A DNA stretch of 64,000 bases from Stegostoma tigrinum. Lineage: Eukaryota. Within the stretch, counting starts at the first letter, position 1. Every line of letters begins with the position of its first letter. Of this stretch, positions 1-64,000 are shown one piece after another. The notes under the pieces were generated by a model that did no database searches, was not told the origin of the DNA, and saw nothing but the letters and a program-made list of their open reading frames with translations. The translations under genes were made by a program, and so were the position numbers. The DNA lies in assembly GCF_030684315.1 (NCBI RefSeq), contig NC_081355.1, positions 1,054,001 to 1,118,000 on the forward strand, read 5' to 3'.

Positions 1-86
1 AGGTTAGATGTGCTTCAGATTGGTTTCACAGGTTGGCGCAACATCGAGGGCCGAAGAGCCTGTACCGCGCTGTAGTGCTCTATGTT
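1..86 (+). mobile_element. CR1-type LINE 3' end fragment
   Basis: GGTTGGCGCAACATCGAGGGCCGAAGAGCCTGTACCGCGCTGTAGTGCTCTATGTT resembles the CR1 3' terminal hairpin and tail. Confidence 0.6.
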
Positions 87-109
87 TGCTGAGGGCATTA
101 CTTATGGTT

Positions 110-256
110 TTATATTATACCAACCACCCTAGCAAAACGAGGCATATAAATAACAAACAGGACAGAATAAGATGCTTCACTGAAGATGTTACTGAGCAGG
201 GTGACAAAATAATTGCAACCAAACCTATCAGCTCAGCGAGCACGTCTACAACCTTA
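110..256 (+). mobile_element. Penelope-like element terminal fragment with decayed hammerhead motif
   Basis: CTGAAGA(180-186)-T-GTTAC-loop-GTGAC-AAAA, where the hammerhead GAAA has decayed to AAAA at a CpG. Confidence 0.5.
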
Positions 257-620
257 ACTTACTCGCCTGTCTAAGACCCACTCTCAGATCAGAGAGTATT
301 CAGATTTTCTTTTCTTTCTTCCATTCCTGTGCTGAAGGAATTAAAGTCTTGTCAATCTGTTAAGTTAAAAATTAATCATAACTAACTGGGCCCACATTGA
401 CTGCTACACACTGATATTTAAAGTAGTAGAAACTGAAATATCATGTCCCACTCACAATAATGTTCTTTGTGATATTGACCAGAAAAGGCACATTTCCTGG
501 CACTGCACTCTCATCAGTACCTTGCCAAGTGCTCATTCCTCATGTCTAAGTCTAGATGGAATGCATTGGGAGTTCATTTAACTAACAGCCAAATTGAATA
601 ATTTTTCAACAGTTAAGCAG

Positions 621-1137
621 TTTTTTTATTCATTCACAGGACATGGGGATCATGGACTGGGCCAATACTTATTGACAATCTCTAATTGCCCAGAACACAG
701 TTAAGAGTCAATCACATTGCTGTGGGCCTGGAATCACACATAGGCCAGACCAAGTAAAGATGGCAATTTCCATTTCCCCAGAGGACTTTAACGAACCAGG
801 GGATTTTCTGAGAGCCATCATCCATTCATAGTCATCATTAGATTCCTGATTCCAGATTTTCATTGAATTCAAATGACACCACTTGCCATGGCAGGATTGA
901 AACCAAGCTCCCAGAATATGACCTGGGTCTTTGGATGAATAGAGATAATGGGAACTGCAGATGCTGGAGAATCCAAGATAACAAAGTATGAAGTGAGATC
1001 TGATGAAGGGTCTAGGCCCGAAACATCACCTTTTGTGCTCCTGAGATGCTGCTTGGCCTGCTGTGTTCATCCGGCTCCACACTTTGTTATCTTTGGATAA
1101 ATAGTCCAGTGATAATATTAGTAGACCATCGCCTCCC
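621..1137 (-). mobile_element. tRNA-derived SINE interrupted by a short PLE-derived insertion
   Basis: The minus strand starts GGAGGCGATGG, has a B-box-like GGTTTCAATCC and ends ...GTGAATGAATAAAAAAA. Same family as 8015, 11598, 39557 and 46280. Confidence 0.75.
943..1092. mobile_element. Short fold-back Penelope-derived element with hammerhead core
   Basis: Two opposed pieces of the PLE terminus. CTGATGA(1000-1006)...GAAAC(1020-1024)ATC. Flanked by CTTTGGATGAATAG / CTTTGGATAAATAG. Confidence 0.8.
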
Positions 1138-1389
1138 TTCTAAATGCAGCAGGATTCGCCCATAACATTCTGGGATGGCATCTTTTCAAGCCACAAGTAC
1201 CACAGTCTCTTCTAGTGCCTCACCACATTACCATACCTAAGGTTAACACACCGCTTCTGCCAAATCTACCAAATCCATTGTCACCAGAGGATAGGCCATA
1301 GGCTATCCGGGGAGTAAACTTTTGTGGGATAATAAGTATCAGATCCTCTCCATCCAATTATTTCTCATTTCTTCTCCTTTCGTTTCCAC

Positions 1390-2160
1390 TTTTTATCTTG
1401 CTGTTTTTTTCACCCCGCCCCAGTGCGGGCCTAGCAATGCACCCATGGTGTAGTCTTGGCCGTATCTCTCAGCAGCTCATGACGGTGTCTCGGAGTGTCC
1501 TAGCTCGGCGTGTGAGTAGGTGCTGCCTGGGAATATTCCGGAGAAAGGGGAGGCAGCAGCTTCAGCAGTAGCTATAGCATCACGGCAGAACATGGGAAGA
1601 GTGAGCGGTGTATGGAATCCGCAGCAGTGGCATTGAGGACAGGCAGTGAGTGAGCTCGGCATAAGACTCATCAAAGACCGCTATACTTTTAACGTAAAGT
1701 CCACAAGACCATAAGACCATAAGACATAGGAGTGGAAGTAAGGCAATTCGGCCCATCAAGTCCACTCCGCCATTTAAAGCATGGCTGATGGGCATTTCAA
1801 CTCCACTTCCCTGCAATCTCCCCGTAGCCCTTGATTCCTTGTGAGATCAAGAATTTATCGATCTCTGTCGTGAATGCATCCAACGTCCCGGCCTCCACTG
1901 CACTTCGCAGCAAAGTCCTTTATTTTTCAGGTTAAATTAAGAAAGACTTTAGTGTTAATGTTGCTTTATTTCTTTATTTTTCTCTTTATATGAAGTAAGC
2001 TTACCTTTTTAACTCTCATTCCTCCTACTACTTTGTACCTAAGTGGTTTTTGTATCGAGGTATCTGCTGCTTAAAATGATACCATGTCTGGTGACGCTAT
2101 GCATTTTTACTGTACCCCTGCACTTGAGTACATTTGACAATAAAATCTAAATCTAAATCT
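1390..2160 (+). mobile_element. Non-autonomous retroposon with GC-rich body and (AATCTA)n tail, interrupted by a CR1 fragment
   Basis: Ends TTTTACTGTAC...TGACAATAAAATCTAAATCTAAATCT. A related tail lies on the minus strand near 58685-58790. Confidence 0.55.
1703..1911 (-). mobile_element. CR1 LINE 3' end
   Basis: 8-bp tail repeats (AGACCATA)n plus the CR1 3'UTR, flanked by the direct repeat AAAGTCC (1696-1702 and 1912-1918). Confidence 0.85.
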
Positions 2161-2879
2161 TTGTTATCCATATTAATGAAGCAAAACATTATTAAACAAA
2201 ATGATATTAAAAAATCCAAATGTTGAATAAGAAATGCAACACCACTTACAACAATTAAGTGTCAGTCATCTGAGAGCAAAGGCATGTTATCGACAGGGAA
2301 CCTGAAAATATTAAATATTATAGTTACCAGTTGTAAACTCAAGGTGGAAAGTATATTTAAAAAGCTACAAAATAATTTAACAAAATAAGGTGACAAAGTT
2401 GCAGAGAAAATGGTGTGCCTCCTTTTGAAGTATTTACAGAGGCAAAAGATATCACTGGCCTCGATAGATTGTCTGCCTTGTTAATTTTGAGATTGTAATA
2501 TAGTGAAGGACAGATGTTGTACCGATAGTTCCATATGTCCATCTTTGATTTTATTATGTGGTGTTCATAAAACTATTTGTACAGATATAAAAGATTGTCC
2601 CATTTTCATTATCTGTCTGTGAGTACAAGGTGTATGTAGGAGGGGTTTCAACCTCCCCCCAATCCCTGTTCTTTCTCCATTTTCATCGGCCAAGATTAAT
2701 TTCCCAATGTTTCACAAGATGTGTGGCCATGGCAACAGGAAAGAAAGAGGTTTACAAATATCTAAAAGTTAGAATTAAATCCACCTATTCCAACAAAATT
2801 TTAACTCTGTGCTTACTAAATCTTCCTTGGAAAGACTGACAGGACTTGGCTCAAGGTCTGAGAGAGGGTGAAGTGAATT

Positions 2880-3205
2880 TTTTTTTATTTCTTTGTGGAA
2901 TTTGGGCTTCACTAGTTTGGCCAGCATTTATTGCCCATCCCTAGTTGCCCTTGAGAAGGTGGTGGTGAGCTGCCTTCTTGAACCACTGCAGTCCATGTGC
3001 TATAAGTTGAACCACAATGCTATTAGGGAGGGAGTTCCAGGAATTTGACCCAGCGTCAGTGAAAGAGCAGAGATATATTTCTAAGTCAGGATGGTGAGTG
3101 GCTTGAAGGGAAACATTCAGGTGGTAATGCTCCCATGAATCCGTTGCTCTCGTGTTCTGAGATGTTAAGAGGTCATCGATTATGAAGGTGTTGTCTAAGG
3201 AACCT
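2880..3205 (-). mobile_element. 3' end of a CR1-group LINE sharing its tail with the tRNA-SINE
   Basis: GGCCAGCATTTATTGCCCATCCCTAGTTGCCCTTGAGAAGGTGG; similar sequence at 19565, 39912 and 54870-55210. Confidence 0.65.
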
Positions 3206-3529
3206 TGGAAAATTTCAGGATTCTGCTTGTGATTCCCTTAACTCTTTTCGCACAGGACAGAATGGAGAGGATATGCCTCTGGGATTCCCAAGTTTCTCTC
3301 TGACAGCCTTCTGTTCCAGGCTTGCCCTCCCTTATCCTCTTGTCCACCAGAACTATCTGTCACAGTTGGTCATCCCTCTGCCTTTCCCAATCTCTTCAGA
3401 TGAATTGCTGATAACCAATTACAGGCTCTGCTTCTTCCATCTGATGGTCAGGGTTACATTCCCACAGTTTCAGTTTGAGGCAAGATATCGAAGATTGTAA
3501 TCAGATTCGCTAAATAAAATGACAGTGTG

Positions 3530-3800
3530 ATTTGCCAATCTTCCACCTTCTCTTTTCACCCACACCTCCCACCTACTGCCACCCCCGACTCCTCCCTGTC
3601 CGCTTCCAAATCTATTTCATCCATTCCCCTACACCATCTTCATGTGTCACTCTCAAGCCTTCCCCCTTTCTTCACTACTTCCTCATTAATACTACTTCGC
3701 TTCCTCCATCTATTTCTTTGTCTCCTCTCCTTCTCCCCATGCCCTCCTCTCCTCCACTTCCATTCGCATCTCTGCTTCCTTCCCCCTCGTTCCATCACTC
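3530..3800. repeat. Pyrimidine-rich low-complexity tract
   Basis: CT-dominated sequence, which accounts for the Ser/Pro/Leu-rich ORFs here. Confidence 0.7.
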
Positions 3801-5529
3801 TGTTAAAATCATATGGTCTTTATCACATGGTCTTTAGCATGCCAGTCCTTATGTGGGCTAAACTTTGAGATCAAATCTCCTGTTGATTTAAATATTGCAA
3901 TTACCCAATAATCAGTTTAATAATTTGGCTGCACATATCGATCTGGGAGATTCTTTTAAGATGAAGCCTGAAATAAAATTGATTTCATTGCCTAAATGCC
4001 AAAGTTAATAGCAAGTGGCAAAGTGCTGATTCAGTCCCTGAGCAACGGCAGATGTTTTATTTACTTTTCCGTTCTCTGATAACTGCACTTAAACTTTCTA
4101 TTATCCCTTACTTGCAAGGTGCTCATGAACAATATTGTATTTCAGCACTCAGATTGATGGCAATACATCTGTGTGTCCAGTTTTCACCCTACTCTTTGCT
4201 GTTTTAAGTAAAAGCCAGAAAAGGAGGCGTTAGGGCTGAAGGAACAGACAGAGAGAGTGTGTGTGTGTTTTTTGAACTAATTTGGATTTTGGTGGTTTTT
4301 ATCTGGAGTTAAGTTCAGGTTAGGACCTTGATTCACAAAGAAGTGGAACATATGTGAAAGAGGAAGGTATGATGAATAAGACTTCAATAGCTGCAGCAGG
4401 TTCAAGCGATGCCACAGGGGCAGTCTCCATAGTAATATCTGCACCTTCCCACTTGCAAACGGCTCTGGAAAATCACATTTCTCCAAGTGTCACTGTCATC
4501 ACCAGGTTGTTAAACTCATTAAAAAAAGAATTCAACGATGTGGTAGCAATAGAGAAATGCTCATAGTAGCTATTGTGCTGGAGGTGGCTTCTGTTCTGGG
4601 GCTGAGATATTTGAAGAGAACAGACTGGAAGCACTTTGTTTTAAAAAAAAAGTTCTTTGTCTGTTTCTGATGAGACATTTTTCACAGCTGGTTCTGTTGG
4701 CTGAGGGGCCCCAATTGTTGTAAGTTTTCTTTTCATTCAAAAATGCCAGGAAACAATTTAATTAATCATAAAATATAGAGCCTAACATAAAGCCAACAGA
4801 AGGTGCCCCCTTAGAGATAATAAACTTTTTACGAGCAAGTCAGATCCACAAACAGATGAGTAGATTAACTCAAATATAGTAAGTTTTTAGTGAGTAATTT
4901 ACACATCGTTTGCATGTTATACCACCAATAACACCTTCCTGTCAAACATTTTCCACATCTTGCTTTCTGTTTATGCTATTTCCATAACACTTGGTTTGAG
5001 TTTTTTTTGACTAGTCTAAGCCCTAAATTTCCAATGGGATCTCCTTGTCCCCAAAAACATTCCTGAGAATGTAGCTGGTCAACACACATGAGGAAAACTG
5101 TTGAGCCATTTGCGTGCCACATCACAGAATGAGGTCTTGCTGAGGAAATAAATAGCTTACCTTGAGATATAAACTTTCACAATGTCTATAAAGTGCTTGG
5201 CAGTCAATGAATTACTTCTAAAGTGCAGTGATTCTGGAAATGTAGGAAATGCAGCAGCTAATTTGGGTATAACAGGCTCCTACACACGGCACTGTGGTAA
5301 TGTCAAGATAATCTGGTTTCTGTAACAAACAATAGAAGTCGCTGCAGAAACTCAGCAGGTCTGGCAGTAACTGTGGTAAGAAAGCAGAGTTATTGATTCA
5401 ATTCAGGACACTTTTCTTTATACCTTCCAATCTGTTTTCTGTGTTGGTTAAGTGATAATGATAAGCTTGAAGGTCTGAGACGAGAATCCCCCATTATTTT
5501 CTCATGTTACGGGGATCCCTCCCACAGAC

Positions 5530-5985
5530 TGCTACAAGCTCTGAAGAACTACAACCCCAAGTAGTCCATCCCAAAGCCAATATAGGGAAAATTAGAGACC
5601 AATAGGCTCAACATTGAATTCACTAGCTTCAAAATCTCCCCATCCCCGGCATCATCCCATGTCCAGCCTTTCCTCTCATCACCACATCTTGACCTGACAC
5701 AACCTGTCCATCTTCCTCCTCACCTATCCCACTCCACCTTTCCCATTGGCTAATCTCCGCAACACCCCCAACCTGCATCCATCTATCGCCACCCCACCTA
5801 ACTTCAGCAAACTCTACCCCCCTCCCTCTCTTTATTACAGAGCTTCCATCCTTCTGCTCAGTCCTGATGAAGGGCCCCGACTCGAAACATCGACTTTCCT
5901 GCTCCTCTGATGCTGCTTGACCTGATGTGTTTCTCCCATGCCACACTGTATCGACTCTGACTTCTACCATCTGCCATTTTTGCTT
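5530..5985 (+). mobile_element. Penelope-like element 3' remnant with minimal hammerhead
   Basis: GIY-YIG C-terminal remnant (GLNIEFTSFKIS), then AGTC-CTGATGA(5864-5870)...GAAAC(5884-5888)-ATC-GACT. Confidence 0.8.
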
Positions 5986-6179
5986 TCTCCTCGCCCATTC
6001 CAATTTTTTTTGAATTTTACTAAAAAGTTAGCGATCAAAAATAACCAAGGTAATTGATTTGCATTTGGTATTAAAGAAATAATGATGATGGAGAAATCAA
6101 TACTTAGCAATGAACTTTGCATGAGTCCCAGAGTACTAATGGATAAAAAAAAAACTGCTTTAATTTCAGCTGTGTAGTA

Positions 6180-6204
6180 GGCGGGAGTAACTATGACTCT
6201 CTTA
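6180..6204 (+). other. 28S rRNA fragment (helix 69 region, just upstream of the R2 insertion site); not an rRNA gene
   Basis: GGCGGGAGTAACTATGACTCTCTTA matches the conserved eukaryotic 28S sequence GGCGGGAGTAACTATGACTCTCTTAAGG|TAGCC over 25 nt. The flanks are not rDNA. Confidence 0.93.
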
Positions 6205-6272
6205 GTTACATGGTCGACCACCTCCTCGTGGTTTCCGCCGGAAGCAGGCCTTGCCTGGCCAAGAGTCGACCA
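6180..6272 (+). ncRNA. HDV-like self-cleaving ribozyme, R2 retrotransposon 5' type
   Basis: P1 GGCGGGA(6180-86)/TTCCGCC(6233-39); P2 TGGTCGAC(6211-18)/GTCGACCA(6265-72); P3 ACC(6220-22)/GGT(6230-32); L3 TCCTCGT; P1.1 CC(6224-25)/GG(6240-41); P4 CAGGC(6245-49)/GCCTG(6253-57); J4/2 GCCAA with candidate catalytic C6259. Confidence 0.9.
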
Positions 6273-6619
6273 ACTCGTCTGGGGCTAGCACCCCCAGCCG
6301 TTTAACTGCTGTGCTACGTCATGTAAAAAAATGGAAAAGTCCGAGGCCACTGCTTTGGCACACAGCAGTCGTGGAGGAATTGCCCTCACAATATTATAAT
6401 CTGCATTTACAATGTGTAACACCCTTCTTTTTTCATTGACTTCCACACTGTAATCTTTCAGAAGTTACATTTATAACTAATAATAGCACAAAAAGCTTTA
6501 TGTGGAAATAGTTGCTGAGATAAACATATATGCATTGAAGACGAAATGGTGCAATTTAAAGCATTTTCTCAAAAAAGAGTCAGCCTAAAAAGTCAAGCCA
6601 GACATTTCAAGAACAAAGA

Positions 6620-7370
6620 AATGGCAGATGGAATATAATGTGGGAAAATGTGAGGTTATACACTTTGGTAGGAAGAATCGAGGCATAGACTATTTTCTAA
6701 ATAGGGAAAGGCTTTGGAAATCTAATGGGCAAAGAGACTTAGAAATCTTCATTCATGATTCTCTTACAGTTAACACGCAAGTTCAATTGGCAGTAAGAAA
6801 GAAAATTCATTTCAAGAGGATGAGAATACAAGAGCAGCAATGTATTGGTGAAATTGTATAAGAATCTGGTTAGATTGCATTTGGAATATTGTGAGCAGTT
6901 TGGGGCTCTGTACCTAAAAAAGATGTGCTTGCCTTGGAAGGGGTACAAAGGAGGTTTACAAGAATGATCCTGGGGATGAAGGACATGTCAGCTGAGGAGC
7001 AGATGAGGACTCTGAACCTGACTGAAATTGACAGAATACCTGGAGGCCTGGATAGACTGAATGTGGAGAAAATGTTTCCTCTCGTAGGAGACATTGGAAC
7101 CTATGCTCAGAATGAAGGCAGGGCCTTTTCGAACTGAGATGAAGAATTTCTTCAGCCAGAAGGTGGTCAACCTGTGGAACTCAATGCAGCAGCAGAACGT
7201 GGAGGCCAAGTGATTGGATAAGGTAGATATGTATTTGATTAGTAAGGGAGTCAAGGGTTACTTGGAAAAGGCAGGAGAATGAGTGACAAACATATCAGCT
7301 ACAATCAAGTGGTGGAACAGACTAAATGGGTGAATGGCCTAATTTTGCTTTTGTATCTTGTGGTCTTTTA
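6620..7370 (+). mobile_element. CR1 LINE 3' portion, decayed
   Basis: MEYNVGKCEVIHFGRKN and LALEGVQRRFTRMI are CR1 ORF2 C-terminal motifs, followed by the 3'UTR. Confidence 0.9.
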
Positions 7371-8014
7371 TGCCTTCTCCGTAAGTTTGATCCCGTCTTA
7401 ACTTTACTGTACTATGGATGGTGGGTTCTCCCCTTGGAAATTTTTCCTTCTATTAGGAATGTACTTATTTGGATAAATAACCTCAACTGGCTTCCATTGC
7501 TTCTATATTGATGTATATCCCAGCCTAGAATCCTAGGTTAACAACCCCAGTCAAGGATTGCATTGTCAATGAGATCCACTCCAATCGCGACAAAAACTTT
7601 CTACTATTAAATCCTCATCAAGGCAACTATTACCAGTCTGATTTTCCCAGTTTTTATATAGATTAAAATCACACATAATTATTATTTTCCTTGTATCATA
7701 AGCACCCATTATTATTTATATTAATGTCAGAAAAAATTTGTGGATGTCTTCTACAGAAAAGAACTGGATACCATACTCGTGAAAACTGATGTACATTTAC
7801 TAACTGTTTGCAGTAGGTGCAGAAGAACAGCTCATGAGGAATTTCACTCAAACTTCCTTCATTCAGATGCCAGTTCTACCTGATCTGATATCACTGATGA
7901 TGTCGGCTAACTATTAGCCAATAACTATTAATACTGTGTACATCAGGTTTCATGCACTCTAGCCTTTACTTCTCACCACCTCCTAGCTCACCCCAAGTAA
8001 CCTTCCCTTTAGGA

Positions 8015-8336
8015 GGAGGCAGTGGTGTCACAATAATGTCACTCGACTGGTAACCCACAGTCTAGAATACTGCATTTGGGACTTGGGTGTCATTCTCACC
8101 GTGGTAATTGGTGAAAACTTTTATTCAATAAAAATCTGGATTAAAAAAAGCAACCTACTTGCATGTATTCACTATTGGTTATTGTAAAAACCCATCTGGT
8201 TCACTACTGTCCTATAGATAATGAAAACTGTCATCTTACCTGGCCAAGCCTACACGTGACTCCAGACTCACAGCAGTATGGTTGACTTTGGGTAATTAAA
8301 GATGGCTAGCCCACAGCCCATGAAGGAATAAAAAAA
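8015..8336 (+). mobile_element. tRNA-derived SINE
   Basis: GGAGGCAGTGG head, CCCATCTGGTTCACTA body, GAATAAAAAAA tail. Confidence 0.75.
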
Positions 8337-9404
8337 GTACACTCTTCATCCTCACCCCTCCTCTGCCCAGCATCTCTACCCCTCCAGACCCCTCAGACTC
8401 TCCATGTGTTGCCTTTCTCCCTATATCTTCCCATGGAAAGTCTCACAGTATTCCTTATGAAATCTGTGAAATCTTGGAAATGCCCATGAAACAGTCATTC
8501 AAATTCTATCTGTAAACAATACTTTAATCCTCTTAGGAGATCAAAAAGTTGACATATTAACAGCTAAATAAGCTCTAGAGACAACAACAACAAAAAAATT
8601 CTGTCTATAGAACTGTCAATTAAGCAAACAGCCATCCAAACACACTTCCTCTTCAGAGCACAGAAAACTGTTACATCCCTTGACAGCTTTTTCAAATCCC
8701 TGCTGGACCAAATCCATGAATGATGTTTAGAACTCAGCCAAACTTTCATAGTTAGATTCTCTTGCACAGTTAACCCTGTCAACAAATGTCCAGAGATGGA
8801 TTAATTAAATCCTTTGATGTTGTGGAAAGCTCATCCATCTGTGCGTCAATCCATGGTGAAAAACATGCCTCATCTGTTAATTAATTAAATACAAGGTTAA
8901 TTGTCATGCTAAAATCTGAATCACATACTTCACTGCAGAATATTGCTTGATAAGTAAATTATTTCAATGCACCTGAAAACCTTTCCATATTGACAATGCT
9001 GGTTAATTTATTGGTCACTTACCTTTGAAAACAATGCCCCTATCAACAATCATGCCATTAAAAGAATGTTTAACTTATCATGGAGCATTGCATTATGACT
9101 TTTGAATTTAACACTTTTTTAAAACTTGGCTGTCAAGGTATTACTAAAACAAGAAAGGGTGTCTCCGTTGCTTCATAATATCTGTGCTCTTAAAAAATCC
9201 ACATAATGGGAATGGTACAGGGTGGGGAGGGGGAGACTGGGTGGCTGACCTAGAATTCACTCCCACCTTCCACTTTGTCTCCTTACCAGACAATGGTTTA
9301 CCCTATGCTGGGGAGGCAAAATCCATCCCATCATCTTTGGTAATTGACATAATAACTTTATATCTTTGTGTGGGCACCCTATCACCTGTGGCTTGCTATG
9401 CATC

Positions 9405-9825
9405 AACCTTATCTCTGAGTCGGAAGATAATGGGTTCAAGTCCAATCCTTGAGACTTGGCTACATGGGCTGAACTGACTTTATAAGCAACACTGAACAGC
9501 TATGCAGTGCTGTCAGCAAACATCTTTTGGATGAGATGTTCAACAGATGTCCCATCTAACTCCTCAGGTTGAAGTAAAAATATTCCACAACTGCCAATTC
9601 CCAGACGAGCAAAGATGAACTCCTCCAATTATCCAGCCCAATATTTATCCACAGAAACAGGCTGTCCTGTCACAATAACATTGCTGTTTGTAATATCTTG
9701 GTGCATTTACAGTCACATTTCTTACTTTCTAACAGTAACTACAAGTCAAAAATGCCATGAATAGCACTAAGCTGCTTTGGCATTCTGCTGTGAAGCTGTA
9801 TAAGGTGTTATACCAATGTAAGGCA
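9405..9825 (+). mobile_element. Old SINE, probably DeuSINE/SacSINE1-like
   Basis: CTCTGAGTCGGAAGATAATGGGTTCAAGTCC B-box head and TTTTGGATGAGATGTT body. Similar pieces at ~11160-11330 (-) and ~49715-49960 (+). Confidence 0.5.
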
Positions 9826-11597
9826 TTAATTTGCTAAAAGGAACACTCCTTGTGATAAATAGGTCCTATGCCAATTCCAGCAGCAGAGATTGAAGCTGGA
9901 CTTTTAGTGAGGCGCAGGTTTGTGACACAGTTTTTTTGACTTTGGCAAGTTGAAAGCTCACACTGGTGGATAGATGATGACGGTGTTGGTTGAAGAAGCA
10001 TCTGTTAAAAACTACTCTTCTTCAAATAAGAAAGCTTATGGCCAGTGAAAGCTACTTCTGTGCCAACATCAAATTCTATCTGGTGGCTTGGGAAAGTGCT
10101 GGAACAGGGTTTAACGGTAGGAATCTCTGGATCTTCAGCAATACCCTCACTCTCTTTGCCTCTCATATGTGCCAGGCAGTGGACGGTAACTGTAGCCAAT
10201 GCTAGTGGGGCCGGAAATACTGGATTTTTACTGAAAGGCTGTAGTCACTCCATATTGAATCTGGTCACATTCCTTGCTGGTTCCCAATACTATTTCGTCC
10301 AGGAGAGAATCAGACTCCTCGACTTCTAAAATAATGGAAGGTAGAGATAGGAGTTTTGCATTTGAAATGTCCATTCATCGTTTGAGTGTTTTGAGATGCC
10401 AGCCAAACCCCTGAGTATTGATTGTATGAGCTGTTTAATGTTCAGATTGCCAGCATTTGCATTTTATTTTAATATTTGATGTTGAGTGTTGCACATAGCA
10501 CACTATTTGAACAGTTAACTTCAGTTATATTGATTTTTTTTCATCCTGTTGATGGCTTCAAGTTGTTTTCATCTGATCAATTAATAACCAATCAAGCACA
10601 CTGGGCCTTCTTTTGCATTAAAGTGTTATGGAGTAGATAACTAAAAGTAAATTTTATGTTTGAAACTACAATGAGAGTCTGCTACCATGAGAAGAAGCCA
10701 TAAAAGTGAAGCACAGATTTTCATTAGGCATGCCAAATCGAGAAACCTATTAACTGAAATGACCTATTAATAATACATGTTTTAAGTTGTGCTCTCCCAG
10801 GCAAATCCAACTGATAATGGTCTTTTTAAGTAATTTATTTGAAAGGAAACATCTACCACCTTGGAATATCCCAAAGCAATCTACTAGCAATGAAGAACCT
10901 TTTGAAGTATAATGATTGTTGGCAACCGATTTGTGCACAGCAAATTCTCACAAACAGCAATGTGATAGTGAAAACAAAAAACGCTGGAGGATAGGCAGTA
11001 TCCATGTTGAGAAAGCAAGCTAATGTTTCAACTCTTGGTGAGTCTCCAGATTCCAGCATTTGCACCAATTTGCTCCAGCAATGCGACAATGACTGATAAC
11101 ATCCTGTTACAGTGATGTTGATTGAAGAATAAGTATTAAGCAGGATAAGAAAAAAGATTCCCTTTTCTCTTTCAAAATAGTTCCATTGAATCTTTCAGTT
11201 CTAGCTAAGAGTGTTGGTAAAATTTCATCTGTAAAACAGCACTCCTGAAAGTAAGAATGGGGTGCAAGCTGTGGTTTTCCTGAATGTGAGTTTTGAACCC
11301 ATTGCCTTCTGAATCGGGCAAAAGTGTGAGCTCTTGAGGCTTGAGGTTGTTGATTATACAAGTTTGTTGATACCGTGTAACTAAGGGAAGTTGACAAGGA
11401 CTGATGAACTGTCACTGGACTCAAACCTTTAATTCCACTTTCTCCCTACAGATGCTGCCACACATGCTGAGTTTCACTAGCAATTTCTGTTTTGTTTCAG
11501 AACCCCCCTCCAGAGTTGACAGTTCTTTGTTGTATCACAGCACAGGGGCTGCTGTGCTTCTAGAAGAAACCTAATATCTCTTGTTCAGCAGGAATTG

Positions 11598-11977
11598 TTT
11601 TTTAATTTCATTTGTGGGATGTCGGTGTTGCTGGCTGACCAGCATTTACTACCCATCCCTAGTTGCCTTTTAACAAAGTAGATTGCTAGGCTATTTCAGA
11701 GATCAGTTGAAACGCAGCCACCTTCCTCTGGGTCTGGTGTCACATGTAGGCCACAGTAGGGTAAGGGTGGTAGCTTCCTTCCCTGAAGACAGTTAATGAA
11801 CAGTTAGGTTTCTCCCCAGCAATTGTTTCATGGTCAAGAGTAGATTCTTATTTCCCGATAATTGTGAAATTCAAACTCCACCACCTGCCATGGCAGGATT
11901 TGAACCCAGGTCCCCAGAACATTGGTTGAGTTACTAGATTGATAGTCTAGTGTTAGTACCACTACACCATCACCTCT
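11598..11977 (-). mobile_element. tRNA-derived SINE
   Basis: Minus strand has GATGGTGTAGTGG (A box) and GGGTTCAAATCC (B box) with the family tail. Confidence 0.8.
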
Positions 11978-12679
11978 CCATCATTACAAATAGACACCAA
12001 TTACCTGCCCTGCCAGCAAGAATGAATTCAGAAAAAGCGATCAAAAGTAATGCTATCCACTGATGTAACAGCCTCACTGAGGATATGGCCCAGTTTCCAG
12101 ACTGGGCACTAACCTGGTACATTACATCGAATAGATATTGCAGCATACACACTTTAATTGTCCATTGGTTTGACTCTGATTGGTGATCCTCTCTGCTGAG
12201 ATGCCACTTTGCTACAGGAGTAGAAAATAACTCTCTGCTGAGCCTAAATAGCAAAAATGTGGGGAACAGCTTTCAAATGTGTTTGGCGATTGATAATCCT
12301 TTCGGGGGCAAATCACACATCAGGCAGTGTCAAACACAATGTAAACCTTTGAAAAACACAAACCATTCTTGTAGGGCAGGCTTCTTTTCTGGTTTTACCT
12401 TATGACAGCAGTTTTCAATTGATGTGCCACAGCACGGGTAGGCCATAGAAGTGCCCAGGCCTGCTGTGACATTGTGCACAAAGGTAATGAAAATCAATGT
12501 AAAACACACATTGTTCCATCTTAAACTATATTTATTCAAACCAAAATTATAACTCATAAAACTTGTGAAAATTAATCATCAATCTTAATTGGTCTTTTGA
12601 TTCTAAAATGTGACCATTTTAAATACAGCCAGAGAGTGAAATTGAAATGGGAAGTAAAAAGCAGGTGTGCTATGAAATT

Positions 12680-13230
12680 ATAGAATCAGAGAATCGTACA
12701 GCATGGGAACAGACCCTTCAGTCCAAACAGTCTATGTTAGACATGTTTCCAAATTTAACCAGTCCCACCTACCTATGTTTGGCCCATATCCCTCCAAACA
12801 TTTCTAATCCAAACTTGTAACTGTACCCCCATCCACCAATTCCTTTGGAATTAAATACACGCACAAACCAATCTCTGTGTAAAAAAAAGTCCCCATGTCT
12901 TTTTTAAAACCTTGTCCTCTCAACTTGAAAATTTGCCCCTAGTCTTGAAATCCCCCAATCCCCCAGGGAAAAGGAAACACCTGCCATTCACCTTATCCAT
13001 ATCCCCCATGACCTAAGGTCACCTCTTAACCTCCCCCACACCAGTGAGAAAAGTCCCAGCCTATCCAGCCTCCCCTTCTGACTCAAACACCCTGGCCCCA
13101 GCAACATCCTGGTAAATCTCTTCTAAACCTTTTCCAGCTTAATATTATCCTTCCCACAACAGGACCACCAGAACCAGACATGATATTCTAAAAGAGGTCT
13201 CACCAACAGCCTATACAAACTCAACATGTT
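12680..13230 (-). mobile_element. CR1 LINE 3' fragment
   Basis: (TAGAATCA)-type tail, CR1 3'UTR and decayed ORF2 C-terminus. Confidence 0.8.
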
Positions 13231-15989
13231 GCATAGCAGTGTGCTGTGTTATTGAGAAGCTTAGGAATCACTGTTTTATGAAAGGCAACAAAATCACTTT
13301 GGTAATGAGTTTCACATCAATTTAGAAAGTGTTCCATTGTTAGGCTCAAGTCAATCATGTTGGTGCCATCTGAAACAATGCATGTTTTTTAAAAAAAACT
13401 TGTTGAAATTTAATCATACAGGATAACCATGTAACCTTGGTCATACAGCCCAAAATTGCAATGTATGTTGATCGCACAAGATTCAAAATTGAAGTACTTA
13501 CATATCTGATGCAATTGAATATGAAGAAGTGCAATGGTGTACCTTTTGTTAGGAAGGATGCAGAGATGCAACATCAACTGAATGGTGCCACTTTAAAGGC
13601 ACCCAGTAATGGAATGACCTGCTGGTGTCAGTATTAAAAATTTCATTGAAAGAAGTTCAAATTGGTAAGGCTTACTAAAATAGAATCCTTGGGCTGAATT
13701 TAATACCTTCCCACCTGGGTGAGTTACATGACAGCAGCCATGTGGGAAGGTGGGGCTGGGGACCTCATTTCCTCTTCCTGCGTCCATGGTTAAGTCTGCA
13801 GGTTGCAGTGACAGTTAATGAACCTTTACTACTTGAGTCTCGAATTCACTTTCAATCATTGGATGTGGTGCTTCAAGGAATGGATAGCCATCAATCACTT
13901 TATCCCTTAATTTCCTCTGCATTTTAAAAAAAGAGTTAATATTTGGAGTCCAATGTAAGTTCTTTGGAACTGAAGGGAGCTGGAAAATTAGAGATTTTAT
14001 TCTGGTGGCACAGGGGGAGGGGTAGAACACATCGTGGGCACTCCCAGTGTAAATAACTCACAGTGGTAGGTGTGTGAATAACAAGAAATAGATGAGAGCA
14101 AACCTCATATAAACGAGACGTGGGGTGGGAGGGCACACCCTGGAAATCAAAATGGAGGAAGCATTAATGGACTAAAATTGTTCAACTCAATGTTGTATCC
14201 TGAAGGTTTTATTATTATCTCCCGGCCTTATACTGTGCCTTGTCATCAGATTCCTTGGGTTAAATTAGAGCCTTCACAGCCAGCCCATCTCCTCTGTGGG
14301 GGTATGAAAATGAAACGCTTTCTTTGGCATTCATAGTCAGTTGTACGTTTCTGGCAGTTTTCAAGCTGAACATCATGGACTGTGTAAAATGTCACAACAG
14401 GTAATGAAGGCTATCAGAACTTAGGCTTACAGAACACAAGCTCGACATTAGCTAATCACAAGATTCAGAAATGCAGGAAACAATGAGATGCTAACAGTAG
14501 ACTTCAGGCACACGTACGCTGATGAAATTGAGATATTACTTGGATTAAATATTAAACACTTGTGCATCAACTGACAAACATTTGCCATGCTTCATTGATT
14601 AAGCAATAAGAAATTGCTAATGCTTCTTAGGGATGTGGTTACTAATGGTTTGATCAAAAGCTGGAGACAATGTCTTTTAATATAACATTTTCTAAAATGA
14701 AAGGAGGTAGAGGTACAATTCAAGTGAATGTTTAATATGAGTATTCAGCTTTGTATTCTACCTAAATAGAAGAAATGAGAACAAGTGACTAATTAAGGAC
14801 TGGAAGAAGTGGGGGCATTGAAGAGGATTATAAAATTAGGTTGAAATGATTATAAATATGTTGAAATGAATAGTCCAAGTTTTACATAAATCTCTCACTA
14901 CTGAGTAATTTTCCAGTATATGTTAAGTGCACTGCTACACCCATGTTATGTACTGATCCCATTACACTGCCACCCCAGGGAAATACCAACATTCATGTAG
15001 TATACTGGCAAGTCTACTCGTTTAGAAAAATGCATGGCATCTTATTGAGTTTAATTATTTTGTTTTGAAGTTTTACATGAGTTACTCTACTTCTGAAGCC
15101 CCGTTAGCCACCTCAGAGCTGAAAATGAATGAGTAAAGTTACGTTCTCCAAATAAATTGGAAGATAGAATATTTAACTTGAGGCTGGTCAGCTCACTCAA
15201 ATAACTCTTGCCACATTTTTCAAACTGACATTTGAAATGCAGTGCATCAGAGAACTCAACAGTGACCTCAGCAATTAGCTGTGCTGAAATGAGTTATGAA
15301 TTTTACCAGCAGTGATGTGCGTAGTAATTATGTGGCTAAAAGTACTGTCCTTACTAATTTTTGTGAAAAATTGGATGTGAGCAAAATATGGAGACCATGG
15401 TTACTTGTGGTTACTTATGTAATCATCTTAAAATCAACAAAGAGTGAACATTGATATATATGATGCATGTATTTTTGTCCATCTACAATACTGACAACTA
15501 AAATTATCCAGAATAGGCCGTTCAACCCAACAGCTCTATGTTGACATTTATTCGCTACATAAGCCTCCTCCAGCCCCTTTTAAGTCTATCAGTATATCAA
15601 TCTATCTCTTTCTCCTTCATTTATTTATCTAGTTTCCCATTATATGTCTCTATATTGCTCATCTGAACTAATAACAGTGTTGGCAAATTCCAAACACTCA
15701 CCTTTCCCTGAATAGATTTGTTTCCTCTGTTGGATTTATTTGTGGCAAACTTATGTTTATGAGCCCGAGTTTTGGTCACCCCAGCAAATGTAAACATCTT
15801 GGCCTATACTTTACATATTTTTGGCTAAGGCTGCATTGCTTTGTGATTTTCAGACAGTTTGTTTCCATGAGGCCTGGTGGTTTCCCTCACTTGAATCTTA
15901 ACAAACGTGGCTCATTGACTACCAGCCACTCCTACAATTTCCACCACATCTGACATTGTGCCATTCCTGGATCTACTCACCACTCAGTG

Positions 15990-17560
15990 AATGTCACTGA
16001 ATGACCAGCCTCCCTTGTACCTGCATTGTCTTTAAAATCCCACTGTGCCACCGGACAGGCTCTGTCAGCCTGGAGCTGCCCTGCACCGTTCCTGACATTT
16101 ACCCCAGACATTGCAGACAGGGGGAAATCACTGCCCAACTTTGAGGAGCTCTTGGAGCTCCTGCTGGGAGGTGGAGGTGCAAAGGTGGGACTTCCTCTTC
16201 CCCATGGGCCAGCAGAGGAGGCTCGGACACCAGACCCTGCCCAGCCTGGTCTTAGGTTATCCCCCCCCCGAGTCAGTGCAGTCTCAGTGTCTGGAGGAAT
16301 GCCCAGCACTGTAGACTAAAGGGCAGTGACCATCTGCACTCCCCCAGGGTAAGTGCCACCATCTTCTCTCTGATACCTCACCCTCACTCGGTCTCTGATA
16401 CTGTACTCACCTCCCACCAAGGCTCATGCTCTCCCACTCTCACTATTACCTACAACACCCTCCCTCACCCTCACCCACCCCAACTCCCAACACCACTCAC
16501 CCTGCATACCCTCTGTGCTGCCCACTCACTCACTCAGGTCACATTCCTACACCCACCCCCCACCCCCGCACTAACAGTAACAGCTGTGTAACCCACTTCC
16601 GTCTCCATTAATACCCACCTCTCTCATTCTGGGAGGAAAACAGCCCCCGGACGGTGCAGAAAGAGCCCAGAAGGGGGAGAATTGCCTGACATTCTGTTCC
16701 TCACTCCTTACGAAGAGAACATCCTGACTCTAAATGCCCCGAGCAAGGCCTGGGCTGGTATTCAAGGTTTCCCTGACCTGCTGTGCTGGGAACTCTCAAG
16801 CAAATGCTGGCCTCCTTGATGAATGAGGCCTGCTGACAACAACAACAAGTTTGCTTTGCAAAAATATGAGCCCGGGATCTCTGGCTGAGGGGTCAAAACT
16901 AAGTGGCCAGTCAGGGATGCTGTGGGCATCGGAGTTGGCTCAGGATGAGTGAGGGCTCTGACAGTGAGGGGCGATCCCAGAGACCCAGCCTGTGCAGACC
17001 CTGAGCTGGGGGTGTGTCCCTGAACACACAGTGTCCTTGCTGCAGCATTACAGTGAGAGTTGCTGGGGTAGCCCAAGGGGTAGCATTGAAGGAGACTGTG
17101 TCCTGTCAGTGGATCAGAGATGTGGCATGAGGGTTCTTAGTGGCTGGGCACATATTGGGTGACAATGATGATTGATGTGGATTATGAGCGGCTGGTGCCA
17201 ATGGAGTGGGTCTTGTTCAAGTGGTGTATGGTGTCCAAGATGGAAGTTGTTTGGAGTAAGCAATGAGCTGAATCCACCAGTACACAATTTGGTTCCCTGG
17301 TCAGATTTGCCTGATATTGAGCTTTTTTGATGAGTTTGCTAAGGTGGGAAGCTGAGTATCAGTGCAGTGAGTCAGCAGCTAACCAGCAAAGATGACCATC
17401 TTTCCACAAATGAGCAAAAATCTCTCTCCAAGCTGCATGTGAAAACATAAAGGATGGCAATCATTGTTCCTAATGTTGAGATGGGCCTCATTAGACTTCT
17501 TGTCTAATTCTGTCACGCATCTCATCAAAGCTCATGTCACAGAGACCTTTTAAGATTTCA
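15990..17560 (+). mobile_element. Harbinger-like DNA transposon relic with Myb/SANT (NAIF1/MSANTD-like) ORF remnant
   Basis: Joining frames over 16111-16315 gives ADRGKSLPNFEELLELLL/EVEVQRWDFLFP..RRLGHQTLP/AW/RVSAVS/WRNAQHCR, which fits the F..L..V..LF..AW..VSA..R..QC pattern. Element ends are uncertain. Confidence 0.6.
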
Positions 17561-17565
17561 CTTCT

Positions 17566-19202
17566 TGTCTACAACTATGCAGACCAGCATGGGCCCTAGT
17601 TATGCCTGTCTCTTTGTGGGGTACGTGAAACATTCCTTTTTCCAGTCCTATTCCAACTCCCACCCACAACCCTTTCTCCGATACATTGACGATGTTATTG
17701 GCGCTGCTTCCCTCTCTCGCCTAGAATTAGAAAACTTCATCAATTTCGCCTCCAATTTCCACCTTGCTATCTCTGACTCCTCCCTTCTCTTCCTCAACAT
17801 TTCTGTTTCCATTTCTCGGGATAGACTGGCTAATATTATCCATTAGAAGCCCACCAATACCTGCGGATACGTGGACTATACATCCTCATACCCCACTTCC
17901 TGTAAAGACTCCAAACTATTCTCTCAGTTCCTCTGTCTCTGTCGTATATGTTCAGATGAAGCCAACTTCAACAAGGGAGCATCCGATATGTCAACATTCT
18001 TCCTCAACCGAGGATTCCCCAGCTCCGTTGTTGACAGGGCCCTCGATTGGGTCCGACTCATCTCCCGCACTTCAGCCCTCACCCCTTCTCTTCCCTCCCG
18101 CGACAGCAATAGAGTACACCTTGTCCTCACCTACCGTCCCACCAGCATCCACATCGAAAAGATCATCAGACACCATTTCCGCCATCTCCAGCAAGATGCC
18201 ACCACCAGACACATATTCCACTCCCATCCCTTGTCCGCCTTCCGCAGGGACCATTCCCTCCGGGACACCTTGGTCCACACTTCCTTCACCCTCAACACAA
18301 CCCACAGCCCTACAGCACTTTCCACCATAACCGGCGAAGGTACAACACCTGCCCATTTACCTCCTCCCTCCCCAGTATCCAAGGGCCCAAATATACCTTC
18401 CAGGTGAAGCGACACTTCACTTGCACATACAAGAATCCAGTCTACTGAATTCGCTGCTCACAATGTGGTCTCCTCTACACTGGGGAAATGAAGCGTAGCC
18501 TTGGCGACCATTTCGCAGAACATCTACGTTCTGCTCACAAAAAAGGCCCTGAACTACCTGTTGCCTGCCACTTCAAAGCACCACTGTGCTCCCTGGCCAA
18601 CAACTCTGTCTCTGGCTTGCTACAGTGTCCCAGTGAAGCCCAACGCAAGCAGAAGGTCTAGGCCTGAAACGTCAGCTTTTGTGCTCCTGAGATGCTGCTT
18701 GGCCTGCTGTGTTCATCCAGCCTCACATTTCATTATCTTGGATTCTCCAGCATCTGCAGTTCCCATTATCACAGAAGGAACAACACCTCATTTTCTGCTT
18801 GGGGACCCTATAGCCCACCGAACTCAATATTGAGTTCAATAATTTTAGGTCCTAAACGCCCCCATGTCCCAGCGCCCCCACACACCAGGCCTTGTTACCA
18901 CATAGCCTGCCACTACACACCCTCCGTTGTTAGTCACTGACAGTCCCCATTAACAACTGTTCACCCTCCCAGCCTGATCGTTAACAATTCCTTTGCCCAA
19001 ATGTCTTTTTCTCGCTTTGGGGTCTATCTCATCATTTATTCCCTACTCCCCACTTTCCTATTTTCTGCATATCAACTGACATTTTCCCAGGCACCATTAG
19101 TTCTGAGGAAGGATCACTGGACCCGAAACATTAACTCTTTTTTATCCTCCACAGATGCTGCCAGACCTGCTGAGCTTTTCCAGCAACTTTGGTTTTGTTC
19201 CA
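17566..19202 (+). mobile_element. Penelope-like retroelement, 5'-truncated and decayed (RT + GIY-YIG)
   Basis: MGPSYACLFVG..FLRYIDD (RT), then YTSSYPTSCK..SQFL (RT C-terminal), then IRCSQCGLLYTGE (GIY-YIG). Hammerhead AGTT-CTGAGGA(19103-09)..GAAAC-ATT-AACT. A short PLE piece is nested at ~18655-18770. Confidence 0.92.
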
Positions 19203-19564
19203 GTTATTTATAATCTTAAAGACGTATATAAGATCATCCTCATGTCTTCACTTTTATGCTGAGGGTCATCAGTCATAGTTCTGATGTCACCTTTGAACAT
19301 TTTCCTCAAACTCTTTATATGTCTGTAGAATGTGGAAATTTAAACTGTGCACAGTTACTTCAAGTGCAGCCCAACCAAGGTTTTGCACAAGTTTAAGATA
19401 CCTTTCTAATTTTATCCCTCTTGACATAAATCCAAGTGGTTGTGTGATAAAAGGAGCCGTGTAAGAAAGCTTTTGTCCCCTTAACAGATTCCTGTATCTG
19501 AAACCTGAAATATTGTGGTAAATGAAAATAATATAAAATTGATAAAAGTGGAAAAGCATTTAAA

Positions 19565-20360
19565 TTTTTTTTATTCATGGATGCAGGTGACATTAGCAGG
19601 GCCATCATTCATTGCCTATCCCTAAATGCCCTGGAGATGCAAGTGATGAGCTGCTTCCTTGATCCATTGCAGTCATTACAGGTGGAGAAGGTGTTTAAGG
19701 TTGGTAAGTGGTTTGGAGGGGAACTTGCAGGTGATGGCCTTTCCATGTGTCTACCGCTCATGTCCTTCTAGATGGAAGTGGTTGTTGGTGTGGAAGATAC
19801 AAGTAAGTCTTGATGAGTAATTGAAGTGCACATGATACATGTTACTGCCATTGTGAATGTCCTGGATAATGACAAGCTTCTTGAGTGTTGCACTTACCCA
19901 GGCAATTGGGGAGAGTCCCATCTTACTTCTGACTATGCCATGAAAATGTTAGCAAGTTTTGGGGCGTCGAGAGCTGAGTTACGTGTCACAGAATCCCGAG
20001 CCTTTGACCTTCTCTTGTAGTGATAGTATTATATAGTTAATCCAGCTGAGCTTTTGTTCAATGGTAAACCGAAGGATGTTGTTAATGGAGAATTCGGTGA
20101 TGGTAATGCTATTGAATGCCAAGGGGTGATGGTTATATTATCTCTCATTCTAGATGGTCATTGACTGGCACTTGTGTGGCACCAATGTTAATTTCCACTC
20201 ATCAAACCAAGCTTGGATATTGTCCATATCTTACTGAGTTGGACATGGGCTGTTTTAGTATCTGAGAATACTAAGTATATACTAATTGTGCTGAACATTG
20301 CACAATCATCAGCAAACATCCCCACTCCTGACCTTATGATGGAGGGACATCATTGTTGAA
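19565..20360 (-). mobile_element. CR1-group LINE 3' part
   Basis: The minus strand encodes GMFADDC near 20300-20325 and has the same 3' tail as 2880. Confidence 0.75.
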
Positions 20361-20554
20361 GCATCGTTCGGCCTGGAATACAAACTGAAGATTATAAAAA
20401 AGGGCATTTGTTGTAGTGGCCTTACTTCTGGGGAAAGTGACCTGGGTACAGGTCACATGTACTCCTGGGATATATAACACCATCTCCAAACACGATGAAT
20501 AGAAACTGCCCACCCTGCGAGTTATAAAATAACTGGCTAATGAACTGGTCGACC

Positions 20555-21900
20555 TTTTGGTGCTCATTTCCAAAACTCCCTCAATTCAGAAAAGGCTCCA
20601 TCAGATTGGAATGTAGCAAATTTAATTCTCCTATTCAAGAAGGATGAGAGGTCATAAACTGGAACTTGACCATCTTGCCATGAATGAGCAAAAATCTCTC
20701 TCCAAGCTGACACCTGTCATGGGGAGAACATGACAATGGTTGCTAAAGGGGCCAAACCTGTGCACTTAGGAAAAACTCAAGTTAATCAGCAAGAGTCAAC
20801 CTAGTCTCATCAATGGAAAATTGTGTTTAACCAGTTTAGTGGAGGTTTTGAAGGAGTGACGTGTACTGTGGATAAAATAGACATACTTGATTTCCAGAAG
20901 ACATTTGGAAAGTTTTCTCATTACAGGTTACTGTAGAAAATAAAAGCGCATGGCGTAGTGGGTGGCAGAAGAGAGAAGATAGAAGATTTGCTGCCTGCAG
21001 AAAACAGAAAGCATGTGTAATTGGGCTTGTGATTGACAGGAAATGACGAGTGCACTCCACAGGGGTCTGAGCTGGAACTTCAACTTGTTACAATTTACAT
21101 CAATGATTTACATGAAGGGAGTGAAGGCCTGGTCATTAACAATGAAGATGACAAAGAGGGGAAGAAAATATGTTGTAAAAAAGACATTGCAGGTTGCAGG
21201 CTGATACAGATAGACTGGGTGAGTGAACAAAAATCTGTCAGATGGAAGATAATGTAGGCAAATGTGCAGTTGTTCACTTCGGCAAGAAGAAACAAATCAG
21301 CAGTATAATTTAAATAGCTCAGCACAGTGCTACAAAAGCTTGTGATTTCAAATAAACTTATTGGGCTATGACCTGGTGTTGTGTAATGTCTAACATTGTC
21401 CAATCCAATCCAACACTGGCACCTCCATATCATTATTTAAGTAGAGAAGAACAGTGAAATTCCAAAGTAGAGGTCTCTAGGGGTGTTCTAGTCCACGAGT
21501 CATCAAAAGTTATAATGCAGGTTCAGCATGAAATTAAGAAGGTGAATGTGTTGTTTATTCTATATGTTGGAAGGAATTGAAATAAAAGTGAAGAGGTTAT
21601 TCCTCAGGTGTACATTATATACATTAAAAACAGTTTTCATCTCATTATTTGAAGAAGACTACAAATGCATTCGGAATGATTCAGAGGTTGACTGGATTAA
21701 TACTGAGAATGAGTGGATGGTTTTATCAGGGAAGCTGGACAGAGTTTAGAAGAATGAGGGGTGGCGCAATTGAAGTTTATAAGATCCTGAATGCTGTTAA
21801 CAAGTTGGAAGTGGAAAGGATGTTTTCTTTTTTGGGTCAGTCCAGAACCAGCTGAATGTTATATTTACATTAGGGAATGTCTTTTTAAGGTACAGATTAG
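20555..21900 (+). mobile_element. Old CR1 LINE RT region
   Basis: PQGSELELQLVTIYINDL and FRRMRGGAIEVYKIL motifs, with small insertions. Confidence 0.8.
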
Positions 21901-22819
21901 AATTTCTTTTTTTCTCTTACTTATTCATGGAATGAGCATATCGTTGACTAGGCCAGCATTTATTGCCCATCTCTAATTGCCCCGAAGGCAGTTAAGAGTC
22001 AACCACGTTGCGGTGGATCTGTAGGCCAGACCAGGTAAGTCAGTGAAGGCAAAGTTATTCTCTATTTTTAAAGCAGAGTTCAATAGTTTCTTTATGTAAT
22101 GGCTTTGCCAAACACTTCCATCTATCTGTAAGAATGAGCTTAATGTTCCAGTTGCTTACCATTTCAATAAACCACCTTGGTATAATGTTAACATTTCCAT
22201 TCCAGACCTACCGCAAGTGTTCCTGTGAAGCCCAATATAAGCTGAAGGAACACCACTTCCTTTTCCATGTAGACATTTTACAGCCTTCAAGGCTCAGTGC
22301 AGGACTCAACAATGTCAAAGCTTTAACTCTGTCCTTCATTCTGATTAACCCATCCCCATGGCGAGTTGGCATGTGTTCACATTCAGCAAAATTGATTTCA
22401 TAACTCCTATTCGACCATCGATGCCTAATCTACATCTCAAATGCTCCTTTCCCATCATTAGTGTACATTTATCGAATTCTCTTGGGGTTCTCTCACATTT
22501 TGTTCCACTCACTCCTTTACCTTTGATAACATCTCCCTTCAGTTTAGAGAGTTGGCTTCTTATTTGAAATGTTGATCTTGTTTTACTCTCCACCCCGCTG
22601 CTAAGCTTGCTAAATTTCTCCAGATTATTCTGTTTTTAAATAGATTCTTATTAGATCAGAAAATCAAAGTTATTAAGGAGCAGATAGTAACATTAAATTT
22701 GAAAAGCAAACAGATCAGCCATGTTCATATTGAAAAGTGAAGATGGCTTGAAGGGGGCGAATAGTTTATTTCTGCTCCTATTATTTTGGCTTCCAACAAC
22801 CATCTTACTCTGTGCTTGG

Positions 22820-23900
22820 TACAACTCCAATCATAGGAGATTATTTTCCGTAATGTCTGTTGACTCCAGTTTTGCTAGGGCTCTTTGATACCACACTTGC
22901 TCGAATGCAGCCTTGTTGTCAAGGGTTGTGACTCTCACCTCACCTCTGGAAGGCAGCTCCTTTGTCCATGTTTGAACCAAGGTTGTAATGAGGTCAAGAG
23001 CTGAATGGCCCTGGCAGAACCCAAACTGGGCATCACTGAGCAGGTTATTGCTGAGCAGTTTTTGCTTGATGACGCTGTCGATGATCGAAAGTCGACTGAT
23101 GGAGCAGTAACTGGCCGAATTGGATTAGTTCTGCTTTGTGTGTACAGAACATAACTGGGCAATTTTCCGCATTTTCGGGTAAATGCCTGTGTTGTAGCTG
23201 AACTCTACCTGCTAAACTTGGGGAGCCGCAAGTTATGGAGCAAAAGTCTTCAATACAATTAAAAGCCAAAAGAACTATGGATGATGTAAGTCAGGAACAA
23301 AAACAAAGTTGCTGGAAAAGCTCAGCAGGCCTGGCAGCATCTTTGGTGGAGAAAACAGAGTTAACGTTTTGGGTCTGGTGACCCTTTCTCAGAACTCAGA
23401 ACCTGAAATGTTAACTCTGTTTTCTCCTCCACAGATACTGCCAGACCTGCTGAGCTTTTCCAGCAACTTTGTTTTTGTGTCTTCAATACAATTGTTGGAA
23501 TATAGTCAGGGCCTTTACAGTATTCAATGTCTTCATCTTCTCCTTGATAAGCAAGGTGTATACCAAGCTCATTGAAGCTTAGCATCTGTGATGCTGAGGA
23601 CCACAGGAGGATGCCAAGATTGATCATCCATTCAGAACTTCTGGGTGAATATTGCTGCAGATCTTTTAGCCCTGTCTTTTATAGTGATGTTCTGGGCACT
23701 GCTCGTTATTGAGAACGGGGATATTTGTGAAACCCCCATCTCAGTTGAGGTTGTTTAATTGGCCAGCAGCATTCTCGGTGGGATGTAACAGGACTGCAGA
23801 GATTAAACCAGCTCTGTCTGTCTTAGTTCTCTCTCTGTATTCACTTTTTATTCCTCCACTTGGCATTCAAGCAATCTTGCATTGTAGCTCTACTGAACTA
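22820..23900 (-). mobile_element. Decayed CR1-group LINE internal fragment
   Basis: KGPDYIPTIVLK motif on the minus strand, interrupted by a PLE fold-back element. Confidence 0.55.
23262..23478. mobile_element. Short fold-back PLE-derived element
   Basis: Inverted arms CAAAAACAAAGTTGCTGGAAAAGCTCAGCAGG / CCTGCTGAGCTTTTCCAGCAACTTTGTTTTTG, flanked by the direct repeat GTCTTCAATACAATT. Confidence 0.85.
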
Positions 23901-25411
23901 ACAGTTTAGATCAGCCAGGATCACATTGAATGTTGGAGGGTTGAAGACTTGAAGGGCCAAGTATGGTCCTTTTGTTCCTTGTTCATACATCCAATACCTC
24001 ATTTTTAGATCCCAGCATGCTGTACAAGTACAAACACAAACGTCTTCCACAATAGCAAGTGATTTGAACAAGAAAGAGTGAGAGGTTTGATTGGCTGGAA
24101 TATTTTGGAACAGTTCATTTTCCAAGTTGGAATATCATTAGGAATACATAGCAATATGTGGTTGGACAGACTCATGTTTATACAGTGTTGCTCAGCTACA
24201 AATATTTACCTCCACGCACTGATGCTTTGCAAGTATTTGTTGGAGAAAGCAAGAAGACAGAGAATTATATGTTACTCTTCTGCCTACCAGTCTGAGGGGG
24301 TTTCTCTGAATTATTGTGCGTGTTGTCGCTTATCTTTATTCAGATAATTTAGCCTCAGGAATTGATAGCGCAGTTTAAACTAAAGGCTTTGGTAAAATTG
24401 GAACTTCCCATGAAATATTCAGCGTATCACACATGTCAATTGACTTGAAGTTGTGTTAAAATCAGTGTAGGGTTGAAAGGAAATGTGTTTAATGGATTTT
24501 CATACGTGGTTTATGAAGAGCTCGAAGCTGTTGGGTTTCAAGATAATACAGTTGTGGGATTGAGCATTGACAAGGGGATGTGAAGCAGATTATAGAGGTG
24601 TAACAAATCTCTTTGAGCTTGGACTAACTAACAGGTTCATCCAGCTCCACACTTTGTTATCTAGTATATTAGGACTGCTGTGTATCTACTGTTGCTATAG
24701 ATAACATGACCACTGTAATGTAAACTGAAATTAGTTTTTAGTCATTTGCATCCATATGAACCTCTCCCAGCTTTATCAGATAGATTCTGAAACAATGTTC
24801 AATATGAATGTTTGCATTTAAATTAATCTAGAAGAAAGGAATTACAATTGAATCTCTTGTTAACCTAATTTACTTCAATTATTTCCATAAGGGATGATAG
24901 ATTGTCCTAACACTCTAGTGCGGGAGCTTTTTGAAGGAGATCGGTCATTCAACAGCGAGTTTGATGTCAGCTCATCAGTGATGCAATTTATGAAGAAGAA
25001 AGATGTAAAAATAATTTCATACTATCTGCACTCACTTTTTCAGCAGATTATCTTTTGCTGGGGCTTGGTCACTGCCTAAAATTTAATGAAATTTTGTGTG
25101 AAGGAAAGTCTGAATCGACCTCTCTCTCATGAAACCTTACCTACTGCTTTGTCACCTTGGACACCAGGGTCAACCTGAGGAGATGTGTGTCGCCACAAAA
25201 ACCAACTTCAGGCAAAATGGTTCCATTAGAAGCTCCAACCTGCTCGGCAGCTCTCTTTCTTTCTTTGTCGTTCCTTTTTTCCCTCACTCCTTCTATCACC
25301 AATCCTTACATAAACCGACCTAATGAGTAGAGAAGGAGCTGGGGATGATCGGGAACCACATGGCAGCAGCTGAGTGCATGGGTCATGTTTGGTTGAGTTG
25401 GCAGCTCAAGT

Positions 25412-25875
25412 GTGAAACAGTGAGGGGGGACAGTGAGACAGTGATATCGGGACGGTGAGACAGTGAGGGGGGACGCTGAGACAGTGATATCGGGACGGTG
25501 AGACAGTGAGAGGGGGGTGGTGAGGCAGTGACATTGGGACAGTGAGACATGAGTGGGGGAAGGTGAGACAGTGAGAGGGGGACGGTGAGAAAGTGACATC
25601 GGGATGGTGAGACAGTGAGAGGGGGACGGTGAGACAGCCGAGACCGGGACAGTGAGACAGTGAGAGCGGGATGGTAAGGTGATGAGAGCGGGACGGTGAG
25701 GCAGTGAGAACAGGACAGTGAGTCAGCGAGAGTGGGGCAGTGAGACAGGGAGAGCGAGGCAGTGAAGCAGTGAGAGCGGGATGGTGAGACAGGGAGAGCA
25801 GGACGGTGAGTCAATGAGAGACGGACGGTGAGACAGGGAGAGTGGGTAGAGTGGGGCAATGAGGCAGTGACAGTT
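25412..25875. repeat. Purine-rich minisatellite, ~22-bp unit GTGAGACAGTGAGAGGGGGACG
   Basis: Degenerate tandem units are visible directly and produce SH/LT-repeat pseudo-ORFs. Confidence 0.9.
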
Positions 25876-26049
25876 GGATGATGAGACAGCCCAGAGCAGG
25901 ATTGAGAGGGGGTGGTAGGATATTGTTTGTATGCGTGACTCGAGACCCGTGTTCAGTGATGCACCACAGGATCAATGCTGGGTCCCACATTGTTTGTGAC
26001 ATATATATAAACAATGTGTATGTGAGTGTGGGAGGATGAGAAATAAGTT

Positions 26050-27170
26050 TGCACATGATGCAAAGATTGGCTAGGTGTTTGACAGTGACGAAGAAGGTGT
26101 TAGGTTACAAGAAGATATAAATGGATTAGCTAGATAGGCAGATCAGTGGAAAATGGAATTTAACCTGGAGAAATGTGAGGTGATGCACTTTGGAAGAAAT
26201 AACAAAACATGGCAAGACGTAATGAGTGTTAGGACACTAGGAAGCTCAGAGAAATGGAAGAATCTTGGGGTGCTTTTCCGGCGATCTCTGAAGGTGACAG
26301 GACAGATTAATGGAACAGTTGAGGCAGATGGGAATCATACCTTTATTATTCATGACACAGATTAGAAGAGCAAGGAAGTGATATTGGAATTGAGATAACA
26401 AAGTGTGGAGCTGGGTGAACACAGCAGGCCAAGCAGGATCTTAGGAGCACAAAAACTGGTGTTGCCGGCCCAGACCTTTCATCAGAAAAAGGGTCTAGGC
26501 CCGAAACGTCAGCTTTTGTGCTCCTCTGATGCTGCTTGGCCTGCCGTGTTCATCCAGCTCCACACTTTGTTATCTTAGATTCTCCAGCATCTGCAGTTCC
26601 CGTTATCTCTGATGTCAGAGTTGTGCAGGATTTGGCTACCGCTAGAGCACTCTGTGCAGCACTGGTGTCAGCATTATAGGAAGGATGTGAATGCACTGGA
26701 GTATGTGCAGGCGACATTCGCCAGGACCTTTCCTGGGCTGGTGCATCTCAGTGATGAAGAGATGCTGGATAAGCTTGGGTTGTTTTCTTTGGAACAGAGA
26801 TGGTTGAGCAGAGAACTGATAGAGATGTATAAGAATATGAGGGGCATGAACGGGATGGATAGGAAGTAGTTGTTGCCCTTGGTCAAAGGGTCACTAACAA
26901 GGGGGCAATTTCAACATGAAAAGTGGTTTAGAGGGAATTTCACCCAGAGGTTGGTGGAGGTCTGGAGTGCACTACATGGGAGGGGAGTTGTGACAGGAAA
27001 CCTCACAACCAATAAAAAAAAACTTGGATGAGCAGTTGAAATGTTAGAACATTTCAGATCCTGAGTCTAGTTCAGGAATGTGGAACTAGTATAGACTTAA
27101 AATAACTTTGGCATTAATTACTCGATGGACTGAAGGGTCTGCTTTATGCTACATAATTCCATGATTATTG
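26050..27170 (+). mobile_element. CR1 LINE 3' portion with nested PLE fold-back element (26392-26610)
   Basis: MEFNLEKCEVMHFGRNN and LDKLGLFSLEQR motifs. The nested inverted element carries the hammerhead-derived motif. Confidence 0.88.
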
Positions 27171-28349
27171 AATTTTCCCTGGAAAGGTAACATGGCATCT
27201 GCTTCCATTTTGAGACAATGCATTGTTGATCACAACAATTTGCTGTCTTAAATTCTTTGTCTCCATCCATCCCTTTTGATACTGCCTCCATTTGTCTTGC
27301 CTCTGTTTTCTAATTGCTGGTGCTCCTGTCAAGGTTGCAATGTTTCTTCATGAATGTAACCATGACAATTTTGAGCATTTTTATTAAACGTCCCCTTTTA
27401 CCTCTCTCATCTGAAGAGAACAAGACCAGCTTCTTCAGTCTTTCCAAGTAACTCATGCCCCTGCTACATGTTAAAATTCCAGATCTTCTTTCCACATTAT
27501 CTGAATTACGTTTTTAAAAAATTGACACTACTGTTGAATGGGTAACATCAAGAAGTCCCCCAGGTAAGTAGATACACATACAGCCGTTATTATATGGTGA
27601 ATAGTTCACCTGCTGTTGTAGCGCCCATCAAGGTCAAAGTAACTTCAGATGAAGCAGCCATCAGTGAATTAAACCACACAGGAATTAGTTTTGTTCTGAT
27701 TGTAACATCAAAGTACTGGCCTTGCCCTCATGAAATAGTATGCATTTATTGTTACATATTTGAATAGAGATCAAAAATCTGGAAAATCAATCATACACAA
27801 TCATTTTACTCCATGGGGTCCAATATGGCATGTATTATGTGTTCATTCTCTGTTCGCAGTGGACCTCAAACCAGGTGTGATTGAGCTGCTATGTAGACCC
27901 CCAGGGCATAGTGCAGAGTATGTGAGAAATGTATTCTAGTAATTTTATATTTTCAATAGGGCACTCTATATAAGCATTATATTGTTAGCAACAAGGCAGG
28001 CAAAAGTTTCTTTTTAAGTTGTGTGGTTTGATGTCAAACTTCATCGGAGAGTGCACGTGTGAAGATCCTTGTGATGTTTTACAACAGTGAGAACTCTGTA
28101 TAAATGTAGGTCATTGTTACTGTGGTGCAAAGTTACTGTAACCTACATCAGCTTTCAGAAAAGATATATTTGCTCAAAGTCTTTTGTTCTGTCATGCCCA
28201 TGTTTGTTTTCCTTTTTTTTCTTAAAAACTGTGAACAGAAATGAGGAAGAACTTTATTTTTCAACAAAGAATAGCAGCAGTTTTGAAAGGCAAACATCGT
28301 GATAGTCATGCCAAACATCACTAAACAACTATTTTAACAAGTAGCAATA

Positions 28350-28860
28350 TGATTTGGTTTGATTTATCATTGCCACATGCAACAAGATACAGTGAAAAGT
28401 ATTGTTTTACGTGCTAACCAGGAAAATCATACCTTACACAACTACATTAGAGCAGAATGCAGAATATATTGTTAGAGCTACAGGGAAGGATCAACTTTAA
28501 TAGGTGAGGGATCCATTCATAAATCTGAAAACAGAGAGGAGAAAGATGTTCTTAAATTTATTGGTACGTGTTTTTAAACATTTGTATATTCTGCTCGCTG
28601 GAAGAGGGTGGAAGAGAGTAGAGAGATCTTTGGTCATGTGGTCTGCTTTCTCCGGGGCAGCAGGAAGTATAGGTGGGGCCAATGGAAGGAAAACTGGTTT
28701 CCGTGGTAGACTGGGATGCTTTCACAACTTTCTGTGATTTCTTGCTTTCCTGGGCAGCACAGTTTCCATACCAAGCTGTAATGCTTCCGGATAGGAAGCA
28801 TTCTATGGTGCATTGCAAACAGCCAGTCAAAGTCATTGTGGAATTGGTAAGATGCATTGC
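28350..28860 (-). mobile_element. Rex1/Babar-type LINE 3' fragment
   Basis: CTIECFLSGSITAWYGNCAAQESKK and LFHPLPASRIYKCLKTRTNKFKN are typical C-terminal motifs; ATAAATCAAA tail. A further tail lies at ~31315-31530. Confidence 0.8.
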
Positions 28861-30464
28861 AGACTTTTGCATAACTGCATCAATTGCAGGTGATTTAAAG
28901 TTGAGGGGATGCACTGAGGCAGTTTTGCTGGCAACCAAAAGTTGATTGGTCTATGAACTGGTAACTAGTTGTCAATGATGTAGATTATAAAAATGAAAGA
29001 ACTGTGGATTCTAGAAATCAGAAACAAAAGCAGAAATTGCTGGAAAAACTCAGAGGGTCCGGCAACATCTGTGGATAAAATTCAGAGTTAACATTTTGGG
29101 TCCAGTGACCCTTCGTCAGAAATTTTTAAGTTTTTTTTTGAAAGGGATTAGAGTTTTAATTAGTCATGTTATAAGCTGGTGGTTTACAACTGTCTACTCA
29201 TACCTAGAATCTAGCAACTTGTAATTAAATAGTAACTTACTGAGTCCAGAAAATTCATGCTTTCAATTAATCTGCATCTGCAAATTTGATAAATTGGGGA
29301 GCATTGCATTTTTATAAATATCTTTAACTTTTGTAATGCCCCTAGAAATAGCAATGCTCAACTTTCATTGCAACGGCCAATTGAGGATTGATAATTTCCA
29401 TTTACAGTTAGCTTTCTCTCCATGTGTCAGTCCTGTTTGCTGGTTGTTTATCCTATCCCATCATCCGTTATTGCTTCTTGTCCGTTCTTTATGTTTAAAA
29501 TTTCACAATGCAGAGCATTGAGAATTGGTATTCTGCCTGAGAGGTCTGAGCATGTTGAGAGATTTAGTAGAGGAAACAATTTAAGTTGTTGAGAAAACTG
29601 CAGATCTAATGATATCTAAGAAATTTTATTTTCATCTGTCTTCACTCTTTGACCAATGCTTATAGATCCTTCTACATGTAAGTAGAGATGAGTTTCATTC
29701 TCACTGATAAGCTGGCACAGAATGACCTGAAGCAACCATCAGGAACATGGAAAGGAAATGAAATTTTTACACCACATGATCTTTCAAACTGCACCTGGGA
29801 ATATCTATCATTTGTCCTACTCTCTCATCTCCCCTGTGATTTGCCATTTATTGGAAGAATTGACAACAGAGATTGATGGCCTATTTTGGATGAAGCACAT
29901 GATTTTACTGGGCCTTAAATTGCAGTAAGAATAGGGAAAGATTTTGCTAATTAAATAGATAATAACACTAACAGTTACAATCTGCTGCATACAACTACCT
30001 CACCAACAAACAGCAGCAAACTAAATTAAACAAAGAGAAAAAATAGTATTCGGTTAATATCTCAAGATACCACAAAATATTTCAGAATATCACTTTTAAA
30101 AAGTGGTGATGGATGAACTGAAGTAAATGCCACATTCATACTGCAAACGATAGGATCCTTTCACAGAAATGCTCATAATTGGTTAATTTCTTTTCCGTGG
30201 TGCTGGTTGTGTGAGAAATACTGGCAAAATTACAGGGTAAACTCATGGTTCCTCTTCAAACAGTGCTAAGATGTTCTTAATCTTCACTCCATCCATTGGA
30301 ATAAATGAGATATGATAAGTGTTTAAACAGTTGACAGAGCAATAACAATGCAGCAATTGTCCGTGTGGAACTGAAACATCAGTCTGTATAAAAATCTGAA
30401 AGAACTCTGGGTGCTGAAAATCTGAAGTAAAAATAGAAATAGCTGGAAAATGAAATCTAGATAA

Positions 30465-30715
30465 AATTGTGTTTAACTTTTTCATGCAGAGGATAGTATG
30501 TGTATGGAATGAGCTACTGGAGGAAGTGGTGGAATCTGGTACAATTTCAATATTTAAAAAGTATCTGGATAGGTACAGGAATAGGAAAGGTTTAGAGGGA
30601 TATGAGCCAAATAATGGAAAATGGGACTAGATTAATGTAGGATGTGTGGTTGAATTGGACAAGATGTACTGAAAAGTTTATTTCTGTGCTGTAATTCTCT
30701 CTGACTCTATAATTC
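30465..30715 (+). mobile_element. CR1 3' fragment
   Basis: VWNELLEEVVE motif plus 3'UTR. Confidence 0.8.
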
Positions 30716-31534
30716 TAAATTCCGTGGAGGAACTCAGATATAATAATCTATTATGCGATTGCCTTAAATACATTACATCCTCACTGGGTGACTCCATCTT
30801 CTTTCTGTTTGACTTAGTGTTCCATTGAGTTCTATTGAAGTGAGATGACCAGACTGAGCTGCTTATATGTGCAGTTAGTCAGTTACACCTCAATAAAAAC
30901 CTTGAAGCCCCTCTATCACTTCGAAACTAGACACTCTAATATCCCAAAAGCTACAGAGAGGTAAAAGTGACAGGAAAATGTTAGATCTCTGCTGATTTCA
31001 TGATACCCCGGCATTCCTAAAGCTTCCAAAAAATCTGGAACTGCACCTGCAATGCATGCAAGATCAACATCACAATAAAAATGAGACCAGTGTGTCTTCC
31101 CTTCCAACATCATCATCAATTCCTGCAATCGAGGTCATCACTTCTAGTGATAATGCAAACAGCCTATAGCCCCTGTTCTAGTGAGGGAGTTGGAGAAGGG
31201 TCTGTGATAAGTTTGCCCTTACAACTGTTGTAGTTTATTAAAGAAGTATTTTGATATGCACCTGTGATGCCAAGGCATACAAAGCTGTGCATCAAGAGCT
31301 GGAAAATCAGATTAGAATAGTATTTGATTTGATTTTATTTGATTTGACTCAATTTGATTTATTATTGTTGCATGTACTGACGCACAATGAGATATTTTGT
31401 TTTGTGTGCAATACAAGCAGATCATACTACACAAAGTGCACAAGGGTAATAGAACAGACCAAGGAATACAACAATATGGCTGCAGAGAAGGTGCACAAAG
31501 AGCAAGATCAACAATAAATTTTAAATTTAATGAG

Positions 31535-33190
31535 CGTGAGAGGGGAGCAACACAACAAGTTAGACTGTGCTCAAGGAGTGGGTAAGTCAGTGTTTCAGGC
31601 TGAAACCCTTCACCAGGACTGGATGGGGAGAAGGGAAACCAAAAATAAATGGAGGGGGTTGGGGCTGGGGTAGGGGTAGGAGAGAGGACGAAAGGTGGAT
31701 GCAGGCAGGGAGTTATTGTGATTAGTCCGTGAGAAGGGTGGAGTGAATAGGTGAATAGAATAATGGACATGTTTTGTCAGGTTAGGAGGGGGTGAGGAGG
31801 AGAGGGAGGTCTGGACATGGGATAGGGTTGAAGTGGAGGGATGTTTAAGCTGGTGAAGTCAATGTTAAGACCATTGGGTTGTAAGCTCCCAAAGTGAGAT
31901 AACAGATGTTGTTCCACTATTTTACATTTGGCCTCACTCTGACAGTGGAGGAGGCCAAGGATGGACATGTTCGTCAGGGGAGTGGGAGGGGTAATTAAAA
32001 TGGATGGCAAATGGGAAGTAGGGTTGGTTGGTGCTGCAGAGTGCAGATGCTCTGTGAACCGATCCCCAAGTCTGTGTTTGGTCTCCCTGATAGAGAGCAC
32101 GTCATGAGCAATGCCTACAAGGGATGAGGTTGGATGAAATGCAGATGAATCTCTGCTGAATTTGGAACGAGGTGAGGGGCAGGTGTAGGGCAGGTGTAGC
32201 ACCTCCTGCAGTTGAAGGGAAAGGTGTTGGGGTTGGTGGAGGAATTAGTGGGGAGGGTAGAGCTGACAAGGGAATCATGGAATGAACAGTCCCTGTGGAA
32301 TGTGGACGGGGTGGGGAGTGAAATATCTTTTTGGTAGTGGGATCTAATTGGAGGTGGCAGAAATATTCGAGAATGTTGCATTGGATTCAAAGGTTGGTAG
32401 GGTGGCATGTGAGGACCAAGGGGATTCTATCCTTATTGATGTTGGGGGGAGGGGGTTTGAGGGCGGAAGTGTGGGAAATGGCGGAGGTGCGGTTGAGGCT
32501 ATCCTTCATAACAGAAGAGGAAAAATTACAGCATCTAAAGTACAAGAATACCTGGGATGTCCTGGATTGGAATGCCTCATCCTGGGAGCAGATGTGGCAG
32601 AGGTAGAGGAAATGAGAGCATGGGATAGCATTTTTGCAGGAGGGTGGGTGAGAGGTGAGGTAATTGTGTGAGTCAGTGGCTTTGAAATGAATATCAGTGG
32701 AGAGTCAGTTTCCGGAACTGGAGACGGAGAGATCAGGGCAGGGGAAGGAGGTGTCAGAAATGGTCCAGGTAAATTTGAGGGCGCAGTGGAAGGTGTTGGT
32801 GAAGTTGATCAACTGTTGAGCACATTGCAGGAGCACAAAGAAGCACCGATACTGCCAGCAATGTAGCGGAGAAAGAGGTCGGGGATGGTGCCGGTGCTAG
32901 TTGTTGAAGAGGGACTGTTCCATGAATCCTACAAAGAGGTGGACACAGCTTGGGACCATGCGGGTACCCATGGCCACCCTCTTTGGTGTGTCGGAAGTGG
33001 AGGATATGAGCTCAGTCGGGTGCAATCAGGCAGAGACAACGGGTCGACTGGAGCAGTTGGGCTTATGGGTTTTGGGTAAGAGATAGAAACTGACAGTACA
33101 GAGTTGGAGGAGTATTATGTTGAAGGCTGTGGACAGGAGATCTCCCAAAGTGATGAGGTTGTTGATCGTTTGGGAGATGTTGGCTTGGTG
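31535..33190 (-). mobile_element. Penelope-like retroelement, decayed
   Basis: ETKHRLGDRFTEHL and MSILGLLHCQSEAKCK..EQHL (GIY-YIG); RT remnant MGTRMVPSCVHLFVG near 32930-32970; decayed hammerhead near 31585-31620. Confidence 0.9.
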
Positions 33191-33725
33191 ACCAGAGGCA
33201 CAGAGTGGGAGGCTGAAGGGCTTTTGTGCTGAGCTATAGATCTCTGTGACTCTTTCACTTGATTTCCAACTTCCTCAGTATTTTGCTTTTATCAATAAAG
33301 AGGAAGTGGCATCTGTTTCAGATATTTTGAAAGCATAGGATATTGCCAAAGCAGTAATGTTAGTCTGCTTCACAATAACTCACAGAATCACAGGGAACAA
33401 TGATAAAAACATCACAGTGTAAATACACTTTATATTTTTAAGCTATTTATACACACCATTTGTAAGTATTATTTGACAACAGATGCCTTCTAAAAGACAG
33501 CAAGTAGGAAACACACTAAACTCCAGATGATGAGATATTTTCGGTTGATGCCAAAATGGGAAATATAAGTATAAAAGCACAGCATACCAACTTATAAATA
33601 CGAGTCAATCTCAAGCAAACAGAACACGAGTTTCTCACCTGGTCAAACCATCAAAGATTAATGGACTTTAATGCCATTTTGTTCTATTATTCTCAGCATT
33701 TATAAAACAAACAATGCAATATAAT

Positions 33726-33948
33726 AGATAACAAAGTGTGGAGCTGGACAAACACAGCAGGCCAAGCAGCATCTCCGGAGCACAAAAGCTGATGTTTCGG
33801 GCCTAGACCCTTCATCCTCTCTGATGAAGGGTCTAGGCCCGAAACGTCAGCTTTTGTGCTCCTGAGAAGCTACTTGGCCTGCTGTGTTCATCCAGCTCCA
33901 CACTTTGTTATCTTGGATTCTACAGCATCTGCAGTTACCATTATCACA
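33726..33948. mobile_element. Short palindromic PLE-derived element with two opposed hammerhead motifs
   Basis: About 90-bp inverted arms meet at CTTCATC-CTCTCT-GATGAAG, flanked by the direct repeat CAATGCAATATAAT. Confidence 0.88.
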
Positions 33949-34159
33949 TCACCAATGCAATATAATGTCTTCTGATCATTATTCTCTGCCTTTAGAAGGT
34001 AGATTTTTATTTACTACCAGCCAAGTGGTAGCTAACTTCAGGAATATCAAATGTCTGTCAAATACCAAGCTTAATAATATCTCACTTGACAATTAGTTAG
34101 ATTTTCAAATTTTTGTACCTCATGCTATTGCACTTGCTATGTTTTGATATTCAATCTAG

Positions 34160-34612
34160 TGGGCTAAATTTTAGCAGAGCCTGAAAGTTAACTTCAAGGA
34201 TTGTCTTGGGGGTACTTTTTGCAGATCTCACATATTTCTCTGCTGCCCACTTCATCATACACTGTCCCCTGATGGTGCCAGTCATATAGGTGGCACTTTC
34301 TGGGGTAAATGCCATTGGCACCACATTTAAGGCCCAGTGTCTACCAGGTCAATCGCTGCAAATCAGGAACAACCATTCACAGATATGGAGCAGGAACAAT
34401 TGCTGTAGAGATGGCGGGAAGAGGCTGGTTGTTTTCCAGATTTTCTGACAGGGAGCAGGTTATCCTTGTGGATAGGGTGATGAGCAGGAAGGTCTCATTT
34501 TCTCAGGACCTCCAGAGGAAACTAAATCATCACACCCTGTCCTGCTGGTTGAAGACAGCAGGCTAGGTCATTGTGTTGTTTGCAGTTGGTAGGAATGTGC
34601 AGTAATGCTATG
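34160..34612 (+). mobile_element. Harbinger-like Myb/SANT relic
   Basis: MAGRGWLFSRFSDREQVILVDRVMSRKVSF..HHTLSCWLKTAG*V....GRNVQ*C, the same pattern as at 16111. Confidence 0.55.
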
Positions 34613-37600
34613 TTGGAGGCAGTAGTGCAGCATTAATGTCATTGGACTCAGAACCTAGAATCTCCATCTAATGGTCTGGGTACAGCGGCTTGATTCCCAC
34701 CACTGCGGATGGTGAAATCTGAATTCAATTAACGTCAGGAAGTAAAAGTTAATCGAATGGCAGCAATGCAGGCATTGTTGAATGTTGTTAAAAAACAGCT
34801 TGTTGACTACTGCCCAAGGAGGAAGCAGAGAGTTGAAGCTTTTGGTTCCTGGTTTGAATTTCATGTCAGGAGTTGTCACCATCCAGCTTCTCTCCATGAC
34901 AGTGGAGAATTAGAAATGCATAACAATGAGACAAAAACAGGTATTCACATGTTAGTGAGTCTTTCCACCATTCACTGGTGAGATTTTTGGCTCGCCTTTA
35001 AAAGCTTGGGCACAAAATCTGCCTTTGTTTTTCTCTCTTATGTCACCATATTTTCTCAACTAGCTCATCATTGTCTACCACATTCAGGGACTGAGAAAAT
35101 TGCACCCTGTGTATCTCTGACTCATGAAAATTCTGGAACCCTGCTGTTATTTACTTCACTTTGGATGTGGGAATCCTTTGGATTCCACAGTGATGTTTGC
35201 CAAATATCTATCTGATCATGATTTGCCATAGTTAAAGGAATTATTGATCTGAGTATTAATTCTTGGATCAAATGAATCAAGATCAGTAATAATTTGGCGG
35301 TAGAGTTTTTCTTTTGATTTTCTGGCTCTGAAGCAAATTACAGCTCTTATGCAATGAACTTCTGCAGTTATTGAGTTACAAAGCGTTTTTTCATGTTGCC
35401 ATCTGAGTCCTCCAAGTGCATAGAATCTTTAGGGGCTAACAGAGTTTAATATGCATTCAGGTGGCCACATTTAAGTCTAACAAGAAGACTCTTGTAACAG
35501 TAAATAAGATGTAGCTAGTTGCATCTCTGAAACTCTTTGCAGATTATAAAGAATAAACTCTATACTACCACATAACTGCCGAGAGGTTCTCACTTTGAGA
35601 CTGTCCTCCACAAGATCCTACTTTACTTTTTCATCAACTCATCAGTACAGTGGTTGTTAATTTCACTGAATTAATTATTAATCCTTTCAGAGTTAGGAAG
35701 AACTGCCAGTAGTAAAAACGGTCCCAAATCGAAACGTCAGCTTTCCTGCTTCTCTGATACTGCCTGACCTGTTGTGTTCCTCCAGATCCACATTGCATTA
35801 ACCCTTTCAGAGCCTTCCAAACCCACATTCAACACAAAGAAGTGGTTAATGTCAAAGGCACAGTTAAGACAATGGTTATAAATGCTGTATGTGTTATTAA
35901 CAGAAATTCCTCATATGATCCCATTTCCTTAAAAATATATTTTCAATGGACTGAAAATTCTTAAACTAGTAATAGTGATACTGTAATTTAAAATGATGTA
36001 CAATACTTAGACAAGACACTGCATTAGATTAAAGCCTTTTTATCCCAGATGCATCAGTACTCAAACATAAATGGAATTATAATATAATAAAGAACTGCAG
36101 GTGCTGACGATCTGAAGCAAAAACAGAATGTGCTGGAGAAACTCAGCAGGCCTGACTCCATTTGTGAAGAGCGAAACAGAATTAGCAATTCAGGTCTAGT
36201 GATACTTTTTCACCTTGGAAACAAAACATGCGCTCTGTTTTCCTTGCCTCGGGTGCTGCCAGTACTGTTGAATTTTTCCAGCAAATTCTGTTTTTGTTCA
36301 AATTGTTTTAGCAAGCCGAGGTTAAGGCACGAGGTCATTAAAATTTAAAATTATATAATTTGTTACCACTTTGAACTTGGGTAGACACAGTTGATATTCT
36401 TTGTTAAATAATTGCAGGACATATTAGTGTATAATTGTTTTCTCACTTTGTAATTGAGATAGCTGGTACTCCGATTAAATTCCTGTAACTTTTATATTAT
36501 GGCCTTTCCAAAAACAACATTTGCCTACAGAGGAACAATTACACCTGATAAACTGTCACACTGATTTTAAATTATAAGTGTGAAACTGTTACGGTAGCAA
36601 TCATTCAGAATTTGTGTGACTTGTTTATATTTTCAAAAACATCAAACAGGGAATAATGTGTTTCTGAAATCATCAGCCAGTCAGTCAATATCTAATGGTG
36701 GTATTGATAGTAAAATGTTGCAGTTGTATTTGGGTAAACTCAGTGTGAGAATGGTGCTAAATGTATTCATGAAGCATGGCTACCAGGCAGTGAGAAGGCT
36801 GTAAGTGAGCACAGCCAAAAGACGTTCGTCATTTTATCAACACATGGGGTTTCAATCAAACCATTTTGGGCCATAAAACCAATAGCAGCACATAAAACTT
36901 TGAACATTTCCTCCCTATTCCATTTTTTGTTGAACATTGGATTTGCTTAATAGGATCTGTGACCTATTTACAATTGTCACATGATAATCTATTGCAACTG
37001 GTACTTTCCCAGGTGGAGATCCCACATCATCTTCTCCAGAACTGCACATAAAGTATGTGTGGGACTGGAATAAACAATGCAGGGTGGACACTGGCCAAAA
37101 ATGTTAGTCGTTATTTTCATAGCAGTTTGGAATTTCAGTAAGGCTTGCCTCAAATGTTTTTCTTACTTTATCTGCGCTCCGGTGAATAAAAAGCATTTCA
37201 CATTCAAATGTAATGCGTAGAATAAGTAACTATATCTGCTTACTTTCCTTTTGAATAATAAATTACATTATTCTTCCATTGCAGCACTATATGGAATACA
37301 GTAAAATATTATCTCTCTCATGAAGTCAATTGGGATATGATTATGTAAAATATCCCAAGGCATTGAACATCCCAAAAGACAATTTATAATAAAATTGGGG
37401 GATGCTGGATAAAAGATCTCAGTACACACAGGTACCAAGGCTGGAAAGGACACATTAACAAAAGGCAGAAGAATGATTTCCAGTCTATCTTACTAATCTT
37501 CAGGACATTTGATCTCTTCAATACACTGTTATTTATTTCAAAAGAGACAGGAGTAGCCGAGCCCTCAGCACAATAGCGATTGATTTCTACACTTGGAGAA

Positions 37601-37855
37601 GGCATTTGCCCCAACAACTCATATTCCCATACCACTTTTTAACATAATGATGCATACCAGGCCATCTCAGTGAGGATTTGCAAAACATAGTAGTCAGTTA
37701 GAAGACATTGGGGCAGGTGACAAAAGAACTCAATTAAAGAGGTCTGTTTCAAAAAATAAAGGCAGGATCCAGTGATTGCTGGAAACCTGAAATCTGAGAA
37801 TGCTGGAGAAACTCAGCAATTCTGTCAGCATCTCTGGAGAGAGCAATAATAACAC

Positions 37856-38150
37856 TGGCATGGTGGCTCAGTGCTTAGCAGCACCAGGGACCCCAGTTCA
37901 ATTCCACCCTCCAGCAACTGGCTTTTTGGAGTTTGCACATTATCCCAGTGTCTGTGTGGGTTTCCTTTGGGTGCTCCAGTCTCTTCCCACAGTCCAAAGA
38001 TGCGCAGGCTGGGTGGGTTGGCCATGCTAAATCACCTGTGGTGTTCAGGGATGTGTAGATTTGGTGGATTATGGGTCTGGGTGTGATGTTTTGTGAGTTG
38101 GTGTGGACTTGTTGAGCCAAAGAGCCTGTTTCCACACTGGTAGATTCTAT
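37856..38150 (+). mobile_element. HE1-type (V-SINE) elasmobranch SINE
   Basis: GGCATGGTGGCTCAGTG head, V-domain TGGAGTTTGCAC..GGGTTTCC..CCCACAGTCCAAAGATG and a CR1-derived tail. It is inserted in a PLE fold-back remnant. Confidence 0.88.
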
Positions 38151-38409
38151 CTGTGAATGTTTCAAGTCTGATTTGACTTTTACTCAGTACTAGAGTCAAT
38201 TTGATTCAAAATAGTTCCCCTCCACAGATGGTGGCACACCTGGGTTTCTCCAGCACTTTCTGTTTTTGATACACGTTTAAATCAGCTTTAAAGGGAGGAA
38301 AGCAACCTTTCATCTCATTCTTTGCAATAGATCTTTTAACTCTTCTTCCTTAGCTTTAGTAATTTTTTTATTCATTCATGGGATGTGGGCATCACTAGCT
38401 GAGGTATTT

Positions 38410-39550
38410 AGTCATAGAGTCATAGAGATGTGCAGCATGGAAACAGACCCCCCCCCCCTTCCATTTTGCCTACACCAACCAGCTATTCTAAATTAATGGT
38501 GTCCCATTTGCTGGCATTTGGCCCATATCTCTCCAAAACCTTCCTATATTCATATGCCCATCCAGATGCCTTTTGAATGCAGTAATTGTTCCAGCCTCCA
38601 CCACCTCTGGTAGCTCATTCAATACATGCACCACCTTCTCTGTGAAAAAGTTGCCCCTTAGTTCATTTTTAAATCTTTCATCTCTCACCTTAAACCTATG
38701 GCCTCTAGTTCTTGACTCCCCTAACCTGGGGAAAAAAAACCTTGTCTATTCATCCTATCCATGTCCCTCATGATTTTGTAAACCCCTATAACGTTACCCC
38801 CTCAGCCTCCATTGCTCCAGGGAAAATAGCCCCAGCCATTCAGCCTCTCCTTATAGCTCAAACCTACCAATTCTCACAACCTCCTTGTAAATCTTTTCAA
38901 AACCTTTTCAAGTTTCACAGCATCCTCCTTATAGCAAGGAGGCCAGAACTGAATGTAATATTCCAAAAGTGACCTCACCAATGTCCTGTACAACCATCAC
39001 ATTATCTCCCAACTCCTGCTCTAAATGCATTGATCAATAAAGGCATGCATACCAAACACCTTCTTCACTACCCTGTCTACCTGTGACTCTGCTTTCAAGT
39101 AACTATGAACCTGCATTCCAAGGTCTCTTTGTTCAGCAATACTCCCCAGGACCTTACCATTAAATGTATAAGTCCTGCCCTAATCTTCTGCATCAAAATG
39201 TAGCAACTTACATTTGTATAAAGTAAATACCATCTGCCACCATCTGTTCTGAGGAAGGGTCACCAGACCTGAAACTTTAACTCTGTTTTCTCCTCCACAG
39301 ATGCTGCCAGACCTGCTGAGCTTTTCCAGCAACTTTGTTTTTGCACCATCTGCCACTCCTTGGCACATTTGCCCATCTGTTCAAGGTTCCATTGTACTCT
39401 GAGGTAACCTTTTTCGCCATCCACTACACCCACCAATTCTGGTGTCATCTGCAAACTTACTAACCATCCCAACAGCATTCACATCCAAATCATTTATATG
39501 AATAAAAAAACAGTGGACAACATCAGTCCTGGCAGCACACTGCTGGTCAC
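38410..39550 (-). mobile_element. CR1 LINE 3' portion with nested PLE terminus (39241-39344)
   Basis: (AGTCATAG)n tail and FKNELRGNFFTEKVV motif. The nested piece is flanked by ACCATCTGCCAC direct repeats. Confidence 0.9.
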
Positions 39551-39556
39551 AGACCT

Positions 39557-39890
39557 TATTGATTGCCCATCCCTAACTGCCACTTGAATTGAGTGGCTTG
39601 CTGGAGTCATTTCAGAGGGCAGTTCCAAGTAAACCACTTTGCTATCCCTGGAGTCACATATAAGTCAGACCGGGGAAGGATGGCTAATATCCATCGCTTA
39701 AGAGGAGTGGTGAATCATATTTTGTTTTTAATGACGATGGTTATATCATGACTATTTGGCTAGTTCAATATTCCAAATTTTTAATGAATTTGAATTTCAC
39801 TGTTTGCAGTGATAGAATTCAAACTTGTATTCCCAGAACATTAAGCTGAGGTTCTGGATTATTGGTCCAGTGATATTCCCGTCACCATGT
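39557..39890 (-). mobile_element. tRNA-derived SINE, decayed
   Basis: Similar to 11598-11977. Confidence 0.6.
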
Positions 39891-41419
39891 TAACCGCATC
39901 GGTGTGAAAATTTTCATTCATTCCACGATGTGGTCATAACTGGTAGGGCCAAAAATTACTGTCTATCCTACTTGTGCCTGAGAAGATGTGGGTGAATCAC
40001 TTTCTTGGACTAGTGTAACCCATTGGGCAGAGGTGCGCTAACAATGAGGTCGGGGGAGAGTTCCAGAATTTTGACCCATGACAGTGAAGGAACAGCAATA
40101 TATTTCCAAGTCTGATTGACACTTGGCTTGGAGAGGAACTTCGAGATGGGAGATTTCGCTCAACCACTTCTTGTGGCAGCAAGTACAATGTCCTTACCAG
40201 TATCTTTTAAGAGATAGAGACCATGTACTCATAAATTAAATTTCTCAACACCATTAAAACAAAAACTTTTGGATTTGACCTAGTCTTAAATAGTATAACT
40301 GTTATCAGGTATTATACATTAAAATTACTGTTAAGGAGGTGTGCAAATGTTTACTTTAGAAAGTGACACTCAAACGGATTGAAATCAATCTCCATGACAT
40401 TAAAATTATTGAAATAAATAATGCTGCTGTTAAAAATGCACAAGTATTTATACCAACGTTTGTTATGAATATCACTATGTGTGATTTTCAGCTTAAAATA
40501 GTGACAGACGGGAAGTTTTAGAAAAGGGTTTCCAAAATGATTGATACTCCAGATGGCTACATGTCAACACTAGGAAGGAATAAAAAGGAGTTCTTGGCTT
40601 ATCTAAATATCTTAATACTGGCAGCTACATTAAAATCAAATTAGATTGCTTTTAATCAGATGCAAATTTGCAAGGAAAATGTCATTTAAAACCCAAAAGT
40701 AATGCAACATCATTTGAGAATTTATGTCTGGAATTAAAAGCTATAAGAATTCACAAAACCCATTCAGATCAGGTAATAACTCAGCCTCCACGTTCACCTC
40801 CGGCCATTTCCAACAGATTCCACTTTAGAGGGTACCAGAATTCCCGATGGATTGTTGTCCCACAGAAGTGATGCTGGAGAATGTGATAGTATCTGTGACC
40901 ATGAAATCTACTGACAGCCACCTCAAAAATTCTGTGATAACGCTTCTTTCACCAGCTTGATAAACAGTGGTGCTGTTACTTAAAAGATACACATTGTGAA
41001 AATGTTATGATGATTTATTCCTTCAGGAAATGCCATTGGCAAGGCCAGAGTCCATCACCCAGCTCAAAGTTAGCTGTTTCAGAGATAATGGGAGCTGCAG
41101 ATGCTGGAGAATCCGAGATAACAAAGTGTGGAGCTGGTGCTGCTTGGCCTGCTGTGTTCATCCAGCTCCACACTTTGTTATCTCAAAGTTGTTTCTTTGC
41201 CCATTTCTGAGGGCAGTTATCAATATCTGTGTGGGCCTGGAATTACATATCAGTCACACCATGCAGGGATGTTGGTTTACCTTCCATCAAAGACATTAGC
41301 AAGCCAGACGGGTTTTAATGACAAGCCTGTCGTTAAATACTCACAATTAATAATTCTAGCTTCTTATTCTAGATTTATTTCATTAGTTAAACAGAAATTA
41401 TACAACTGTTTTTCTTTGC

Positions 41420-42870
41420 AGGTTAAAGAAGGTTTCCTCACATTATGGTCCCAAACTTGTCTTATTGACTGTGGTACCTCATTTCATCCTGTTTGCCTAA
41501 AGGTTGTAAGAGGAAGTTCCTGGAATATCCAAGGATCCTGACACTGGCCCCATCTTGGATGGTCAGCTGTGCGTCTGCTTGATGGTATCTCTGGTTGAGG
41601 AATGGGATGTTCTTTATCAATGCTTATCCTTAGGCGAGGTGTTGTGTAATGGAGTTGTCAGTTATGCTCACAGAGAATAGTCCTTGACCCCAGTAAACAT
41701 CCTGCCTGTGAAACACAGCAAGGGCTTTACCCTCCTCAAGGATGTAAACACCAAGGCAGCTCCCAGGGTCGACTTCTAAGATGTAGAACTGATGATCACA
41801 GATGTTTTTCACATTGATGGAATGGCTCTCTTCCTTATTGATGAATTAAGCTGAGTTATGATATGACCATTTAAGTACAGAGTGGTTACAGGCTGTTGTG
41901 TCCTGTGGCTGGGGAAGGCCAGCTTTCTTGGATAACCCTTCTGCCTGGTCTGTAGCACTGGCCCCATCATGGGGTTGTAAGTTGACATGGTGTGATATGT
42001 TTTAATGAGTAATAGACTCAATCTATTTGTGGATTCAGAATTGAGAGATCCAACATAAGCTTGCAGTGGAAGCTTTGGAAAGAGCAGGTTGCATAAAGGT
42101 TCAATGCAGCTATCACATTGGCCAGTGGGATGCGATGATCAACATTCCTTCATGTTGTAAGTCCCACTGCAGCAGTTTGTACAGTTCAGCAAAGCTGCCC
42201 AGGGACACCACCAATCTGCACCAACATTGTGCCTCACTCACCTGGACGAACCAATTTGGGGCAATGGATTCTCAGCCTCCTCTGCACCTTGAGGGTCCTT
42301 CATCTCCTGCATCCTCTTGTGGAAACTGTTCAACAGTTGAAGAAGTTTGCTGCTGGCCCTGGGCTCGCTGGAACATTGTTCCTCATCTCTCTGCAACTTC
42401 ATCGCATCACAGCAACAGTAATGATAACCCCAGCTATAGCGGGATGAATTGGTCATGTAACGGGAGTGTAGGAAACAGAACAGGTAACATTCACAATGCT
42501 CAAAAATCATAGTTTAGCTCATTCCACCACACGACAGGATATGAAGCACTCTGACGAGGTGAGTTATGGAATGCCTGTACATGGCACTTTGACATTGGAC
42601 TTAATAGCACTGAATACAGAACCAGGAATGCAACAAAGAGACAAGAGGAGATTTCAGTGCTACATTAGGACTGAGATCATTCTCCCAGCTCCACATCACC
42701 CAAGAAAGGCATCATTGAAGGTAACAACATGTTACGGAATGCTTACAGTTTAAGGTGACAAAGAGTCCGTGCGATTGGTCAGTGTAGCCTACAAAGTCTT
42801 GTGGTGTCATTTTACCTCGTGGTCCACATCATACAGGGGCTGGTAAGATTCCACCAAAGGTGAAGTGATG
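41420..42870 (-). mobile_element. Possible highly decayed Gypsy-type integrase region
   Basis: Minus-strand fragments VWW.., GGVPGQL, HPTGQCDSCIEPLCNLL and TYHTMSTYNPMMG lie in the order expected for an integrase. The similarity is weak. Confidence 0.3.
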
Positions 42871-42884
42871 TATCCTGCAGGAGA

Positions 42885-44065
42885 AAATTACTGAAGATGC
42901 TGGGATCTGTACTGAAAGCAAAAATGCTGGGAATCACAACTGGTCAGACAGCATCCATGGAGAGAGAGCAAGCTAACATTCTAAGTCTAGATGGCTTTTC
43001 ATCAGAGCTGAAATGAAGTGTGCAGCAGGTAGCATTTATTTAGTGGAGGGGAGAGTTGGCGTGCTAGGGAGAAAGGATGTTGATAGAGATAGTAAGAGCT
43101 GCCTATGCTGAAGTCAGAGACAACACAGTGTGGAGCTGGAGGAACACGGCAGGCCAGGCAGCATCAGAAGAGCAGGGAAGTTGATGCTTCAGCTCCTCTG
43201 ATGCTGCCTAGCCTGCTGTGTTCCTCCAGCTCCATACTGCATTTTTAAAGGGTATTGATAGTTCAGAGTAAGTGATCAGAATGTGTGAATGGCAGAACAA
43301 TGGTGTCTCTAACTACCAGACTAGGAAGAACAAACAGTTCTACTGAATATGTGTGGGGTGGGCGGGGAGGGGGTTGGGGAGAACACCGTGATAGAGTATG
43401 TAACAAGTAAAGCTAAAAGGAAGGGAATGAATGGGAGTGAGTTCACAGAAATGAAGAAGGGTTCAGACCTGAAATGTTAGCTTTCTTGCTCCTGTGATTT
43501 TATCTGGCTGCTGTGTTCCTCCAGCTCCACACTATATTATCTAAGTCTGAAGATAAGATGTTGTTCCCCTAGCTTGCACTTTGATTCACTGGAGCACTGC
43601 AGCATGCCGAGGACAGACATGTGGGCATGTGAGCAGGGCACTGTGTTGGAATAACTGGCAACAGGAAGGTCTTGATCCTGCTTGCACTCTGACCAGAGGT
43701 GTTCTACAAAGTGGTCACCCATTCTGCATTTGGTTTCTCCAGCGTAGTGTAGACCACATTGGGTGCAGTGAATACAATACACAAGGCTGAAGAAGGTAAT
43801 GGTGAAATGCTGCTTCACCTGGCAGGGTGGTTTAGGCCCTTCAATAGTGGGCAGGGAGGATGTGAAGGGGCAGGTGTTGCACCTCCTTCAGTTTCATGGG
43901 AAGGTGCCACATGAAGGGGATTGGTGTTAATGGTTGAGGAATGACCGCAGTCCCTGTGAAATACAGATAGTGGAGTGAAACAGTTTGGTGGTGGTATTCT
44001 GCTGGAGTAGTCTGAAGTGGCGAAGGATGATCCTGTGAATGCAGAGGCCAGTGGGATGAAAAGTG
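42885..44065 (-). mobile_element. Penelope-like element GIY-YIG and 3' region with nested short PLE pieces
   Basis: LVYCIHCTQCGLHYAGETKCRMGDHFVEHL (43537-43818); terminal motif AGCT-CTGATGA...AGCT near 42970-43010. Confidence 0.88.
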
Positions 44066-46279
44066 TACACTTTTGTAGTTAACTTTGTTTCATTAACTCT
44101 TGAGAAAACCAGCAGAAACCTGAAAGAATACATGAAGAGAATCTGGTAATGAGATGAGATTATTGGCTTGTTCATCCTTTGATCAGGAACTGTCTGGCTG
44201 CGAGTTATTCATTTAACAACAACCTAACTGTGCTTATTTAATACGTCTGACAATCACATCTCCCTATCATAATTGTGAATGTTCTGGTTTTGTTGCTGAA
44301 TAATTTTGGACCTAGCTGTTGACAATATATCTACAGTGACCATGTTACTTGCTGTTGACAGCAATGCATTACAAGATTGTTCACAAATACTATTATATCA
44401 CTGCTTTCCGAACACTTCAGCTGAAAATAATGCCCAGCGTTTTATTCTACTGACCTCTGGTGCGCATCGACATGCACGTGCTCGATGTCCTGCCTCATAC
44501 ACTTTTCATTTATTAATCAATCTTGATTATCTGAGAGGGCCTCATCAATTGCTGGTGGATTGAGCAGGTAATGGAGAACCCTAAATTACGATGCCAATCA
44601 CTGCTGTGCAGTTTAAAGAAGCTATTTCAATCCTCAACATGTTATGACGATGGATGAAATGACTGAAACACTCATGGACACAAGAATTTTTTAAGAGGAT
44701 TGATGCAGACAATGGATAACTGCGGGTGTGAATTCTGTGACTGACTAGCAGTCCTATGTGCACCCATGGAACATCACACTGTACAGAGTCAAAACCTCAT
44801 ACATCGGGACCAAAAGGGAGGAGATATATTGAGTTTGAATATGCATAAATGCCGTCCTCAGCAGAAAGTTATCTCCTGCACACATAATGAGCTAAACAAT
44901 CTTCTTCTATTACATAATAGTTCTGCTTTATGTTTTATCCTTCCAGGGGTATACAAAAAATGTAGTTAAAAATGGCTGTGTAACCATTGGTGTCTGTGTG
45001 GCGTGATGTGCAGTGCTCGTGTGCAGAGTATTCTGCTGAGAAAGTCACAGTTTGAAAACCATCATCAAACACACTTGTGTTGTAGGTAAAAAATGAAAAA
45101 CATGATTTCAATCTGAGTGTTGCCAGGCATCAGCTGCCAATAGGATCCCAAACAAAAGAATTCCAAAACATCCGTAAATTCACTTCTCAAACTCTGAGAA
45201 TGTTTTTGCTGCCATCCAATAATGTAGCTATTAAATTCTACTATCCATTCTTCACAAACAATTCAGACTGATTTGTTTTTTTTATCCTTTAAATTAGTTT
45301 CGAACTTGGTTCTTTTTCCTAATGTTTGTGTGTGTATGCGTTGAATTGATATTTCTTCTCAGATGTATAAGTAAGAAACTTGCTCTTTTGTTCACTCACG
45401 AAAACTTGATGAGATTGGCTAGTTTTAAAACGTAAATTAATTTAGTCTCGGAGATAAGTATCTACAAGAGACGGGACTGTTTCAAAATTAGCCGTCTTTC
45501 AAACAGCAAATGGGACAGGTTAATAAAGGAGGCGAACTAGTTCACCTCTCCTCCCTGGGAGCTTAGTGATTCCGAATAACCAGTCTGCAGCCATGTTAAG
45601 TGCAGAATCTCAAACAGTGGTTGATTAGAACAAACCTCAGTAACAATCTCCTTAACAAAAGGCCCTAAATTTCTCTAAGGGTTGTGCTGGCCCTGCATGG
45701 GAGAACACTGAAAAATTTTACATGGATGTATGTACTTTATTGTATTTACTTTACTATTTTGTTACCTGTATTGTTCATGTTAGACCCATATTATTGTGTC
45801 TACAATTACAAAAAATAAGTGAATCTCACTCCCCTGCCTTTCAAAGGTAGTTCTTCCTGATAGGTTGTTGGAACTTCATTCTGGCACTTTTTGTGTTATC
45901 CTCACCACTTGCCTTTCCACATTTTTTTTGTGTCATCCACCAATTTGGTGATCAAACATTCACTTTCCTTATCCAAGTCATTGATATAGATTGCAAATAA
46001 CTGCAGCCTCAGCACTGGTCCATGTAACATATTACAAGTTACAAGTTACCATCCTGAAAGTAACCCCTTTTCCCAACTCTCTGTTTCTTATTGGGTTTAA
46101 GCCCATATAACTTTGTCCTATTACTGGACGAATGTAACACAATGATGGCTGGAAAAGGTTTCAGTGATGACTTAATTAACAATGATATTTTGCTGTGCTG
46201 CAAAGATGTTATGGATATTTACAAAAATAAAACAGCAATGATTTTATTGTTGAGGATGTAATTTCCTTCCTATGGACGA

Positions 46280-46600
46280 GGGAGGCAGCACCACATTGAT
46301 AATGTCATTGGGCTAGCAATTCAATCCCCTAAACCAAAGTTTAAGTAACATGGTTCAAATCCCACACTGGTGCAATTTGAATCCAGTAAAGAATTGTCTT
46401 AATGGTGACCATATAAATAACCATTGATGACTGCCATTTAAAAACCTAACTGGTTCACTAATGTCCTATAGGGAATGACATTTGTTATCCTTATTCAGTC
46501 TAGCCTACAGGTGACTCACAGACCAACAGCAATGTGGTTGAATTTTAACTGCCCTCTGGGCATCTAGTCAGTGATACCTGCATCCTGTGAATAAATAAAC
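46280..46600 (+). mobile_element. tRNA-derived SINE
   Basis: GGAGGCAG head, GGTTCAAATCC B box, family body and GAATAAATAAA tail. Confidence 0.75.
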
Positions 46601-47347
46601 AAATGCTGAAGGAGAATCAGTTGTCTGCGTCCAAGTGAAATGACTGCAACTTTTCTTTGTGGTTTGGGCCAGTTTTTTTTGGGGGGGTGGGGGGTGGGTG
46701 GGGTGCGGTCTGTGCAATCCAGACATTAAATTTCTAAATACTTGACCAAAAGTAAGAATCAATGATTATGCAACCTCCTCAAGTTATCAGACTATTAAAT
46801 GCCTCTGTAGTCAGCTACAGTTACCGTAATGTTAACTATTTTAGCTTGCTCTGAGCGAAATCTATGAAATACAAGCCGTTATATTAAAAAAAATGTTACA
46901 TTAGTTATATTTTTCATACGAAGTTCACCAGTGTTTTAAATATAGCTATTCAATATTTTAGCAAATTGCCTAAAATACATTTTGTATTAAATTATATCCT
47001 CATGTGGTGAGATTATGATTTTCTCAAGATGTAATAGGAGGAATGTGATGTATACCACTATTAACAAGAAAGTATAATCAGACCACCTGGAGTACTTGAT
47101 TTAGTGTGATATGTTTAATTATCTTTATATAAGATAATGCTCATTAGATTGAGGGTTATGAAGAAAATTGCCAGAGGGAATCTGCTTGGTTTCTTTTCAT
47201 TCATATCTTGTGAAATGCCACATATATTTAGTCTCTGTTTTCTTCTGCGCCCTAAATCAATGGAAAATAAAGTTCAAACGTTATTCTGCTTAGTAATGGA
47301 TCATTACTGACTCCTACAGTTGGAAGAAAACACATTATAAGAAGAAG

Positions 47348-47443
47348 AGAGATAACAAAGTGTGGAGCTGGATGAACACAGCAGGCCAAGCAGCATCTCA
47401 GGAGCACAAAAGCTGATGTTTCGGGCCTAGACACTTCATCAGA
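47348..47443 (-). mobile_element. Solo PLE terminus with hammerhead motif
   Basis: Minus strand CTGATGAAGTGTCTAGGCCCGAAACATC; imperfect flanking duplication ending ATAAGAAGAA. Confidence 0.8.
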
Positions 47444-47969
47444 AAAAAACATCATAAGAAGAACTTACTTGAAACAGTTTTGAACAGTTACAATCATCAT
47501 TCTCTGATGCGTTTGGATACAGTTGGTTATTCTCTGCACCATCTCATCAGTATGTTTGTGATCTTTTTGGGTTAGTAGACTCTAAATATTACTGAGGGAC
47601 TCCCTTAGTTAAAGATGTCCTATGATGATTGGCCACAAACAGTCAGAGCTCATGTGTCAAAGAATCATATGAACATTGTATTTAGTTGCTAGGTTCTTAT
47701 CAAGAGATTGTGCTGCACTTTTGCTGATCTCCCTTCACAGATGTATGTCTCCTGTAGAGGCATCTTTGTGTGGATCAGACTGTACAGGTGTTGAAATGAG
47801 TTTTGTTGTACATTGTGCTGCACACTGGAGGATTGGTGACTCTGAGTCATGGTTCCCTGCATTTTGACACCAAGATCCGAAATTTCAGTTCAACTTTGCG
47901 AATGTATTAAGTGATTGATTTGGTTATCTGCCCTGCATCCCTCAGTCTCTTTAGTGTTTGGGCAATCAC

Positions 47970-49646
47970 AAAGAGTCTTTGACTTGATGGTCAGGAAGTC
48001 AATTTTCCAATTAGAGATAATGGGAACTGCAGATGCTGGAGAATCCGAGATAACAAAGTGTGAAGCTGGATGAACACAGCAGGCCAAGCAGCATCTCAGG
48101 AGCACAAAAGCTGACGTTTCGGTCCTTGACCCTTCATCAGAAAAGGGGGATCGGGAGAGGATTCTGAAACAAATAGGCAGAGGGGGGAGGCGGATCGAAG
48201 ATGGATAGAGGAGAAGATAGGTGGAGAGGAGACAGACAATTTAAAGGGGCGGGGATGAAGCCTGTCGAGGTGAGTGTCAGTGGGGAGGTAGGGAGGGGAA
48301 AGGTCAGTCTGGGGAGGACGGGCAGGTCAAGGGGGCGGGACGAGGCCAGCAGGCAGGAAATGGAGGTGTGGCTTGAGGTGGGAGGAGGGAATAGATGAGA
48401 TGAAGAACAGGTTAGGGAGGGGGGTCGAGCTGGGCTGGTTTTGGGATGCAGTGGGGGAAGGGGAGATTTTGAAGCTTGTGAAATCCACATTGATACCATT
48501 GGGCTGCAGGGTTCCCAAGCGGAATATGAGTTGCTGTTCCTGCAATCTTCGGGTGGCATCATTGTGGTACTGCAGGAGGCCCAGGATGGACATGTCGTCG
48601 AAGGAATGAGAGGGGGAGTGGAAATGGTTTGCGACTGGGAGGTGCAGTTTTTTATTGTGAACCGAGCGTAGGTGTTCCGCAAAGCGGCACCCAAGCCTCC
48701 GCTTGGTTTCCCCAATATAGAAGAAGCCACACCGGGTACAGTGGATGCAGTATACCCCATTGGCAGATGTGCAGGCGAACATCTGCTTGAAGTGTAAAGT
48801 CTTCTTGGGGCCTGAGATGTGGGTGAGGGAGGAGGTGTGCGGGCAAGTGCAGCACTTCCTGCGGCTGCATCTGCTGTACCCGTTGTGCCTTCCTCTACGT
48901 GGGGCAAACCAAGTGGAGGCTTGGGGACCACTTTGCAGAACACCTACGCTGTGTTCACAATAAACAACTGCACCTCCCAGTCGTGAACCATTTCAACTCC
49001 CCCTCCTATTCCTTAGATGACATGTCCATCATGGGCCTCCTGCAGTGCCACAACGATGTCACCCAAAGGTTGGAGGAACAGCAACTCATATTCTGCTTGG
49101 GAACCCTGCAGCCCAATGGTATCAATGTGGACTTCACAAGCTTCAAAATCTCCCCTTCCCCTACAGCATCCCAAAACCAGCCCAGCTCGTACCCCCTCAC
49201 TAACCTGTTCATCATCTCATCTACTCCCTCCTCCCACCTCAAGCCGCACCTCCATTTCCTACCTACCAATCTCTTCCCGCCCCCTTTACCTGTTCGTCCT
49301 CCCCAGACTAACCTTTCCCTTCCCTACCTCCCCACTTACACTCATCTTTACCAGCTCCATACCAACCTCTTTAACTTGGCTGTCTCATCTCCACCTATCT
49401 TCTCCTCTATCCATCTTCGATCTGCCTCTCCCTCTCTCCCTTTTTATTTCGGAACCATCTCCTCATCCCCCTTTTCTGATGAAGGATCGAGGCCCGAAAC
49501 GTCAGCCTTTGTGCTCCTGAAATGCTGCTTGGCTTGCTGTGTTCATCCAGCTTCACACTTGGTTATCTCGGATTCTCCAGCATCTGCAGTTCTCATTGTC
49601 TCTAATTGGAAAATTGACTTCCTGACCATCAAGTCAAAGATTCTTT
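47970..49646. mobile_element. Inverted (divergent) pair of Penelope GIY-YIG/3' segments forming a ~1.7 kb imperfect palindrome
   Basis: Left arm (-) GVYCIHCTRCGFFYIGETKRRLG; right arm (+) GQTKWRLGDHFAEHL; junction at ~48868. Each arm ends in a hammerhead motif and the same 43-bp extension. Confidence 0.93.
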
Positions 49647-50461
49647 TGAAAATGAGGCAGGTTGCTTACACTGAATTATATTGGTGCCTGTGTATGAGGG
49701 CTTTGATTTAATTGGGTCAGTTGGGAGGAGCCTCTTCTCTGATTCAGAAGATTGTGGGTTCATGTCCCATTCCAAAGGGTTCAGTACATGATTTATTGTG
49801 AACTGCCTGTGCAGTAATTAGCGAGCATGGCACTGCTGCTCTATGGTGAGATGTTAATCCAAGGCCTTATCTCTCTTCTCAGTTGGAGATATAAGCGTAT
49901 GCAGCATTGTTTGAGGATGAGCTGGAAAGTTCTTCCAGATATCCTAAAGCAGATTTGCCCAGTTTACTTACCCATGGGATCTTTCTGTGCTCCTGGGAGT
50001 TCAAAGGAAGTTTAGTTGAAGGTCTGATTGGGAAGGTAGCAGCTCTGTTAGTGCAGTACTCTCCAGTGTACGGGACTGAAACATCAGCTTCGATTCAGTG
50101 CCTCAGTCTCGGAGGTGACCCGTCATTACGTTCTAAATGTTTGTATTAATTTCTGTACATATCTTCCTGGAACACAATGTCAGCGCAGCAAGTAGAATTT
50201 ATTAGCAGTACTTCTGCTTAAGTGACAATGCAGTCTAACTTAATGTTCTTTAAACAATGTCACCCTCTACTCCTTTCATTCTCAGTCTGTTGATCAAACA
50301 CAGGAAGGCTTAAATAGCACTGCTGCAAATGCGAAAGGAAAAAAGTGCACAATGAGAGCAATACTGCCCATAATAAATTGCAGGTAGGTTAACACCCCAT
50401 CTGCCACTTCAATCACTACCTTCACCACTGTGACAGCATCAACATAATACACTCCACAGCT

Positions 50462-50660
50462 CACAGAGTTATAGAGTCATACAGCACAGAAATCGACCTT
50501 ATGGTCCAACCAGTCCATGCCAACTATAATCCCGAACTAATCCAGCCCCGCCTGCCTGCTCTTGACCTTTATACCTCTTATTCCTGTTCATGTCCCTGTC
50601 CAAATGTCTTTTTAATCTTGTAACTATACTTGCATCCACCACTTCATCTGGCAAATGCAT
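50462..50660 (-). mobile_element. CR1 3' fragment
   Basis: AGAGTTATAGAGTCATA tail plus 3'UTR. Confidence 0.75.
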
Positions 50661-53059
50661 TTTAATTTCAAGTTTTTGATTGTAAAAGAGCCAAAATGAA
50701 TCACAATAAAAATCTTATACCAATGAAATGTAACAACTCTAAGAAATCCTGTAATCTCAGGATCAGCTGCAAGATCCACTGTGAGTCCACCAGTTTTGAC
50801 CTCACACCCATGATCCTGACTCCCCACCATCCCCAAGGAGAACAAAGCATGTGGCACTGGCATTATAGTAACTTCCTGATCAAGTCCTTCCTGATTTATA
50901 AATTTAACTTTATTGCCTGAGGTTCAAATTTGTGAAAATCCATTTATAAAACTCCATGGGTGTGCCAACATCATACGGCCTGCAGTGATTCAGGAAATGA
51001 GTTACGACTTCCCTCTCAAAAGCAATGATGGATAGGCAATTTTGATATCCTGTGAATGAATGAAGAAAGGGAACAGCAGAAATTGCACCATTACAATTGC
51101 TGAGAATTTCTAGGAATGGTGGCAGAATTAGTAAGTTCTGCCATTGGTTTAGCTGGTTTGAGCCCCAGTTTCCCATCACCAGTTTACGGTGTAATTATCT
51201 GGATAATAAATCAGCTTTTGCTGTATTACACTGCAATTGATTACATCTATTTTGGTTACTCATTTTAATGCTTTCAAATCGGTAACAGCAGATCCATGAT
51301 TTTTTTTCATTGTACATGAAATAAAGTTAGATATATTTCAATATTTATTGCATTTAAACATAAATGTAATAAATGCAAATATAATAAATAATACTCTAGT
51401 TTGTGTCTGCATTATTCCCAGGTGTAAATGTCTACAGTTCTGTTGTTCAGATTGTTATCGCTGTAAATCTGACAGGTCATGAGGAGTGTCAGGTTTCAAG
51501 TGGCAATTTGCATTATACATTACCTTTGTATTGACTATGGATAATCAAGTCCTGCTAGAGCTCCAATCAGCTATAATACGTTTTGTATTAAACAGGCATT
51601 CTGCTGTGCTATCCACTAAAAAAACAAGAACTGTCTGTTGTTAATCATGCCCTTATTCAGAACAAAGCTGATCAACACAAATGACTCAGACTGCAAGTGT
51701 TAATCAACCTTGACACCGCACTTGTGCATTATTTCTAGGGGTTGCTAAAAGTAGAGATGCTTCCTCACTACAACATTAGCAGACTCTCCCTTCGGGAATC
51801 AACTGTTCCCTGGTGGTGACAGAAACTAATAACGTAGAAGTCTGCAGCACTCCATTAAGATAAAGTGAAGCTTCTCAGTGTTTATTCACTGCATTGTAAC
51901 CTCTGCTATTTACAAATCAGAGCTGAAGGACAGCACTTGGGATGTAATGAAAACAGTCCAAACTCTCAATCGGCATTTTCCATGGCTACATTATTTGGAC
52001 ATCAGTCAGTATTTTAATGCACTGAAAGCTTTCACTTGGGAACTAAATATATGCTCTAAATAATTTGTAATATAAATAGTGCATTCTGTAATTTTAAAAC
52101 ATGCTATTTCACAACAATTTAAATAACTAAAGGGATAAAAACAAAACATTCATTGGTCATGATTAAATTGTTTTGGACAAACAGGGTTAATTCAGCTGAT
52201 TCTCACTCTTGCTATGATTTGCAAGTTTTAATGAGTCAGTTTCTTCATAAATCAAGGTAGATTCTGCAGTTGTAATTGTGAAACATGATTTATCTATTGT
52301 GTAGAATTAAATTTCTCAACAGTTACAATGGTCAAATTCAAAATACATTGAAATACCTTCTGTCAGGCCACGTCAATGGATAGTAAAGGAGTTGCATGCT
52401 TTTTCCTTTCTGCCTGTTTGGTAGAATGTAAAATATCTTAGAACACTACTTAACAGAACTTTTCTAGACCTGGCTAACACTTCACCTTCAAATGAAATTC
52501 ACAAACAGGTCTTAATTTTTGGAACATTACTGTGCAGTTTTGTTTTGCTGTATTTGCCAAACTGTTTTACTATAGTATAATAAACAAACATAAAGTTTCT
52601 AGAGAATCCCCGAAGTTGTGATGAAACATGATCAATCCAAACTCTCTTCTCTTCCTTAAGCAGATTACTGAAGTAAATGTCATGACATATTGAAGCTAAA
52701 TATGCTCCAATACTCGAATGATGCTACAAAATGTAAATAGGTTTCATAAATATAAGGGCAGGCATTCATTCCATCTTCTGTTTGCAGTCATAACTTTGAA
52801 GTGAGAGAATTCAGAGGTATTTCAAAAAGATACAAAATTTTTTTTTAGATATCCTTATTTACAACTTAGTAATATGTAGCTTAATTCTTTCATAGTTGAA
52901 TTCAAAAACATTATAATTGATGATTATTCAAAAAGAAGACTTGGGAATATATTTTATCAAAAATTACTGAGTCATTTTCAGGGTGTGTCATGCAGGTTTC
53001 TTGTGAGACAATTCTACACAGTTTGCTTCATTGTACATGCCCCACGATCTTCATGGCAC

Positions 53060-53310
53060 CTGCACTCTTGCTTTCGTGAGATTAGCAACAGTGAAATGTT
53101 CACGGCTCCAGAACCTTCCAGAGTTCCTGCTACACGTACCAAATTTAGACCCTAGTTGCACACCGTACCAAATCTTGCCAACGTCCTCAAAAGTAGCAAG
53201 ATGGGTTCGCATGGAGTCAATTTCCTGGAGGAATTATCAGCAATGTTGCAAATTGGTTCATAACTATCTGAATTCTGTGGCAGTATGTGCCACCAACTTC
53301 TCTCTGCTAC
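53060..53310 (+). mobile_element. Harbinger-like Myb/SANT relic, very decayed
   Basis: KVARWVRMESISWRNYQQCCKLVHNYL fits the VA..V.....R...QC.K..NDL helix. Confidence 0.4.
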
Positions 53311-56300
53311 CTCTTTCTCCCCACTCTAACTTACTCCATTACATCCATCTCTGTCCTAGGCTCATGGTTCGCCACTCTCACTGCTGTATGTGACATCTTT
53401 CCTTACTCACTGTCAACAAGCTCATCCCTCAACACTACTAACACTCCTTACCTTCTGCATTTCCTTAGAAAATCTCCTCACCTTTCCTGACTGACAAAGC
53501 AGCAGTCCCCTGACTGACTATAACTCCCAGTGACTATGTATTTCTGCTAAACATGACAGGCTGCCCAGCTATCTGCCTGACACAAGGAAAGGCAGAGAAG
53601 CTGTGAGCATTCAAGTGAGTGAGTGAGTGCCAAGCTAACTGTCCTGAGGCACATTGTTACACTGATCGTTAGTGTAGCTCCTAGCACATTCATGGTTGCT
53701 CAGTGGATGTTGCCACACCAAGAGTAGACATTTATTTTTGAGTTTTGCACATGCAGGCAGGATGTGTCAAGACTAATTTAAAAGGAAAATGCTTTGGTGA
53801 CATATCAGTTACGACTCGTTGGGTTATCTCACTGGAAACTGAGCCCTTTTGAGATGTTTCTTCAGAATTACAGTGAGGTTTGAGATTTGACTGCAGAGAA
53901 CAGAGAGACTGTTCTTGAGGTGGGGAGAACTGAACATGTTCTCTCTCTTTGTAACTTCTCCCCAACTCCAAGCTGTTCAATTATCTGAGAAAGAATCACA
54001 CTGTTGGTGGCTGGCAAACAAGTATCTAATTCATGACCAAACAAATTTTTGCTCCCAGCAAAAATCATATCAGTGCCCTATCCCTCTTCGCTCAAAATCA
54101 TCTGCAGCTCTACTGCAATGAGTATCAAGTTACTTACTCTTCAAAACACACAGTGCCCTTGCAAACATTGATTTTTGAAACAGTTCTTTCTCTTTTCAGT
54201 CCTCAGTTCTCAAATAGAACACAGGATTATAAAAGACAAATTCCTAATGTGTCTCTCTTTTCAACAATAACAAATTTTTGTAATACACTGGAATATTAAT
54301 ATTCTCCCAATTATATATATTATAAAGTCTCAAATACCTTTTATTTACCTTTCATAGTGAATTTGTAGCATATGCTTAAACTATGAGTATTTATTGATTT
54401 ACTTATGGTTCTCTCTAAAGCTGAATTATTCACTTCAATAAGTCATTTCTGCACTTTCTGTCTCAAGAGTGCAGTTGTGATCTGTACTCTTGTGCAAGTG
54501 GTAAAGGGAACGGTCCCTGAAATTTCCTTTTGATCCAGACCTTGTCGATTGACTGACTCTACCTGACATGTCTGGATAGCATCAAAATGTACATCTTTAT
54601 CCCACACATAGCCTATCACAAACAGGAGGGCCTCTCAACAATCGAACACAAGTTTCAACAATGCAGTGAATTATGATTCTATATTTAATACCTTATGCTG
54701 TATTAGAGATAAGCTAAGAAATGTGTTATTTCCTACATGGTAATATGGAAACTGAAATTCCATTACTTCTCTTTCTCATACATCCCCAATTTCTTTACTG
54801 GAGTTGGAAATCTGTGTTCTATCTCTGCTTTGTATTCATGTTCTCTTCCACAAGTGCCCACACCCTCCACTGCTGGCCCAGACATATACCATCAATTGTA
54901 GCCATTATCCTTACACTGCACCTTCCAATCCCATGACCTGTACTACGTAGATTGACAAGTGTGCCAGAGACCTGTAAACACCACACCCACACATTTCCTT
55001 TCAGGTCATACATGGTCCTGACTTGGAAATGTATCATCATTGCTTCATTGTGAAAATCCTGGATGTGCCTCCCTAACAGCAATATGAGCATCCCTACATT
55101 CCAAGAACAACACTGATTTGAGAAGGTAGCTCACCAACACCTTCAATGCATTAGGGGTGGGAAAAAATGTCAGCCTTCACAATGTCACACACATCCTGTC
55201 AAGGATAATTTTTAAAAATAATTCTATGATCTGAATATGATCTGTATATTTACTGCAAGGTCAGCAGGCATTGGAATTACAGTGGGTTCTTTAGTAGCAG
55301 TTTGTAAATCCGAAATTCTCCAAGTAATATATGAGGAATACGTGCATGCCTCATGTTGTCCTACACAGGAATACATCAGTGCAATTTAAATAAGCATTTT
55401 TTCTTTTTAAAGCTTCAGATCATGACATTGTTTAAGATCTCAAAAAAATATGCAGCAATTGAGGAAAGAAACATCACAGCGACAGATTTAAAACCTGTCA
55501 TCGTGTTGGAAAGAGACAGAGCTATTTGTAGCAATTGCATGCCCCAAATCTGCCGTACAATCTCACTTCATTGCTCCCACGTGTGAGGCACAGATGCCAT
55601 TTTTATTTGCATGGTTTGTGTTTATTTTAATTTTAATTGTTGTAAATATAGATTGCATTTTCAATGTTGAGCACCATCTTTTGTATTTTACATAATGCTG
55701 GCATTTATCGCAGTCAGGAATTTGTGAGTCAGAGGACATTACTATTATTTGCCATGGATTTGCTTATGTGAGACATTCACGAAGAGGCAAAGTTTTACTG
55801 GCTGTGCATACATCTTCCTGCATTGTTCACTGCTACTTCTGCTGCCTCCAGTGTGACGCTACTCTCCAACCAATACTGCTCCCTGCACATTGAGATTCAG
55901 TCTGGAGTATCTCGGGCAGTAGATACCAAGCCTGCTTTGTCTTTAACTCTATCATTAAGTTAGATTCTTCAACTCATCATATATGCTAACACTATTATTC
56001 ACATCTGTCTGTGTTGTTATCAAATATACCTCTCTGGTGAGATGCTCTTTCTAGAAGGGTGTTTTCTCTCTTACCTACATCAGAGCCATGATTTACTTGA
56101 ATCTCTTTTGGCCGCATTTAGCTTTCTAGTGAAGTTCAGGCGATGTAACACCTGTTCTTTTTATCTTCTCCCTTCACAGTGAAATCTCTAACACTTCCTC
56201 CAAGTGAAATGATACTTTGCCTGCATTTCTTTCAATCTGGCTTATCGTACTGTCACTTACAATGTGGTGTCCTTAGCACTGGGAAGGTTAAACGTAGAAT

Positions 56301-57714
56301 ACTCTGCAGAATTGTTCCAATCCATCTGCAATCTTCCAGCAACCTATGATTTCAATTCTCCACCTTGCTCCCATTTTGATAAACAAAGAATGAGAGTGTG
56401 TAGGTTTAGACTGATGTGCAGACAAAACAAGGGTGATGTGAAAAAAGGAGTTCACACAGCATGTATTAGGGTCTGGAATGCACTGCCTGGAAATATGGTG
56501 AATGTAGGTTCAATTGAGATATTCAAGAGGGACAATGGATTATTATTTGTGCAAAGATATGGGAAAACTGCAGTAGATTGGCACTGGGGAGTGATGCTCA
56601 TCTGAAGGGCCAGTACATGTACAATGGGCTGAATAGCCGCCCTCTGTAACAGAACAATTATGTGACTCTGTGATAATTTTACACCACAACCTCTACCCGC
56701 TCTTTGTCTCTCTCTTTCTGTTTGATTTTACTGATTTCACATCAGAAAAAAACACTGATTCAAAATCCAGCTGTGCTTATCTTCTCAAGGCACAACCTGT
56801 TCCATTCCACTCAGTTTTGTTTTGCAACATGGAACCTGTAATCATTTAATCACTCCTGCTCTCCATCAATCACAGACCTTCCTTTTTGCCCTTTATCCCA
56901 CATTCACTTTCTCTGAACCCAATTGCATTTCCAACATTTCCCAGTTGTGTTGAGAGGGTCACAGATATGAAAAGTTAATGCTGTTTGTCTCCACAGATGC
57001 TGTTGAATCATTGCAGATGTTTTTGTTTTGATCCCTGGGAGTATGTTTGGAAGCTGCCTATCTAATAGCATTGTGAGAATACCTTCACTCCACAAACTGC
57101 AGTGTTTTAAAAAGTTGGCTCAGGCTGTGAAAGACAATATCGCAGGTACCAATATAGACTCACTTTTCTGAGAATGGATATGATTTTTGTTTAAGAGGAT
57201 AAGATTAGACCAGGTAATTATAATGCCCGGAATTAAGCAGTCTGAGATCACTCACCTTCCTCATTCACACATTACAAATAGCAACATGAGCAAGATTATT
57301 CTCCGTTCTACCCAGCAACAAACGGGAAAAGAAGAATTTCTGATTAATGGAAGGGCTGTTTATGTGACTGTGGGAGAAGTTTTGTGCAGTAAAGTGTTCA
57401 GAGGCACCAGTTGCTCTTTTTTCAAAGGATCTTCATTTAAACAATGCAATGATTCACTCCAGACTGAGGTCATATACTATGGGATTCTGAACTGGCAACC
57501 ACTGAGTGTAACCTCCAATTACAGCCACAGAAGTAATTCTACCGATATTGAATTATCCATTTCTGCACCAACCTAAATAGTTCTGGCAGTGTCAGTAGGA
57601 AGACAGCAGAGTTCATGTTTTGAGCCCGATGACTCTCCATCAGAACTGTTAGCAACTGGGAATAGGTGCTATATGCCGAAAATATGCTGAAACCGAAGTC
57701 GTTGGGTAGGGGTA

Positions 57715-58146
57715 CGTTTGAAGACTCTGAGACTATACTCATTGGAGTTTAGAAGGATGAGGGGGGATCTAATTGAAACTTACATAACACTGAATGGCCT
57801 GGACAAAGTGGATGCTGGGAAAATGTTTCCATTGGTTGGAAAGTCTAGGACCCAAGGGCACAGCCTTAGAGAAAAAGGAGGACCTTTTAGAACGGAGATA
57901 AGAAGAAGCTTCCTCAGCCAGAGAGTGGTGAATCTATGGAATTCACTGCCACAGAAGGCTGTGGAGACCAGGTCATTGGGTATAGTTAAGACTCAGGTAG
58001 ATAGGTTCTTGATTAGCAAGGAGATCAAGGGTTACAGGGAGAAAGCAGGAGAATAGGGTTGAGGAACTTATCAGCCATGATTGAATGGCAGATTAGACTC
58101 GATGGGCTGAAAGGCCTAATTTCTGCTCCTGTGTCTTATGGTCTGA
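57715..58146 (+). mobile_element. CR1 LINE 3' end
   Basis: LYSLEFRRMRGDLIETY..SQRVVNLWNSLPQ, then the 3'UTR ending TCTTATGGTCT. Confidence 0.93.
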
Positions 58147-58229
58147 TGGGTGAGGGAAGACTATGTGGAGATTGAACCGAGAGAGAGTGACAGACTTATA
58201 TGAAAGGAGTAGGTAAACAAGGAGATTAA

Positions 58230-59842
58230 GTAGGCCGTGACAGAAATCTTTGGGGCCAGTGATCATAATTCTATTACTTTTAAAATAATTATGCAGAAGG
58301 ATAGGCCTGATCTGACAGTTACAGTTCTTAGTTGGAAGAAGGCCAATTTTGCTGGTATTGAACAGGAACTTTTAAAAGTTGATTGAGGAGGGTGTTTGCA
58401 GGTAAAGGCTGGTAGGTTGGAGGCTTTCAGACGTGAAATAACAAGAGTTCAAGGCCAACATTTTCCTGTCAGTGTGAAGGGTAAGGCTGGCAGGAGTAGG
58501 GAACACTGAATGAATAGAAATATTGAGGATCTGCTAGAGATAAAGGAGGCATACACCAGGTATAGACAGCCAGGATCAAATGAGGAGTCTAGGAAGTGTA
58601 GGAATACACCTAATAGGGAAATCAGGTGGGCAAAACGGGTACATGAAGTAGCTTTGGCAGATAGGGTAAAGGAGAAGCCAAAGAATGGAATAGAATAGTC
58701 TTTATTGTCATGTGGATTTGAATGAGTGCAGTGAAAAGTTTGTATTGTCGTCCCTCAGTGCCATCTTAGGTACAGGGTACTGAGGTACAGATACTTTAAA
58801 TGTTGTTACAGAATGGAAATAGTAGAAGTAAATAGACTGTCAATGGAAATATGGAAGTTAAAAATCCCAGAATGATAATAAAAGATACCTGTAAAGTAGT
58901 GATCAGAGATAATGGGAACTGCAGAAGCTGGAGATTCCAAGATAACAAAGTGTGGAGCTGGATGAACACAGCAGGCCAAGCAGCATCTCAGGAGCACAAA
59001 AGCTGGCGTTTTGGGCCTTTTGGCTCCTCAGGTGCTGCTTGGCCTGCTGTGTTCATCCAGCCCCACACTTTGTTATCTTAAACCTGTAAAGTACTCCACT
59101 GAGGCTGTGCTTGCTTCAGAACACAAGTCCTAACAGCCTGCACAAGATAACCTCTGTCCCAGACTCACACCCAGAACACGTCTCCCCGGCTGGCCTGCGC
59201 TTGCTCTGATCCTGCTCCAGGCTCTGGCCTACAACTCGCTTCTGAGCCTTGGCCTGCAATTGCTGCGCTCCCACTCTGGCTGCAACTTGATCCTGAGACT
59301 CAGCCCATGATCACTCTCCTCCCCACTCTGGTAGGTGCTCACTTCCAGGACTCAGGCCCTCTGAACTCAGCTGTTCTCAGTCTCTGTTCTCCATTCCCCC
59401 CAGAGAGTGTACTTCAAGAAGTTAAAAGGTTGGGGGGGAGTAGGGTGGGTGAAGAAAAGTGCAACAGATTCTTCAAATACATTAAGGACGAAAGAGTGAC
59501 GGGGGACAGGATAGGGTCCCCTAAAGATCAGTGAAGTTGTCTGTGTGTGGAACCACAGGAGATGGGTGAGATACTCAACAAATATTTCACCTCAGTATTT
59601 ATGTGGAGAATGACATGAAAACTAGGGAAATTAGGGAAATAAATAGCGATGTCTTGAAAGGAGTTCATATTACAAATAGAAGTTTCTAGAGGCCTTAAAA
59701 TGTGTAAGCATAGATAAATCATCTGGACTTGAGCAGTGTGTCCCAGAACACTGTGGAAAGTTAAAGAAGAGATTGCTGGGCTTGTTCCTGAGACATTTGT
59801 ATGATCAATCGCCACGAGTGAGATGCTGAAAGACTGGGGGAC
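58230..59842 (+). mobile_element. Older CR1 ORF2 middle region, left part, with nested retroposon (~58685-59400) and PLE fold-back (58905-59079)
   Basis: REIRWAKRVHEVALADRVKE and RFFKYIK..IGSPKDQ motifs; the element continues at 63724. Confidence 0.8.
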
Positions 59843-59937
59843 AGACAATAGACAATAGACAATAGGTGCTGGAGTAGGCCATTCGGCACTTCGAGCCAGC
59901 ACCACCATTCATTATGATCACGGCTGATCATCCACAA

Positions 59938-62760
59938 TCAGTATCCTGTTCCTGCCTTATCCCCATAACCCTTGATTCCACTATCTTTGAGAGCTCTATC
60001 TATCTCATTCTTGAAAGTATCCAGAGAGTTGGCCTCCAATACCTTCTGAGGCAGAGCATTCCATATATCCACCACTCTCTGGGTGAAGAAGTTTCTCCTC
60101 AACTCTGTTCTAAATGGCCTTCCCCTTATTTTTAAACAGTGTCCTCTGGTTCTGGACTCATCCATCAGCGGAAACATGCTTCCTGCCTCCAGAGTGTCCA
60201 ATCCCTTAATAATTTTATATGCCTCTATCAGGCCCCTTCTCATCCTCCTAAACTCAAGTGTGTACAAGCCCAGTCGCTCCAATCTTTCAACATATGATAG
60301 TCCCCCCATTCTGGGAATTGACCTCGTGAACCTACGCTGCATTCCCTCAAGAGCAAGAATGTCCTTCCTCAAATTTGGAGACCAAAACTGCACACAATAC
60401 TCCAGGTGCGGTTTCACCAGGGCCCTGTACAGCTGCAGAAGGACCTCTTTGTTCCTATATTCAATTCCTCTTTTTATGAAGGCCAGAATGCCATTAGCTT
60501 TCTTCACTGCCCGCTGTACCTGCATGCTTGCTTTCATTGACTGATGTATAAGAACACCTAGATATCGTTGTGCTTCCCCTTTACCTAACTTGACTCCATT
60601 GAGATAGTAATCTGCCTTCCTGTTCTTGCCACCAAAGTGTATAACCATACATTTATCCACATTAAACTGCATCTGCCATGCATCCATCTACTCACCTAGC
60701 CTGTCCAAGTCACCCTGTATTCTCATAACATCCTCCTCACATTTCACACTGCCACCCAACTTTGTGTTATCGGCAAATTTGCTAATATTACTTTTAATGC
60801 CTTCATCTATATCATTAATATATATCGTAAATAGCTGCGGTCCCAGCACCAATCCTTGAGGAACACCACTGGTCACTGCCTTCCATTCCGAAAGGGACCC
60901 GTTTATCACTACTCTTTGCTTCCTGTCAGCCAGCCAATTTTCAATCCAACTCAGTATTTTTCCCCCAATACCATGCACCCTAATTTTGTCACCAATCTTC
61001 TATGCGGGACTTTGTCGAAGGCTTTCTGAAAGTCCAGGTACACTACATCCACTGGTTCTCCCTTACCCATCTTCATAGATACATCCTCAAAAACTTCCTG
61101 AAGATTAGTCAAGCACGATTTCCCCTTCTAAATCCATGCTGACTCTGGCCTATTCTGTCACTGCTATCCAAATGATTTGTGATTTCATCTTTTATAATTG
61201 ACTCCAGCATCTTTCCCGCCACTGATTTCAGGCTAACCAGTCTCTCATTCCCTGTTTTCTCTCTCCCTCCTTTCTTGAAAAGTGGGACAACATTTGCCAC
61301 CCTCCAGTCTGCGGGAACTGATCCTGAATCTATAGAACCTTGGAAAATAATTACCAACGCGTCCACAATTTGTAGAGCCACCTCCTTAGGTACACTGGGA
61401 TGCAGACCATCAGGTCTCGGGGACTTATCGGCCTTCAGGCCTAACAGTCTATCCAACACCATTTCCTGCCTAATGTAAATTCCCTTCAATTCGTCCATTA
61501 CCCCCGGTCCTTCAGCTACTACTGCATCTGGGAGATTGCTTGTGTCTTCCCTAGTGAAGACAGATCCAAAGTACCTATTCAACTCTTCTGCCATTTCTTT
61601 GTTCCCCGTAATAAATTCACCCGTTTCTGACTTCAAGGGCCCAACTTTTGTCTTAACCATTTTTTTTCTTTTCACATACTTAAGAAAGCTTTTACTACGC
61701 TTCTTTATATTGTTGGCCAGTTTTCCTTCATAGCTCATTTTTTCTCTGTGTATTGCCTTTTTAGTTATCCGCTGTTGCTCTTTAAAAGCTTCCCAGTCCT
61801 CCGGCTTCCCGCTCATCTTTGCTATGTTATACTTCTTGTCTGTTATCTTTATAGAGTCCTTAACTTCCCTCGTCAGCCACGGCCGCCCCCACCTCCCCTT
61901 AGGATCTTTCTTCCTCTTTGGTATGAACTGATCCTGCACCTTCTGCATTATATCCAGAAATACCTGCCATTGTTGTTCCACTGCCATCCCTGCTACGGTA
62001 TTGAACCATTGAACTTTGGCCAGCTCCTCCCTCATAGCTCCATAGTTCCCTTTATTCAACTGCAATGCTGACATTTACAATTCTCCCTTCTCCCTCTCAA
62101 ACTGCAGATTAAAACTTACCATATTATGGTCACTACATCCTAATGGCTCCTTTACTTCGAGGTCCCTGATCAAATCCAGTTCATTCCACAACACTAGATC
62201 CAGAATTGCCTCCTCCCTGGTAGAGTCCAGTACAAGCTGTTCTAAGAATCCATCTCGGAGGCACTCCACAAACTCCCTTTCTTGGGTCCAGTACCATCCT
62301 GATTCTCCCAGTCTACCGCATGTTGAAACCTACCATAACAACTGTAGTGATACCTTTGTGACAGGCCAATTTCAACTCTTGATTCAACTTGCACCCTACA
62401 TCCTGACTACTGTTTGGGGGCCTGTAGATAACTCCCATTAAGGTAATTCTACCCTTAGAATTTCTCAGCTGTATCCATACTGACTCTACATCTCCAGATT
62501 CTATGTCCCCTCTTGCAAGGGACTGAATATCATTCCTCACCAAAAGGGCCACCCCACCCCCTCTGCCCACCAGTCTGTCCTTTCGATAGCACGTTTCGCC
62601 TTGAATATTCATTTCCCAGGCCATGCCCACTTGATGCCACGTCTCCGTTATCCCCACAACATCTTACTTGCCAACTTGCAACTGAGCCTCAAGCTCATCC
62701 ACCTTATTACTTGTGCTTCGTGCATTCATATATAATATTTTCAATTTGTTTCTCCCTCAC
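59938..62760 (-). pseudogene. CR1 ORF2 (APE endonuclease + reverse transcriptase), broken by stops and frameshifts
   Basis: GITETW, GGGVALLV, YRPPN, LDLVL, SDHN, GVPQG..LGPQLF, FADNTK and PHLEYCVQFW, spread over five ORF pieces. Confidence 0.95.
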
Positions 62761-63063
62761 ACTTCCTATCAATCTCTGTTTCACTTGGCCATACTGTACA
62801 ATCCCTTCTTGAGTTTTCTGCTCTGTTGATTCTGTTGTCTTTCTAAACTTCTCTTATTCTCACTTTCCCTTTAACGTGATTCTTAAATTTCCAGTTTGAC
62901 CCCTCCCCCCCACTACTTAGTTTAAACACACCTGTGTTGCAGTGGCAAACCTGCCTGCCAGAATGCTGGTCCCTCACCTATTAAGATGCAAACCATCCCT
63001 TTTGTATAATTTATTCTTACCCCAAAACATACCCCAGTGATCCAAGAATTTAAATCCTTGCTT

Positions 63064-63723
63064 CTAGCACCAGGCCCTCAGCCACACGTTCAAGTCCATT
63101 ATCTCTCTGTTCCTGCCCTCTCCAGCCTGAGGAACTGGAAGCAAACAGGAGATAACTACCCTGGAAGCCCTGCTTTTCAGCCTTCTTCCGAGTTCTCTGA
63201 AGTCCCGCTGTAGAATGCTACTCCTTTTCTTCCCAACGTCATTAGTGCCGACATGCACCACTATCTCTGGCTCTTCACCTTCACCCTCAAGGATTGTCTG
63301 CACTCTATCAGTGATGTCCTGGGTCCTGGCACCAGGAAGGCAACACACCATCCTCAAATCTAGCCTGTTGCCGCAGAAACCCCTGTCAGTCCCTCTCACA
63401 ATGGAGTCCCTTATTACCACAGTTCTCTGTGATGTCTGACTTCTCGGCTCTGCCTTGACACCAATTTTTGACTCGCAGACCTGTCCACCTCTCGGACTGG
63501 CAGTGTCGTCTGTCTTGGAAACTGTTGAGACAGTCAGCTTGTTTACAATGTGTGCTTCTCCTGGGGTCTCTTGTACTTCATTCATGTCTTCCTTCATCAT
63601 CGACATCCCCCTTCTCTCTTCAGGTATCCTCGGTGTAATGACCTCACTGAAGGTCCTGTCCAGAAAATTCTCATTCTCTTGGATGAACCTGAGGTCATCT
63701 AGTTCTTTCTTCAGGACTGCAGG
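63064..63723 (-). pseudogene. CR1 ORF1, SGNH esterase-like domain
   Basis: VVIRDSIVRG (the GDS motif altered to RDS), CCLPGAR and VVHVGTND. Confidence 0.92.
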
Positions 63724-64000
63724 AATGGTCAATATTGTACCATTGCTCATGTTTGGCTTCAAGGAAAAGTCAGAGAACTGTAAAAAGGTAAGTCTGATGT
63801 CAGTGGTAGCTACACTGTTGGGAGGATTCTAAGAGATAGAAGTTACATGCTTTTGGAAAGGCAATGACTGATTTTGGATAGTCACAATCACAATATTGAG
63901 TTTTTTGAGGAGGTCACCAAGAAGATAGATGATGTCAGAGCAGTAGATATTGTCGACATAGACTTTAACATGGCCTTCAGAACGGTCCCACATGGTAGGC
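63724..64000 (+). mobile_element. Older CR1 RT region, right part
   Basis: VNIVPLL, VSLMSVV and EFFEEVTKKIDDVRAVD continue the element interrupted at 59842. Confidence 0.8.

Follow-up and report, generated by a model that had tools for sequence, protein, structure and literature searches.

Positions 6180 to 6383 of a 64,000-nucleotide stretch of the Stegostoma tigrinum genome (contig NC_081355.1, positions 1,054,001 to 1,118,000, the whole of which we call the window) hold the first 204 nt of an R2 retrotransposon, stranded outside the rDNA in which such elements make their living. It is part of a two-zinc-finger R2 with intact relatives in the 28S arrays of the same genome, and it is a dead piece of an already known type of element. 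We consider it likely that the fragment arose through off-target TPRT by the shark's own R2 at a TAGCC site, probably as a copy that already lacked its 3' end. A wider reading, to which we give an even chance, is that shark R2 primes at TAGC-only sites on RNA without a 3' UTR, inserting ribozyme heads, and that some 50 strays are time-ordered fossils of one rDNA master which has changed about 10 times (at third positions about 18 times) faster than host DNA over thousands of cycles. The parts of the window copy, all on the plus strand, are:

6177-6179, +: 5' junction GTA, of ambiguous parse: non-templated or duplicated bases, or bases belonging to the target
6180-6383, +: R2 5' region of 204 nt, older subfamily, by homology
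6180-6204, +: 28S-derived leader of 25 nt, matching the 28S junction of the rDNA-resident copy L045; its first base is G(-28), the predicted self-cleavage site
6180-6271, +: predicted HDV-like ribozyme, P1 to P4 plus a J1/2 hairpin, by alignment and pairing
6180-6186/6233-6239, +: P1, 7 bp, perfect pairing
6187-6193/6203-6209, +: J1/2 hairpin, 7 bp, absent from the original prediction
6212-6219/6263 and 6265-6271, +: P2, with 6264 bulged
6220-6222/6230-6232, +: P3
6223-6229, +: L3
6224-6225/6240-6241, +: P1.1
6245-6249/6253-6257, +: P4
C6259, +: predicted catalytic base in J4/2, its role assigned by position
6272-6383, +: rest of the R2 5' region, homologous by tblastn to the part of the intact frame that just precedes its first zinc finger
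6382-6384, +: GCC remnant of the pre-insertion TAGCC, from the empty site in run X9 and a sister R2 at the break

From the cleavage site onward the window copy is homologous to the 5' end of the parent element, with 95% identity to its sisters L031 and L032 and 80% to L045, which upholds the proposal that it is a DNA copy of a processed R2 5' end lying outside rDNA. By tblastn, window positions 6292-6393 match residues 59-92 of the L045 stop-to-stop frame. The 28S match begins at G6180 and the bases upstream are not 28S, as first described and as the 28S context in L045 makes visible; the coordinates and motifs of that description are sound except at the far end, where the element continues to 6383, 111 nt beyond the boundary proposed. 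The label 'orphan' had to be given up: a search of the shark's own genome returned 33 matches, most spanning ~6180 to 6383 and most of those running on into the R2 ORF. The window copy itself stops at nt 204, with a complete ORF and 3' UTR absent, and further R2 pieces were found neither within the window nor in the 10 kb upstream of it. Both flanks are single-copy in the genome, and neither junction shows a tail, a target duplication or a partner element. Contigs from runs X1 and X2 (two samples of the species, from one study) bridge the two junctions, covering 5960-6218 and 6298-6620, so that an assembly chimera, raised at the outset as a danger, is ruled out. No single contig contains the whole insert, and G6258 and A6264 appear in no contig, though contigs drop variants.

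The parent is readily seen. L045 is a 3646-nt element in an rDNA contig with LSU rRNA on both sides (that is, between 28S halves), whose 1177-aa stop-free frame encodes two C2H2 fingers and an RT; its best PDB matches are R2 proteins (E 3e-100 to 3e-78) and reach residue 1059 of 1103, and Pfam detected neither a Myb domain nor a restriction-like endonuclease in it. Canonical 28S insertions in rDNA contigs comprise L045, L050, L051 and L071, and the surmise that this lineage has R2 is thereby confirmed by intact 28S-inserted copies in the same genome. In L050 the leader is duplicated in tandem, which passages of PMC3774820 give as a known mark of R2 cleavage at -28.

All the HDV-fold elements originally recognised (P1, P1.1, P2, P3, P4, L3 and J4/2) are in place and form by sequence; the 32 named pairs of the window copy, J1/2 hairpin included, would together make a nested double pseudoknot. 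Across 23 family copies the named structure pairs in 91.7% of 723 cells, against 20-45% in slid controls. One compensatory change (n=1), in P2, was seen in this 23-copy alignment, A-U in 14 copies and G-C in 8, and probably arose once and was inherited; the shuffle control, which ignores relatedness, gives a modest 8/500. All 23 copies carry C6259 unchanged, next to a variable 6260. Two features suspected of being defects are nothing of the kind: C6219 is likewise invariant (23/23) and pairs with G6263 in 21 of 23 copies, next to the bulged 6264, and G-C outnumbers every other pair at P1 position 1, occurring in 9 of 23. Both are shared across the family, so neither is private to the window copy. 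Its two private ribozyme changes relative to seven sisters are G6258 and A6264; of these, A6264 has a counterpart in the live rDNA copies and G6258 in one older copy.

Over the whole window Rfam reports no family at gathering score, its sub-threshold HDV-like match being drz-agam-1 (19.4 bits, cut-off 37, E 2.2), and since Rfam alone gives only this, the identity rests on homology; of the two signs named beforehand, a covariance-model hit came only at this sub-threshold level, whereas similarity to R2 5' ends was found. MFE folding, a method blind to pseudoknots, gives z -1.5 and an alternative P1. A covariance model built from these copies, whose scores for them are circular, located no second ribozyme in the window. 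In the live rDNA subfamily (L045, L050, L051) the 3' strand of P1 is one base shorter and includes a C-C mismatch; copies of this subfamily nonetheless start at G(-28), and the window's older subfamily has a perfect P1. RNA from the window copy may still self-cleave if transcribed.

For a census of R2, the shark's genome was searched with the window, two 3' ends and a young 5' end, and one stretch was fetched per distinct place; the resulting counts are lower bounds, and 40 of 201 candidate 28S pieces in the assembly were scored. The fetched loci hold 49 insertions outside 28S against 7 in 28S sequence, the latter divided between array contigs (4) and dispersed 28S pieces (3). Among the 49 strays, 22 are 5'-truncated and 27 reach into the 28S leader; the latter comprise 16 collinear copies possessing both ends, 2 whose 5' part is inverted and 9 that are 5'-only. 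Keeping the 5' end, first described as the reverse of the norm, is common here, with 27 of 49 keeping the leader. Exactly 12 of these 27 start at G(-28), the others 1-20 nt inside it, and none carries 28S sequence from further upstream; together with the tandem leader of L050, this pattern of starts is fossil evidence of cleavage at -28, of the type set out in PMC3774820.

Three ectopic copies, L048 (C47), L056 (C27) and L043 (C14), are full-length or nearly so, with stop-free frames of 1152-1183 aa, and L048 is 99% identical to an rDNA copy, so off-target insertion is recent. An inverted 5' part occurs in three ectopic copies, L033/L072 (C23), L042/L090 (C17) and L079 (C15), which resemble twin-priming or snap-back products; in two of them the ribozyme end is fused to or beside the 3' part. 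L053 (G000:C49, 3454706-3455476) and L074 (G000:C28, 35400308-35400752) share an internal deletion that joins ~nt 562 to nt 3404, one lying within a decayed 28S piece and the other ectopic at TAGCC, and look like a mobilised SIDE-like non-autonomous R2. In L037 (C3:45380517) the leader keeps 28S sequence all the way to the insertion site and has a short duplication besides, a variant of the junction inherited from its master. Loose ends in run X9 show a related species with its own leader-bearing R2 at a flank absent from this genome's list, so off-target insertion takes place there too.

Junctions at the 3' end were examined at 39 non-28S loci, of which L082 and L083 were dropped (no recognisable end), leaving 37. 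TAG follows in 33 of the 37 and TAGC in 28, against backgrounds of 1.1% and 0.22%; TAGC is the sequence of the 28S nick, and the match fades by position 6. Upstream flanks have scant likeness to 28S (12.3 against 11.8 of 30, p 0.02). The same TAGC-type signature marks off-target insertions of avian R2 in human cells, as reported in passages of PMC11371274. Local paralogues give the upstream context of 3 of the 37 junctions and none reads TAGC (e.g. TGGC, TAAC), so some TAGC bases may come from the RNA tail; their origin in the target or in the tail is demonstrable for few copies. The nine 5'-only copies end at nine different places and belong to differing subfamilies, and six end at 76-238 nt, inside the first 240 of 3646 nt (p ~6e-6, two end points having been judged by eye). 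Stretches extending 9.5-10 kb beyond L034, L055, L058 and L059 contain no R2 remainder, and several 5'-only copies adjoin other repeats. Adjacent flanks could be had from local paralogues for only two of the nine (L084, L086), whose repeat targets are nearly intact on both sides. L086 (C5:14009545-14009770), a 227-nt R2 5' fragment 99% like the live element, is the youngest of the nine; the repeat that surrounds it is intact, a 4-5 nt duplication is present and TAGC is missing, so more than one route may lead to 5'-only copies.

At the window locus itself, the orthologous site in a related species, where the original prediction had advised looking, proves to be empty. One contig of run X9 joins 6176 to 6382 with 8 letters between and ~7-8% mismatches in the flanks; the 8 letters end in TA, GCC follows, and the empty site thus reads TAGCC at the junction. 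Run X13, a second run of the related species, leaves the site uncovered, and the empty site is read from that one contig. TAGC would fall within +/-4 nt by chance in ~1.9% of cases, and the junction has a second parse in which TAG is left on the 5' side. The R2 sequence breaks at TTGC, a 3/4 match to TAGC whose GC is common to the target (the GC of the 6382-6384 remnant being present at the R2 break point as well); such 3-of-4 matches occur at 4% of R2 positions, which makes the mimic weak evidence. The window's 3' break lies within 3 nt of the expected nick. Given TAGCC in the relative's empty site, these sequences suggest that R2's own machinery likely chose the site.

In the mechanism that we favour, the R2 protein would occasionally nick or prime at non-rDNA sites sharing only ~4 nt (TAGC) downstream of the nick, a step whose signature is visible in the junctions and whose nicking is presumed. 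Priming would then take place on the RNA at TTGC, nt 200-204, which mimics a TAGC tail, or synthesis would immediately jump there, and only the 5' head would be copied; internal priming and an immediate template jump fit the window junction equally well. The cDNA end, finding no 28S for annealing, would be joined directly and the 28S leader, present in the sequence, would be kept, after which the copy would have decayed as a dead fossil. Lacking a 3' UTR, it is not expected to be mobilised. TPRT is held, in passages of PMC11371274, to require the 3' module, which counts against this mechanism. The window copy was probably inserted already without its 3' 3.4 kb.

The rival history that survives best, possible and on balance rather unlikely, has a full-length R2 inserting off-target at TAGCC and later losing 3.44 kb in a deletion from the GC at nt 203-204 to the GC of TAGC. 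Such full insertions exist (the 16 collinear both-end copies outside 28S), the window junction shows 2 nt of microhomology, and copies of similar age have many private indels. Its right break, however, must land within 3 nt of the element's end, the ends of 5'-only copies cluster at 76-238 nt, and L086 was already 5'-only within an intact target while still 99% identical to the live element; the required precision, the six short ends in nine and the targets of L084 and L086 are why insertion in truncated form is favoured over later deletion. Improbable, in turn, is that a stable ribozyme-capped RNA was patched into a DNA break or, as one of the origins first entertained has it, copied in trans by another RT (CR1, L2 or Penelope). 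HDV-like folds are nuclease resistant according to passages of PMC11331408, short 5'-only copies are clustered in length, L086 has no TAGC and several of its kind abut other repeats; against this, the empty site bears R2's own TAGCC, at a chance of ~2%, and neither tail, target duplication nor partner element accompanies the window copy in its single-copy flanks.

We put still less weight, indeed very little, on the window copy being a functional self-cleaving element retained and co-opted by the host. All stems and C6259 are intact, P1 is a perfect 7 bp and the copy is present in two samples of the species, but it is absent in the related species, its 2 private changes in a 92-nt ribozyme on a terminal branch of 0.021 fit neutral decay at such an age, and a scan of 120 of the 224 unmasked ORFs turned up domains of transposon type only, with no host gene or exon among them. 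Membership in a ribozyme-headed, SINE- or SIDE-like non-autonomous family is scarcely credible: nine 5'-only copies exist and L053/L074 shows that an internally deleted R2 can move here, yet the nine share no common 3' end (nine end points, mixed subfamilies, no 3' UTR), a scan for the core motif located 30 sites, 28 of them known and 2 lacking R2 context, and where SIDEs join a 5' ribozyme to an R2 3' end and share their ends, the window copy has no 3' end and a unique break.

The 28 long copies form a ladder-shaped tree: 19 of 25 inner branches are well supported, the rDNA-resident group is at the tip and terminal branches shorten toward it. Recombinant mosaics as a cause of the ladder were considered and rejected, there being no switch in 340-nt windows of 12 copies. 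Codon changes were counted in 22 copies over 677 codons, six long copies being omitted because they were too short, highly divergent or internally deleted: private changes run close to neutrality (174 synonymous, 333 non-synonymous, 19 stops), whereas shared changes bear the stamp of purifying selection (445 synonymous, 160 non-synonymous, 5 stops; p 5e-42 against private), and no frameshift is shared among the 22. Measured for 19 copies, the distance along the trunk to L045 amounts to 5.8-15.7 own-branch lengths, or 7.6-67 at third positions (median ~18), and the excess holds over own-branch lengths from 0.001 to 0.046. From these counts and ratios it follows that the strays were dead on arrival and that one selected master has been changing ~10 times faster than they decay. 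The ectopic copies are thus a ladder ending in the live rDNA element, with a rate excess of ~10 (third codon positions ~18) that is roughly steady across ages. The substitution rate of an R2 RT has been measured, according to passages of PMC11331410, at close to 1e-4 per strand; at that rate, which belongs to another species' enzyme, a third-position distance near 1.0 would translate, as a rough estimate, into several thousand serial retrotransposition cycles. The order of the copies is consistent with their presence or absence in the relative, in which the window copy (branch 0.021) is absent and L038 (0.05-0.06) apparently shared, by a matching flank in loose ends.

Whereas rDNA is expected to lose its old R2 copies, the strays remain and so preserve the master's history. 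The 49 of them likely record how often, and where, R2 missed its target over time, and the ladder portrays a single lineage under continuous selection, whose rate has stayed roughly 10-fold above that of its dead copies. If the wider reading is true, they would offer an in vivo record of natural off-target insertion, and a clock for a vertebrate R2 calibrated against its host. R2 proteins are under development for gene insertion, and the 37 natural junctions with their TAGC-only signature, together with the 3'-less products and 5' inversions, are the germline equivalent of off-target data from cell culture. A 2026 review (PMC13580325) lists as open why rDNA turnover has not eliminated R2 and how strictly R2 is targeted; the stray set makes these questions of specificity and persistence directly testable. 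R2 typically evolves at host-like rates, according to passages of PMC2048585.

Several known systems invite comparison. The two-finger R2 of sharks and rays (C-type, lineage D) described in passages of PMC13188248 shares the 28S target, C2H2 fingers, RT, -28 ribozyme and rDNA copies with the element here, but those passages describe no ectopic copies, as against 49 outside 28S and 7 within it in this genome. The earwig, jewel wasp and silkmoth R2 ribozymes in passages of PMC3774820 have the same P1 strand from 28S -28 to -22, the same core and the tandem leader; the window copy differs in lying outside rDNA and in a J1/2 hairpin that pairs R2 sequence with leader, its ribozyme being a predicted one. 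In passages of PMC11371274, off-target sites of avian R2 in PRINT share few primer-complementary bases past the nick, and its snap-back junctions are like the 5' inversions seen here; the shark insertions, by contrast, are natural germline events spread over evolutionary time, and products free of the 3' module are not regarded there as TPRT. Stray R2 copies are also in print for Drosophila (PMC2718515, in passages), where they are likewise dead and not founders of the current rDNA population; those are 1-2% divergent and often incomplete, whereas the shark's are up to ~30-35% divergent from the live element and are arranged as a ladder. R2NS-1_SMed and R2NS-1_CSi (passages of PMC5035012) are R2 copies similarly dispersed outside 28S, but propagation independent of 28S, which sets R2NS apart, was not found among the shark copies: the selected trunk ends in 28S copies and the strays, with near-neutral private changes, decay, so that specificity here is leaky, not lost. 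The R2 SIDEs in passages of PMC3414825 are also short and ribozyme-headed, and keep the 3' end that the window copy does not. In literature covered incompletely and without supplements (that of PMC13188248 may list the element), we found no natural vertebrate off-target series, 3'-less R2 insertions or trunk-to-fossil rate ratio.

Two minor observations concern the rest of the window. Some 300 nt upstream of the R2 fragment, at 5860-5900, CTGATGA...GAAA in the end of a Penelope-like repeat resembles a degenerate hammerhead, a motif for which Rfam gave no match. On the minus strand, GDSL/OSK-like and RT domain fragments at 63067-63828 and 22834-23124 are probably LINE remnants.
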